Assembly: GCA_963727775.1 (NCBI GenBank) | Contig: CAVSHB010000003.1 | Coordinates: 512,001 to 576,000 of the forward strand | Length of the DNA stretch: 64,000 nucleotides | Reading direction: 5' to 3' | Origin: an uncultured Nitrospiraceae bacterium | GTDB taxonomy: Bacteria; Nitrospirota; Thermodesulfovibrionia; Thermodesulfovibrionales; SM23-35 | Part shown: in pieces, positions 1 through 64,000 of the stretch | Numbering within the stretch: position 1 is the stretch's first letter | Layout of the letters: the number at the start of each line of letters is the position of its first letter | Translations under genes and position numbers: made by a program | The notes under the pieces: generated by a model | What the model was told of the DNA's origin: nothing | Database searches by the model: none | What the model saw: only the letters and a program-made list of their open reading frames with translations

Positions 1-548
1 TTATATTCTTCAGGCGGGTCATAAAAATAGACTATGAGAATAATATCTTTTGTGAACATTTCTTTCATCGCAAAGGCAAGACGCACGGTGCTTATTGAAT
101 TTCCGATGATTACCAGTTTTTTGCCGGTGGTTTTAAATCCATCACAGTCTGCGCATGTAAAGAAATATGTTCCCAGAAATTTATAAATGTTTTCTATAGG
201 AGGGAGGTTATCGTAGCCGCCCGAAGAAACTATTGCAAATTTTGAAAAAAATTTATTCTTATCGGCTTCGACTTCAAAATGATCTTTTTTCAATACCTTA
301 TTGACTCGCGCCTTTTCGATTTGAACATTGAACCCAATTGCCTGTGACATTCCGGTTTCTATAATTTCCTTCCCTGAAATGACCTTCTGAGTAATAAAAT
401 TTTCGATCTGTCTGGCATGAGAAGTTCTCCCTCCACCCCTATCTATTAATAGCACATCCCTGTTGAACCTTCCCAAATATATGGAAGCCTGCAGGCCGCC
501 GGGACCTGCGCCGATGATAATGCAATCATATATTTTTTCTTCAGTCAT
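1..548 (-). CDS. NAD(P)/FAD-dependent oxidoreductase, thioredoxin reductase-like (3' end runs off the window)
   Basis: Not in ORF track; manual translation from ATG at 548: MTEEKIYDCIIIGAGPGGLQASIYLGR (GxGxxG) ... FTCADCDG (CxxC). Confidence 0.85.
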   Translation of the reverse strand, partial: MTEEKIYDCIIIGAGPGGLQASIYLGRFNRDVLLIDRGGGRTSHARQIENFITQKVISGKEIIETGMSQAIGFNVQIEKARVNKVLKKDHFEVEADKNKFFSKFAIVSSGGYDNLPPIENIYKFLGTYFFTCADCDGFKTTGKKLVIIGNSISTVRLAFAMKEMFTKDIILIVYFYDPPEEY

Positions 549-1114
549 ACAATAAAAGATTATAAATTTCTATTTAAGAATGAAGCTTGAGATTATTCTA
601 TTCAAGCATTATATCAAAGTTCAGCCTAAAAGCTTATAACATGAAAAATATATTGCCTTCGGGCATATTGCCTCTGCAGCATGGAAATATGCCTGATAAA
701 AGGACAACTATATTTATTTTTTATTAATAGTATCAATGAGTTATAGCGCTGGTATCGCTCTTGCTTTTCAGTTAAGCGAGGAAGGTTTTTGGACATTATC
801 ACGGGGAGTGATATACTGAGAATTTATACAGAGTCTGAATTTTATTCGCGCGTAAATATTATTTTTTCACATAAAGGAGAATAGGCATGGAGCCCGGAAT
901 TTTTTCGCGGAAGATAAGTTTCTTAAAGGCCGGTTGGTGGCTAATACATTTTTTAGGTATTGCTGCTGTATATACTCTCGGTCATCTCCTCTGGAAGTAA
1001 AATGCTCAAATATTTTATGAGATATAAGCCGGGCTGGTGGATTCTGCATATTATCATGATAGGACTTACCTTCTACCTCGGGCATATAGCGAAATTTAAT
1101 TTTTAGGGAGTAAG

Positions 1115-1516
1115 ATGACGAAAAAGACACTTTTAACCGCACTTTTTTTACTGGCCGTAGCCGGTCTGTTACTGCACTACAGGATTCATAATTTTATGGT
1201 CCCCGACAAATTAAACCCCGGTACGTATGTTTTTGACGGTACACGATTTCTTTCATTTATTTTTCCTTTAGTGGATGTTTTTCTGGTCACTTTGCTTTTT
1301 ACTTCGAGGAAGACCGCCGTCTATGGATATCTCCTGAACGGTATCCTGGTGATATACGGCACTGTATTTATGGCACATTTCAGCATTGCGGAGATATATG
1401 CAAAATCAATCCCGCCAAGTGCCTGGCTGCTGAAGTCGACTTTGCCCGATATAGGAATTGCCTGGGGAGATTTTTTTATCGGTAAGGCACTTTATGATCT
1501 TATTATAAAAGAATAG
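1115..1516 (+). CDS. hypothetical membrane protein
   Basis: 133 aa, several hydrophobic segments, GGAG RBS. Confidence 0.7.
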   Translation: MTKKTLLTALFLLAVAGLLLHYRIHNFMVPDKLNPGTYVFDGTRFLSFIFPLVDVFLVTLLFTSRKTAVYGYLLNGILVIYGTVFMAHFSIAEIYAKSIPPSAWLLKSTLPDIGIAWGDFFIGKALYDLIIKE

Positions 1517-1529
1517 AAAGCCAAATTTT

Positions 1530-1784
1530 ATGTCACAAGAGTTAAAGGAGATTGCAAAAAGATTTACCCCTGAACAGATAGAAGGGTGTATTACACAACA
1601 GATAGAGACCGGCGAGAATATATGCCTGACGGATGAGAATAGTGATAAGATTATCACCGAACTTTCAAAGGCCGGTGTCGTCAGAAGTTTGACGGAGGAG
1701 GGCATGAGTCTTGCCGATGCCTTGAGGGAGCTGGCAAGACGGATGAGACTTGTCCAGTCGGGTTTTAAGGAAATAGAGCAATGA
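1530..1784 (+). CDS. hypothetical protein
   Basis: 84 aa, operon-like spacing. Confidence 0.65.
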   Translation: MSQELKEIAKRFTPEQIEGCITQQIETGENICLTDENSDKIITELSKAGVVRSLTEEGMSLADALRELARRMRLVQSGFKEIEQ

Positions 1785-1855
1785 ATACAGGAGATTTTTA
1801 TTCTTGTCAATGGGCATTCGATTAATGGCATCTTTAATATTAAGGAGGAAAAATT

Positions 1856-2434
1856 ATGGCTTACGTAGCTAAGGACTATTCAAAACTGATCGGAATGGAG
1901 GGATTCAGTGAGACCCTTCTGAAGAACCACTTTACACTCTACCAGGGGTATGTGACAAATACCAATAAGGTATTGGATATTCTTGCCCAGATGCTTAAGG
2001 ATGATAAAGCGGGGACACCTGAATTTGCAGAGCTGAAAAGGAGGCTCGGTTGGGAATTCAACGGGATGAGACTTCACGAATACTATTTTGAGAACCTAGG
2101 GGGCAAGTCTCCACTCGATAAGGGAGCGCGCATGGCAAAGATGATGGTGAAAGATTTTGGAAGTTATGACGCATGGGAGAAGGACTTTAAGGCGACAGGC
2201 GCGATGAGGGGGATAGGCTGGGTAGTCCTCTATCAGGACGTTATGGATGGCAGGCTGATGAATTTCTGGATAAACGAACACGATGTGTCACATCCATCGG
2301 GGTGTAATCCGCTGTTGATTATGGATGTGTTTGAGCACGCATTCATGATTGATTATGGGCTTAAGAGGGCGGATTATGTCGGCGCATTTTTTAAAAACAT
2401 TAATTGGCGGGCAGTTGAGGCAAGGCTGAAATAA
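1856..2434 (+). CDS. Fe/Mn superoxide dismutase
   Basis: Metal ligands H(FTLY), LHEYYF, DVFEHAF; AGGAGG RBS. Confidence 0.92.
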   Translation: MAYVAKDYSKLIGMEGFSETLLKNHFTLYQGYVTNTNKVLDILAQMLKDDKAGTPEFAELKRRLGWEFNGMRLHEYYFENLGGKSPLDKGARMAKMMVKDFGSYDAWEKDFKATGAMRGIGWVVLYQDVMDGRLMNFWINEHDVSHPSGCNPLLIMDVFEHAFMIDYGLKRADYVGAFFKNINWRAVEARLK

Positions 2435-2446
2435 AGGAGGCGAAAT

Positions 2447-2800
2447 ATGCCGGTAATCGAGACTGAAGGATTAAAGATCGAGGTGGATGAAGAAGGATAT
2501 CTTATTAATTTCGGTGACTGGAATGAAAAGGTTGCCTGTATTCTGGCAGACAAAGAAGGAATAAGCGAGAAATGCCCGCTTACAAAAGAAAAGTTGGAAA
2601 TATTAAAGTTCATGAGAGATTACTACCAAAAGTTCGAGGCTGTTCCAATACCTTGGGGAGTATGCCTGAGGGTCCACCAGCCGAAGGATTGTGCATATGA
2701 GGAGTTTCCGGACCCCACCATAGCCTGGAAAATTGCAGGACTACCGCAGCCGTCAAGGCATGTGATTTCGAGTCTGAAAGGATGGGGAGGTGTATCTTAA
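2447..2800 (+). CDS. DsrC/TusE family protein lacking C-terminal cysteines
   Basis: DEEGYL..W N-terminus and KIAGLPQP motif. Confidence 0.85.
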   Translation: MPVIETEGLKIEVDEEGYLINFGDWNEKVACILADKEGISEKCPLTKEKLEILKFMRDYYQKFEAVPIPWGVCLRVHQPKDCAYEEFPDPTIAWKIAGLPQPSRHVISSLKGWGGVS

Positions 2801-2838
2801 AATTTTGCAAATGTTCAAATAGATTGAGGTAATGTTAT

Positions 2839-3345
2839 ATGAAAGCATTAATTATCAGCGCGGATAATTTTAAAGATACTGAACTCCTCTATCCATATTA
2901 CCGATTAAAGGAGGAAGGAGTTCAGATAGATATTGCTTCCATTAAGAAAGACCCTATAAAAGGGATGCACGGTTACAGTGTGGAAATAAATAAAATCCTC
3001 AAGGAAATTAATCCCGATGATTATGATATCCTGATTCTCCCCGGCGGGAAAGCCCCGGAAACCGTGAGAAAAGATAAAGATGCCATTTCGATAGTTAAAG
3101 ATTTTTTCCTGAAGAATAAGCCTGTTTCGGCCATATGCCACGGACCTCAGACGCTGATAACCGCCGGGTTGCTCAAAGAAAGGCATGCGACTTGCTATCG
3201 GTCTGTAGCTCAGGAAATGAAAGAAGCAGGCGCTCTTTATGAAGATAAAGAGGTGATTGTTGACGGCAATCTCATTACATCAAGGCAGCCTTCCGATTTG
3301 CCTGTTTTCATGAAGGAGACGATAAAGACGATTAGAAAAAAGTAG
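2839..3345 (+). CDS. PfpI/DJ-1 family protein
   Basis: LPGG, AICHGP nucleophile elbow, DGNLITSR. Confidence 0.92.
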   Translation: MKALIISADNFKDTELLYPYYRLKEEGVQIDIASIKKDPIKGMHGYSVEINKILKEINPDDYDILILPGGKAPETVRKDKDAISIVKDFFLKNKPVSAICHGPQTLITAGLLKERHATCYRSVAQEMKEAGALYEDKEVIVDGNLITSRQPSDLPVFMKETIKTIRKK

Positions 3346-3374
3346 CCGGGTTTATTATTAACCCTTTCTTTGTT

Positions 3375-5327
3375 ATGAATAGACTATCCACTGAGAAATC
3401 TCCCTACCTCAGGCATGCGGCCAACCAGAAGATTGAATGGTATCCATGGTGTGCTGAAGCATTCGAGACGGCGAAACAGAAGAATAAGCCCGTGTTTCTA
3501 AGCTCCGGCGCTGTTTGGTGCCATTGGTGCCATGTGATGGCAAAGGAGTGTTTTGAAAGCGAGGAGATAATAAAGTTCCTTAACGAACATTTTATAAATA
3601 TAAAACTCGACAGGGATGAAAGACCTGATATCGACAGGAGATACCAGCGGGCAGTATCCGTTATGGGGTTTGGTGGCGGCTGGCCCCTCAGCGTTTTCTT
3701 GACACCGGACAAGGAACCATTCTTTGGCGGTACATATTTCCCGCTTGAAGATAGTTTAGGCAGGCCCGGTTTTCAAAGGGTCTTAAAAGCTGTAACTGAT
3801 TTTTATATTTCGAAGAAAGAAGATATTTTTGAATACAGCCGTAAGATTATGGGTTCAATAAAACAGGGTCTTTTGCCGGATGAAGAAATAAAGGAATCTT
3901 TAATTGGAGAAGCGGTAACAGATATCCTTTCACATTTTGACCCGCAGAATGGCGGGTTCGGCGCTTCTCCCAAGTTCCCGGCGCCCGGAGCATTGGAACT
4001 GTTGACAAACAAATTTTTTTTTACAAAAAAAGAATCCATCGGATTCGCGGTAAAAAAGACGCTGGAGTCAATGGCAAAAGGCGGATTCCATGATCAAATC
4101 GGCGGCGGCTTTCACAGGTATTCTGTTGATGAAGCATGGAGCGTCCCGCATTTTGAGAAGATGGCGGATGATAACGCATGGCATTTAAGAAATTATATCA
4201 ACGCATATGCTGTCTTCGGGCTTGAATACTTCAAAGAGGTCGCTGAAGGCATAATCAATTTTATTGGTGATGTGTTTTCCGATCCCTTCGGCGGTTTTTA
4301 TTCAAGCCAGGATGCTGATGTTTCGCCTGATGATGAAGGAGGATATTTTACGTGGACAGATGCGGATTTTGAAAAGGTTTTAACTGACGAAGAATTCAGA
4401 GTTTTGTCACTTCACCTCCTCGGCGAGAAGGGCGCAATGCACCATGACAGATCAAAAAAAGTATTGTTTATTTCACTGGGCGCAGAAGAAATTGCAGAAA
4501 AGACAGGGATGAACAGACAGATAGTTTTGCAAATAATAAACCGGGGGAAGAAAAAGCTGCTGGAAGGAAGAAATAAAAGAGAAGCGCCTTTTATCGACAG
4601 GACATTATACACATCCGTGAATGGAATGCTGATTTCAGCCTATTTAAAGGCTTTCAGGGTCTTAAAGTATGGGGGTTTGAAAGCCTTTTCCCTTAAAAGT
4701 CTCAACAGAATAATGACAAGCCATTTTATCGATAATGAGCTTTTACATACTGAAGGTATAAAGGCGTTACTGGATGACTACATGAATTTAATTGACGCCT
4801 TGAGCGCTGCATATGAGGCAACCGGGGACTTGAAATATCTTCATCAGGCAGACAATTTCATGGAGGTATGCATCGACAAATTCTGGGATAACACCGGAGG
4901 AGGTTTTTTTGATACGGACGGAGAAGTGCTTGGAATAAGGTTTAAGAACATTGAAGACATTCCGCACCCGTCGGCAAATTCACTCGGCATTATGCTTTTA
5001 CTGAAACTCCATTTCATGACCGGAAAGGAAAAATATCATGATTGCGCAGAGAAGGCATTAAAGGTTTTTTCATCTACCGCAAAAGACATGGGTATTCATT
5101 CAGGATATTATTTTTGCGCGGCGGACGCATATTTTAATATGGTTCAACTCACATGCCAAACTTCTCCTTCAAGCGGTCTTGCTGAAACTGCCCTGTCATT
5201 ATTTCGTCCTTACGTGAGTATTATTTATGGAGAAGACAAAGGCATTGTGATTCCATGTATGAAGGATGTATGCTATGCCCCCATTAATAGCCCTGGCGAA
5301 TTGGAGGATTTTCTGCGTACTCATTAG
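3375..5327 (+). CDS. thioredoxin-domain protein, YyaL/SSP411 family
   Basis: NRL..EKSPYL.H, WCHWCHVM, GGWPL, PHFEKM. Confidence 0.92.
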   Translation: MNRLSTEKSPYLRHAANQKIEWYPWCAEAFETAKQKNKPVFLSSGAVWCHWCHVMAKECFESEEIIKFLNEHFINIKLDRDERPDIDRRYQRAVSVMGFGGGWPLSVFLTPDKEPFFGGTYFPLEDSLGRPGFQRVLKAVTDFYISKKEDIFEYSRKIMGSIKQGLLPDEEIKESLIGEAVTDILSHFDPQNGGFGASPKFPAPGALELLTNKFFFTKKESIGFAVKKTLESMAKGGFHDQIGGGFHRYSVDEAWSVPHFEKMADDNAWHLRNYINAYAVFGLEYFKEVAEGIINFIGDVFSDPFGGFYSSQDADVSPDDEGGYFTWTDADFEKVLTDEEFRVLSLHLLGEKGAMHHDRSKKVLFISLGAEEIAEKTGMNRQIVLQIINRGKKKLLEGRNKREAPFIDRTLYTSVNGMLISAYLKAFRVLKYGGLKAFSLKSLNRIMTSHFIDNELLHTEGIKALLDDYMNLIDALSAAYEATGDLKYLHQADNFMEVCIDKFWDNTGGGFFDTDGEVLGIRFKNIEDIPHPSANSLGIMLLLKLHFMTGKEKYHDCAEKALKVFSSTAKDMGIHSGYYFCAADAYFNMVQLTCQTSPSSGLAETALSLFRPYVSIIYGEDKGIVIPCMKDVCYAPINSPGELEDFLRTH

Positions 5328-5614
5328 AAGAAAAGTTTACCCTTAATATCTTCTCTCGAATTTCTCGCCTTCGCAGACTTCCCTTATCTGGTCCTTAATG
5401 AGGTTCCCGTCTTCATAAAACCTCCTGCAAAGTTGTTTTTATTTTTTTTGAGGCATCAGCTTACAAGGCAAGCCATAAGCAAAAATCAGTAATGAATATC
5501 TTCATATATTTTTGTCAAAAATATCAATAACCCGACACCGAAAAACGGATTATAACTATCTATGACAAAGGCGGGATTGGTGGTATTATTAAATATGTTA
5601 ACATTAATAGCCTT

Positions 5615-7187
<1,573 letters not shown>

Positions 7188-7226
7188 GACCCGTGTATAT
7201 TGTTGCTCTTGAATCTGCGTAATAAT

Positions 7227-8264
7227 ATGACCATTCGTGAACAGACAGAAGAAATAGAGCGAAAAATCCTTCATCCGAAGGCATGCCTGAGTTCGGAGAG
7301 TAAAGGCAGATTAAGGCCGGAAAAAGAAGGTGAGATAAGGACATGCTTCCAGAGGGACAGGGACAGGATTATCCATTCAAAGGCATTTAGGAGGCTGAAA
7401 CACAAAACCCAGGTTTTCTTTGCGCCAAAAGGGGACCATTACAGGACACGTCTTACCCATGTGCTTGAGGTGGCGCAAATTGCGAGGACTATAGCAAGGG
7501 CTTTGAGGCTGAATGAAGACCTAACAGAAGCCATAGCTTTGGGGCATGACTTAGGTCATACTCCTTTCGGCCATGCAGGCGAGGCTATCCTGAGAGAGAT
7601 ACACCCGGGAGGATTTGATCATTATAAGCAGAGTCTCAGAGTCATTGATATCCTTGAAAAAGGCGGTAAAGGATTAAACCTTACTCATGAGGTAAGGGAT
7701 GGGGTGTTTAAACATTCGAAAGGCAAGGGCAGAATAATACCGGAGGCGAAGGCCGACAGGGCAGGCACACTTGAGGGTCAGGTAGTTCGTGTCTCGGACA
7801 TCATTGCCTACGTTAACCATGATCTTGATGACGCACTGAGGGCCGGCGTGATCAAAAAGACGGACATTCCTAAAAAGATTCTTAAAATCCTGGGTGAGAC
7901 CCATTCAAAAAGGATAGACAGAATGGTAAAAGACCTTATATATACCTCTGTCAATTCAGAACTTGAAGGTCTTTCTATGGGGGATGATATATCATACGCA
8001 ACTTATATGCTCAGGGATTTCCTCTTTGAATGTGTGTATGAAAGCGAAAAGATATTAAAAGAATTTAAAAAGGCCAAAAAAATCCTTCACGATTTATATT
8101 CTTATTACCTCGAACATCTGGAAGAAGTGTTTATCGAAATACCTGAAGAAGAAGAATTCAATAAGCATCGTAAAGTCTGTGACTTCATCGCCGGAATGAC
8201 AGACAGTTTTGCCCTTATGACATATGAGATGCTTTTCCTGCCGCAGCAGTGGACCGTCTTTTAA
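7227..8264 (+). CDS. dgt: deoxyguanosinetriphosphate triphosphohydrolase (HD family)
   Basis: [27 protein letters not shown] at 7227 preferred to TTG at 7200. Confidence 0.92.
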
Positions 8265-8316
8265 ACATCATGATATTATAATCCTATGCTTTAATTTCGA
8301 TCGGAAAAAATTGCAC

Positions 8317-8345
8317 AATTTAAGCAATTTAAGCATAATTTAAGC
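8317..8345 (+). promoter_or_regulatory. three direct repeats AATTTAAGC upstream of XRE regulator, possible operator
   Basis: Copies at 8317, 8326, 8337. Confidence 0.4.
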
Positions 8346-8391
8346 GAGGAATTATTAATAAAATGTCGTAAATGTATGATAATATAAAGCG

Positions 8392-9003
8392 ATGATGGAG
8401 TTCGGTTCCAAACTTAGAAGACTTATGAAATCGAGGGGCATAAAAGCCATAACACTTGCTCAGAGAATGGGCGTTAGTTGTGCTTACGTTAGTCAGTTGA
8501 TAACCGGAATAAGAAGACCTGGACGAGAAACTTTATTGAAATTATCGAAAGCTTTAGAAGTTCCAGTTGAGACTCTCCTGATGATTGAGTCGGGTGTTTC
8601 TGAAAAGATGCTAATATCGAGGAAGATCCCGGTTTTAGATGAGTCCAAAATTGACGCATGGGTAGAAAGTATAGATTTAGATTATCCCGCGTTGGTAGCT
8701 AACACTTTCGAATATGCTACTACAGACGACCCCAATGCGTTTTATGTAACACCCAAAGGCTTACTATCTTGTTGTGGATTGGAGACATGTGATCTCATTC
8801 TGGTTGAGCCGAATAAAAAAGTTAATGGTGGCGACACGGTTTTAGTCCATCTGCATGAAGGATTTTCAATAAGGAAGATTATTTTTAAAGATACAATGAT
8901 TATTCTGATGGACGAAAAACAGGAACCGATTATTTCAGCAAAAGAAAATGTCAGCGAGGCCCTTAAATTTTTCAGGGTCAGCCAGTGCCTTAAACGACTG
9001 TAA
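8392..9003 (+). CDS. XRE-family HTH regulator with degenerate S24/LexA-like C-terminal domain
   Basis: N-terminal HTH_3 pattern; C-terminal DLILVEP...GDTVLV. Confidence 0.8.
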   Translation: MMEFGSKLRRLMKSRGIKAITLAQRMGVSCAYVSQLITGIRRPGRETLLKLSKALEVPVETLLMIESGVSEKMLISRKIPVLDESKIDAWVESIDLDYPALVANTFEYATTDDPNAFYVTPKGLLSCCGLETCDLILVEPNKKVNGGDTVLVHLHEGFSIRKIIFKDTMIILMDEKQEPIISAKENVSEALKFFRVSQCLKRL

Positions 9004-9191
9004 AATTCCCCTCATTTTTTTCTTCAAATTAATTCTTATAGGTACAATAAATTTTTCTAATTAGCGCCCGCTTATTTTTTGTTGCCAACCTAAATTAGCC
9101 TTTGCTAATATATTTAGAGCTGCCAAAGGACAATTTGCACAAAGAAACAGAGCGCGTGCTGTTTTAACATAAAATTCGGGCTCCCCCCTTA

Positions 9192-9228
9192 TTAGTGTCG
9201 GAAGTTTCACTTCTGCCACTAACTTTTT
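9192..9228 (+). terminator. probable intrinsic terminator between XRE gene and gyrA
   Basis: TTAGTG.CGGAAGT/ACTTCTG.CACTAA stem followed by T-run. Confidence 0.5.
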
Positions 9229-9328
9229 GTTGCAGGTTTTTTTAAACAGCAGAGAAAAGAGGTTACGTTCTCAATTAAAGATATTACAGGATTCAGTGCC
9301 TGAAGGCTGTTTTGATTTGTACAAGTGA

Positions 9329-11737
9329 TTAATCCTTCTCGGCGACCTTTCCGATACTTACGATCTTGTCGTCACCTTCTACATCCATGAGCTTTACTCC
9401 CTGCGTGTTCCTTCCGTGGAGGGAGATATTGCCTGCGAGTGTCCTTATGAGTTTTCCGGAACTGGTTATCATGACGACCTCATCCTCATCTCTTACCTGC
9501 ATGAGTCCGACAGCCTTACCGCCCTTCTCTGTTATCTTTATCGAAATGACGCCTTTACCTCCACGGCCCTGAACAGGGTAATCCGATATGTTCGAGCGTT
9601 TTCCGAGGCCTTTCTCCGTAACTGTAAGGAGGACGGTCCTTTCCTCTGCCACCTCGGCAGAGACCATTTCGTCTCCTTTCATAAGCCGGATGCCTCTGAC
9701 TCCCATTGCGGTCCGCCCCGTCTCACGCACTTCTTCCTCATTGAATCTTATGGAAAGGCCATTTCTTGTGCCGATAATAAGATCGCTTTTGCCACCGGTC
9801 TTTTTCACGGCGATGAGTTCATCGCCTTCTTCGAGAGTTATGGCGATGATACCTTTGCCCCGGGGATTGCTGTATTTTTCTAAAGCGGTCTTTTTGACCG
9901 TGCCGTTTTTTGTAAACACTACGAGATAGCCGTCCTTGAAATCACGGACAGGCAGTGCCGTCGTGATCCTTTCCCCTTCCGTGAGAGCCAGCACATTTAC
10001 CAAGGCCTTGCCCTTAGCAGCCCTGCCGGCCTCCGGTATCTGGTAAATCTTCAGCCAATAGAGCCGGCCGAGATTGGAAAAGAAAAGCATGTAATCATGA
10101 GTAGCGCCTATGAATAGTTCCCTTACAAAATCCTCTTCTTTCGTTTCCATTCCAATAGAACCTTTGCCGCCTCGGCGCTGGCTCCTGTATGCACTCAAGG
10201 GGTTTCTTTTTATATATCCCTGATGGGACAATGTGATGACCATCTCTTCGTCCGTAATCAGGTCTTCGATAGTTATCTCCTTAGTCTCCGCAGTGATCTC
10301 GGTTTTTCTATCGTCCGCATACTTGTTCCTGATCTCAAGGAGTTCATCTTTAATGATCTGTGAAACAAGAGCATCGTTTTCGAGTATCGCCCGTAGCCTT
10401 TCTATCTCTTTTAACGTCTCCGAATATTCCCGCACGATCTTTTCCCTCTCCAGCCCGGTCAGTCTCTGGAGTCTCATATCCAGGATCGCTTGCGCCTGTA
10501 TTTCCGACAACGGATACCCGCTCATTAAGCCTACCCTCGCCTCTTCAGGGTTTCTTGATCTTCTAATGAGTGCTATTATTTCGTCGAGATAATCGAGTGC
10601 GATCTTCAAACCTTCCAGAATATGCGCACGCTCTTCGGCCTTTTTTAGTTCAAAGCGGGTCCTCCTGAGGACCACATCCCTTCTGTGCTGCAAAAAGTAT
10701 TTCAGGAGCTCTTTGAGCTTCAATACACGGGGCTGGCCGTTTACGAGGGCGAGCATAATGATCCCGAAGGTCGTTTCCATCTGAGTGTGTTTATAGAGGT
10801 TGTTCAGGATGACCTGTGCAATCTCACCTCTCTTGAGTTCCACTACAACCCTGATACCGTCCCTGTCCGATTCATCTCTCAGCTCGGATATGCCTTCAAT
10901 AGTCTTTTCCCTCACGAGCTCCGCAATGTTCTTGATAAGCCGCGCTTTGTTCACTTGATAAGGCAGTTCGGTGATGATTATATTCTCGCCGCCCCTGTAC
11001 TCACGCTCTATCCTCGCCTTTGCCCTGACTTTAATAAGACCCTTCCCTTCGTTGTAAGCTTGAACAATGCCGTCAGTGCCGTGGATGATACCGCCCGTAG
11101 GAAAATCAGGGCCTTTTATCAGGGACATCAGATCATTCAATGTGGTATTGGGGTTGTCAACCAGGAGCACAAGCCCGTCGATTATCTCTCCGAGATTATG
11201 TGGCGGAACATTGGTGGCCATGCCGACAGCAATTCCCGATGAGCCGTTTATGATGAGGTTCGGGACCCTCGAAGGAAGGACCAAAGGTTCCTCTGTTGTC
11301 TCATCAAAATTCGGGGTAAAGTCGACGGTGTTCTTATCTATGTCAGCGAGCAGTTCCTCCGCAATCGCTGCGAGCTTTGCTTCAGTGTACCTGTAGGCAG
11401 CGGCGGGGTCTCCGTCAACAGATCCGAAGTTGCCCTGGCCGTCGACGAGCGGATAACGCATATTGAAATCCTGGGCAAGCCTGACGAGCGCATCATAAAC
11501 CGCCGAATCACCATGGGGGTGATATTTTTTTAAAACCTCACCAACGACACCAGCAGATTTGGAATATTTCTTATTGGGGAGAAGGCCCTCCCTGAACATC
11601 GCATATAAAATTCTTCTCTGAACTGGTTTAAGACCATCTCTTACCTCAGGGAGTGCCCTGCCGATGATTACGCTCATTGCGTAATCAAGATAGGAGCCCT
11701 TCATTTCTTCTTCTATACTTACCGGTACTTTTGCCAT
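9329..11737 (-). CDS. gyrA: DNA gyrase subunit A
   Basis: YHPHGD, RYTE catalytic Tyr, GyrA box QRRGGKG, C-terminal pinwheel repeats. Confidence 0.97.
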
Positions 11738-11816
11738 CAAATCTCCTTATAAAAAGAAAAACACTGTATATTTTACCATATTGCTTTTTCGAGCGGTTAA
11801 AAATATAATTAAGCTT

Positions 11817-13352
11817 ATGCTATCGAAAGCCCTCAGCGCAAGTATCATAGGTATTGAAGCTCATCCTGTCGATGTTGAAGTGGACATAACTTCCAGGGGC
11901 CTTCCCCATTTCTCAATGGTAGGGCTGCCTGACGCAGCTGTCAAAGAGTCCAGAGACAGGGTCAGGGCGGCCCTCAAGAATATTGGTTTTCACTTCCCAT
12001 TGAAACAAATTACAGTCAATCTCGCGCCGGGTGACCTGAAGAAAGAGGGCTCTTCCTTTGATCTCCCGATCGCAATCGGAATCGTAGCGGCTGAGGGAGT
12101 GATAGAAGCGGAGCTGATTGACGGATATTTATTCACTGGAGAGCTTTCTTTGGACGGGGGGATAAAGAATATAAGGGGCGCTCTGTCGATGGCGATGAAA
12201 ACGAGAGAGTTGGGGTTAAAGGGGATTATTCTTCCGGAGGAGAACGCGCCTGAGGCCGCTGTAGTCAAAGGAGTGGCCGTCTTTGGCTTGAAGAGTCTTC
12301 CAGAGGTAATAGATTTTTTGAAAGAGCCGAAACTCTTTAAACCTTTTGATATAGATGTCCATAATGCAATGAAAGAAAACTCCATTTATGAGGACGACTT
12401 TGTTGATGTCAAAGGCCAGGAGCACGCAAAGAGAGCCTTTGAGGTTGCAGCTGCCGGGGGGCACAACATACTGATGATCGGCCCTCCCGGGTCCGGTAAA
12501 ACTATGCTTGCCAGAAGGCTTCCGACAGTCCTTCCGGGGATGACCTTTGACGAGGCATTAGAGACAACAAGGATACACAGCGTTGCCGGGTTGCTCAAAT
12601 ACGGCCAATCTTTGCTTGCAGTGAGGGCTTTCCGCTGCCCGCATCATACAATCTCGGACGTGGCGCTCATAGGGGGAGGCCAGTTTCCGAAGCCCGGAGA
12701 GGTCAGTCTTGCTCATAACGGGGTCCTTTTCTTAGACGAGCTGCCGGAATTCAAGAGAAACGTCCTCGAGGTCTTAAGGCAGCCGCTCGAAAACGGTGAG
12801 GTGACAGTGTCGAGGGCAATCGCATCGATAACTTATCCCGCATCGTTCATGCTTGTGAGCGCTATGAACCCCTGTCCATGCGGATATTTTGGGGACATCC
12901 GCCATCAGTGCACGTGCAGCCCGGGACAAATACATCGGTACAGGCATAGGGTTTCAGGTCCGTTACTCGATAGAATTGATATTCATATAGAAGTGCCGTC
13001 GGTGCCGTATAAGGAATTATCGAATGAATACTCAGGCGAAAAATCAGAGGACATAAGGCAAAGAGTAGTCGCTGCGCGGGATATCCAGCTTGAACGTTTC
13101 AAGAATGACAGACGGGTCTATTCGAACGGGCAGATGAAGCCGAGGCATCTCAAGAAGTACTGTAATCCCAGCCCGGATGCACAAGCACTCCTGGACACGG
13201 CAATGCAAAAACTGGGACTTTCGGCCAGGGCCTATACGAGGATATTGAAATTGTCCAGAACTATCGCAGACCTCGAAGCCTCTGAAGATATCCTACCTCA
13301 CCATGTCTCTGAAGCAATACAGTACAGGACACTCGACAGAGGGGTGTTTTAA
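11817..13352 (+). CDS. comM: YifB/ComM Mg-chelatase-like AAA+ ATPase
   Basis: VGLPDAAVKESRDRV, GPPGSGKT, LFLDELPEF, MNPCPCG. Confidence 0.93.
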   Translation: MLSKALSASIIGIEAHPVDVEVDITSRGLPHFSMVGLPDAAVKESRDRVRAALKNIGFHFPLKQITVNLAPGDLKKEGSSFDLPIAIGIVAAEGVIEAELIDGYLFTGELSLDGGIKNIRGALSMAMKTRELGLKGIILPEENAPEAAVVKGVAVFGLKSLPEVIDFLKEPKLFKPFDIDVHNAMKENSIYEDDFVDVKGQEHAKRAFEVAAAGGHNILMIGPPGSGKTMLARRLPTVLPGMTFDEALETTRIHSVAGLLKYGQSLLAVRAFRCPHHTISDVALIGGGQFPKPGEVSLAHNGVLFLDELPEFKRNVLEVLRQPLENGEVTVSRAIASITYPASFMLVSAMNPCPCGYFGDIRHQCTCSPGQIHRYRHRVSGPLLDRIDIHIEVPSVPYKELSNEYSGEKSEDIRQRVVAARDIQLERFKNDRRVYSNGQMKPRHLKKYCNPSPDAQALLDTAMQKLGLSARAYTRILKLSRTIADLEASEDILPHHVSEAIQYRTLDRGVF

Positions 13353-13475
13353 TAATACATTCAAGACCCTTTCCAGGCGGCTTAGATTTTTTCTGTGCTC
13401 AATATTGACATTCAGTATAGACTTGCGCAGTTTCTTAAGTTCTTCGCGGGACAAAGGCTTTGATATATCGTTCAT
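13353..13475 (-). pseudogene. N-terminal remnant resembling DUF1003 membrane proteins
   Basis: LSREELKKLRKSILNVNIEHRKNLSRLER then runs into comM antisense. Confidence 0.4.
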
Positions 13476-13486
13476 ATCTTTTCAGA

Positions 13487-13737
13487 TTATTTTTTTAATC
13501 TCTTGGAAATATAAACGCGCAACGGGCATTGGCAGAAATATAATTTTCCAAAGAAGATTGAGAACTTGCAATCTAATGAATGCATTCCAAGCACACAAGA
13601 AAAGAGTCTAATCCGATATTCTTGGCCTTGCAAATATCTGTCAATCCGGATGTATAACATATACACCCCTTCGGGCATCTGAGTCCATCGATGATATCTT
13701 CTATCTTTTCTTGAACTTCTTTTTGCAAATGTATCAT
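13487..13737 (-). pseudogene. small Cys-rich hypothetical protein, frameshifted
   Basis: MIHLQKEVQEKIEDIIDGLRCPKGCICY...CKAK.IGLDSFLVCLE in one frame continues as DCKFSIFFGKLYFCQCPLRVYISKRLKK in another. Confidence 0.55.
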
Positions 13738-13857
13738 GTAAGCCGCAAGCGAACTCGAATATTTAAATTAACTACTATAATTATAATATATTTTGAATAT
13801 ATTGTTAATAAAAATATTTTTGGCTATGTTCTTTCCGTGCCTTGACAAACACCTTAA

Positions 13858-15478
13858 CCCAAAAAATGCAGTTGACCTAAAATAATATCCCCAAAGAAAT
13901 TCTCCTTTCGTATTAGAATCAATAGGTTTGACCGACCATCAACTCTAAACGAAAGGAGAATAGAAATATGCAGTCAAAATGTAGCACAAACATTGAAATA
14001 AATAAAGTGAGGATTGGATTTACGGAGAAGAAGCTGACTGCATATGGGGGCTTCAGTTTATTGGCGGCATTCTTTGAAAAGGTCAAATTGAGAGGGATAT
14101 TGCAAGAGGTGATTCCGGTCCATGAGAGTTTGCCCAATGGAATGGGGATATACAGCAAGGTATTGGCGTACATACTTCTGATCTATGCGGGAGGCAGCAG
14201 GTTTTCTCATCTGCTTTATCTTGGCTGGCAGGAGATTTTCACTGATCTTTTTGCAGTGAAGAGGCTTCCTCTAGCCTCGACGACATTGGGCAGGCTTTTC
14301 AGGAAGATCAGGAAACTGAAGGATGTGGAAGAGATGTCGGAGGGGTTATGGGGATACTTGAAGAAATTGATTCCCTGGGAGGAGCTCAAAGAGGACTGGT
14401 TGACGTTTGATTCTACAGTCCTTGAGAGATACGGCAAACAGGAGGGGGCAAAGAGGGGATATAACCCGAAGAAGAAGGGCCGTGGTAGCCACAGCCCGCT
14501 TCTGGCATTTCTGAACAAGAGCAAATATGTGGTGCATCTGTGGAATCGTCCGGGCAATGTGATGTCATGGAATAATATCATTGGATTTTTCGAGTCCACA
14601 TGGCAGAGGATCAGCGAGCATATTGATATTAAGGGTGTTATTGCGGACAGCGGATTTTATCTCAGGGAATTTATCGAGCTTTTGGAGCGGAGAAAATTAA
14701 TCTATATCATAGCCGCTCGTCTGTACCATCCTTTGCAGAGAATGGTTTATGCACAACAAAATTGGCAGCAGATAGAGGATGGAATATGGATCACGGAGTT
14801 TCTTTTTCAGCATGCGGATTGGATAACCGACAGGAGATTCATTGCAGTTCGGCAGGATATAAAGAAGAGACCGCACGCGATGGGAAAGGAGCTGTCTCTC
14901 TTTGGAGATGAGTTTGATACAGGTAACTATCGTTATAGCGTATGGATAACCAATTCGCATGATCCTGCATATGAGGTATGGAAGCAGTGCAGGCCGAGGG
15001 CAAACGATGAAAACACTATCAAGGAACTGAAAGAGGATTTTGCGCTTGGTGGGTTCTCGATGAAGTATTTCTATTCAACAGAGGCGGCGATGCTTATCCG
15101 GGTATTCATCTACAATCTGTTTGTCCTGTTTCGACATCAGATACTGGGGCAGCAAGAAAAGATAGAACGCTTGAAGACCTTGCGGTATAAGTATTTTGTA
15201 CTCCCCGCTCATTTGGGATGGGATGGCAGGAAGCCTGTATTGCGAATATCCGTCTTTACGCAGAAAGTACGATCAAAACTGTTATACCTCTTTAACCGCA
15301 TAGGACAATACTTTCCGCCCGGTATCGGTATTTGCACTGCAGTTGGAAGATGACAATAAAATTCAAAAGGAGATGTGCCAAGAAACAGTGCAAAGATTAG
15401 CTTTGCTAACGCTAATTCCGATAATGCCTTGATGGGCTTGTATCTACAGGTATGTCTTTTCTATCTGCACTTTTCGGG
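13858..15478 (+). mobile_element. IS1380-family insertion sequence
   Basis: 14-bp imperfect terminal IRs (CCCAAAAAATGCAG / CTGCACTTTTCGGG, 12/14) flanked by TTAA duplication at 13854-13857 and 15479-15482. Confidence 0.88.
13968..15353 (+). CDS. IS1380-family DDE transposase
   Basis: LTAYGG, FDST, ADSGF, R...EN.IKELK. Confidence 0.9.
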   Translation: MQSKCSTNIEINKVRIGFTEKKLTAYGGFSLLAAFFEKVKLRGILQEVIPVHESLPNGMGIYSKVLAYILLIYAGGSRFSHLLYLGWQEIFTDLFAVKRLPLASTTLGRLFRKIRKLKDVEEMSEGLWGYLKKLIPWEELKEDWLTFDSTVLERYGKQEGAKRGYNPKKKGRGSHSPLLAFLNKSKYVVHLWNRPGNVMSWNNIIGFFESTWQRISEHIDIKGVIADSGFYLREFIELLERRKLIYIIAARLYHPLQRMVYAQQNWQQIEDGIWITEFLFQHADWITDRRFIAVRQDIKKRPHAMGKELSLFGDEFDTGNYRYSVWITNSHDPAYEVWKQCRPRANDENTIKELKEDFALGGFSMKYFYSTEAAMLIRVFIYNLFVLFRHQILGQQEKIERLKTLRYKYFVLPAHLGWDGRKPVLRISVFTQKVRSKLLYLFNRIGQYFPPGIGICTAVGR

Positions 15479-15501
15479 TTAAATGGGAGTATAAATAAAT
15501 T

Positions 15502-15665
15502 AAGAAGAGCGAGCTTACCAAAAGTGGTGGTCTTGCTACTCTCGAACTCAGCGAGAAGGTTGTAAAGTCGTTAGGACGTAAGTTGTAGACGTAAAAGTCT
15601 TAAGCTGTATGTCTCAGGATGCACAATCTGCTGAGAGATGAGAGTAAGCAAGTACCACTTTTTTT
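15502..15665 (+). ncRNA. putative structured small RNA of unknown family
   Basis: Long-range pairing AAAAGTGGT/ACCACTTTT, CTTGC/GCAAG, TACTCTC/GAGAGTA, CTCAGC/GCTGAG; upstream -10 TATAAA; ends in T-run. Confidence 0.55.
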
Positions 15666-15745
15666 ATTCAGTGCAGGCTACTCCCATATCAAAAACAAAA
15701 AACTCACGCTGCGAGAGTTGCAAACTGTTACAAACCTGAACCCGA

Positions 15746-17707
15746 CTAAAACAAGACACTGCTCTGGAAAAGCTTGTCTATCAGATTCTTATGATAGGAG
15801 GGAGTGAATATTCCTTTTTGCTCCATCGCCTTATAGTATTCATCAACAGAAATACCCCTCTCGAATTCTTTCAGGGTTAACTCGTAGGTTTAATATGGCA
15901 TAGCGAGAATTTCTGTGGAAAGGAATATGTAGACGGTTTTTTCGGGTTTGAGGCTGCCGACTCCTTCCTTATCTATCCTCTTAAGAAAATTGCCGAGATC
16001 AAGATAATCATGATCGTAAACTGAGATGAGATCGTGATTTAATTTCTGCTTTCCTGCATCAGAGAAGCTTCCCGGACCATATGATTTTCGCAGGACCTGG
16101 ATTTTCCTGATACAGAGATCTGTCAGGTCCTCGATGAACGGGATTTTTTCTGTAAGAGATTTATTGATTATTGTTCTTTTGATAGTATCGAGCAAGTCCT
16201 TATGATCCATGGATTTGAAGAGATGAACACCTTTCATTATATAGATAGAAATAATCTCTTCTAAAATATCTATTGTCAGCACATCAAGACATTTGAACAT
16301 AATATGAAATATCTCATGGAAGTATTTCTCAAGATCCTTTAAGACAAAGATCAGCGATTCGCATTTCAGGATCTCAGTTCCGGAGAGACTCCGGGGCATA
16401 TAGACGCAAAGATTGTCAACGGGGAACCCAAGTTCATTAATGTTTCTCATGGATTTTATAAGGGTATCGAAATTTTTACGGTCCTCAATATAATCCTCCC
16501 AGTAGCGGCTTGCGATATCGGTGGAGAGATGATCATAGAAAATATTTACGTTTGCAAAATTCTCACGGAACAGATCGTGTTTCAACCGGAAAATACCCGC
16601 GATCTCCTTCTTCATCTCCTGATAGGTAACTGCCGTCTCATGATACCGGCTGAAAAAGACAGAGATGTTGACACCGTCTCCGAGATGTTTGTTGACAAGT
16701 CTGATGTTCTTCTTCATCTCTTTAATGGAATAATAGACGCTTCCGTTCTTTATGCTTTTTCTTCCCTCATCATCAATGACCTCGGGCGACACTTCGAAAA
16801 CAGGCTTCATATCTCCCAATGAGACAAACAGTTCTTCATATAAATCCAGGAATTCTCCGTCAAGGAGTTCCCATGCGCCATAATTCAAATGGAATGTTTT
16901 TATCAAAGATTGTTCTTCTTTCATAGCATTGAAAAGCGTCTTTATATAGTCCTTGTCATTCTCATAGCACAGATAAATCCTTCTCGTAAAATCCTTAAGG
17001 CGCTTCAGGTCTGCAACAACAGCATCGACGGATCTGTTCACCGGGGTACCCCTCGCACTGTGCGACCTGAAAGCTGTACAGCTACCGCCGCAATAACGGC
17101 AGCTATGAGCGCATCCCCTGCCGATGAATATGGGGACCCCAAGTTTCTTATCTATTGCATCAAGATATAATTGATGGTCGTAAAGATAAGTTAATTCACT
17201 GAAAGAAATGTCAGAGAGAGTTTCCTGATCAATAAAATAATTCACCTCATTGGATCGGATACCGGATGCACTTCTATAAATCAAATTCGGAACATCAGGA
17301 GGTTCTACGCCCTTCAATAAAAGTTCAATTGGCTTTTCGGGATCGCCCTTTATAACAAAATCCAGAAACCGGCACTTTTCGAGCAGGTTCTCGCCAAAGT
17401 ATCCGGCTGTGAATCCTCCGCTTAAGATTTTAATATCTTTATTGAAAGATTCAATCTGTTCACCAACCCGGAGGAAATCTTCTGCAGTCTCCTGCCAGTG
17501 AAGGATGACCCCGACATGTGTCGGTTGAAACAATTCCAGATAATGTTTTAAAATCTCACCTATTTCGGTTTCTTCGTAGACTGCCAGATTCACTATTTTT
17601 GCCGGGATATTTTTTTTGCTCAAGTAGTCACAAAGCCCGAAGCTCCCCATGGGGACATAAAAGAAATGTTCATTTGGACAGTTGATGATGAGAATTCTTG
17701 ATTTCAT
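15746..17707 (-). CDS. B12-binding radical SAM protein, with possible premature TAA at 15890-15892
   Basis: N-terminal cobalamin-binding-like domain, GRGCAHSCRYCGG (CxxxCxxC); frame stays open 47 codons past the TAA. Confidence 0.8.
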
Positions 17708-17902
17708 AAGTCTAATGTTATGAGTTGTTGAACTGGCAATCCTACGCAGTATTATACCACCCGAGGGATACCCCTTAGAACCCTCGACGCAAATTTACTA
17801 CAGTAATAAAAGGTGGAAATTGGAATCATAATTTCTGCTTTGTTTTTCACTAAAAATGTAGCAGTATTAACAAAAAGTTAAACGCATAGAAAGAAGAGAG
17901 AA

Positions 17903-19237
17903 TTGCAATTACAAATTGATTTACCTGGGATAAAAGTACTTGACGATACTAAATTCAGGAACGGAAAGAAGAACAAACTACACCCTAATGACAGCATGTT
18001 TCATGATTGGTATCGTTTTGTTCTTTCTTTTCCCCCCCATTTAGTCCAGCATTACATACACAAATTCAATATCGATAAAAGCAAAGTAATACTGGACCCA
18101 TTCTGCGGGACCGGAACGACCATAGTAGAGTCAAAGCTCAATAGAATACCTGCAATCGGCATTGAAGCAAATCCGTTTGCACATTTTGCAACCTCTGTAA
18201 AGACCGACTGGAGCATTAAGGGAGAAGAACTTGAGGCAATGGCTCATGAGGTTGCATCTGAAGCAGTAGAGGAACTCAAGTGCGAAGGCATTCATGAAGC
18301 TCCTATTCTTGGAGGTAATGTCTCGGAACTCAATCTGAACACGGTTGACACAGACGCACAAAAACTACTCATCACAAACTCCATAAGTCCCCTTCCATTG
18401 CATAAAACACTAAGACTGTTGAACATTCTTAAACGATACAAAGATCATCCATGCTTTAACCATGCGCTATTAGCGCTGGCAAATGCGCTGGTTTTTAAAA
18501 TAAGCAACCTCAAATTTGGGCCGGAGGTTGGAGTTGGCAAACCGAAATTGGATTATCCGGTTATTAGCTCCTGGTTAGGGGAAATCGCTAAAATCGCGAG
18601 AGACGTTGCCTCGATCGAAGGAAACGCGTACTCGCCATGCAGAGCAATTTTGGGTGATTCTCGCCAAATCAGCAAATTGCTTGACCATAACAGTGTTGAT
18701 GTTGTGATAACATCTCCGCCCTATCCAAATGAAAAGGACTATACCAGAACAACGAGGCTGGAATCAGTCATATTAGGATTCATAAATAATTTGGAGGAGC
18801 TGAGAAAATTCAAAAAGACCCTAATTCGTTCAAATACCCGTGGAATCTATAAAGACGATGAAGATGATAAATGGGGTGAAAACAACGAAAGCGTTTTAAG
18901 GCTCGCTGAAATGATCGAAAGAAAAAGAATTCAACTGGAAAAAACTTCCGGTTTCGAGAAACTCTACAGTCGGGTTACTGTTCAGTATTTCGGGGGAATG
19001 GCTAAACATTTTGCCGATCTGCGCCATGTCTTAAAGAAGGGTGCGCTTTTGGCTTACGTTGTAGGCGATCGGGCTTCTTATTTTAAGGTAATGATTCGCA
19101 CCGGTAAACTGTTAGCAGAGATCGCTCAATCGTTGGGATATGAGTTGGCAGAAATCGAGTTGTTCCGCACGAGATTTGCTACTGCAACCTCATCTCAATT
19201 GAGAGAAGAGGTTGTTATCCTGCGTTGGCCTGGATAG
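17903..19237 (+). CDS. DNA methyltransferase, probably N4-cytosine
   Basis: DPFCGTGTT (motif I) precedes TSPPY (motif IV). Confidence 0.88.
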   Translation: MQLQIDLPGIKVLDDTKFRNGKKNKLHPNDSMFHDWYRFVLSFPPHLVQHYIHKFNIDKSKVILDPFCGTGTTIVESKLNRIPAIGIEANPFAHFATSVKTDWSIKGEELEAMAHEVASEAVEELKCEGIHEAPILGGNVSELNLNTVDTDAQKLLITNSISPLPLHKTLRLLNILKRYKDHPCFNHALLALANALVFKISNLKFGPEVGVGKPKLDYPVISSWLGEIAKIARDVASIEGNAYSPCRAILGDSRQISKLLDHNSVDVVITSPPYPNEKDYTRTTRLESVILGFINNLEELRKFKKTLIRSNTRGIYKDDEDDKWGENNESVLRLAEMIERKRIQLEKTSGFEKLYSRVTVQYFGGMAKHFADLRHVLKKGALLAYVVGDRASYFKVMIRTGKLLAEIAQSLGYELAEIELFRTRFATATSSQLREEVVILRWPG

Positions 19238-19246
19238 GGAGGCTGA

Positions 19247-19622
19247 TTGAAGAAGAACCGTGCAGAACCATCTAAGAACAACAGCACCCCAGATCGGCCA
19301 GGTGGAAACAGATGAAATTTATATCGGAATCGATAAGAGAGGAGCACACTACGTTCTCCCGGTTCAAGCTAAAGGCGGAACAGACAAGCTTGGAATTGTG
19401 CAATTTGAACAGGACTTGGCAGTCTGCCTCGCAAAATTTCCGAATCTGATATGTAAGTTAATTGCTGCACAATTCATGCGAGACAACATCATAGCTATTT
19501 TTGAACTGGAAGATTCCGAAGCCGGAATCGTCATAGTCTCAGAGAAGCACTATAGGCTTGTGCCGCCCGAGGAACTTTCCCCTGAAGATTTAAAGAAATA
19601 CAGTCTGCGTTCTGCTGATTAA
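19247..19622 (+). pseudogene. cognate restriction endonuclease with internal deletion
   Basis: GGAGG + TTG start MKKNR joined out of frame to QNHLRTT...ETDEIY...PVQAKGG nuclease-like C-terminal half. Confidence 0.6.
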
Positions 19623-19644
19623 GTTCGGTAATACAGACAAATTA

Positions 19645-19825
19645 ATGGTAAAAAAAAATGATTCAATTCTCGACCTGTTGGCCCTCTTTCCGTGGTGGGT
19701 TAGTGTTGCGTTATCTGGCAGTTCATATCTGATTCTGGAATACTTCATTCCCACAATTGAGTTTCAGCAAAAAGGGCCAGAAGACATGACATATATGCTT
19801 TTCAAAGGACTGGCTAACGCCGCGC
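19645..19825 (+). pseudogene. N-terminal membrane segment of an Mrr-like protein, truncated
   Basis: DLLALFPWWVSVAL pattern; ORF then runs into antisense hicA remnant. Confidence 0.4.
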
Positions 19826-20028
19826 TTAAGGTCGATCAGCATTTTTTAAAATGCTTTTCAAGACTTTTGGATGAAGGATATCTCCGGAATGGTAGGGTAC
19901 CGTTACTCTCCTCCCAGATTTATTTTTATAAATTTTGGAGCTTTCACTTTGACGGCTAAGAAAGAACCCGGCTTTTTCTAAAGCCCTTATAATATCTGTG
20001 GGAGTTATTCGCGGGGCTTTTCACTCAT
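19826..20028 (-). pseudogene. hicA: HicA toxin pseudogene
   Basis: Close paralog of 23848-24075 with a 1-nt deletion at codon 5 and GSH changed to ESS. Confidence 0.85.
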
Positions 20029-20249
20029 ACCGCAACTTCTAAGGAAGTTAGGCTCACTGATTCGGCTTGCGGTATTTCTTCACCGGATGCAATCCGATCT
20101 TCGATATGAAGACGTATAGCATCCCTGACGTTTTTTAAAACCTCTTCATAGGTATCACCCTGGGTATAACAGCCTTGAAGTTCAGGGCAAAAGGCAAAAT
20201 ATCCTTCTTCCTTTTTTTCTATCACTACCGAGAATCTATATCCAGCCAT
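20025..20249 (-). CDS. hicB: HicB-family antitoxin (short)
   Basis: CPELQGCYTQGDTYEE; 72/74 aa identical to 24072-24296. Confidence 0.9.
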   Translation of the reverse strand: MAGYRFSVVIEKKEEGYFAFCPELQGCYTQGDTYEEVLKNVRDAIRLHIEDRIASGEEIPQAESVSLTSLEVAV

Positions 20250-20376
20250 ATTACAAACCTCTACAAATATCTATATTTATTCTATAGAAAACCGAGCATA
20301 AAAAGAAGCAACTCAAAAAATCGCTTGAGACATCTGTATAGACACTTGGTTAAAATCGTTCACTGAAGAATCCTGC

Positions 20377-20438
20377 AAGTCCTTGAAAAATATGGTACCC
20401 CCTGCAGGAATTGAACCTGCGACACCAGGTTTAGGAAA
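20377..20438. repeat. att site: 62-bp direct repeat of 25983-26044, including the 3' 46 nt of tRNA-Arg
   Basis: AAGTCCTTGAAAAATATGGTACC...TTAGGAAA identical at both positions. Confidence 0.95.
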
Positions 20439-20574
20439 TTCATCACGTAGAAATCAGTCTAATCCTTCCAAAAAGTCAAAGTAATTAACCGGTTGTAATT
20501 AAAAGAAAATCTCAATAGGGTTTGTTGATCCCTGTTGACGCATATCCGTGGAAATCAGCAGAAATTGATCTTCT

Positions 20575-20595
20575 ATGGACACCTATATGGACACC
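20575..20595 (+). repeat. tandem ATGGACACC repeats, putative integrase arm sites (also 25932-25952)
   Basis: ATGGACACC-N3-ATGGACACC near both element ends; degenerate copy near 20327-20347. Confidence 0.6.
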
Positions 20596-20960
20596 CGATT
20601 GGTTAATGAAAAAATAGGACATGTTGCATGGAACAAATGCTATTGAGCCAAAGGAGCAGCCGGAAAGGGCAGTTTGCGAAGCTCTGCCCTCCGGCTGCCC
20701 TTTGCGTAGACCAGTTGAGCAATGTGAAGAACAAAAAAGAATTACACCATTAGAAGCAAAACCCGTTTGTTGGACTGATGCAAGGAAAGATTCACAAACA
20801 GTTATCGGCGCTGATGCAAGACCCAGGAAGCATGTTAGAAACAGAGAGGGATTAAAGTCACAAGCGCCGTGGTTACCAGGGAACAGATACTTTAAAGAGA
20901 AAAGTTTCTCTATAGCCCGATTGATTGGATACGAAAGTGCTTATAGACGGTGCCTTTTTA

Positions 20961-20990
20961 TTCGTACAGTGCTATGTAACACTGTACGAA
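20961..20990 (+). other. hairpin upstream of rep, candidate double-strand origin
   Basis: TTCGTACAGTG-ctatgtaa-CACTGTACGAA, 11-bp perfect stem 24 nt before rep ATG. Confidence 0.5.
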
Positions 20991-21014
20991 AGTCCCATAT
21001 ACGGGAATTTTCCC

Positions 21015-22196
21015 ATGTTTGATACCTTGGGTTTTTACATTCGCATAACCGAGGCTGATTACAAGAAATTGCTCCGTCAAGGCACTATGACGGCACGTCA
21101 AAACATGAAAACAGATTTTTTGGAATTTTGCTATACGAACTTTAAAACATCTCACTCGTACGATTATCAAGTCCAGTGGCGCATTGATAACAAACATTAT
21201 GAAACGTCTGATAAGGGCAAGGGTTGCATACAAGTAACTGGAGAGCCTTATTTAAGGCTTGAATTCTCAGCGCCAAAGATTTTACTTGGACATAACGTTG
21301 ATTCTATAGATCAGGAATCAATGCTTGAAGCTTGTTTAATGGTCCAGAATATGTTTGAAGCAATGACCGGCGTTATTCTGCCAAGGCCCGGTGAATGGTT
21401 CCTATATCGAATGGATATCTGTGCTAACTATATTTTTAATTCTCTGTCTGAGGTTCCTGCCTATATTCGATATCTTCAGCGTCTTGATTATCCCCGTAGG
21501 CTTCCGTCACTTTACAAAGATAAGGGTTTGTATTTTGCATCGAGGCATAACACCTTAAAGATTTATGCAAAAGGGCCTGAGTTCAAGGCTCACGATTTGT
21601 GCCGCTTCTCTCAAAATAAAAATACCACTGACAATGCTTTGTCTCTTGACGGTAAGCTCCTGCAGAGAAGAGCAAACAATATTTTAAGGTTTGAGGTAGA
21701 ATTAAAAAACCGATTGCGCTATTTGATAGCACAATGGGAATTTAAACATGAAACGCTTATACTAAAATTCAAGCATTGGCCTCAATTTTGCGATGCACTG
21801 GAAATAATTGACGGGTGCAAGGAAATGGAGATGGTTATGAAAAAGTTTTTGATAGGCGAAGAAACAAAGGTTATGAGGTCGGATGACGTAATGCAAAAAC
21901 TGGAATCTATTTACGGTAGGCGTGCGGCGCGGAGTTATTTTGCTACTTATGTGCAGTTGGTTACTTTGGGGCAAGCTGAAGTAAAGAGACGGGTTCCTAA
22001 GACGACATATTACAATGCGTGCAAGGCGTTTAGAGATTGTAATATCTCAATTATTGTATCGGATGTAAAGATCGATGAAAACTTTAAGGAATCTACGGAG
22101 TCTGGTTTATTCGGTAGGGGTTTTCCTTCTGACTTTTCGTTAGAGATGTCGTCGAAGAATAAGTATTATCAGATACCGTTAAATGTAGCGGCTTAA
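21015..22196 (+). CDS. phage/plasmid replication initiation protein, gene II/X-like (rolling circle)
   Basis: MFDTL start, EFS.PK.L.GHN, R.D.C.N, LKIY.KG.E, LRFEVE. Confidence 0.82.
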   Translation: MFDTLGFYIRITEADYKKLLRQGTMTARQNMKTDFLEFCYTNFKTSHSYDYQVQWRIDNKHYETSDKGKGCIQVTGEPYLRLEFSAPKILLGHNVDSIDQESMLEACLMVQNMFEAMTGVILPRPGEWFLYRMDICANYIFNSLSEVPAYIRYLQRLDYPRRLPSLYKDKGLYFASRHNTLKIYAKGPEFKAHDLCRFSQNKNTTDNALSLDGKLLQRRANNILRFEVELKNRLRYLIAQWEFKHETLILKFKHWPQFCDALEIIDGCKEMEMVMKKFLIGEETKVMRSDDVMQKLESIYGRRAARSYFATYVQLVTLGQAEVKRRVPKTTYYNACKAFRDCNISIIVSDVKIDENFKESTESGLFGRGFPSDFSLEMSSKNKYYQIPLNVAA

Positions 22197-22266
22197 AGGA
22201 ACGGCGTTAGAGATATTTGTCGAGTTCACCTCCTATGGAACGATTAGTTTGGCTGGATATGTTGTT

Positions 22267-23130
22267 TCATTTTAAGATATCAGGATTGTGGTCTATAAAG
22301 TCTACAACATGTTTGATTGTACGGGCATAACCGATTCCAGGGCTGATATAGATGTCAAGAGTCTTAATCAGTTCTTGTATTGCCTCTAACGGATTTACTC
22401 CCATTATAGCGATATTACCGTGCTTCCGCATCTCAATGATGTAATCGCTGAGTTCTTTTAACCCTTTTGATATGCCACCTTCGCGATTTGTGATTATCCC
22501 AATAACTTCACCTTGTTCGTTCAACAGTGCTCCGCCTGAGTTTCCCTTGTTGACCGGCGCTTCAATGCAAATGATGCTTTGGTTGTCAGTGATTCCAGAG
22601 ATCATTCCCTTGTGAGTAAGCATGGTAGGCGCATCAAGAGGATATCCACTGAAAACAATTTCCGATCCAACCGATGGAAGGGGCTTACCTCGAAGCAGGG
22701 GATTGGGAATAATTGAGGATTTTGGCTTATGCAGAAGCTTGAGTATTGCGAAATCTGCGGAAATGGGAACGAGTGATTGAGGTAATGGATCGACAAGCTT
22801 GATCGACCTCTCTGTTACCATCGGAGCAATGATCTGAGCAAGAATCACTTCTCCTGTTGCAAGAACAACAGAGATATCTGTCCCCAAAGTAATTTGGGCT
22901 TCTATTGGAGCCTTGCTCTTGTCAATATCCACTTTGCCGACCACGTGAAATGCTGTAATAACGTGCTCTGCATCGAGGAAAAAAGCAGTACCCGCTGAAC
23001 TCAGTGAAGGCACGTTAACGCGGACTGCGTTTGCCCGCGATGAACTGATTGGTTGTGTTTCCGCGCATAACTCGCTCTGAATGAAAAGCAATAAAGGCAG
23101 AACAAGCAATAATTGTTGCCACATTTTCAT
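22267..23130 (-). CDS. secreted trypsin-like serine protease
   Basis: Signal peptide; triad TAFHVV / DFAIL / GNSGG. Confidence 0.85.
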   Translation of the reverse strand: MKMWQQLLLVLPLLLFIQSELCAETQPISSSRANAVRVNVPSLSSAGTAFFLDAEHVITAFHVVGKVDIDKSKAPIEAQITLGTDISVVLATGEVILAQIIAPMVTERSIKLVDPLPQSLVPISADFAILKLLHKPKSSIIPNPLLRGKPLPSVGSEIVFSGYPLDAPTMLTHKGMISGITDNQSIICIEAPVNKGNSGGALLNEQGEVIGIITNREGGISKGLKELSDYIIEMRKHGNIAIMGVNPLEAIQELIKTLDIYISPGIGYARTIKHVVDFIDHNPDILK

Positions 23131-23161
23131 GGTCAAATGACCTCCTGATTTATTTGAAAGT

Positions 23162-23743
23162 TTACGGCATAGCGTTTGGCTTATTAAAAGAACGAGAGAC
23201 TATTTTTTGTTTCCTTCCAATTATCAAATACAAAACGGAACCGATAAAGGGTAAAAAGGTAATTGAAAGTAGCCATATTATTTTATTTGAGTTGGTAAAT
23301 TCATTCCTGAGAATATCTACTAATGCCGAAAACCAGATGAGAAAAAGTGAAAAACCTACAATTAAAAGAAATGCTAATGAGCGGAAAAATGATCTTGCTA
23401 TTGATTGACTATTGATAGATGACTTTGAAAATTTGGGTTGTATTAGAGGTAGGGGAATTTTCTTAGAGACGGAAACTTGAGCTTCATTACTGACTAAGGA
23501 ATTTGCCGCTTTTGATTCCGTTTGATTATTAATGAGCGATTCTTTTCTTTGAATATTGCTATAAGGCTGGTTCGTATGTTCACGGTATACATTAAGACGT
23601 GGAGTTTCGCGTGCCCGGGATTTCTTTTCGTTTGTACCGTAATAAACAGTATTTCCATTTTCATCGGTATATGAGGAAATTCCATCTTCTGAGAAACAAG
23701 GAGTTGAAAATAGGATAAGCAAAATTATGATTTTGTGGAACAT
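23162..23743 (-). CDS. membrane protein, DUF4124-like N-terminus and PLDc_N-like C-terminus
   Basis: Signal peptide, YTDENG..YY; ALVDIL...KIIW...LPFIGSVLYLIIG. Confidence 0.65.
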   Translation of the reverse strand: MFHKIIILLILFSTPCFSEDGISSYTDENGNTVYYGTNEKKSRARETPRLNVYREHTNQPYSNIQRKESLINNQTESKAANSLVSNEAQVSVSKKIPLPLIQPKFSKSSINSQSIARSFFRSLAFLLIVGFSLFLIWFSALVDILRNEFTNSNKIIWLLSITFLPFIGSVLYLIIGRKQKIVSRSFNKPNAMP

Positions 23744-23847
23744 TTTATTAATTAAACAATGTCAAATGTTGGAAACAATACAATTATAGCAGATAGCATT
23801 TCAAACGTATAATAATAAAATCATTAAACTTTTCTATACAAATAGGT

Positions 23848-24075
23848 TTAGATAAGATGCTTAAGGTCTTCTATTCTTAGGTCAGCATCTTTTAATATAC
23901 TTTTCAAGACTTTGGGATGAAGGATATCTCCGGAATGATAGGGTACCGTTACTCTCCTGCCAGATTTATTTTTATAAATTTTGTGGCTTCCACTTTGACG
24001 GCTAAGAGAGAACCCGGCCTTTTCTAATGCTCGTATAATATCTGTGGCAGTTACTCGCGGGAGCTTTTCACTCAT
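23848..24075 (-). CDS. hicA: HicA toxin (mRNA interferase)
   Basis: LEKAGF..RQSGSH, VTVPYH. Confidence 0.92.
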   Translation of the reverse strand: MSEKLPRVTATDIIRALEKAGFSLSRQSGSHKIYKNKSGRRVTVPYHSGDILHPKVLKSILKDADLRIEDLKHLI

Positions 24076-24296
24076 ACCGCAACTTCTAAGGAAGTTAGGC
24101 TCACTGATTCGGCTTGGGGGATTTCTTCACCGGATGCGATCCGATCTTCGATATGAAGACGTATAGCATCCCTGATGTTTTTTAAAACCTCTTCATAGGT
24201 ATCACCCTGGGTATAACAGCCTTGAAGCTCAGGACAAAAAGCAAAATATCCTTCTTCGTCCTTTTCTATCACTACCGAGAATCTATATCCAGCCAT
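24072..24296 (-). CDS. hicB: HicB antitoxin
   Basis: HicB motif; overlaps hicA start (ATGA). Confidence 0.92.
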   Translation of the reverse strand: MAGYRFSVVIEKDEEGYFAFCPELQGCYTQGDTYEEVLKNIRDAIRLHIEDRIASGEEIPQAESVSLTSLEVAV

Positions 24297-24347
24297 AATT
24301 ATCCTCCTGGAAATATTTACTTTATTTTATCAAATTTAAAATTTTTC

Positions 24348-24376
24348 TTGACAAAATAAAAATAGTATGCTTTAAT
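24348..24376 (+). promoter_or_regulatory. sigma70-like promoter for regulator-xis-int
   Basis: TTGACA-17 bp-TTTAAT with TG extension; TAGTAC repeats downstream. Confidence 0.6.
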
Positions 24377-24416
24377 TAGTACAAATGTAGTACGAATCTA
24401 ATGCGGGAGGTTTGGG

Positions 24417-24725
24417 ATGGCTTTGAAGAATTACTCAATTAGGTTAGATGAAGAAGAATATGAAAAGCTTAGAAAGTTTCTTAGCGATTATGGAGATCCT
24501 GATCTTAACATCGGATATGTTATCAGGTCTTATATTAGCGACCTGAATAAGGTGTTGCCCAATATTAAGAAGTCAAGCCTGGGTATTAGAAATAATTTGG
24601 CTGTATGGAGTGCCGCTTTTAGACAGATGGGAAGAGCTGTGGATATCGAGGCCATTGTTAAGGGTGGATCGCTCATTGAACAAATAATGAGTGAAGCAAG
24701 AGAAGAAGGGAAAACAAAGAAATAG
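24417..24725 (+). CDS. ribbon-helix-helix-like DNA-binding protein
   Basis: KNYSIRLDEEEYEKLR N-terminus. Confidence 0.55.
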   Translation: MALKNYSIRLDEEEYEKLRKFLSDYGDPDLNIGYVIRSYISDLNKVLPNIKKSSLGIRNNLAVWSAAFRQMGRAVDIEAIVKGGSLIEQIMSEAREEGKTKK

Positions 24726-24734
24726 TCTACCGTT

Positions 24735-24901
24735 ATGGCTAACAAGTTACTTACATATAAAGACGTTGCTGAAAGATGGCAATTGCCTGTAAATACTCTT
24801 CGTAATTGGGTAATGAAAAAAAGCTTGTGCCTGTAAAGCTTGGTAGTCTTGTCAGGTTTCATGAATCATACATTATTGAACTGGAACAAAAAGGAATTTA
24901 A
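24735..24901 (+). pseudogene. excisionase-like HTH protein, frameshifted in an A7 run
   Basis: MANKLLTYKDVAERWQLPVNTLRNWVMKK then -1 frame LVPVKLGSLVRFHESYIIELEQKGI. Confidence 0.75.
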
Positions 24902-24905
24902 ACAA

Positions 24906-26069
24906 ATGGGTATTTTCAAGAAATGGAATAAATCAGATAATCGTGAAGTCTACTATATTGACTACTACGATGAAAATGGTATTCGTCAAAGAGAATGCAC
25001 CAGGTCGAGTTCTCATACCTTTGCAAAAGAACTCTTAACAAGAAGAAAAGATGAAGTAGGACAAAGAAAGAAGCTGCCTGAAAGATATACACCGAAAATT
25101 AAATTCACAGATTTTGTTGATAATGACTATCTCCCGATCCATGCCAAGGGCTCTAAGTATGAAGCCAATATTAAGGGTATCTGTAAAAAGTTAAAAAACT
25201 ATTTTGGTGATAATTTCCTGCATGAGATCAATTCCCGTATGGTGGAGATATACAAAAAAGAGCGCATGGTTAAGCGTGCAGACAATACTGTCAATAATGA
25301 ACTCAACACCTTAAGCGGTATTTTTACTAAGGCAATCGAATGGGGAAAGGCTCTAATAAATCCTGTGCATAAGGTTAAGCGGTTCAGGATCAAAGAGAGA
25401 AAGAGGATTTTGGATCATCATGAGCAAGAGGCGTTGATCATTGCAAGCGGTCAAGAGAAGAAGGCTCCATACCTGCAAAACATGGTTATTTTTGATTTAT
25501 ATACCGGCCTGAGAAAAGAAGAACTTTTAAATGTGAAATGGTCTGACGTGGATTTTGAGAATAAACAGATACATGTACGGGCCGACATTGCCAAATACAA
25601 CAAAGATCGTTATATAGACTTAACAATCCAGGCTTTGACCGTTCTAAGGTCATTACCTAGAAGGCGTGAATATGTCTTTTGTGATAAGGGGGGGAAACCC
25701 TTTAAGAACTTCAGACGGTCTTTTGAATCTGCCGTTACGAGGGCTACATTGAAAGATGTAGTTATCCATGACCTGAGGAGGACATTCGGGTCTAATTGTG
25801 TCATGGCAGGCGTGTCGTTGGCTACAGTTCAAAAATGGATGGGTCATGCATCCATAAACACGACCATAAAGCATTATGGCCATTTAGCACAATCTTTCAG
25901 AAAGGAGGAAGTGAAAAAACTGGAAGGAAGGATGGACACCTGTATGGACACCTGGTTAAAAGACGCTACAGAAAAAGCTTGTAAGTCCTTGAAAAATATG
26001 GTACCCCCTGCAGGAATTGAACCTGCGACACCAGGTTTAGGAAACCTGTGCTCTATCCTACTGAGCTAA
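24906..26069 (+). CDS. tyrosine integrase; ORF reads through att core into antisense tRNA
   Basis: TGLRKEE, HDLRRT, MGH.S...T..HY catalytic residues. Confidence 0.93.
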   Translation: MGIFKKWNKSDNREVYYIDYYDENGIRQRECTRSSSHTFAKELLTRRKDEVGQRKKLPERYTPKIKFTDFVDNDYLPIHAKGSKYEANIKGICKKLKNYFGDNFLHEINSRMVEIYKKERMVKRADNTVNNELNTLSGIFTKAIEWGKALINPVHKVKRFRIKERKRILDHHEQEALIIASGQEKKAPYLQNMVIFDLYTGLRKEELLNVKWSDVDFENKQIHVRADIAKYNKDRYIDLTIQALTVLRSLPRRREYVFCDKGGKPFKNFRRSFESAVTRATLKDVVIHDLRRTFGSNCVMAGVSLATVQKWMGHASINTTIKHYGHLAQSFRKEEVKKLEGRMDTCMDTWLKDATEKACKSLKNMVPPAGIEPATPGLGNLCSILLS

Positions 26070-26075
26070 GGGGGC
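25999..26075 (-). tRNA. tRNA-Arg (anticodon CCT)
   Basis: 77-nt cloverleaf GCCCCCT...CAGGT-TTCCTAA-ACCTG...GGTTCAATTCC...ACCA. Confidence 0.96.
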
Positions 26076-26136
26076 ACGCGGGTTTACACGTTATTATACA
26101 TCAAAACGTGACAAAAACGTGATAACCCGGCAGACA

Positions 26137-27228
26137 CTATGCCCTATTCCGTCTGGCCTTACTTTTATCCTTTTTCTTATCCAAGACCGTCACGCTATCC
26201 CTGAGCGATTCAGGGCAATGATGTGCGTATCTCTGTGTCGTCGATATGTCTTTATGGCCCAAAAGCTTTGAGATTTTGAGAAGATCAACCCCAGCCTGTG
26301 CCAGTCTTGAAGCAAAGGTATGCCTAAGATCGTGAAAACGACAGTGAGCGATTCCGGACTCCTTAACGGCCCTCCTAAACGCCCTCTTAAGGGCATCGGC
26401 CTTGATCATGCCACTGTTCACATCGCAAAAAACACAACCTGACATGTTGCCTGCTTGAGCACGCCTTTTCAGGAGGTCATAGGCGGTCTTGTTAAGGGGG
26501 ATTGTCCTCATATTCGAGGCGTCCGACCCGTTTGATCCGCACCTTTTTGACCTTTGCTTGCGCGTCTTCTCCCTGCCAGTAGTAAGAGTTTTACCGAAAA
26601 GATCGACTTGAGACCATTCCAACTTCAAAATCTCTTCCTGGCTGAGGCCAGTATTAAGGTCGAGCACGATAATGTCGGGAAGCTGATCGTTGAGTTTACC
26701 TTGGGCTGAACAGAGAAGCTTTTCCTCTTCTTCCCTTGTTAACCACCTGTCTATTTCGCCCGCTTTGAGCATGATTCTCTTTGCGTCTTTAATCGGGTTT
26801 GTCCTTGACCACTTTACGGTGTTAAAGGCGTGGCTCAGCAATCTCACCTCATTTAAGATGGTCGAGTCTGCTGCCCCCTCGTCCAGTCGCTTCTTTTTGT
26901 AGTCATCGACTAAGTCCGATGTTATGCTGCTCAGCGGCAATCCCGAAAAAAAGCTATTAAGATGAGGAAGAGCATCTTTCTTGCGCTCCAGAGTGGATGA
27001 TTTGTCCACAATCTTAGAAAAATATACCTCCATCATCTCATCAAAAGTTCTCCTTCTGGCTTCTTCGATATCGAACCACTTTCCTTCGATTATCAGCGTC
27101 TCGACCTTGGCCAGAATTTTCCTCGCCAGTTTTTCGTCAGTGGTTTCAGTGGAGCGGCGATACTGTTGACCGTTAACAGCAAAACGCATCCACCAGACCT
27201 TACTGTCTTTACGCCTGTACAGTCCCAT
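26137..27228 (-). CDS. tyrosine integrase of the large island
   Basis: AGGAGG RBS, MGLYRRKDSKVWW arm-binding domain, HDLRHT, LGH.D...T.RY; first catalytic Arg reads TGLSQ. Confidence 0.92.
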   Translation of the reverse strand: MGLYRRKDSKVWWMRFAVNGQQYRRSTETTDEKLARKILAKVETLIIEGKWFDIEEARRRTFDEMMEVYFSKIVDKSSTLERKKDALPHLNSFFSGLPLSSITSDLVDDYKKKRLDEGAADSTILNEVRLLSHAFNTVKWSRTNPIKDAKRIMLKAGEIDRWLTREEEEKLLCSAQGKLNDQLPDIIVLDLNTGLSQEEILKLEWSQVDLFGKTLTTGREKTRKQRSKRCGSNGSDASNMRTIPLNKTAYDLLKRRAQAGNMSGCVFCDVNSGMIKADALKRAFRRAVKESGIAHCRFHDLRHTFASRLAQAGVDLLKISKLLGHKDISTTQRYAHHCPESLRDSVTVLDKKKDKSKARRNRA

Positions 27229-27319
27229 AACTATAATCCTCCTTTCCTGCCCTCCGTGGGGCATAGGGACCAACAAGGCTTGAAAACACCATGTTAAATT
27301 ATACAAGAAATCAAGCCCG

Positions 27320-27643
27320 TTAGCCCCTTTGTTTACCTAGAACTAAACTTTTCGCACGTTTAATAATGAGATTGACCTCGCCCACTTGCGAAGGCCTATC
27401 GGTTTGTTTCTTCCCTCCTTTCTGTCTGAGAATATCCGGTTTCTTTTGATCTACTCCGAAAGTTTTGTCTTTTATCCATTCTGTTAGAAGACGTTCAGGA
27501 TATCTGACAGCTCTGCCTGAAAGCTTAACGAAAGGAATCTTTTTGGCAGAAGTCCATTTGCGAATGGTTATGAGTTCCACATTCAGCCAGTCGGCAACTT
27601 CTTCTGCGATCAGCATCCTTCCCAGATCTATCAGCACGTTCAT
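27320..27643 (-). CDS. excisionase-like HTH protein
   Basis: EEVADWLNV...TIRKW....IPFVKL.GRAVRY. Confidence 0.82.
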   Translation of the reverse strand: MNVLIDLGRMLIAEEVADWLNVELITIRKWTSAKKIPFVKLSGRAVRYPERLLTEWIKDKTFGVDQKKPDILRQKGGKKQTDRPSQVGEVNLIIKRAKSLVLGKQRG

Positions 27644-27667
27644 ATTAATAGGAACCTCTAATAGATA

Positions 27668-28582
27668 TTACTTTCCGCTTTCCTCAAGCTTTGCAAAGAA
27701 CTGTTCGAGTCCACGTTGGATTTCACGCTTGCCCTCCGCTGTGATTTTTTCTTTCTTGGCATGCCGTGCAGTGAATATAAGTTCGTCATTTCGGACATTA
27801 ATACTGAACGAATTGTCTATTCTGCGGGGAGTTCTATTTACGGCGAGTAGCATGAAATATTTGATGGCGCTCTTTAACCCTTCGTTGTTGACAAACTCGA
27901 AGAACTTTTCACGGGATTCCGAGTTCTCAATATTTTCAAAAAGAGTAGCCATCATTTCAGCAGTTTTGAAGTCGATGAACTCTGCCTGAAGTTCAAACAT
28001 AGAAGCCAGGGCTGGAGAAGCGTAGAGTACCCTGTATATCCTCATATACCGCTCAACGATCCTCAGGCAAAGGCCCAGTTCGGATGCAACCCGTTCAATG
28101 TCTTTTAATTCATTAAACAGTTCTCCTATTGCTCGGGTTTTCTCAACGACATTTAAATCTTCGCGCTGCAAATTCTCTAACAGAGCAAGAATCCGCATTT
28201 CATTGTCCGATGCTTCCTTTACAACAACCGGTATCGATGATAACCCGGCAATTCTCGCAGCCCGAAGCCGTCTTTCTCCTGCAATGAGTTCGTATCTTAG
28301 GGGAGATACGGAAACTCGTCTGACCAAAACTGGTTGCAGGATACCTCTAATCCTAATGGACTCGGCAAGTGCTTTAAGCTTTTCCTCTGCGAAGAGCCTT
28401 CTGGGCTGCGATGGATTATGGGCTATCTGCTCAATAGGGATGAGCACCGTCTTCCCGTTCTCAGATGGTACTATATCTTTCTCCGGTTGTTGGAGACCGC
28501 TCCCATTATTCCCCAGAATCTTTTTCAAGGTTTCATCAGTCCGTTTTGAAAACAAGTTCCTAATTCCTTTTCCCATCGTCAT
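27668..28582 (-). CDS. ParB/Spo0J family protein
   Basis: NP.QPR..F, GILQP, LIAGERRLRA, ENLQREDL. Confidence 0.9.
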   Translation of the reverse strand: MTMGKGIRNLFSKRTDETLKKILGNNGSGLQQPEKDIVPSENGKTVLIPIEQIAHNPSQPRRLFAEEKLKALAESIRIRGILQPVLVRRVSVSPLRYELIAGERRLRAARIAGLSSIPVVVKEASDNEMRILALLENLQREDLNVVEKTRAIGELFNELKDIERVASELGLCLRIVERYMRIYRVLYASPALASMFELQAEFIDFKTAEMMATLFENIENSESREKFFEFVNNEGLKSAIKYFMLLAVNRTPRRIDNSFSINVRNDELIFTARHAKKEKITAEGKREIQRGLEQFFAKLEESGK

Positions 28583-29319
28583 ATCCTCCCTTCAATTATT
28601 CGTTCTTTAATAGATATTACTTATGGCTCGGAAATGAGCTTTTTGGAGTAATTCTGATACGTCGTCATCTATAACGGTCTGATATCTGATCTGACTTCCA
28701 AGGCAAAAGACGGGTGCAAATTCAGGGGTGTGCCGTTCCGCCGAAAATGACCCGGCGACATGATGTCTGAGAGCATTTGGGATCTCATTTTTCATAGACA
28801 ACATTATGTCGGAAATATGGTTTCAACCCTCAGGTTGCCCCTCAGGATACTCGTAAGGTCATTATCAACTCAAAAACGAGGAAGTTCTTTATAATTCAAG
28901 GTATTACAAGCTGACAGCAAAGCCCGACTATATACTATTTTGTCTTATCATTAAAAAGCGAAGCGTTATTGCCATCCAAAGCCACATACCAAGTTCTGTA
29001 ATGTATCTTTAGAAAATAAATTCACATCCTCAAGTTCTCATTCTCGCAGCCATCCCCACCGCCTTTCTTGCGCATGTTTTTCAGTATTCTGCCGGTCTTC
29101 ATTCTTGTGTCTCTGAATTCTTAGTCGAATGACAAATAACACATTCCCAAGCCATGCTTTCGCATTGAGTCACACACATCAATGGCGATATCTTGATGAT
29201 CCATTCCTTTTCATCTTCTCTTACCAACATCATCCCCTATTAGCTGTCCTGATCATCACCTTCCTTAATATTGTTGTTTTCCTCTTAGCAGCGCTGAGCC
29301 TTTTGTAATATCTATATAG

Positions 29320-30060
29320 ATGGCTGAGATAACTAAGAGAGATATCAAGTTGTTTAGGGTTATGGCCCTCGGCGTTTCGAATCTGGAGATGATAATGTCA
29401 CTTCTCCCTGATTTGTTTGGAATCAAAATAAGCCGGTATGCCATAGAAAAACGGTTGTCGCTCCTCAGGGCAGACGGCTACATCATTAGCAGGAAATACA
29501 TGCGCCTAAAGCAGCATGGTCACAAAACTCTCTATTCACTGACGAAAAAAGCAGTAGTAGTTCTTACTTCTTTAGGACACCCGGTTGAGCGAATCCGCTA
29601 TGGCTTACCGGAAGACATCATGGCGTTGCATGAACTTGCAATTACAGAAACTCTACATACAATAGCTATGGAGGCGTCTCAAGGTCTCTATAACTTTGTA
29701 TCTACAGACTCCACGGTTTTAAAGCAGTTGCGCCAAAAATGGTCTGGAGATCTTATCCCCGACTTGCATCTGGAACTTTCCTTTAAGGATGGCAGGAAAA
29801 CAACCGTAAACGTGGAAATCGATATGGGGACAATCCTGCTGCATAAAATGCGCAACCGCCTTCGACTATTGTCTGCAGGTGACGATTTGGTGTTGGTGCT
29901 GTGTAAAGTGGAATCACGCATTAAAGGTCTCCGGGAAGCTTATATTTACAAGCCAGAGCTTGTTTATTTCGTGTTACAAGAGGATTTCAATAACGGAGGG
30001 TTTGGGAACACCAGACTCATGAACATCAACGGAGAAGCGATGCGCCTGAAATTGCATTGA
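29320..30060 (+). CDS. replication-relaxation (Replic_Relax-like) protein
   Basis: TKRD..L wHTH, Y.LT..A, HELAI, PD...VEID.GT. Confidence 0.7.
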   Translation: MAEITKRDIKLFRVMALGVSNLEMIMSLLPDLFGIKISRYAIEKRLSLLRADGYIISRKYMRLKQHGHKTLYSLTKKAVVVLTSLGHPVERIRYGLPEDIMALHELAITETLHTIAMEASQGLYNFVSTDSTVLKQLRQKWSGDLIPDLHLELSFKDGRKTTVNVEIDMGTILLHKMRNRLRLLSAGDDLVLVLCKVESRIKGLREAYIYKPELVYFVLQEDFNNGGFGNTRLMNINGEAMRLKLH

Positions 30061-30292
30061 TAGAAAAACGACTGGCGTCGGGCTTGGATTTTCCGACATC
30101 ATGTCGTGATACATGAGTGGTGCGTGGTATTTGACCTTGGTAATTGGATTTAAGATCAGATAGAAGAGCACGAGTAATATCTTACTGAAGGCATAGGGTG
30201 GGATACTGCAATTTCAGAAGAGGAGGGTATGAGTGTGTCGCCCGTGATACCAACTTTCTAAGGTAGAGATATTCAGATCAAAGGAGAAAGCA

Positions 30293-30799
30293 ATGGAAAG
30301 GAGAATTCAGCAAATAAATGCGGACAAGAAGCTGAGCCATGAAACTCGTGTCAAAAAAGTGGCAGCAGCAATAAGACGAGACAAAGCACAGTTTCTGAAA
30401 AGATGTTATTTTTATCCATATTGGGTAATTGATGTTTGTGCAACAGAAAGAAAGAAATGTTATGCGGATCTCACTGTCTCGACCGACCTAATTAGTACGG
30501 ACGGCAAAACACAGGTTACGTATTTAAAAATTGAGATAGATGAATATAGTGATTTCAAAAGATTGATACGTAAAATGATGCGCATGACGGGCACCGGCAT
30601 CGTACTAAGCGCAACGACTTACAGGATTAACAAATTATTAAAAGCGTACATTGCCTTACTTGGGAAAGAAAAGATGGTTGCTGATGGGATCTTCTTTGGC
30701 CTAATAAATGATTTTATCCGTGGTGGTCTCCTCGCGACGACCTTTTGGACCTTGGACGGGACGACATTGCATTTTCAACCGAAGCCAGAAACGGCTTAG
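30293..30799 (+). CDS. protein resembling the nuclease half of Replic_Relax proteins
   Basis: ADL...IEID; C-terminus (F.L..DF..GG...T) resembles 29320-30060. Confidence 0.45.
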   Translation: MERRIQQINADKKLSHETRVKKVAAAIRRDKAQFLKRCYFYPYWVIDVCATERKKCYADLTVSTDLISTDGKTQVTYLKIEIDEYSDFKRLIRKMMRMTGTGIVLSATTYRINKLLKAYIALLGKEKMVADGIFFGLINDFIRGGLLATTFWTLDGTTLHFQPKPETA

Positions 30800-31027
30800 G
30801 CTTCTCATCATGAACTTAAGGATTGATTCTGAGTCCGGTATGCAACTAATAAAACTGGAAGGAACATTGAGTTCATGCGTCGTGCCTGAGTGGACCGGTG
30901 AGCCAACTCTGTGCACAAAGAATAGGTGCGTGCCGCTCGTCAATGCTAACTTTTTTCTTTGATGTAGCATATGCTAAAATGTCTAAATCTCACAAAAATT
31001 CTTTAAATTTTGAGGGAAGTACTCAAG

Positions 31028-33379
31028 ATGAATGAAAAGCAAAAAAATGATGATTTTTACGAAAGGGAAGATTGGACGCTGTTCAGAAATCCCGAAACCT
31101 TACCGCAGAAAGCCGGTGTCCGCTCATTTTATATCCCAAAACTTGTTGCCAAAGAACTTGCCGATAATGCCCTTGATTCAGCCGGTCCGGGTAGCAAATG
31201 TCAAGTAGGCCTCATTGACAATGGTTTTTTTATTGAGGATAACGGACCCGGCATAATAAAGAGCGACGAAGGTATTGCTCGCCTGTTCTCTATGAAAAGA
31301 CCTATGACGTCTTCAAAGCAATTCCGCTTGCCGACGCGTGGCGCCCTAGGAAACGGGTTAAGGGTCGTGACAGGAGCCGTCTTCTGTTCTAAGGGCAGCC
31401 TAAAGGTCTCAACAAGTGGCAGAGCTTTAGAACTTATGCCGAGATATGATGGTTCTACAGATTTCAAGAGGATAGGCTCGTTTGATGGTCAAGGGACGAG
31501 AATTGACGTAACCCTGCCAGGATACGATACAGAGGATTGTCTACTCTGGGCGGAGTGGGCGATTGCATTTGCAGGAGGTGAGCATTACAAAGGTAATACA
31601 TCAGCACACTGGTACAGTTTGGAATCCTTCATTGAATTGCTCCGTTCTGCGCCAGAAGATAAGGAAGTTGCAGAATTTATAGCGGGATTTGACGGTTGCT
31701 CAGGAAAGAAAGCGGGGCAAATCGCAGGTAACCTCAGATCTAAGCCAACAAGATCTCTTACCGACGATGAGGCCAGACAGTTACTCCTAAATGCAAGGAG
31801 TGTCTCCAAACAAGTCAATTCCAAAAGACTTGGGTACGTGGGCAAGATTGGCGGATATACACTCCCTGAAAAAAAAGCGGGCTTATATAGGAAGGTTTCT
31901 CAGCATTACGGAATAGACTCAATCGTACCGTATATTGTGGAGGTATGGGCGAAGCCAAGTGAGGATTCTAACGTTCATTTTTTCGTGAACAGGACGCCTG
32001 TTGCTGCCTCATCTGAGTCATACTGCTTTTTCGACCAGGAAGAGAAGAAACTGACAGTGAATGGATGCAATCTTTACTTTACCGTCGAGGGGAAAAGGGA
32101 AACAACTCTATTGATCAGCGTTATAACACCTTATATGCCTCTCACTGATGATAATAAGAAGCCAGATCTAAATAATATGCGCAAAGACATAGTAGCAACA
32201 GCTCAGAAAGCAACGAAGAAGGCATCAAGGCTGAAGAAAGACGCCTCAGATTCTGAAAAGGAAAAGAATCAGAAAGAAGTAATCCTTAGTAATCTTGACC
32301 CGGGCATTTCAAAGGCAAGCGATGAAGGACATTATAGATATTCTGAAAGACAATTATTCTATGTGCTAAGACCTTTGTTGATGGAAGTCAGCAAGGACCC
32401 CGACTTCAATTACTTTAAGAAGGTGATCGCCGCTCATGAAAAAGAAATCGGTCATGACTTGCCAGGCATTTACAGGGATGAAAGAGGGTCAATCTATATA
32501 CCGCACATAGGGCAGCGCATTCCCTTGGGCACCCTTAAGCTAGAAAAACATATCCATCAAAAATATCTTTGCAACAAAGCCTTATACATCGAAAAGGAAG
32601 GTTTTTTTGAAATACTGATAGCTGAAAAATGGCCTGAAAAACACGATTGTATTCTTCTCACCTCAAAGGGTTTTGCATCTAGAGCTGCTAAGGATTACTT
32701 AGACATGATAGGTGAGACCGAAGAGGAGATACTCTTTTTTTGCGTTCATGATGCGGATGCGTATGGAACTACCATCCACCAGTCCCTTAGAGAGGAAACG
32801 CAGACTCGAGCGAGCCGCAAAGTCTATGTCGAGAACCTTGGACTAGACCCGTGGGAAGGCATTCAAATGGAATTGCAGGTTGAAAGAGTCGAGGATAAGA
32901 CACCGCGTGGCAATAAAAGAAAAAGAAAACCCGTGGCACAATATATAAAGGAGGAGTTCAAGGTACTTCCACCAGTCGACTATTACTGCAGCACTTGGGA
33001 TGATTGGTTACAGGACTATAGAATAGAACTTAATGCGATGGATACCCCCACATTTCTTCAATGGCTGAACAATAAGATGGTTCAGTATGGTAAGGGCAAG
33101 CTAATCCCTCCCACTGAAGTCTTGTCGGCAACCCTTAAGGAGGAGAGTACAACGCAACTAAACAGGGCATTATATGAGCAGATAAATGCAAAGCTGAAGA
33201 TTGATGAGAGAGTGGAAAAAGAAACGCGAAAGCTCCTTCCAAAGGTGTTGAGCGAAACTGAAACTTTGAGCAAAACTTTACCTGCGCTGATCGAGAAGGA
33301 ACTTTCAGAAAAGCAGTGGGAATCATGGAAAGATCCGGTAAAAAGACTGTCCTATAAATTAATAAAAAAAGTGCTCTGA
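31028..33379 (+). CDS. DNA topoisomerase VIII (fused type IIB B+A subunits)
   Basis: GHKL motifs ELADNALD, DNGPG, RGALGNG; RQLFY catalytic Tyr; TOPRIM IEKEG and HDADAYG; IELNAM. Confidence 0.85.
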   Translation: MNEKQKNDDFYEREDWTLFRNPETLPQKAGVRSFYIPKLVAKELADNALDSAGPGSKCQVGLIDNGFFIEDNGPGIIKSDEGIARLFSMKRPMTSSKQFRLPTRGALGNGLRVVTGAVFCSKGSLKVSTSGRALELMPRYDGSTDFKRIGSFDGQGTRIDVTLPGYDTEDCLLWAEWAIAFAGGEHYKGNTSAHWYSLESFIELLRSAPEDKEVAEFIAGFDGCSGKKAGQIAGNLRSKPTRSLTDDEARQLLLNARSVSKQVNSKRLGYVGKIGGYTLPEKKAGLYRKVSQHYGIDSIVPYIVEVWAKPSEDSNVHFFVNRTPVAASSESYCFFDQEEKKLTVNGCNLYFTVEGKRETTLLISVITPYMPLTDDNKKPDLNNMRKDIVATAQKATKKASRLKKDASDSEKEKNQKEVILSNLDPGISKASDEGHYRYSERQLFYVLRPLLMEVSKDPDFNYFKKVIAAHEKEIGHDLPGIYRDERGSIYIPHIGQRIPLGTLKLEKHIHQKYLCNKALYIEKEGFFEILIAEKWPEKHDCILLTSKGFASRAAKDYLDMIGETEEEILFFCVHDADAYGTTIHQSLREETQTRASRKVYVENLGLDPWEGIQMELQVERVEDKTPRGNKRKRKPVAQYIKEEFKVLPPVDYYCSTWDDWLQDYRIELNAMDTPTFLQWLNNKMVQYGKGKLIPPTEVLSATLKEESTTQLNRALYEQINAKLKIDERVEKETRKLLPKVLSETETLSKTLPALIEKELSEKQWESWKDPVKRLSYKLIKKVL

Positions 33380-33745
33380 AGAGTTTAGCAGACTTCTGAA
33401 AAAATCTTTTTTTTCAGAGGAGAGTTTTCTTGGTCTTGAGATCCTCAAGTTCTGCAAGCAACCCGGGCATTTATTACGCACTTAAACATAGGTTTTGCCA
33501 AAGCCTACCTGATTGCGGTGCGGCCTCCTCGCTAACTTTGTGGATTGAGTGTCGTGCCGAAGCGATACTCCTTCATCACTTTTCAAGATCTTCTGGCATG
33601 CTTACCAGCCCGTCTGCGAAAAATAGGCTTTTATTCCTTTTACCATAGAAAACCCGCTTTCGATGCCTATCTTACATGAGTTAAAAGCAATGCAAACCCA
33701 CACGCAGTGTATGTTTTTTCCCCCCGATAGCTAATATCCAGCAGC

Positions 33746-33773
33746 GGGGTAACATTTTGCAAAATGTTACCCC
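33746..33773. repeat. perfect 28-bp palindrome
   Basis: GGGGTAACATTTTGCAAAATGTTACCCC is its own reverse complement. Confidence 0.9.
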
Positions 33774-34162
33774 CTTCTATTTACAAGAGATAGTTGTGAG
33801 GGACTCCACACGCGTCTCTATATCCGAAGAAAAAAAAAATTTAAAAAATTATGGAAGGCGACTTGACATTCGTGTTCTCCCAAAAGATATATGGGTAAGG
33901 GGTAAGAAAGGAGGAGAACATGTTAACAGAAAACAAGCTTTTAACTATCTTGAGAGCCCCTACAAGAATCTTGATGAGGCAAAGCGTAAAAGGTTCCTGG
34001 TTATCCTTTTTAGAGCAGATGGCAAAGGAACCGAAGAGGACATCTCCAAAATCAAGATCGTAGGTGACGAGATTTTTTATGTCCAGGGCATTGAACCGAG
34101 GGAGGTAATGATAAAAACCATGATCAAAAAAGCCTGTAAGAAGGCAAAGGAGGAAAAGCAAT

Positions 34163-34579
34163 ATGATGACGTGTAGAAAAGCTGTTCAGGGATCTTTCTG
34201 GATAGATGAGGAAATTACCGAGATATCCAAACCAGCGGTAGAGTTTTTGGGAATGGCAGGAAGGATGCTTTATACGAGCAAGAGCATGAGGAAGCCCACA
34301 ACCATATTCAATGCAAACATATTCAATAATCAGGCCAAGAAGATATGGTTCGGCGACTTAGAGATCGAAAGGGACAGAGAGGAATTATTGAAACTTTCTC
34401 TGAGGATAGGGCCTCTTTATATCCTTTATGAATCAGACGGAAGGTTTCTCGAACGGAAGCCATCGTCTGGCCTGATAAGAAGCAAAGCAGTAGTAATCGT
34501 CGAAAAAGGACAAATCCTGTGCACGAAGGATTTTGCCGAGAGAGTCCGCATACTAAAAGGAAGAATGGAAAATGGATAG
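34163..34579 (+). CDS. hypothetical protein
   Basis: AGGAGG RBS, 138 aa. Confidence 0.6.
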   Translation: MMTCRKAVQGSFWIDEEITEISKPAVEFLGMAGRMLYTSKSMRKPTTIFNANIFNNQAKKIWFGDLEIERDREELLKLSLRIGPLYILYESDGRFLERKPSSGLIRSKAVVIVEKGQILCTKDFAERVRILKGRMENG

Positions 34580-34624
34580 GGATAATTTGGGAACTAATAT
34601 TAACACCTTTTTTATGGAGGTATC

Positions 34625-35251
34625 ATGACAAAGAAAACCAAGACATATGTTCTCGATACAAGTGTCTTAATTAATGACCCGGATGTCTTTTACAAACTCG
34701 GAGACAGTCAGATAGTCATTCCGACGGCGGTCATCAAAGAGATAGACGGACTTAAAAGGAACCCCGACCCGGAGGAACCAAGGGCAAAGGCTGCGAGAAA
34801 GGTGTCCAGAATGCTTGACCGGCTCGGCAGTAGTCAGGATATCTCGACCGGGGCTAAAACCTATGCGGGATCCACTGTGAGAATAAGCACCAAATACCAG
34901 GTTATCGATGACCTTGCGAGCAATGCCGACAACAGGATAGTGGGCACGGCGATAAGACTGAAAGAAGAGACACAGTCCAATTTAATCCTCGTCAGTACCG
35001 ACGGCAATATGCGGAGTGTGACAAGATCATACGGGATTAAAGCGGAAAACTATCCGTTCTACCTCGGCGATGCATTCGACAGATCAAAAGCAAGCCTTCT
35101 TGAACAGCAAACTTCTTCGCTTGACTTATATCCGTTCTACCCGTCGAGGCATAAAATGAAACGCCTTAATAGAAGATTGACCTTTAAACAAAAGGCCAGA
35201 TTCGCGGTAGCACTGGCCATCATTATCGTTCTGTTCACTATAGTTCGATAG
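34625..35251 (+). CDS. PIN-domain protein (PhoH2-type PIN) with C-terminal TM helix
   Basis: YVLDTSVL, EIDGLK, ADNRI, STD.NMR; hydrophobic tail. Confidence 0.82.
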   Translation: MTKKTKTYVLDTSVLINDPDVFYKLGDSQIVIPTAVIKEIDGLKRNPDPEEPRAKAARKVSRMLDRLGSSQDISTGAKTYAGSTVRISTKYQVIDDLASNADNRIVGTAIRLKEETQSNLILVSTDGNMRSVTRSYGIKAENYPFYLGDAFDRSKASLLEQQTSSLDLYPFYPSRHKMKRLNRRLTFKQKARFAVALAIIIVLFTIVR

Positions 35252-35674
35252 GAATATGACAGATCACCTATTGATCTCGGGTTGGATTATAGAGCTTGGG
35301 AGTGGAACATGGGAATTTTGTTGGGAAATATTAAAAAGAATAAGTAGGATCATCGATCGATCCGAACGCAGCCATCAGAAGGTAGGTAATCATGAAGATT
35401 AATAGATTTTTCCTTTATATAGTTCTGAGTATAGTCTTGATATGTGCGGGCGCCGCGCTTGGTGGACAGCGCGGCGTACTGATGGGAGTGATCGCATCCG
35501 TTGTGCTTGCAGTGATTATGAAAAAGCAGAAGCCTCAATATAAGGAGGTGAGAATGACCGATGAAAGGACCAGATGCCCCTATTGCGCGGAAGAAATACT
35601 TGCAACGGCCAGGAAGTGCAAACATTGCGGCGAGTGGATCGGGAAAGCGGGGGGAAATAGCTCCAGTGCGGCTA

Positions 35675-36888
35675 GTGTCACGACAACCTTGTAATGTCGT
35701 ACAGAATGTGGTATATTTTCTTCATAATCAACATAGGAGGATTGGCTATGAAGAAATACATCGTGACACTTGCCGAAGACGAACGCGAAGCTCTTGGTGA
35801 ACTCACTTCCAAGGGCAAGCACAAATCACAAAAAATCCTCGACGCGCTGATTCTGCTTGGGTGCGATGAGGGCGGGTTCCAGACAAAACGTTCGACTAAC
35901 GAAGAAATAGCGCGCGTGTTGAATACAAGCATGAGAAAAATTGACCGTGTCAAGAAGCGATTTGTCGAGGAAGGTCTTGATGTTGCTCTTAATGGCAGAA
36001 AAGGAAGCCGCATCTATGCTAAAAAGGCAGACGGAGATTTCGAAGCCCATTTGATTGCATTGAGTTGCAGTGAGCCACCCGAGGGTTTCGCGCGGTGGTC
36101 TCTGAGGTTATTAGCCGACAAGGTTGTCGAGCTTGACTACATAGGCAGCATCTCTCATGAGGCGGTACGCCGCATTTTAAAAAAAATGAAATCAAACCTT
36201 GGCAACACAAGGGGTGGGTAATTCCACCGGAGCAAACCGGCAGCTTTGTTGCGAACATGGAAATGGTGCTGGACGTTTACAAGCGTCCCATCGATCCAAT
36301 TTATCCAGTTGTATGCATGGACGAATCTCCAAAGCAGTTGATCGCGGAGACAAAGGTCCCAATCCCTGCATCACCAGGGGAGGTGGCCAAACACGACTAT
36401 GAATACAGGCGTTGCGGCGTATGCAATATTTTCCTTGCCTGTGAGCCATTGGCAGGAAAACGCATGGTCAAAATCACAGAAAGAAAAACCAAGGTGGACT
36501 GGGCTTGTTTTATACAAGAGATCGCCGGTCAATACGAAAGTGCAGAAAGGATAACGTTGGTGATGGATAACCTGAACACACACAACCCTGGATCGCTCTA
36601 TGAAGTGTTTGCGCCAGATAAGGCAAAGGCGTTGTGGGACAGGTTTGAGTTTGTGTATACCCCGAAGCACGGAAGCTGGTTGAATATGGCCGAGATAGAA
36701 TTGAACGTGCTTACGGGCCAGTGCCTGAACAGAAGAATCGACGATATCAAAATTGTTAGTAAAGAGGCAGTGGCATGGCAGAAATTCAGAAACAACAAAA
36801 ATGCGAAGATTAATTGGCAATTCACTGCCGAGGATGCCAGGATAAAACTATCTCGTCTCTATCCGACGCTTGAGAGTTGACGAGACAC
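35675..36888 (+). mobile_element. IS630-family insertion sequence
   Basis: IRs GTGTCACGACAAC / GTTGACGAGACAC flanked by TA duplication. Confidence 0.9.
35748..36880 (+). CDS. IS630 transposase, orfA+orfB joined by -1 frameshift at A8 (36179-36186)
   Basis: HTH orfA; -1 frame NEIKPW...MDE...MDNLNTH...SWLNMAE. Confidence 0.88.
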
Positions 36889-37449
36889 TAGAGCCGTAAG
36901 TAAGGGCATGAAAGACACGGGCTATAGTTGGATGGTGTTCAAGTTCAAGTTTTGGTGCCTGCTCGCCGCATTGTGGGCTCTCATTTATGAGATAAATGAA
37001 ACATTCATAAAGTTCGGTATAAGACTCGCAGACGGCAAGCACGATACAGTAATCGCCTGCATATTTATAGTGGTAGGTATTTTGGGACTCGTAGTGTTAT
37101 CACGTATTGCCGGGCAGTATTACGACGAGTAACAGTCCAATAAAATGTGTTTCGGCGACTTATCGACGAAAGAGACGGGGAGACGATCCGAGCAGTGGAA
37201 ATAGAAGATCAATTTCCCAAAATATGACATGTGGCCCATAGTGATAAAACCGCATATCGCTGCTATCAATCACTTTCCTAAAATGGTATATTTCTACCAG
37301 CAGAGACATCCCTTTACTACGTGATACACCCTGCGGTCCCTGTCGCAGGTCCATTGAAAGCGACCCACAGGGTCAAAGCCCTGTGGTGTCGCAATGAAGT
37401 TATGTACGTATTATCCCAGAGTTTTGTAGTAGACAGCCTTGCTTCAGTT

Positions 37450-38530
37450 TCATGGAACAACAGTGGCAATCCCGCCTTCCTCTACCATAAGCCACTTGGT
37501 TTCCAGAAAACCTTTCTCACAGAAATTATATGTTGTAGTAAAAAAGACTCTATAATAGAGCTTGTGTATTTCCTCTTTCCTTTCAGCATCGTCAACTTTT
37601 TCTTTTTGGGCCTCGATATACTTGGTGAAACCGGCACGCAGGACGTCAATCCTTGCCGAATCAGGACAGATGATCATCGAAAGCCATTTGTTTGAATCAT
37701 AAAGCGCACGCGCCTTTGCGGCAACAATATGTGGCTTCGTTTGCCCGTTGTCCAGTGTAACAGCCATATTTTTTATCCGCACTTCTTTCCCCGCGTTATA
37801 GGTAAGTCCCACATATAGGTCAGGGTAATGCATGTTTTTGGATCCTTGAGATTCTTCCATCAGGTAATTTCTGTCTTTCATATCGTATTCATAGATTAGC
37901 CTTCCTGCCTCGCGCTTGATGGTCTTTACAATAGAAACGACCTGTAACTCATGTGATAAAGTGTCCTTGCTGGGAAGAACATTCCTTATGTGTTCGGGAT
38001 TAAATCCGTGTTTTTCTGCGAGTATTTGGATCGCACGGGGAGCAAGTACGTACAGGGCTCCCATCCCGTTGTCTTTGCTGCGTGGATAAATGCGGGATAT
38101 GATATAGCCTCCTCTCTTCAGTTTGGAGAGTCTTCCTATCAGCGCGCCATCCGACATATTTCTGCTGTAGCCTGTCTCTTTATCGTCGTAAGTTCCTTCC
38201 TCCCGTGATGGGAATTGCTTAAGATCATTCCTGATCTGGTCCCGCGCCGCTGGCCCGCTCGCCAGCGTGCGAAATATGTCAATATCCCTGGAAGTAGCAA
38301 AAGTTAATATCCTTTTCTTTTTTTTCTTCTTCCTTTTAGCAGGGATGTCAGTTAGCTCCGCCATCCTGGAAGCTATAACTTCGTCACTCGCGCCGATTTC
38401 GAACAAAATGTCACTGGTCGGGTCGGTCACCTTTCTGACAGTCTCTTTAATACCAACTCCTCCATTGTCCTTTGATGCATTCTCAAGAAAATCCCGCGTG
38501 CTGAAGTCTTCGTCTACTTTTTTAGTCGTC
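37450..38530 (-). CDS. Replic_Relax-like protein
   Basis: SRDIDIFR, RLSKL...GYI, HELQV, YPDL...LDNG; GGAG RBS before ATG 38530. Confidence 0.62.
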
Positions 38531-38929
38531 ATTTTTGACTCTCCTTTCGTATCAAAATATATATAAATATTACAAACGGCCTTGAACTGAATTGACTCCC
38601 TTATTTTTTGCTGCACAGTGCCGCGCCGTTTTCGTTTTTTCTACCACCCCGTTACTGCACACCGTATCTGCTTTTTTGGTCAATGCCACAATTTAGAGTT
38701 TTTATTTTGAAAATCACGATTATTTCTGTGTGAGAAGGGATTCTGCGCTGTCCACATGATAATCCTCACCTCGAGCATATGGCCGACTGTGTTGGTAGAA
38801 CTGTTGCAAAAGCCAGTGCTGTTATCGCCTACATCGATAGCAGTAATAAGGCGGATATAAATAACCTTTTAATGGGTTCAACCAAACAAAGTCAGGATAT
38901 TTTTGCATGCGGATTGGTAGAATATTTTT

Positions 38930-39409
38930 GTGAACCATGGTGTGAGGAAAATCATCTCCGGCGGTCAGACCGGTGCCGATAGAGCAGGCCTTGATGCGGC
39001 GATAGACCTGGAGATAGATTATGGAGGGTCAATTACCAAAGGGAGAAGAACCGAGGACGGCACACTCCCTGAAAGGTACGATAAGATTACAGAACTGGAG
39101 ACCACAAGTTACCCGGCAAGGACGGAGAAAAACGTGGTGGATTCCGATGCCACGGTTATATTTACCTATACTGAGATAGGAGCCGGGTCTGCCCTTACCG
39201 TAGAATTGGCCAAGAACCACAATAAACCACATCTGCATATCAATCTTGAAAATATGAGAAACGGTGACGCCATTAAAGATGTCTCCGAGTGGCTTGATAA
39301 AGTAAAGCCGACAGTTCTGAATGTCGCCGGATCACGAGAATCCGGGGCGAATGGCATATACAACCGGGTTTATGGCATCCTGAAGGCAGTACTGAAAGAT
39401 GATGCATAA
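38930..39409 (+). CDS. putative molybdenum-carrier / YpsA-like SLOG family protein
   Basis: KIISGGQTGADRA.LD, RT..NV.DSD, LNVAG.RES. Confidence 0.85.
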   Translation: MNHGVRKIISGGQTGADRAGLDAAIDLEIDYGGSITKGRRTEDGTLPERYDKITELETTSYPARTEKNVVDSDATVIFTYTEIGAGSALTVELAKNHNKPHLHINLENMRNGDAIKDVSEWLDKVKPTVLNVAGSRESGANGIYNRVYGILKAVLKDDA

Positions 39410-39586
39410 GGAAGAGTTCATTGCCCTCGTATGGCGGCTTGAGGAAATGCCGAGTCACACAGGTTATTGAAGTAGTATCCGGAAACAACAAAGTTTCGCT
39501 TAGACAATAAAGTTTCAACATTTGCGGATGTACATGTTGACAAACATGTTCCTTAGTGACTACAATAGCTACATAGGAGGTTTATT

Positions 39587-39871
39587 ATGATAACAGCTGG
39601 AATTCGTGATCTGAAAAATCAATTACCTAAATATATCGAACTAGTCAAAAAAGGTGGGACGGTAATCGTCACCGACCGCGGGAAGCCCGTGGCTATTCTG
39701 CATGACCTTTCCAACATCGAGGTTAACGCTGGGCAAGACGAGGTTCTTGCATCATTGGCTGCCGACGGCAAGGTGAGACTCCCTATGAGACCGGGTGGTA
39801 TCAGGAAATTCAAGGGCACAGTGATAAAAGGGAAGTCCATTTCTGAAACTATCGTTGAGGATCGCCGATGA
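39587..39871 (+). CDS. Phd/YefM antitoxin
   Basis: GIRDLKNQL..Y, VTDRGKPVA. Confidence 0.88.
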   Translation: MITAGIRDLKNQLPKYIELVKKGGTVIVTDRGKPVAILHDLSNIEVNAGQDEVLASLAADGKVRLPMRPGGIRKFKGTVIKGKSISETIVEDRR

Positions 39872-40302
39872 TATATTTTGACACAAGCGCTTTGGCAAAG
39901 AAATATTTCATAAATGAGAAGGGGCATGGTAAGATTCTTAAAATTCTGAAAGCAAATCCCCATAAGCTATTCTCATCTGCCCTGACTTACATTGAAGCAC
40001 TTTCGGCACTTACCCGACGGAAACATGAGATCCGGGATTACGATGAAGCGATTATCACACTCAAAGATGACTGGGATGCATTCAGTGTGTGGGCTATCAG
40101 CGATGAAATCTTAACTTCAGCCGCAGGCCTGATAACGCGTCACCGTCTACGGTCTGCTGATGCAATCCACTTGGCTACCGCCCTCAGTATCAGGCAACAT
40201 ATGAAGGAAACGCCTCTTTTTGTTTGCAACGACGCCGACCTCGGACAAGCTGCTGAGAAAGAAGGGCTTTCGGTTATTGATCCCGCAGTAGAAGAAAAAT
40301 AG
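39868..40302 (+). CDS. vapC: VapC PIN toxin
   Basis: YFDTSAL.K, LRSADAIHLA. Confidence 0.9.
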   Translation: MIYFDTSALAKKYFINEKGHGKILKILKANPHKLFSSALTYIEALSALTRRKHEIRDYDEAIITLKDDWDAFSVWAISDEILTSAAGLITRHRLRSADAIHLATALSIRQHMKETPLFVCNDADLGQAAEKEGLSVIDPAVEEK

Positions 40303-40634
40303 CTTCACCTTTAGATTCAATCCACGGGCTGACAGCTCCCCTCAAAAAGTAAGAACTTTGACGTCATGGGCTTTTTGTTCGAAGTATATAAATCAACAGG
40401 TTAGGTTGTCCCTTTGTCGCGACTTTATTGTCTGCGGATAAGTAGTCAGATCGGCAACTGTAGCGGCCAGTGCGAGGTCTCCGGTCCAGGTTATTCGCGA
40501 TGAAGGATTTCTGGGTCTTCTCGAAGTACGTCGTTATCGCGAACACACACGGGGAGGGGACTATGTTTAGAGAACTCGTAGACTTCGATATGAAACTTCT
40601 TTCATTATTTACAAGAATTGTCTTTGCCCGCCCG

Positions 40635-40667
40635 TTGACTACAATGATAATATAAGTTATCATTGTA
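40635..40667 (+). promoter_or_regulatory. promoter with overlapping 11-bp inverted-repeat operator
   Basis: TTGACT-17-TATCAT; TACAATGATAA-N6-TTATCATTGTA. Confidence 0.65.
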
Positions 40668-40673
40668 ATAATC

Positions 40674-40958
40674 ATGAATGCTTTATACAAGCTAGCGTTC
40701 AGGAAATTTGTGAAGAAACAGAAGAGGGCTTTTCAACTTGCCATTGAAGATGAGATTTATGAGGTTATTAAGACCCCCCGATCTGGTGAGCAAAAGAAAG
40801 GTGATCTGGCGGGCTTAAGAGTTCATAAGTTCAAATTTCATGGGCAGGAATACCTTGTGGCATATTCAATCGAGGCACGAGACGTGGTGTTTTATATGAT
40901 AGGTACTCACGAGAACTTTTACAGGGAGCTGAAGAGCTATCTGAAGGAGGAGGATTAG
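40674..40958 (+). CDS. RelE/ParE-like toxin
   Basis: GE.KKGDL, VHKF, G.HENFYRELK. Confidence 0.85.
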   Translation: MNALYKLAFRKFVKKQKRAFQLAIEDEIYEVIKTPRSGEQKKGDLAGLRVHKFKFHGQEYLVAYSIEARDVVFYMIGTHENFYRELKSYLKEED

Positions 40959-40960
40959 AC

Positions 40961-41257
40961 ATGATAACAGCAGAGAAAGTTTACAAAGAAATCCTCGAAA
41001 TGCCTTTAAAGGAAAGGGAGAGGCTTTTTACAGTAATTGCACGGCAGGGCTTTGAGAAGGATACTTACACTCACGCAGAAGTGTTTGAAGACCTCAATGA
41101 GCCCTTTACGATAAAGGAGGCCGCTGAGTATTTCGACGTTGCGGAAATCACAGTCAGACGATGGGTAAAGGAAGGATCCCTTAAGTCGCGGAGGATAGGC
41201 AGGAGTATAGTGCTTAATCCCGACGATCTAAGGGATTTCAAGAGGTCAAGGAACTAA
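40961..41257 (+). CDS. excisionase-type HTH protein, probable antitoxin
   Basis: TIKEAAEY..V...TVRRW...G.L; coupled to toxin. Confidence 0.7.
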   Translation: MITAEKVYKEILEMPLKERERLFTVIARQGFEKDTYTHAEVFEDLNEPFTIKEAAEYFDVAEITVRRWVKEGSLKSRRIGRSIVLNPDDLRDFKRSRN

Positions 41258-41571
41258 ATTTCTCCGGGTCATCATATCCGAATAGCCAGTGATCTTTTGG
41301 CACTCTTGCGTATTCCGGTTATTCCGTCGGGTCGTTTCAAACGGGCCGCTCGTACAGGGGCGTTCTGAATTGACCAGGATTATTTGATTACGACGCTCTC
41401 ATACGTGCAATATTATTGCGCCCTCCACCTGAAATCCCTCAGTGCGGACTTCTCGCCGAACGTGTTGAATTCCGAAAATAACTACCATCCTTTAGAGTTC
41501 AGTCCGTTTCTCGCTATCTTCCTGTAATTGACGGTGAAACCCTTAAAATAATGTAGACTTCATTAATCTCC

Positions 41572-41697
41572 ATACCCCGCCGTCTCTGCGGCGGGCACCT
41601 TACGTCGTCGGGGTGCAGGGCGTCGGAGCGAAGCGCAGACCCTTGCCGACCCACGGGGTCTAATACCCCGTGGTGTCGTGCCGAGCAAAGCGAGGTT
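41572..41697. repeat. GC-rich double-hairpin element (REP/MITE-like)
   Basis: CCCGCCG/CGGCGGG and CCACGGGGT/ACCCCGTGG stems. Confidence 0.45.
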
Positions 41698-41748
41698 TAG
41701 TTATTCAGAAATCAATACCGAGTAAATTGCGGTAAAAGAAAGAGTCGA

Positions 41749-42390
41749 ATGACCGATAAAGATAAATGGTTTAATCTCTGGCAGCCCCTTCTTATCGCGA
41801 TTACTGTAGCGGTTATCTCCGGTGTCGTGACTCATTTTATTTCGAAGGACCAGTGGCAATGGCAATTAAACGAAAAGTCCCTTGAAAACCGCTACGAGCT
41901 ACTTAAAGAAACCGCGTCTATATGTTCAAAATACCAAGAGGCGAGGGAAGGCGCGATCAGGTACGCAATTATATTCAAAGTCATGACTCAGGATATCCCT
42001 AAAACAGATACGGAGAAACTGCTGCAGATTGAGAAAAAGATGAATGATTTATATCCAGAAGTATATTCGTCGTATCTTGAAGCTAGCAAAATATTTCCGG
42101 AAATAAAGAGTCAGGTCGAAATAGTGAGAACCTTCTTTGGGCCGAAGACGAACGCAGCGTTAGCGAGGTATGTCAAGGTTACAAGTAAAATGCCGGATGA
42201 ATATTTAGACGAATACATTAAACAGCGAGGAGCTCATCTAAAAAAAGATAAAATCGAATTTGAAATGAAAGAGATTATCAGCAAGGTCGAAGAAGCGATG
42301 GATGCAGCTCTATCTGAACTTCTCGCCTCCATGAGGGAAGAATTAGGTGTGCGCGAGAGCAAACCATGGTGCCGGATCATCCGAGCTTAA
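41749..42390 (+). CDS. hypothetical protein with N-terminal TM helix
   Basis: 213 aa, helical. Confidence 0.65.
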   Translation: MTDKDKWFNLWQPLLIAITVAVISGVVTHFISKDQWQWQLNEKSLENRYELLKETASICSKYQEAREGAIRYAIIFKVMTQDIPKTDTEKLLQIEKKMNDLYPEVYSSYLEASKIFPEIKSQVEIVRTFFGPKTNAALARYVKVTSKMPDEYLDEYIKQRGAHLKKDKIEFEMKEIISKVEEAMDAALSELLASMREELGVRESKPWCRIIRA

Positions 42391-42627
42391 TAGACATTTC
42401 TCCCGTAATCTTTCAGACATTGCGTTTGGTTCTGCCGTAAATCTTCAGTCGCGATCCTTGCTTGATTTTGCGGTGTTGTCGGGTAGAAGTCACCGGCTCA
42501 ATAACTTCCGTAACACGCATAGGCGATTCGCTTATCATCATGGCAGATTTACTCCGGACTCGGTAATTGAATGTACTGTCCAGAGTGTGTTAGGGTAGTT
42601 CGAACGAATTGGAGAAAACTCCTTAAC

Positions 42628-43776
42628 ATGAGATATTTTTCAACGGATGAGTCGATTATAGAACGGGAAATGTCAGTGCTCGCGCTGATTGAAACAGTTC
42701 TCGCAATGTCATTTTCGATCTTTATTGCCATCAAGTATAGAGTCGTGGCTCATATTGTGTTTGGTATATCTATTGCTCCTTTTTTACTACTAAGAACTGA
42801 CATGTCTACAAAGTTAGGAGTTTCTTGGTTCAAAAAAATGTTTTCTTTTGAGAACAAAATAATCAATAAAATACCTGTAAAGGGCACCAATTTATTTTCA
42901 GGTATCATACTATTTCTTTTAATACTTATCTTGGCTGCTGTATCTGCTTTGTTTGTTAGAGTGGTGGCAACGATTGTTACTCTGCTGAAATATCCCGTAG
43001 AAAGTATCACTTCTATTCCTTTAAATTGGTTCACCATAGCACTGGTTATGGACATGAAACATCCGCCTGAATTGTTACCGGGCCTTAATAGATATGGGGA
43101 TGATGCTGAATTGCGTTTTGTAACATGGCCATGGTTTTCTGGGTTATTCAAGGAAATCCTCAAGGGTCCGCCTGACAACAGAGAAACAGCTATAAGAGAA
43201 ACAATTCAATTATCTTTTGTGTCTTTTTTGTTTTACGGTTTTCTATATTTTCCCGCTCTTATTTACCGTTTTTCACTTAAAGCCACTTCGCTGATTTATT
43301 TACCTTTTATTTGGATCATTGGCACCGGAAAGTCTAAAGACAATAATTTGAAATTAGTTTTGGATGATATTATGAAATCTCAGGTGGAGCGAATTAAACG
43401 TCTTTATGCAGTTTTCGTAATAATATTTCTAACTATAATTCCCTTCACGACATCTTTTTATTGGGAAAAAATAAGCGCTAACTGGCAAGGAAAATCTTTT
43501 ATAAAATATTTTTTCCTCATAGACGAAATCGACAGTTGGCATATAACAAGATTCGGTAGTTGCATTATTACATTTCTATTATTTTATTTTGCTGATAAGA
43601 TTAGTATCCGCGTTAATCACTATAATATTTCACGAAGTGAAATAATTAAACTTTTTTTCAGTATGGGATTCCGTATTCGTACTATAATGACCTTGTGGAC
43701 AATAGGCTGTGGGATACATATATTATACTCGTCAGTAGATTGGTCAACATTCCCTAAGATAAGATGGCTTCCTTAA
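42628..43776 (+). CDS. multi-pass membrane protein of unknown function
   Basis: Many hydrophobic segments, AT-rich. Confidence 0.7.
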   Translation: MRYFSTDESIIEREMSVLALIETVLAMSFSIFIAIKYRVVAHIVFGISIAPFLLLRTDMSTKLGVSWFKKMFSFENKIINKIPVKGTNLFSGIILFLLILILAAVSALFVRVVATIVTLLKYPVESITSIPLNWFTIALVMDMKHPPELLPGLNRYGDDAELRFVTWPWFSGLFKEILKGPPDNRETAIRETIQLSFVSFLFYGFLYFPALIYRFSLKATSLIYLPFIWIIGTGKSKDNNLKLVLDDIMKSQVERIKRLYAVFVIIFLTIIPFTTSFYWEKISANWQGKSFIKYFFLIDEIDSWHITRFGSCIITFLLFYFADKISIRVNHYNISRSEIIKLFFSMGFRIRTIMTLWTIGCGIHILYSSVDWSTFPKIRWLP

Positions 43777-44177
43777 AAGTAATGGAAAAATGAGAAGCGG
43801 TACTAAGATGGATAAGACAGCATTACAACGTAAAGTTGTCAACTTTGGCAATGGCTAGCCTGTCCTGGGCAGGCTCTTGCGACTGATCTGCCCTATCGAG
43901 AGTATGCATAGTATATTTCGGAATCAATGCGAAGGTTGATGATCTATGAGGATAAGTTGATGGCTAATTCTTATGAATATAAACCGATCAAATTCTGCGC
44001 TACGCATATCGGGTTCAAACCTTCATTCTTCGCTTTAAATTAGAGTTACCAATACTTACGAATTCGGCTGTAACGAATGTCATGCTGAAATCACAATCCC
44101 GGCAAAACATTAGCTTATTATGATAATATTCCTGCAGATGAATGGAGACTCTGCAATCATTTGGGCAGCTTAATCTT

Positions 44178-46583
44178 ATGGGAACGAGCAAATATAATTT
44201 AGAGCAGCTTGGATGGTTCAACTTTGAGCAGCTTGTCTGCACCCTGTTGCGGCAAATAGTTGGCAATGGAATGTCAACTTTCAGCGGGTCAGTCGACGGA
44301 GGGCGCGATGCCACATTCATTGGCAAAGCCACTTCATATCCTAGTGAGACTGATTGTTGGAATGGGGAGTGGATATTTCAGGTAAAGCACCGTACATACA
44401 GCACCCGCGGGGCAAGTGCAGTCCGAGCAGAACTCAAGAAGGTTCTACCTGCCGAAATTACGCGTATCATCGAGAAACATGACTATGACTGCGACAACTA
44501 TGTAGCGATAACCAACTGCCCGCTCACGGCTCAAGACAAAGACGAAATACGAGAACTGATTTGGGCTGTTGATAACGATCTGAAGAACGTTGCAGTCCTG
44601 GGTGAATCGGACTTGCAGGAGTTGCTCGATTGTCATCCACGCGTCGTGTCTGCATTCCCGCAGATTCTTGGGCTGAGCCAATTACGCGAACTGGTTGAAT
44701 GGGGTCTGCACCGTCGCTCACTTGAGTATCTGCTTGCGGCGCAGGCGGAGATAGCAACATTTGTTGCGACAAACCCGTATCTCAGCGCGATTGATCTATT
44801 GCACAAGCAGCACTTCTGTGTATTGTCAGGTCCTCCCAAGATGGGAAAAACATGCACCGCTTACGCTCTTGCAGCGTCGTTTGCGGCACTGTCCTATGAG
44901 GTATATGACTTACGAAATCAGCGCGACTTCTATGCCGCATATCAAGATAACGCAAAGCAACTGTTCATATGTGATGATGTCTTCGGGGATATTGCCCTAC
45001 AATCAACGCAAAGAGACGATTGGACAAGGGGCTTCCTTCGACTCTTGGGAAGCCTTGACCGTGACCATAAACTGGTGTGGACCGCACGTGAGTATATACT
45101 CAAGGAGGCTCTTTCATCATCACGTCTCAAGGAAGAGCGCCCAGCTCTCGTGAGAACAGACACAGTGACTGTTGCCGTCGATCGCCTCTCGCGATTGGAA
45201 AAGGCCATGATCCTTTACAACCATGCACGGGTGGCAAATCTTCCTTCAGATGTACGCGAATTCCTTCGCGGGAAAGCATGCCTCTCTATTACGGATCATC
45301 CCAACTACTCGCCTGAATCGATCAGGCAGTTGTGTACAGGTCGTCTTGTATCATTTTCTGAGTCCTCCGGTGGCGACCAAAAAACGCTCGCGAGTCAAGT
45401 CGCTGCATTTCTCTCCTCACCCGGCGATGCATGGAAGGCGGCATATCTTGCTGCAACAGCAGGCGAACGACTTCTTTGCACTGAGGTGATGGCTGCGGGG
45501 GGATCCATTCAAATGTCTCAATTACAGAAGAGGTATGAGAATGCAGTGCTTGGTGCACCGGGGTCATATAACTCCTTTGACACGAGTTTTTCCAATGCTC
45601 ACGGAACGTTCTTGCGCCGAAGAGCCCTTCGACCAGGAGACGATCTTGTTCAGTTCTATCATCCCAGTATGCGTGATCTACTCAGTGAGTTGATTCAAAC
45701 GGATAGAGCGACTCGAATTGCGTACTTGAAGCAACTGGCGCTCAAAGAGTTGCCTGCAATTGCTCGGCCCTTGCGTAATACATCTTCTGGAGGATCAGAA
45801 GAGCATCGAATATCCATAACTGACATGGCCGATATTGAGGCACTGCGAGACCACCTGCATGAAGTACTTCTGCCCACGGCTGAGCTCTCGGACGCTCTTG
45901 CTGTTGTCACCGACCTTCATAACACTCTGATCCAAGGTAATGCAGCAACCGTAGGGAGAGCAGTAAGGGAGTCGCCTGACTATGGAAAGATATTCTGGAT
46001 GATTCTCGATTCTGTTGTCCCTTTTGTCTGCTCCCGACAGTTCTGGCAGAGGAATGCGGAGGTCGTATTTAGCCGCTATTGGCGCAGACTGTTTGAAGTT
46101 CTGCGCACTCTACTTCCGCTGGCATCTGTCGCAATAACCCCAGAGTATGTTCCAGAACTTCTTAGGAGATGCAGGGATGAGGGGTCTGTAGACTCTTGGG
46201 GTCTGATAGCAGCAGCACATGCAATTGTGCCAACTGTTGTTGAACAGTGCGTGGATATGCGAGAGCGGGAGACATGCAGGGTTTATCTTGTTGAGACCGT
46301 GAAACAGGCGATCCGTGAATCTGAATCACTGGATCTTGCCTCTGATTACAACGACTCGCAGCAATGGCATGATGAATATCAGTCGATTCCCGATGATTGC
46401 GAGGACTACGCCGGTCTTTTCCCAGATGATGAGGAAATCCCAGAAGTGGATGAATTGGCTCAATTGATCGAAGAGTATCCTCGTCTCGAAGATCAATCGG
46501 ATGAAGAACAAGACTACACTTCGTTGCGATCTTCCTCAACGTCATCAGATGGCGACATTCAACAGATATTCTCAGATCTGTAG
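44178..46583 (+). CDS. Mrr-like nuclease fused to STAND (nSTAND3-like) NTPase
   Basis: FEQL, DGGRD, QVKH; Walker A GPPKMGKT, Walker B ICDDVFG, WTAREYI. Confidence 0.78.
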   Translation: MGTSKYNLEQLGWFNFEQLVCTLLRQIVGNGMSTFSGSVDGGRDATFIGKATSYPSETDCWNGEWIFQVKHRTYSTRGASAVRAELKKVLPAEITRIIEKHDYDCDNYVAITNCPLTAQDKDEIRELIWAVDNDLKNVAVLGESDLQELLDCHPRVVSAFPQILGLSQLRELVEWGLHRRSLEYLLAAQAEIATFVATNPYLSAIDLLHKQHFCVLSGPPKMGKTCTAYALAASFAALSYEVYDLRNQRDFYAAYQDNAKQLFICDDVFGDIALQSTQRDDWTRGFLRLLGSLDRDHKLVWTAREYILKEALSSSRLKEERPALVRTDTVTVAVDRLSRLEKAMILYNHARVANLPSDVREFLRGKACLSITDHPNYSPESIRQLCTGRLVSFSESSGGDQKTLASQVAAFLSSPGDAWKAAYLAATAGERLLCTEVMAAGGSIQMSQLQKRYENAVLGAPGSYNSFDTSFSNAHGTFLRRRALRPGDDLVQFYHPSMRDLLSELIQTDRATRIAYLKQLALKELPAIARPLRNTSSGGSEEHRISITDMADIEALRDHLHEVLLPTAELSDALAVVTDLHNTLIQGNAATVGRAVRESPDYGKIFWMILDSVVPFVCSRQFWQRNAEVVFSRYWRRLFEVLRTLLPLASVAITPEYVPELLRRCRDEGSVDSWGLIAAAHAIVPTVVEQCVDMRERETCRVYLVETVKQAIRESESLDLASDYNDSQQWHDEYQSIPDDCEDYAGLFPDDEEIPEVDELAQLIEEYPRLEDQSDEEQDYTSLRSSSTSSDGDIQQIFSDL

Positions 46584-46986
46584 TTCCTATAAATAATGTA
46601 AGGTAACCGAAAGAATGGTGTCGGGGTAAGAGTTGTTCGGATGTTACGCCCTGGTGGGTATAAGTAGTCTGTTTCTTGAATCGTAACGAATGCGCATAGA
46701 TTGGGGCGCGGTCAATTCTTGTTTGTACTCCGCAGATTGGCAAGTCTTTTCAGAAGTCTCAGTTACTGTGAGAAATTTTTTTTGTTCAGTCCACCTGAAA
46801 CTCCGCAGCTGCGAGAAAACAAAAAAATAGAAAAGTTCTCCCCGAAACACGCAGCATGCAATTTCTGGAATCAGAGTGTCCTATTCATCGAACGCAGTCG
46901 CCAACTCCCGTCGGAGTGTGAGGGTTTCTTTGCAAAATTGATAAACTGAAGATCATCAGACTTTCCAAAGTCGCAACACAAAAGAC

Positions 46987-48330
46987 TCATTTCCCTCTCA
47001 TTCTGCTTATCAGTTTGGCTATTCCGCCGATAAGGCTTTTTGGCCTGAGTTTAACCTCTATCGCATCGATATCTTCCATGACGCCGTCTCTGTCCACGAT
47101 GAAAGAGGCTGATTTTGCAATGGACAATACCTGGCTGGGATAGACACTTCTATGTCCCGTCATCAGAAAGCTTATGACACACGCTATTGCCGCATAAGGA
47201 GCCACCTGAGCTCCGAAAAGCTCCACAGCCATTAAACTTGCAGAAATCGGCGTATTCGCTGCACCTGCGAGGAGACTGACCATTCCTATTGCAGAAAATA
47301 TGTTTGGATCAAGCCCGAAGATCCTGCCAAAGAAGCTGCCGGAAGTAGATCCTATAAAAAAGATAGGCGTCACTATGCCACCGCTTCCGCCGAAATTAAG
47401 GGTAATCGAAGTAAATACCATTTTATAGAGGAAGGCTAACGCGGGAACCTCTCGACCTTCAAGGGCGCCTTTAATTGTATCCAGTCCAAGGCCTAAGTAT
47501 TGTGGAGACAGCAGAAACGTCAGCAATACAAGGACACCACCTCCCAATATTCCCTTATATGGCATCCATATTTTTATTCTCCTGCTCAGATTCATAGAAT
47601 ACTTCAAAATTTCAATGAACAGGAAAGAATAGAGTCCGAAAAATATGCCGCTTAAGCACACCTTAATAAAGAAAAGGCTACTAAAGACAGGGACAAAGTT
47701 TAGTTGGTGGTAGAAATAAGTTATTCCCAAACCGGAAGAAACTTGATAGCCCACAATACCTGCAACAAATGCTGGGAGTAGCACTTCGTACATCAAGCCG
47801 CCAACAAAGAGTACTTCAACGCCGAAAATGGCACCTGCGATAGGTGTCCCGAATACAGTGGCAAAACCCGCACTGATGCCGCATATAACCAGCTTCTTGC
47901 GGTCTCTGTTCCCAAACCTGAACAGGTCAGCAAATGCCGATGCAAGCCCTGCGCCTATTTGTGCACAAGGACCCTCCTTCCCTGCGGACCCACCAAGTGC
48001 AATTGTTATAATCGTCGCTATAAGCTTTATCGGGACAACAAGCGGATTTATTTTCCCGGAACGTTTATGTACCGCTTCTATTACTTTTTCCGTACCATGT
48101 CCTTCTGCTTCGGGGGCAAGATATTTTACAATTAGACTGCTAAGGAATAACGCTGCTGGAAGCAAGATAAAATAAAATTTATAGCCGCTCGTAAATGTTA
48201 TACCGAGACCTAATAGTTTCAGAAATATTGCTGTTGATAAGCCAACAATAACCCCTATACACGACGCCAGGATTACCCACTTGCTGACGCTGATAAATAG
48301 TATCGAACCTTCTATAACTCTTCTTTTCAT
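46987..48330 (-). CDS. CLC-family chloride channel/transporter
   Basis: GHGTE, GKEGP, GIVTP signature motifs. Confidence 0.92.
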   Translation of the reverse strand: MKRRVIEGSILFISVSKWVILASCIGVIVGLSTAIFLKLLGLGITFTSGYKFYFILLPAALFLSSLIVKYLAPEAEGHGTEKVIEAVHKRSGKINPLVVPIKLIATIITIALGGSAGKEGPCAQIGAGLASAFADLFRFGNRDRKKLVICGISAGFATVFGTPIAGAIFGVEVLFVGGLMYEVLLPAFVAGIVGYQVSSGLGITYFYHQLNFVPVFSSLFFIKVCLSGIFFGLYSFLFIEILKYSMNLSRRIKIWMPYKGILGGGVLVLLTFLLSPQYLGLGLDTIKGALEGREVPALAFLYKMVFTSITLNFGGSGGIVTPIFFIGSTSGSFFGRIFGLDPNIFSAIGMVSLLAGAANTPISASLMAVELFGAQVAPYAAIACVISFLMTGHRSVYPSQVLSIAKSASFIVDRDGVMEDIDAIEVKLRPKSLIGGIAKLISRMRGK

Positions 48331-48720
48331 TTAGTACAATTTCTGTCAAACATTATATCTTGCAGTTTGCATTTCCTCGCCGCATTAGATTGTTTGCGCA
48401 CACTTCCCTATGTGTAAAATTACTTTAATAATAATTTGTGAAAAGCACATTTCTACAGTATAGTTCTGTTAACCAAACTATTTTGACATTATTTTCGAGA
48501 TAATAGCATAAATATAGTGACTTCCATTTTGTTCCATGCGCACTCTTAACAAAGAGCTTGCCTCATTAACCCTTGTTAGACATCAGCTGGCCATATTTCC
48601 ATTAGATAGGGCATCTTTCCTTGCTTGTGAAGCTTTCTGTTACCGAGGTTTCCATTAATTTCAAGAAGTTACATATTGGTACCCTTCTTGCTGTTGGAAA
48701 TGCCGAAGGGGGGTGAAAAA

Positions 48721-48896
48721 ATGGCAAGAATATTACGTTGCTCTGACATGGGAGTTAAATGCGACTGGGTCAGTCGTGCAGCAACAGACGATGAGCTTTT
48801 AAGTTAGCAACAAAACATGCTGCGGATGTACACGGGATGAAAGAGATTCCAAAGGAGGTATGGGCTAAAGCGAAGGCAGTTATTAAAGATGAATAG
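48721..48896 (+). pseudogene. DUF1059-like small metal-binding protein, frameshifted
   Basis: C.DMG..C...A..DDEL then shifted HA..VHGM.EI. Confidence 0.7.
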
Positions 48897-49075
48897 AGAC
48901 AATGGGGAGAGAATCAATTAAGTGATATCTAGCATCAGAAGTAGATAAAAGTGCAAAGGAGCGCTTGCTGCAGCAGTAAAAAAGGTTTGGCTTTGAGAAA
49001 ACTTTGAGTGGGTTGAAATTCAAACATTTAGGGTCTTGTAAACAACTTAAATTATTCAGTCAAAGGAGATTTAGT

Positions 49076-49570
49076 ATGAAAAAAGCATTTTTATTGATTG
49101 CGATTACCATGTTCCTGACTTTCTCGTTAGCAATTAACTTTGCCCAGGCCGCAGACCAGATGATGGAAAAAGGCGGCATGATGAAAGATGGCATGATGGG
49201 TAAAGACATGATGATGGAAAAAGGACAGATGATGATGGACAAAGGCAAGATGATGATGGACAAGGGCAGTATGATGAAAGACGGCAAGATGGATAAGGAT
49301 GCGATGATGAAGCAAGGCGAAATGATGATGGAAGATGGCGAAATGATGACGAAGGAAAGCGGCATGATGATGGAAAACAAGAAAATGAAGCGGCACGGAA
49401 AGATGATGAAGAAGAGCGGGGACATGATGATGAAAGACGGAACTATGATGAAGGAAGGCAAGATGGATAAGAATATGATGATGAAAGAAGGTGGCATGAT
49501 GATGAAACAAGGCGAGATGATGATGAAGCAAGGCCAGAAGATGATGGATAAAGCCCAAAAGATGAAATAA
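49076..49570 (+). CDS. secreted methionine-rich protein
   Basis: AGGAG RBS, signal peptide ending AQA, mature part about one third Met in MM(M)KxG repeats. Confidence 0.88.
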   Translation: MKKAFLLIAITMFLTFSLAINFAQAADQMMEKGGMMKDGMMGKDMMMEKGQMMMDKGKMMMDKGSMMKDGKMDKDAMMKQGEMMMEDGEMMTKESGMMMENKKMKRHGKMMKKSGDMMMKDGTMMKEGKMDKNMMMKEGGMMMKQGEMMMKQGQKMMDKAQKMK

Positions 49571-49779
49571 GCTCGTGATTAAGTCTCTGAAGAAATATTA
49601 AAAGATTTCAATAGAGCAGGTTCTGATTTCGGGTACCCGAACCCCACTCACTCAAAGCAGGAGAGGGAGAGACTGGACAAAGTCCTCCCCTCCAAATATT
49701 ATTCCGGCCATATTGACTAAATTGAATTATATGAGAAAATTATATCATGAGGGGCTAATTATTAGGAATGTTGATCTTC

Positions 49780-49975
49780 ATTTATTTATAAGCAAAACCA
49801 CTGACAATGTCAGTGGTGGGGCGTGGGGGCGAAGGCTCCACACCTTTGGCGAACCGACGAGGTCGGTGAGCCTAATATGGAATTAATGACAACTCCTTAA
49901 TCAGGCGAGGCGGAGGACATTGTCCGTAGTCTCGCCGCACTGCAAGCCACCGACAAGGTCGGTGGTAGTTGACTA
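49780..49975 (+). mobile_element. IS200/IS605-type non-autonomous element, copy 1
   Basis: 196 bp identical to 60369-60564; subterminal hairpins; ends GGTAGTTGAC. Confidence 0.75.
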
Positions 49976-50013
49976 CTTATGACACTCAAAAGGAAAAATA
50001 AAGGAGGTATCAA

Positions 50014-50571
50014 ATGAAATACTCGACCTTATTACGAGCGCTCTTGCTTTCCGGACTCATTACCGGTGGTATCGTCTTTTCAGGCTGCATAGGAAAGTCG
50101 GATGGGGCTCACAGCGTATCAGCGCCGGGTCCGATCAAGGTCTATTCTGCAGAAAAAGGGGGCTACGTCATGAGCGAAACTGATAATAAGAGCAATGAAG
50201 AATGGAAAAAACTGCTGACACCCGAACAGTATCACATCCTGCGGGAAAAGGGAACCGAGCGGGCATTTTCCGGAAAATACGCAGACTTCCACGAGCATGG
50301 TATTTATCGTTGCGCGGCCTGCGAGCTAGACCTGTTCAGGTCGGAAGACAAATTTGAGTCCGGTACCGGATGGCCAAGCTTCACGGCACCTATCGCCGCG
50401 GAGAACATTATCACCAAACCGGACAATACTCTTTTCAGTCATCGTACAGAAGTACTTTGCCATCGCTGCGGCAGCCATCTCGGCCATGTTTTTGACGATG
50501 GTCCCAAACCGACAGGGCTGCGCTACTGCATGAATTCGGCTGCCCTGCAATTCGTGGCAACCAAGAAATGA
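50014..50571 (+). CDS. msrB: peptide-methionine (R)-S-oxide reductase, predicted lipoprotein
   Basis: GTERAF, CAAC/CHRC, GWPSF, HLGHVF, RYCMN; lipobox FSGC. Confidence 0.95.
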
Positions 50572-50595
50572 TTCATCTGTCAGAGAGGAGGCATA

Positions 50596-51204
50596 ATGAA
50601 AATGCTAATTACAGCGATGTTGGGACTTTCAGTCATCCTCATCGCAACTACCACAGTCATGGCTGCACCTAATCTTAAAAAGGCAACTTTTGCGGGAGGT
50701 TGCTTCTGGTGTATGGAGCACCCCTTCGATGAGATTCCCGGCGTGGTTTCGGTAACATCCGGCTACACTGGCGGGCAGAAAAAGAACCCTACCTACGAAG
50801 AGGTTTCGGCCGGAGGAACGGGGCACGCCGAGTCGGTCCAGGTCGTCTATGACCCGGAACGCGTCAGTTATGAGAAGCTCCTAAATGTCTTTTGGCACAA
50901 CATCGACCCGACCGCTAAGGACCGGCAGTTCTGTGATTCCGGGCATCAGTATCGAAGTGCTATTTTTTATCATTCTGAGGAACAGCACGAGCAGGCTCTG
51001 CAGTCGAAGGCACTATTGGAAAAGAACAAGCCCTTCAAAGAACCAATCGTAACCGAGATTGTTCAGGCCACCGAGTTCTACCCGGCAGAGGATTACCACC
51101 AACACTATTACAAGAAGAACCCGATCCGATACAAATACTACCGTTTTAGATGTGGTCGTGACCAAAGACTTAAGGAGCTGTGGGGCAATGCTGCAGGGCA
51201 TTGA
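50596..51204 (+). CDS. msrA: peptide-methionine (S)-S-oxide reductase with signal peptide
   Basis: GCFWC, GYTGG, GHAE, AEDYHQ.Y. Confidence 0.96.
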   Translation: MKMLITAMLGLSVILIATTTVMAAPNLKKATFAGGCFWCMEHPFDEIPGVVSVTSGYTGGQKKNPTYEEVSAGGTGHAESVQVVYDPERVSYEKLLNVFWHNIDPTAKDRQFCDSGHQYRSAIFYHSEEQHEQALQSKALLEKNKPFKEPIVTEIVQATEFYPAEDYHQHYYKKNPIRYKYYRFRCGRDQRLKELWGNAAGH

Positions 51205-51218
51205 TGGGATAGAATGAT

Positions 51219-51518
51219 ATGAAGAACCGAGTAACTCAGTCTTTGACTCTTTTTGTTTTGATGCTGTTTCTCTTTTCAGGTTATGGGGTTTCTCTCGCAC
51301 AAGATGCTAAAACATCCGAGGTTATGTTCTATGTGAAATGATTTGACGTTGGCAAGGAGGCCCTGGAAGGGCTGAAGGGAGTGAAGAGAGTTGAAAAAGG
51401 CTTTCGCAACTTTAAAGAGATAAATACTGTTTATTATGATCCAGCAGTGATTACGATTGAAGAAATGGAAATAGCCTTAAAGAAGGCAACTACTTACCTG
51501 GAACAGTTAAGTAGTTAA
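51219..51518 (+). CDS. secreted mini-MsrA/HMA-like protein with in-frame TGA (candidate selenoprotein)
   Basis: 99 codons, TGA at codon 41 (51339-51341) aligns with MsrA catalytic Cys; hairpin at 51359-51373. Confidence 0.7.
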
Positions 51519-51559
51519 TAACGTAACTGTTCTCAATACAGGGTTAAATTCGCTCATAT

Positions 51560-51706
51560 CCGTGAACTTTACCGACTTGTCATGAGGAACAATAAGAGAG
51601 ACCATGCCGCGCTCGACCAGTTCCTCCAGAGCACTGAGCACCGGCATCTGCTTCTGATCCTTCGCGATGTCGAGCCAAACGCAGGTGTCGACAAGTATTT
51701 TAAATA
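51560..51706 (-). pseudogene. PIN-domain N-terminal remnant
   Basis: FKILVDTCVWLDIAKD...LEELV...LIVP; ATA at start position, truncated. Confidence 0.55.
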
Positions 51707-52037
51707 TGCTATTTAGTCCAAGATGCCTGAAGTACCTTGCGGCGACATGCCTGCCCCGGGGCCAACAAATGTATCATTTTGCTCATCTTCAGAATATTAT
51801 CATATCAAGTCCTTTTTTATAAAACTGTAGTTCTTTTTTCGCCCCAGTCATGACTTCCGCTTGCACCCCTCATACAGGCCAGGATGCAATGCGCTGATGA
51901 CAACTCTGAGGAGGTCGCAGTGCGATGACCACTTCCACCTGAAAACCCGCATCGTGGACATCGTGCCAAATATGTTGGGTTCCGAAAATAACTGTTACCA
52001 CAGTCCCAAACCCTTTGCTTGAACTGAAAATGGCGTT

Positions 52038-52910
52038 TCATAGCTTGAGACGCTCATGCTCCGCCAACAAATATCCTATGTAGCTTCGAATGAGGTTGCA
52101 GAAAAGGCGAGCTTCACTCGGTCCAATCGGAATTCCTTCGTTCAGATCTATCCCGTGTCGAATGCCTCCACCAGTTGGGGAGGATAGGAATCCATGCAAA
52201 CTCGTTACCCACTCAATAACGCGCTCCAAGGTGGAGCCTTTTGCCACTCGCTTCAGGTCTCTCACGATGTCGTTGAAATACTTGCCCCCTACTGCTTCAC
52301 CATCCAGCTCGATGCCACGGAAAGCGGTCGTCAATGATTCGAGCACCCAAAGGGATTCCTGAACGGCTTCACGATGGCGGCCCTCTGTCAGTAACCGCTC
52401 TGAACGCTCAAGGGACTGCTGAAAGATTTCGAGAGCCTGCTCGGCTATAGTCGGAGGCCGCTCAACGACTGGCACCGGTGTAGTTGTAATAGCTGAAGTC
52501 GACTCACGAAGCAGCAGCACTGGTGGATTCAACTCGTAGCCTATCTCGTGCTTCCGACAAACGCTGTTGATCATTGCGACATCCGGAGCAAAGAGGTCTC
52601 TCTGTCGGAGTTCTTCGCAAGCATCGTAGAAGGCCTCAAGAAAGAGAGGTGCATTCTCTGCTGCCTGTGACATCGCGGACGACAGATCACTCTCTGCCCA
52701 GCCTTCGCTTGAGCTTCTAAAGTGGGTCTGGCCCGCCGATCTGGAGAAGGCCCCTTTGAAATGCTCAAGCATATACCAACGATTCCCTTGGGTCGTGACC
52801 TTCCGAATAAGTGAATCGAAGTCCCGGATGGCCTCGGGAGGAATTGCCTTATTCTTGTATCTGCCGTTCGGTGGTGGTTCGAATCGCCATGAAGGATCAA
52901 ATTTCAACAT
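52038..52910 (-). CDS. AbiJ-like protein with C-terminal HEPN-like domain
   Basis: EAV.ES...LES helix and GGIRHG motif. Confidence 0.55.
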   Translation of the reverse strand: MLKFDPSWRFEPPPNGRYKNKAIPPEAIRDFDSLIRKVTTQGNRWYMLEHFKGAFSRSAGQTHFRSSSEGWAESDLSSAMSQAAENAPLFLEAFYDACEELRQRDLFAPDVAMINSVCRKHEIGYELNPPVLLLRESTSAITTTPVPVVERPPTIAEQALEIFQQSLERSERLLTEGRHREAVQESLWVLESLTTAFRGIELDGEAVGGKYFNDIVRDLKRVAKGSTLERVIEWVTSLHGFLSSPTGGGIRHGIDLNEGIPIGPSEARLFCNLIRSYIGYLLAEHERLKL

Positions 52911-52940
52911 AAGCTATCTCCAACATTATAGTCCACAGTC

Positions 52941-53027
52941 GGCGAACGATTGGCATCAGTGGCGCCAGCACTCCACCAGCAAAACAGAACCACGCTGATC
53001 GGCGTCCCATGCATACCGAAGTTAGAA
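52941..53027 (-). other. integron attC recombination site
   Basis: Minus strand TTCTAAC...imperfect hairpin...GTTCGCC just after the stop of 53038-53643. Confidence 0.75.
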
Positions 53028-53037
53028 CGCAACTCTC

Positions 53038-53643
53038 TCATTTCGAGGAATCTTGACTGTAATTCTTCATTTCTTCCAGCAGTTCGGACGCGATATCTGT
53101 TCGCCCCGCGATGAAGGCCACCTCTGCTGTTGATAGGAGCCCAATCGCGCCAGCAAAGGTAATGGTCTCGCCGATCTCCTCAGCCGTGTAGTTCGGGGTA
53201 ATGGAATCAACTGTAATGCGCCGGATGATTTGTAGCGCTCCACCATGAGTGAAATCATTCATCGCAGACCACGAGTTCTTTTTGACCTGAGCGAGCACGC
53301 CAATGTTGTACCCTTCGTGACCCTCAATATCTTCTACCAGTTCGGCAAAGGTCTTATCAATCTTGCCCTTCTGAAATTCTTTCAGTTCCGACTCGGACGC
53401 GCACTTCCCTAACCAAATTCCCCGGACATAGATCTCGAAGAGAGGACGGACGAGAGCCATCGCTGACCCGAACAGATTGCGGCGAATCAAGTGAACGATG
53501 GCCTCATGATGCTCAAGAGCCTGATGAAAGCAAGCTGCAGAGATCCGATTTCGGTCAGTAGCGGAGATATCGAGACCCTCAATTCTTTGAGCAAGCCGGG
53601 GAACCAAGGCTTCTGCCGATTTGAGCGATGCTTCACTAATCAT
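53038..53643 (-). CDS. DUF5677/DUF6988-like helical protein in an integron cassette
   Basis: SA.AL.RP.FE..VR..W, W..M.DFTHGG. Confidence 0.6.
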   Translation of the reverse strand: MISEASLKSAEALVPRLAQRIEGLDISATDRNRISAACFHQALEHHEAIVHLIRRNLFGSAMALVRPLFEIYVRGIWLGKCASESELKEFQKGKIDKTFAELVEDIEGHEGYNIGVLAQVKKNSWSAMNDFTHGGALQIIRRITVDSITPNYTAEEIGETITFAGAIGLLSTAEVAFIAGRTDIASELLEEMKNYSQDSSK

Positions 53644-53811
53644 TGCGTTCTAACAAGTAATTATTTTTCTGTTCGAACCTATCCCCGTTCATTGTGCCAC
53701 TATGACTTAGGAAAGGCCAGCTTGTTTTCTTGTTTCAGTTTAAACTCATTTTGGCGTCAGATTTTCAAGAGAACTGTGTGATCTCTCTTGTTTCCTATGG
53801 GTTATCCAATC

Positions 53812-55053
53812 TCAGTCACCTTGTGCACTTGTTTTGTCATCTATCTCGACTACGTGAAAGTGCTTTTTGATCTTTTCAATAAGTACTTCGTCAACTCCTT
53901 CCGTTTTGTCTAGCCCGTAGATGTTACTAGAACGCCAGAAGTGGTCCTGGATTTTATGAGCAGTGCTCTGATTCACGCCTAAGATTTCTAGAAATACGTC
54001 GGAGTCACAACCAACAGGGTCGATCCGCTCGAGTAAGTCTTTACCTTGAAACACATTTTGCAGATTTCTTATCGTTGTAACAGAAAGGTCTAGCCCCGTA
54101 GGCCCAGTAAGAACAGAAAGAGGTTCTAATCTCTTCTCTATACGACCAAGCATATTAACTACATTATTTAGCATATCTCTAAGTTGATCCCCCTGTTCAA
54201 CAGTGTCACTCTTCATTGGCCAAGTTCCCAAGAATTCGCGAAAATCAATGTGGAAGGTATCGCTCAACAAAGTTCCTAATAACGAGTGTTTATAGCTCAC
54301 CCTTACATCAAACGTGGTTACCGCGGAGGAATTATTAAAAAGATCCGGTCCTGAGCCGTAGAAAATGTGAAACACTTTGCTAGGTCCGAAGCACTTGATC
54401 CCTTGACTTATAACTGCAGGAGGAGCCTCTTTTCTCCAAGTCAACTCCGGAGTGAACTCGAATTTAACATCCTCCGCGGAGACCGTGCTTATGTTCTCTA
54501 TAACAAGAAAGAGCAAAGTGTGATGTTTAATCGTACAGTCAACGTTTAACAGCGGATTTACTGTTTGAGTTCGAGCTTGGATATCAGAAATCTCATAGTC
54601 TTCCATTGGATGAGATGCAAAGTTAAACCGCTTGTAGTAGCGTTTGGAATGGCGATCCTGATGAGGTCCTCTAAAGCTCTTAGGAATATATATGGCATAT
54701 GCAGACCTGCCCACATTTAATGGGATTTGAACTATTTGTACCCCTTCTATCTTAGGAGCTATATTGCCATGCAAAATACTTTCGATCCACTCGCGCGTTA
54801 TGTCCATGTCAGCGACGCCCTGATCAACTGTTAAAGGTAGATGGCCTTGTTCTGCAATGCCATAAATTATAGTGCCGCCGTCAGAGTTCGCAAAAGCAGA
54901 AACATCTTTTGAAAGCTCACTCATAGCACGGGAATTCCTAGATAAGGCATCACTTTGCTTGTAATCTAAATTGAGGTTTTCTTGAACTTGGTTAGTTATT
55001 AAGTTTTCAAGGTCGGATCTATATCTTGGCAATATGTTGCTCATCGTGGTCAA
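53812..55053 (-). CDS. Schlafen/AlbA_2 domain protein
   Basis: EN..LDYK, KDVSAFANSDGG.IIYGI. Confidence 0.82.
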   Translation of the reverse strand: MTTMSNILPRYRSDLENLITNQVQENLNLDYKQSDALSRNSRAMSELSKDVSAFANSDGGTIIYGIAEQGHLPLTVDQGVADMDITREWIESILHGNIAPKIEGVQIVQIPLNVGRSAYAIYIPKSFRGPHQDRHSKRYYKRFNFASHPMEDYEISDIQARTQTVNPLLNVDCTIKHHTLLFLVIENISTVSAEDVKFEFTPELTWRKEAPPAVISQGIKCFGPSKVFHIFYGSGPDLFNNSSAVTTFDVRVSYKHSLLGTLLSDTFHIDFREFLGTWPMKSDTVEQGDQLRDMLNNVVNMLGRIEKRLEPLSVLTGPTGLDLSVTTIRNLQNVFQGKDLLERIDPVGCDSDVFLEILGVNQSTAHKIQDHFWRSSNIYGLDKTEGVDEVLIEKIKKHFHVVEIDDKTSAQGD

Positions 55054-55602
55054 AAGATTAATTAAAAAAACTATACCATAATGTCGACTCTTCTGAAAAT
55101 AGGCACCGGCTCTGACGATTAGTAATACTGAAAGAAAAAAGGCTACTCGGCGTCGGGCTGGATGCTTTTGTTGTACCCGCCTTTAATATTTTATGCTGTT
55201 TCTCTCTGATATGTGCCTCGGCCAATCACACTCTCAATCCTGTTAGCAATTCTTTTTCTAAAATCAGCCAGTTTGTCAGATTCCCAGTCAATGCAGTTAT
55301 TGCTGTGGATCGGCTTTCAATTGTAACCACATCGGTGCCCACGCGTGACTTCCCCCAACGTCTTTAACAGGTTGGGTTGCCGTAATGATTCAAGACAGTG
55401 TGGGTCAAATTGAGCGCCGATACCGGATTAAACTTCGAAGCCGATCAACACACCTGCAAGGCAACACAATCAGGACGGGATGAAAGCTGAAGGATTTCAT
55501 TACAAATAAGCAGACAACGTTTCCGTTACAAATAGAGCCCGAATGGTTTGACATATCATTTGCAACGTGTTCGCTTCAGGTGCCTCTTTTTTTAGGCTTA
55601 AA

Positions 55603-56127
55603 TCATTTTTCCAAAGTAATCTTCCAGCCATTGTCAGCGAAAAACTCCTTTAGATTCATATGGGGAACATTAAATTCCCGGCAAACAGCTGGAATCTTGC
55701 TCCCAGACCTCCCACTCTCATTGCTCACAACGGTGAGCGTGGAGTAGTCTTCTACCAAACCAGGGGACTCTCGTTTTTCGATTGCAAGAGAAATCAGCCA
55801 AGGATCAGCTTCGTCGATTTCTTTAACATGACTAATAAGGTCTGGGAACTTTGCGAGTATCTTTTCAACCAGTTGAGTCTGTCTAGCCGTGACTGGATAG
55901 AAATAGGATTTTTTATTCTTTATCCACTGAGCCAAAAAATCTGGCTTAGTCGTTTTTGGACAAAGCTCTACGAATACAAACTCGTGAGATATTATCCTGC
56001 GGGCTGTGAAAAGGTTATCAATCGCCTTCCACATTTCGTCTGGCAATAGACCGAAAGAATAAACACGATTGAGTGTAATAAACACGCTTGAGTCAATACA
56101 GTAAATATTCTGGATGTTATCAAGCAT
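55603..56127 (-). CDS. DUF4411-like PIN protein
   Basis: YCIDSS, ADPWLI..A, V.NE, KIP.VC. Confidence 0.8.
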   Translation of the reverse strand: MLDNIQNIYCIDSSVFITLNRVYSFGLLPDEMWKAIDNLFTARRIISHEFVFVELCPKTTKPDFLAQWIKNKKSYFYPVTARQTQLVEKILAKFPDLISHVKEIDEADPWLISLAIEKRESPGLVEDYSTLTVVSNESGRSGSKIPAVCREFNVPHMNLKEFFADNGWKITLEK

Positions 56128-57187
56128 ACATTAGATAATTGAGTTTTACCCCTAGAGCATCAGATGCCGTATTGTAGTCGAGCTTGTTGGCCTTTACAGC
56201 CTGTATGACTATGTCGTAGAACAATTGCCCTCGAGAAGTTCGTGCTCGTTCCACTGCTGATGCAGCGCCGCCACCTTTCTTGAGTTTTGGAAGTTTCCTA
56301 ACTTCGGCGAGAAGATCAAAAAATCGATCTCTTGATATGAAGGAGCGCTCTAGGTTTCGCCTGAGAATGACCTCTCTGCTTACTTTCAGTTTGTTGGCGT
56401 GGTAAGTGAGTTCTTCGATAGTTGTCGCCAGAGGAACAGCATCATCTGGAATCAAAAACTTTCCTGCAAAGTTATTGCAAGAAAACTCAAAAGACTGATT
56501 TGCATCTAAGTCATCAGGATAACAAATGCCTGAGCGCTCCTGAGCAATGTGGGCCAATTCGTGGAACAGCGAGAATATTCTAGCTGTATAGGGGTGTCCT
56601 GAGTTAAGAACTATACCGAATGGAAGCGTATCGGCCATACAGAAAGCTTGGACTTCTTCAAGTGGCAAACTGAATTGGAAGACGAGAATTCCAAAAATAG
56701 ATTCAATGCTGTTTCGCCATGTCTTGAATGCCTCGCTCGTATATTTAAAGGACTGTTGGTCGGAAACGGTTATAGCAAGCCGAGACCGAAGTTGCTCTGG
56801 CGAATGGGCTTCTTTTATCCAAGTGTATTTGCTTTCCCAATAATCCTTGCCCATCATGTCAGTAGATAAATCAAGATATTTGCGCGCTCTCCGTATGGCT
56901 AAAAGAGTTTCCTTAGAAAGCCCGGCGCTGGATAACCTCAAGTTCCGAAAATCGGATGGTTTTTGAGTAGCAGGGGGTGCCTTCGGTAAAAAGAACACAG
57001 CGAGTTGTCGCTTGTATTGCTTGGAAATCTCCTCCAGCTTTCCCCAAGGAATGTCATTACTGGAAGTAGTCTCCCATATTGCATACCTTTCTGGTTCTAT
57101 ATCAAGACGCCTCGAAATCTCATCAATTGTATAGCCAGCCTCTCGCCTCGCCCATTCGAGAACTTTAGGGTTAATCCTTACGTCCAA
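56120..57187 (-). CDS. XRE-HTH + ImmA/IrrE metallopeptidase
   Basis: L.WAR...G HTH; FSLFHELAH (HExxH), E..CN.FA. Confidence 0.88.
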   Translation of the reverse strand: MDVRINPKVLEWARREAGYTIDEISRRLDIEPERYAIWETTSSNDIPWGKLEEISKQYKRQLAVFFLPKAPPATQKPSDFRNLRLSSAGLSKETLLAIRRARKYLDLSTDMMGKDYWESKYTWIKEAHSPEQLRSRLAITVSDQQSFKYTSEAFKTWRNSIESIFGILVFQFSLPLEEVQAFCMADTLPFGIVLNSGHPYTARIFSLFHELAHIAQERSGICYPDDLDANQSFEFSCNNFAGKFLIPDDAVPLATTIEELTYHANKLKVSREVILRRNLERSFISRDRFFDLLAEVRKLPKLKKGGGAASAVERARTSRGQLFYDIVIQAVKANKLDYNTASDALGVKLNYLMYA

Positions 57188-57311
57188 TTATCTCTCCTAT
57201 TGACTACAGTTAAACTCATAAGCGCTTGCGGTCCGGTGATGTACTAACCCAAGTTCGTCTATCCCTCCATTTTGATTAAAAAGCAGGAGTCTTAATGTTT
57301 TGGCATAATGT

Positions 57312-60272
57312 TTACTTCTGTCCACGTACAGAAGGTTCTCGACTTAACTTCATCCGGAGTACTTCAAGGGGCCCGCCAGCCATAACAATTGGCTTTGCCA
57401 ATTCCAGAACGTTTCTGGCGAACTTCTCATCGAGTTCCCGCCTCACGGCATCAGTATCGATTTCGTGCAGTGGCAAGAGTTTCTGGCTGCTCAAAGCATC
57501 GAACAACTTCACAGCTTCTGCAAGTTTCCCGGGCTCAAGCGCTGTTACGTCTAGGACAGGTAGAGATTGTAGTGCTAATTTGCCCACATTACCCCTTCCG
57601 GATTGTTGCTTATTAGCGTGCCACCAATGCAGGAGCAGACCCAGCGACGTGTTTGCCCATAGAACTAGCGCCTTTTCCTGTGCAACAGATAAAAGACGAA
57701 TTGATAACCATGCGCGACCACCGATAGTTCTGCGAGGTGTGAATTGCATGCCAGTAGACTGACTATTGAACTGAAAGTCACGGTTAAAGTGACAATGTGA
57801 AGCGGTAGCCCAGACTTTTGCCACCTTGAGGTCGACAGATATCTGCTCTTTTGGTGCTGACCCGCGGCGTGGGATGCCTTCACAATCAGCATCAAATGCC
57901 AAGTTCCGCTCACTTTTCGCATTATGAGACCAAAGCACGGGATAAGTAGATGCACTATCCGGCTTTACTGGCGCGATGTCAAACGGCCCTCTTATGTCCC
58001 CGGTCGATGTATTACCATTGATATCTGCGTGGTAGGGGCCGATCTCTCCGATTGCCTCAACCGTTGTAATAGGGATTTCAACCGCTTCCGACGCATTCAT
58101 AGTCGGCAACCAGACGCGCTTTTCATTTGCAAGTTGGTATGCGGACTGTGCCAAAGAAAGATCAGCAATTCGAGCCAGGTTCCAACCGCCAGAGGCAGGT
58201 AAGGGAGCATCCAATGCGTGGCCGATCCTCTCATCGCCAAAATGAAGTAGTGTGCCACCCACAGGCCCATCTTCAAGGCGGCGGAGATTCTTCACTTTTG
58301 TCAATCGACGGATTTGTTCCGCGATGCTTGCTCCGACTAGCGGAAATGCAGGGCGCTCATTAAGAATCGCAAACGTGGCCCGAGTGCTACCCGCGTTAGA
58401 TTTGCGACCTACGACTAGGCACTCAGCCATACCTGTATCGGCTGAAAACGACATGTCCTCGCTGCCTGCGCCTGCTATCGAGATTAGCACAAGATTGTTA
58501 TAATTCTTGGCCAGGAGCGTCCGTGAATCCTCCCAAGCTTCACCTGACATAAGACTTAGAGGCATGACAAGAGCCAACACGCCGTCCAGTTTCAGCTTAC
58601 GATCGGCGAGAACAAGAAAGACGGAAGCCTCGCCAGCGTTGCCGTGTGCACTCGTACCTTCTGTCAACCGCCGCATAGCCTTACCCATTAATTGCTGTTC
58701 CTCAGCGCTTGAACTGAAGGCAGCAAACATTGGATTAGGAATGCCAATCTTTTTCCCCTCATGCCCAGTGGCCCGAGTAAACGGCGGATTCATAATCACA
58801 AGGTCAAAGGATGCATGAGGAAGTGAACGCCAAGTTTCCTTCTCCGCCTCACCCATGCCATGGGCAGCCTTGGCAGTAATGGCAACAATATCGAGTTGCC
58901 CCTGCGGATCCAATAAGTCCAATGAGCCGAGAGCCATACCACCGTCCGGTTGCTTGCCGTAAGCTATGGTCAATATAGAGCTCTGCTCATACTTTACGGT
59001 TGGATGCGCACCTGCCAGCATCGATGCAGTCAGGTGTGCTGCTGCTGGCAATACATCGCAACCAATCAAGGCGTTAGCCATCATCTGAGGGTGAATCGCT
59101 TCAGCATCCCCACCACCAAGCTCATGCAGCTGACTCACTCGTTGGTAGGCGGTAGAAAGAAGAGTTCCTGTGCCACATGCAAAGTCCGCAATGCGAAGAG
59201 CCTTAACTTTCTCCGAACTTGACCACGACCCGCCCCCTGGCGGCACATCCGAGTTAATCGCTAATCCAGCCAGTAGAGCAGCTGATGCCGGAGTTGTATA
59301 GTAGGCCGCAAGGAACTTTCGATCAGCAATCAGTCGCTGGAAAACAGCACCGGTCAAATCATGAGACCGCATCAACCGATTCTGTAAAAGCTTATCAGCA
59401 GTTGCACATAGCCCCTCGATAAGCGGCTTACTCTCTGCTGTTGGAATCGCTTCGAGTATTCGACGCGCAATGTCAAATATGGGCCAATAGTTAACTTCAA
59501 GTATCTTTCTCCATTCGGCGAGGATGGTCGACTTACGAAGGCCACCACTTGAGCCTCGCAGTTGTTCGATCGAATTAACGCTTGAGAGTTCGCCTGGCCC
59601 ACCCGCTAGGCTCTCTTGGAACACGAATGCGTCAGCTAGGATGGTTGCAGCCATCCTACGTGTCTGGTCGCTGTCTTCTTGACGCAACTCTTCACTTATT
59701 TTGTGAATCGCACCCGGATGAGCCTTGGCCATTTCTTCTATCAAGCCTGCCGCCTCGCTAACACCGCTTACTAGTTGATTGGCAGCTTCGTCAACGATCT
59801 CGGGTGGAACTGACGCTGACTGTATAAGAATCGACAGGTCGGCGACGCTTCCAGAAATCCAACCAGAACGTGGCCAGCGAGAATAATCAGATAGCTTGCT
59901 GCCAGTATAGACTGCCATTTTTATATCATTAGCTTTTGCCAGTTCACGATGCAAGAAAGTCCCCTGCTTTGTTCGCAGCCTCACTGGCAAACAAACGGCT
60001 ATAGACGATAAGATAGTCCTTCCCGTATCACGCAACTGTAAACCAAGACGCGACACCGCATCGGATTCGACGGTAGTTGCTGGTAAAACTTCAGTTTCGA
60101 TGACGACAGGGGAAACATTTGGTTCCGTGACTAGGATATCGGGCTGACCATGACTGCCCTTCAACATGCTTGTATTTTCTGAGCTGACAGTATTAGAATC
60201 CCGCCAAGCGCGGCGTGTTTGTCTTAGAACCCCAGCTATAGTATCATTGATTGTATGTTCAGTCGTCGCCAT
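57312..60272 (-). CDS. fused restriction-modification enzyme (type IIG-like N6-adenine MTase)
   Basis: N-terminal PDIL...IETE; DFACGTGTLL; MNPPF. Confidence 0.78.
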   Translation of the reverse strand: MATTEHTINDTIAGVLRQTRRAWRDSNTVSSENTSMLKGSHGQPDILVTEPNVSPVVIETEVLPATTVESDAVSRLGLQLRDTGRTILSSIAVCLPVRLRTKQGTFLHRELAKANDIKMAVYTGSKLSDYSRWPRSGWISGSVADLSILIQSASVPPEIVDEAANQLVSGVSEAAGLIEEMAKAHPGAIHKISEELRQEDSDQTRRMAATILADAFVFQESLAGGPGELSSVNSIEQLRGSSGGLRKSTILAEWRKILEVNYWPIFDIARRILEAIPTAESKPLIEGLCATADKLLQNRLMRSHDLTGAVFQRLIADRKFLAAYYTTPASAALLAGLAINSDVPPGGGSWSSSEKVKALRIADFACGTGTLLSTAYQRVSQLHELGGGDAEAIHPQMMANALIGCDVLPAAAHLTASMLAGAHPTVKYEQSSILTIAYGKQPDGGMALGSLDLLDPQGQLDIVAITAKAAHGMGEAEKETWRSLPHASFDLVIMNPPFTRATGHEGKKIGIPNPMFAAFSSSAEEQQLMGKAMRRLTEGTSAHGNAGEASVFLVLADRKLKLDGVLALVMPLSLMSGEAWEDSRTLLAKNYNNLVLISIAGAGSEDMSFSADTGMAECLVVGRKSNAGSTRATFAILNERPAFPLVGASIAEQIRRLTKVKNLRRLEDGPVGGTLLHFGDERIGHALDAPLPASGGWNLARIADLSLAQSAYQLANEKRVWLPTMNASEAVEIPITTVEAIGEIGPYHADINGNTSTGDIRGPFDIAPVKPDSASTYPVLWSHNAKSERNLAFDADCEGIPRRGSAPKEQISVDLKVAKVWATASHCHFNRDFQFNSQSTGMQFTPRRTIGGRAWLSIRLLSVAQEKALVLWANTSLGLLLHWWHANKQQSGRGNVGKLALQSLPVLDVTALEPGKLAEAVKLFDALSSQKLLPLHEIDTDAVRRELDEKFARNVLELAKPIVMAGGPLEVLRMKLSREPSVRGQK

Positions 60273-60368
60273 GGCTTTCTTTACATTGCTTTATCATACC
60301 TTAACAAGCGAGCTTTCGGTTAAGAGTGTAGTACCACTCCTTTGTTATCGATATCGAGATTAACATAA

Positions 60369-60564
60369 ATTTATTTATAAGCAAAACCACTGACAATGTC
60401 AGTGGTGGGGCGTGGGGGCGAAGGCTCCACACCTTTGGCGAACCGACGAGGTCGGTGAGCCTAATATGGAATTAATGACAACTCCTTAATCAGGCGAGGC
60501 GGAGGACATTGTCCGTAGTCTCGCCGCACTGCAAGCCACCGACAAGGTCGGTGGTAGTTGACTA
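60369..60564 (+). mobile_element. IS200/IS605-type non-autonomous element, copy 2
   Basis: Identical to 49780-49975. Confidence 0.75.
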
Positions 60565-60940
60565 GGCACATCTGCGTGTCTGTGGAGATTATAAAGAGTG
60601 GCTGAGCGTCAGTCAATAAGAAGTAGCGATTTCCGCGCACGGTCTGTCAGCCCTATTTCTTAAATGACTGTGTCCGTTGGAGGATGTTAAGAGAATAGAT
60701 CAAAAAAGCGCAACTTCTTCACTAATGATTTCAGCATGTACTCCTCACAATAATCTAGGTGCTTCGAGATTTCAAGTGAGCAAGTCATTTCTGTGACGAA
60801 CACCTTACAATCCGCACTTTTCAAAAGCTTCCCAATAGTGTAAGTTATTATCGATATCTACTATAGGAGGATGGCATGCAGATAACTCGCTCACGGGAAA
60901 GTAGGGCTCTGTTCCTGACATGTCTTAAGGTGCTGAAATA

Positions 60941-61696
60941 ATGGCGAAGGTCTTAGGAGAAACAGCACGATATGTAACGAAGCAGTCAGTCAAGAAACTG
61001 CAGAAGGTGTTCAGCTTTATTTTTCTTGTTATTTCTGGAACGGCTTTTGCCACCGGTTACTTAATAGGTGTGAAGAATACATTACTTGGAGTAATTCTGT
61101 CGGTCATGTTTGTTATTGTAGTTCCTTTTATTATAAAACGTGTCAACAGAACGATTGACGAATTGGAGACCGAGAGAATTAATTTCCGCAAAGGCGCAGT
61201 TGGTGAGGCCGTGATCGGATATATACTGGGAACCTTTCCAGACGAGTATCGTGTAATCCATGATTTGAGCACTCCCTTTGGAAATATTGATCACGTGGTT
61301 GTTGGACCCCGTGGCGCCTATGTAGTTGATACGAAGAATTGGAGAGGTGTTGTTACCGCTGACGGTAACGGAGAACTCCTGTGGAACGGGGAGCCCACAA
61401 ATAAGCATGAGGTCAAAAACCTCACTCGTACTATTATGAGCATTAAGGAAAAGATAAAAGTGCTTTGCGAAAAGGACCCTTATGTTCAGGGTGTATTTGC
61501 ATTTCCTTCCGCGCGTGTGGAAGCAAAATGGGGAACAACAGGACATGTCCATTGCATAACAGATGAGGGTCTTTACAAGTACATTGTGGAAAATAAAAAA
61601 GCTACCAAGCTAAGCGAGAAGGAAATAGATTCTGTATCAAGGGCCTTCCTTGCTTTGGCAAAAATGGACAAAGATTTTACTCGGGACAACGGTTGA
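60941..61696 (+). CDS. NERD nuclease-domain protein with two TM helices
   Basis: GA.GE, IHDL, NIDHVVVGP.G.YVVDTK. Confidence 0.85.
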   Translation: MAKVLGETARYVTKQSVKKLQKVFSFIFLVISGTAFATGYLIGVKNTLLGVILSVMFVIVVPFIIKRVNRTIDELETERINFRKGAVGEAVIGYILGTFPDEYRVIHDLSTPFGNIDHVVVGPRGAYVVDTKNWRGVVTADGNGELLWNGEPTNKHEVKNLTRTIMSIKEKIKVLCEKDPYVQGVFAFPSARVEAKWGTTGHVHCITDEGLYKYIVENKKATKLSEKEIDSVSRAFLALAKMDKDFTRDNG

Positions 61697-61834
61697 TAGA
61701 AGCCTTAACTACCTAAAGATTTTCGTTTGAACCCCTCATAAAGATAGCAACGTTCAAACCTGTCGACTTCTGTGAGTTACGAACACCCTTGAGTCGTTTC
61801 TCATTCTATTATGAATGAGCCATTGAAGCTCTTC

Positions 61835-62239
61835 TTAAAACGGTTCTAAATCAGTGGTATCACGATCGTCGAGGTCGACATTACCAGCCGCGGCGGCTGC
61901 TACCTCTCCTTCTCCCCGACGCGACGACAGGAACCTGACGGACTGCGCAACTACCTCGAACTTGCTCCTCTGCTGACCGTCTTTCTCCCACCTTCTTTCC
62001 AGAAGCCGTCCCTCTACAAGCGCCTGACTACCTTTATTAAGGTATTGACTACACGACTCCGCCTGCTTACCAAAAACAACGGCATCTATAAACAAGGTCT
62101 CCTCTTTCATCTCGTTCCCCTGCTTATACTTTGAGTTCACTGCTAGTCGCAAGGTGCAAACAGGCGTTCCCTGTGGGGTGTATCTGAGCTCCGTATCCTT
62201 TGTAAGGTTGCCAATGAGTATTACTTTGTTGAATGACAT
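61835..62239 (-). CDS. ssb: single-stranded DNA-binding protein
   Basis: NKVILIGNL..D.ELRYT, acidic tail ending PF. Confidence 0.95.
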   Translation of the reverse strand: MSFNKVILIGNLTKDTELRYTPQGTPVCTLRLAVNSKYKQGNEMKEETLFIDAVVFGKQAESCSQYLNKGSQALVEGRLLERRWEKDGQQRSKFEVVAQSVRFLSSRRGEGEVAAAAAGNVDLDDRDTTDLEPF

Positions 62240-62462
62240 CTATATACCTCCTGTTTAAGTCACTAAATAATCTCTACTCGTTTTACCTTGGTCGCAGCTA
62301 TGAGCTTATCTACCTGCATAGCCGTCAGGGCTTCGCTCAGGATCGCAAAATGACAAACATTTCCTCACAAGACTTCAGGCGCTGATTTCTGAAGAAGAGA
62401 AAGACGTATTCTAATTTCACTTGGCGTAGAGCAATACGTTTTTATGCCGAAAATAGAACGTA

Positions 62463-62732
62463 TTACCGGGTGCCTCCCGTAACCGCCTTTTCCTGCTTTA
62501 CCCGTTCATGCAGCCATACCTTGATCAGTGCTCCCCGGTCAACGCCTATCTTTCGCCTTATATCGTCTATCTCACTGACGAGAGCTTCCGACATATCGAT
62601 CGTAATACGCACCTTTTTACCATGACGGTTAATCTCCGCCTTTGACATATCTATAAGTCCATGTATATCCTCGCCGGCGTCGAACCTGCGGTCAAACTCC
62701 TCCGCGCTTTCAGCCAGTCTTTTCTTCTTCAT
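62463..62732 (-). CDS. BrnA/CopG-like antitoxin
   Basis: EEFD..FD.GEDI, RITID, IKVWL. Confidence 0.8.
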   Translation of the reverse strand: MKKKRLAESAEEFDRRFDAGEDIHGLIDMSKAEINRHGKKVRITIDMSEALVSEIDDIRRKIGVDRGALIKVWLHERVKQEKAVTGGTR

Positions 62733-62982
62733 ACAATATCTCCTCCTTCCTTCTCGCCCTTCTGACGGAAATAATACGGATTTTACCCTTTCTTACGGTA
62801 TAGACTGCGGCCCATATTTTATCGTTAAGTTCTGCAATAATAATCCATCGGTTTTCAACCGGATGGTGCGCATGAATTTCAATACGATTCTCATCAAGCC
62901 ACAACCCTTTAGCCATTTCGAAATCTATCCCATGCTTCAGGCTGTTTGATCTGCCCTTTTCCTCATCCCATTCAAATTGCAT
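62710..62982 (-). CDS. brnT: BrnT toxin
   Basis: FEWDE.K...N..KHGIDF, RIISVRRA. Confidence 0.9.
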   Translation of the reverse strand: MQFEWDEEKGRSNSLKHGIDFEMAKGLWLDENRIEIHAHHPVENRWIIIAELNDKIWAAVYTVRKGKIRIISVRRARRKEEILYEEEKTG

Positions 62983-63532
62983 ATATGTAATTATACAGTA
63001 TTTGTCCAATAATTGAACAGAATCTGCTCACAATCATTTTTCCGGAGAAAAAAAGCCAATTCATGTCGTACACGTAGCAATGAGAATATACAGAAATGTT
63101 TTTCGACCGGCCGGGCGCGCACGAACGAGAAAGGCGGGAAGGAAAAGAAAGGGAGCCTATAATGTAAAGCGAAAGAGGCTTAGCCTCTGGGACATGGTTT
63201 TGTGGCCAATAAAAAGGCCGGCTTTCAACTCACCCGACCTTTGTTCGATTTCGATTGCTGACTGATCTCTTAGTCAGACTTATTGTGGTAATACCAAGTA
63301 ATTTATTATTACATCTCCATAAAAAAATGCAAGACGTTTTTTATGCCTCGGCTTAACACAGACGTCTCAGACTGATTTTTCCGAGTGAGATATCTCATCC
63401 ACCTTCTACACAACATCAAGATCTCGCCCGTTCTGTTGATTCCCGGCAACTGCGACATGGTAGGTATTCCACATCCTTTGGTGACATTTTGATGACGAAC
63501 TATTTGTCTATGGGTTCTCATTATTTGCATGT

Positions 63533-63561
63533 TTGACAAGTGGACAATTGAGTGCTACAAT
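63533..63561 (+). promoter_or_regulatory. sigma70-like promoter
   Basis: TTGACA-17 bp-TACAAT, followed by GAGGAGG. Confidence 0.65.
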
Positions 63562-63595
63562 ACAGTCAAATGACCGTATTAGAGGAGGTCCAATT

Positions 63596-64000
63596 ATGAA
63601 AAGCGCTGTGTTCGGAGAAGAGACACTAAAGAAAAAGGTTCTGTCTGTAATCAGCACAAAGACGGCTCCAAAGGGAAGCGGGGTGACTGTCACTATTCGT
63701 ACTTTTGTGAAGAAGGGCTTCCCTTTTCAGGCCGGAATTAACGTTAAGGCTCTGCTTGGACTTTCGGATAAGGAGATTGCCGAAACAATAGGGACCAGCG
63801 AAAAGACCCTGCAAAGAATGCGGAAGAAAAGGGCCCCTTTTTCAATGGTGGAGAGTGACCGGCTTTACCGTATGGCCCGCATATTTGCCCTTGCAAGTCA
63901 TGTAATGGGGGGCGATGATCTTGCCAGGCAGTGGCTGCGCGAGCCCCAGTATGGACTTGGCGAAGAAATCCCGATAGAAGTGATGAAGACTGAAGAAGGA
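63596..64000 (+). CDS. Xre/MbcA/ParS-type antitoxin (RES-Xre), runs off the window
   Basis: Manual translation: TLQR, ESDRLYR.ARI, A..WL.EP...LG...P. Confidence 0.85.
   Translation, partial: MKSAVFGEETLKKKVLSVISTKTAPKGSGVTVTIRTFVKKGFPFQAGINVKALLGLSDKEIAETIGTSEKTLQRMRKKRAPFSMVESDRLYRMARIFALASHVMGGDDLARQWLREPQYGLGEEIPIEVMKTEEG

Follow-up and report, generated by a model that had tools for sequence, protein, structure and literature searches.

A candidate exported selenoprotein with an MsrA-like core encoded beside msrA and msrB in a member of the Nitrospirota

The window analyzed here, a 64-kb stretch of DNA from an uncultured Nitrospiraceae bacterium (the host), carries msrB, msrA, and a small candidate selenoprotein gene in that order, with 14 nt between the msrA stop codon and the start of the candidate gene (Table 1). 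The open reading frame had been picked out from the sequence alone as a possible selenoprotein gene, and its quoted sequence was confirmed: it contains a single in-frame TGA, codon 41, and ends in TAA. The predicted signal peptide has a hydropathy peak of 3.0 across 11 residues, and the AlphaFold2 model places a helix with low pLDDT in this region (residues 5 to 22). The window copy has 58 residues past the putative Sec, compared to a usual count of 57, and its one-G difference from a paralog may be real or an assembly indel. That paralog, also a TGA form, lies beside one of two extra msrB-msrA copies of the host (C1:809432-811040, 95% identical to the window); no such gene accompanies the other copy (C1:659588-660766, 89% identical). 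The Met-rich predicted exported protein resembles Met-rich oxidant scavengers. Divergent from its gene, on the minus strand at 46987-48330, is a gene for a membrane protein which, by its motifs, looks CLC channel-like and which has at least two more genome copies at ∼90% identity.

Table 1 Features of the candidate selenoprotein locus in the window
Feature	Coordinates	Strand	Remarks
Met-rich predicted exported protein	49076..49570	+	51 Met/164 aa; 443 bp 5′ of msrB, same strand
msrB	50014..50571	+	Lipoprotein-like N-terminus, two zinc-type CxxC, GTGWP motif; TIGR00357, PF01641 above cut-off
msrA	50596..51204	+	Predicted signal peptide, GCFWC motif; TIGR00401, PF01625 above cut-off
Mini-MsrA-like candidate selenoprotein gene	51219..51518	+	99 aa with TGA putatively read as Sec; family conservation
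Predicted signal peptide, residues 1-27	51219..51299	+	Basic start, hydrophobic core, S-L-A preceding QD
In-frame TGA, inferred Sec41	51339..51341	+	Motif F-x-V-x-U-[YF]-D-V-G; aligned with MsrA catalytic Cys
SECIS-like hairpin GGCCCT-GGA-AGGGCT	51359..51373	+	Loop 23 nt past UGA; folding, codon conservation, simplified bSECIS filter
Glu67	51417..51419	+	Aligned with MsrA active-site Glu (E. coli Glu94, CoMsrA Glu55); kept in 99/99 covering loci
GG versus paralog's GGG	51500..51501	+	Last codons shifted: EQLSS* in window copy, GTVK* in contig C1 paralog

Homologous loci were drawn from a genome-contig scan (35), from 100 relatives, and from a 400-genome phylum sample (loci for 30 of its matches). 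Removal of duplicates, of matches at or below 40 bits, and of matches missing codon 41 left 58 distinct genome loci. A metagenome scan whose pattern demanded Cys added 48 loci, 42 distinct ones of which passed the same filter. Among the 58 genome loci, codon 41 was TGA in 47, Cys (TGC or TGT) in 10, and CGA in 1, in line with the proposal that homologs would keep TGA or Cys. Trp at this site, named beforehand as evidence against the proposal, was not encountered: TGG occurred at 0 of 58 genome loci and at 0 of 100 when the Cys-biased metagenome set was included. In a tree built with the site masked, Cys forms appeared in several groups among the Sec forms; the Cys label requires at least four changes on this quick tree of few columns, two of them forced by strong branches. 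In the relative with CGA (L033:4121), the hairpin is weaker and the conserved residues that come next are altered as well; it is likely in decay.

If the TGA were a true stop or encoded Trp, the locus would be a pseudogene or two tiny ORFs. Some observations fit this reading: of 120 protein database matches at the site, 66 have W (28 have C, 2 R, and 1 G) and 23 have a gap, mostly 55-aa products that start directly after the site, and the window copy differs by one base close to its 3′ end. However, a database entry with W (P0025) is identical to a TGA-form locus (L048) over the 41 residues preceding the site and TGG is absent at the DNA level, so the W likely reflects a code choice of the gene caller. 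In addition, the residues past the TGA are strongly conserved across the 100 loci, Cys replaces it in 52 of them (the metagenome set being Cys-selected), and TGA serves the host as the stop codon of msrA itself. The stop or Trp reading is highly improbable.

The sequence-only reading had also described a hairpin with a G-first loop downstream of the TGA. It forms as described in both the MFE and the centroid structures, with G as the first loop base. For the window sequence alone, its folding energy is not unusual compared to dinucleotide shuffles (z of −0.83 to 0.04), and the support for it comes instead from codon conservation and a simplified bSECIS filter. The stem codons are nearly frozen in the TGA forms (Ala GCC in 46 of 46, Leu CTG in 46 of 47, and Gly GGG in 44 of 47), and the first loop base is G in 46 of 47, whereas neighboring fourfold sites vary (18/15/8/6 at Val+3 and 25/8/7/7 at Gly+13). 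The same codons are relaxed in the 10 genome Cys forms (GCC in 6/10, CTG in 5/9, and GGG in 5/9). A hairpin of −7 kcal/mol or lower was found in 43 of 47 TGA forms compared to 2 of the 10 Cys forms from genomes and 5 of the 42 from metagenomes; because the loci are related, such counts are not independent events. The bSECIS consensus, as given in the available text of PMC13188914, has a loop 16 to 37 nt past the UGA, G in the first two loop positions, a stem of at least 4 bp, and an MFE of −7.5 or lower. An in-house filter simplified from this consensus passed the window site, 39/47 Sec forms, and 11/52 Cys forms, and 74 of 3,000 random TGAs from host contig C1; it is imperfect, since it missed one of the host's two selD sites. 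Compensatory stem changes were almost absent (1 cell among 25 chosen Sec loci), and one TGA form (L092) has no hairpin.

A host lineage without Sec machinery had been the other stated ground for doubt. The host has selA, two selB genes, two TGA-containing selD genes, and a tRNA-Sec with a UCA anticodon. The conserved TGA/Cys site, the conserved hairpin, and this machinery together make it very likely that the codon 41 UGA is recoded to Sec.

The host machinery has several further features. Both selD genes (C1:1546371-1547294 and C4:188434-189357) have their TGA in frame, and a DsbD-type membrane domain is encoded ∼2.4 kb from the C4 copy. The region C1:1561763-1566859 (L003, L016, and L017) contains two tRNAs that resemble tRNA-Sec and have a GCA (Cys) anticodon, one of them directly 5′ of the second selB, and the canonical tRNA-Cys and tRNA-Sec are on contig C3. 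The GCA tRNAs and second selB match the selC* tRNA-Cys/selB* arrangement described in the part of PMC5389517 available to us.

The named close relatives (84 to 87% identity) belong to Nitrospirota and Syntrophales MAGs, and those of Desulfobacterales are more distant. Of the 401 genomes in the phylum sample with the host counted, 29 (28 of 400 without it) matched at E 1.5e-28 or better. All these strong matches were in selA-carrying families, and none was in the 192 genomes of families without a selA match, a pattern confounded by kinship. selA was present in all 10 Cys-form genomes and scored above the cut-off in 15 of 18 TGA-form genomes. Of the three exceptions, G377 has selB and tRNA-Sec with no selA match, G283 (77% complete) has selA split in three pieces, and in G234 (86% complete) none of selA, selB, and tRNA-Sec was found. 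Searched with HMMER, the whole library yielded 245 clusters (50% identity); the members of the best 150 are 34 to 170 aa long. One locus (L153, G176:C1:219000-237000) has four family copies within 18 kb, of which two are TGA forms, one is a Cys form immediately 5′ of msrAB, and one is degenerate; a Met-rich gene and genes for a sensor kinase and two response regulators are also there. Two further loci carry ORFs for different MerP-like proteins, also predicted to be exported, in which a single in-frame TGA falls at the position of the metal loop (L147, ∼493-795, and L148, ∼462-776, both on the plus strand); no NCBIfam model reaches its cut-off for them, and they are possibly further selenoproteins.

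The mature part is predicted to be a 72-residue ferredoxin-like domain, modeled by AlphaFold2 with pLDDT of 92 to 98 in blocks from residue 31 onward. Besides Glu67, Asp43 (98/100) and Asn/Asp69 (98/99) are conserved, and a second Cys is absent from 99 of 100 mature domains. Several alignments placed the TGA on the catalytic Cys of the MsrA GCFW motif, as had been claimed. The claim that the MsrA alignment is gapless held for the first 27 residues, but E-x-x-x-V-x-YDP can be aligned only after a gap of 17 residues; over 59 columns, identity is 22%. As in MsrA (PF01625, TIGR00401), strand 1 to the nucleophile is in register, and the protein retains the aromatic residue after the nucleophile, GV, G-aromatic, the Glu of the active site, and YDP. 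Glu67 is in register with the MsrA Glu in two alignments, while a third moves it into the gap (residue roles are from PMC4333827 and the accessible part of PMC6316033). The model superposes on MsrA cores with an rmsd of 1.4 to 1.5 Å over 67 to 68 residues (4lwj, 5fa9, and 3bqe). The likeness extends to the 1-Sec MsrA of Clostridium oremlandii (CoMsrA; PDB 4lwj, GUFWG form), which shares the core fold (1.4 Å over 67 residues) and likewise has a single Sec and no resolving Cys. However, the domain is far shorter than MsrA (72 residues versus about 150 to 200), and the G-C/U-F-W-G/C motif is replaced by x-U-[YF]-D-V, with Asp at the Trp position in 98 of 100 loci. The two Tyr of the MsrA oxygen site and the His/Tyr of the methyl pocket fall in the 17-residue gap or past the protein end, so that the Tyr47 loop, Tyr90, His137, and Tyr140 of CoMsrA are missing. 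The window protein has no Pfam match, and the best member reaches E 3e-4 against MsrA, not near the cut-off. Although the nucleophile position and the catalytic Glu are kept, the lack of the methionine pocket and of a second Cys argues that the protein is not an MsrA.

The other close fold is that of the HMA/MerP/CopZ domains (PF00403, TIGR02052). The best Foldseek and VIA matches were HMA/MerP domains, with MerP and ATP7B domains on top. The candidate shares with these, and with the UxxU metal-binding selenoprotein NF041115, a small and here predicted exported ferredoxin-like domain; the modeled beta-alpha-beta-beta-alpha-beta fold is that of HMA/MerP/CopZ, and the second helix and last strand align well. 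Unlike all of them, it lacks CxxC, UxxU, and the GM loop, with one chalcogen residue and a conserved Asp and Glu instead, and it scores 26.1 bits against the 95-bit cut-off of NF041115. By profile, the family is about equally close to both groups (probability of 97.9 with MsrA and 97.5 with HMA, compared to just 26 between MsrA and HMA). The VPGUxxT thioredoxin-like selenoprotein type 2 (NF041383; OS_HP5) was the best NCBIfam match for 60 of 61 members. The window protein matches model positions 140 to 202 of 287, the same part that MsrA matches; it scores 31.6 bits against a 275-bit cut-off, covers only a quarter of the model, and lacks the VPGU motif. The earlier picture of an exported protein with one Sec and the core of the MsrA/HMA fold thus finds support in the sequence, the AlphaFold2 model, and the fold searches; export and fold remain predicted.

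Across the family, 64 of 100 loci had msrA/msrB; 10 different arrangements were observed, some clipped by contig ends. An msrA or msrB lay within 1.5 kb at 26 of the 47 Sec loci, at all 10 Cys loci from genomes, and at 26 of the 42 short loci from metagenomes, and as background, 0.3% of host positions are near an msrA core. Other recurring neighbors were MsrP-like molybdoenzymes (12/47 Sec loci), YHS proteins (14/47, one above the NF041384 cut-off), Met-rich proteins (6/47), and sensor kinases; 39 of 47 Sec loci have Msr, MsrP-like, YHS, or Met-rich neighbors. This gene context points to a probable tie between the family and a periplasmic system of oxidant defense and methionine repair, and the previously suggested link to exported Msr stands on it; metal binding, suggested at the same time, is poorly backed.

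The neighboring Msr enzymes bear on what the tie might be. In all 48 motifs from neighboring MsrB, the x of G-x-GWP, the position of the recycling Cys, is Thr or Ser, and all 35 complete domains lack Cys beyond the catalytic one and the zinc pairs. However, in a control of 30 loci from genomes without a strong match, 26 of 26 matched motifs have Thr (GTGWP); the GTGWP state is lineage-wide and so does not point to the candidate gene. All 48 neighboring MsrA have GCFWC, whose last Cys is possibly a built-in second Cys. No thioredoxin-type or DsbD/CcdA neighbor was found at E 1e-6 among the representatives of 126 of 177 neighbor clusters (ORFs of at least 100 aa). Judged by eye, one thioredoxin-like ORF lies inside the larger L153 cluster, and two DsbD-type domains above cut-off are encoded elsewhere in the host. 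By comparison, the msrAB operon of H. influenzae codes for both a thioredoxin-type and a DsbD/CcdA-type reductant, according to the accessible portion of PMC9404787.

Our tentative preference is for an exported 72-residue selenoprotein with a bare MsrA catalytic core that may serve as an accessory redox helper of the adjacent periplasmic methionine-repair enzymes. SelB would bind the hairpin and insert Sec at the UGA. The selenolate would then attack the active-site Cys of MsrB or MsrA in its oxidized state (sulfenic acid or disulfide) and speed recycling of the enzyme; Glu67 would protonate the leaving oxygen, the part played by Glu94 in MsrA, and the Se-S link would be resolved by a periplasmic thiol partner or a second copy of the protein. 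Such selenolate/Glu67 chemistry is conceivable from the aligned residues, and the “electron relay” of the sequence-only reading is a role that we likewise infer. Exported Msr enzymes require a periplasmic reductant. This need and an MsrB without a recycling Cys favor the accessory helper. So does the finding, in the available text of PMC6316033, that selenium compounds are able to reduce human MsrB2/B3. The helper reading is weakened by the Thr of the control MsrB and by the third host msrB-msrA pair, which has no candidate gene; that pair, together with strong matches in only 28 of 400 other phylum genomes, indicates that the gene is dispensable for Msr. Further counterpoints are the absence of msrA/msrB from the DNA covered at 19 of 47 Sec loci, the GCFWC of MsrA, and the top fold matches to HMA/MerP. 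A bolder form of the idea is rather unlikely: an independent selenium redox domain that in sequence connects the HMA/MerP metal carriers with the MsrA catalytic core and recycles exported MsrA/MsrB where other bacteria use a periplasmic thioredoxin.

MsrP-like, YHS, and Met-rich neighbors, at some loci with no msrA/msrB in the DNA covered, fit a periplasmic oxidant scavenger or peroxidase-like selenoprotein that stands alone, co-expressed with methionine repair and making no contact with Msr. Assisted by Glu67, its Sec would itself react with the oxidant (HOCl, chloramines, or peroxide), for which one Sec with no second Cys would be suited. Met-rich periplasmic scavengers together with Msr are a known hypochlorite defense; in Azospira suillum, as described in the portion of PMC4436054 at hand, the MrpX/YedY(MsrP) system pairs a periplasmic Met-rich protein with a methionine sulfoxide reductase, much as a Met-rich gene lies 5′ of the window msrB. 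Unlike here, where thiol-dependent MsrA/MsrB are the commonest neighbors, that reductase is a molybdoenzyme, and the same text names no small selenoprotein. Against a scavenger, msrA/msrB are by far the commonest neighbors and often only bases away (2 nt between the family gene and msrAB in L077), and no reductant for it was identified. Such a scavenger, and the direct Sec chemistry with it, is somewhat unlikely, yet given the loci described above and the MrpX precedent it is almost as likely as the helper.

Metal binding and true MsrA activity each fail, as judged from sequence, for want of defining features. A MerP/CopZ-like periplasmic binder would hold Cu(I), Hg(II), or Ag(I) by its one Sec, perhaps dimerized or with Asp43/Glu67 as further ligands, but the GMxCxxC loop is missing, with just its second Cys position kept after a 6-residue deletion. 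In tblastn searches with a single query each for MerP and P-type ATPase, 1 of 100 loci had a metal P-type ATPase or MerP neighbor. Among 126 neighbor representatives, Pfam showed one multicopper oxidase domain, which is encoded on the opposite strand, and the host genome has no PF00403 match; a metal binder is improbable. A minimal reductase of methionine sulfoxide or small sulfoxides would explain why the nucleophile, next aromatic, and catalytic Glu are in register with MsrA, why the model superposes on MsrA cores, and why PMSR is the commonest Pfam match among 61 members (15, compared to 3 for HMA, all weak). However, Asp stands in place of the GCFW Trp, the pocket regions listed above are absent, and CoMsrA is inactive once merely its C-terminal helical domain is cut (PMC4333827), which leaves this the least probable of the functional readings and very doubtful.

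New selenoprotein families are added regularly. The present one is uncatalogued in the sources checked, and it is widespread. In Pfam and NCBIfam release 20, no model reaches its cut-off for the window protein, and the 61 members have weak matches only. Table 1 of a 2026 review (119 selenoprotein families), as far as that review was available, has no entry with the same motif or architecture. The family is also unmentioned in the available text of deep-Sep (PMC12013277), though figures or supplements of such surveys could list it, and literature searches found no description of it.

The family would add to the bacterial selenoproteome members that databases carry with a Trp, in truncated form, or under the name “CopZ.” The motif contains a single Sec without a CxxU-type partner, the protein is predicted to be exported, and the natural Cys forms should ease expression. 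Tests are warranted by its lone Sec, the MsrA Glu that it keeps, its predicted export, and its place between MsrA and HMA; the last of these makes the origin of the MsrA core itself testable. If the protein does recycle exported Msr, it would explain periplasmic methionine repair in some Nitrospirota and Desulfobacterota that have no operon-encoded thioredoxin. If the bolder form of the idea held, the protein would offer a new way in which repair enzymes of the envelope stay reduced, and it would serve as a living model of the origin of the MsrA core.
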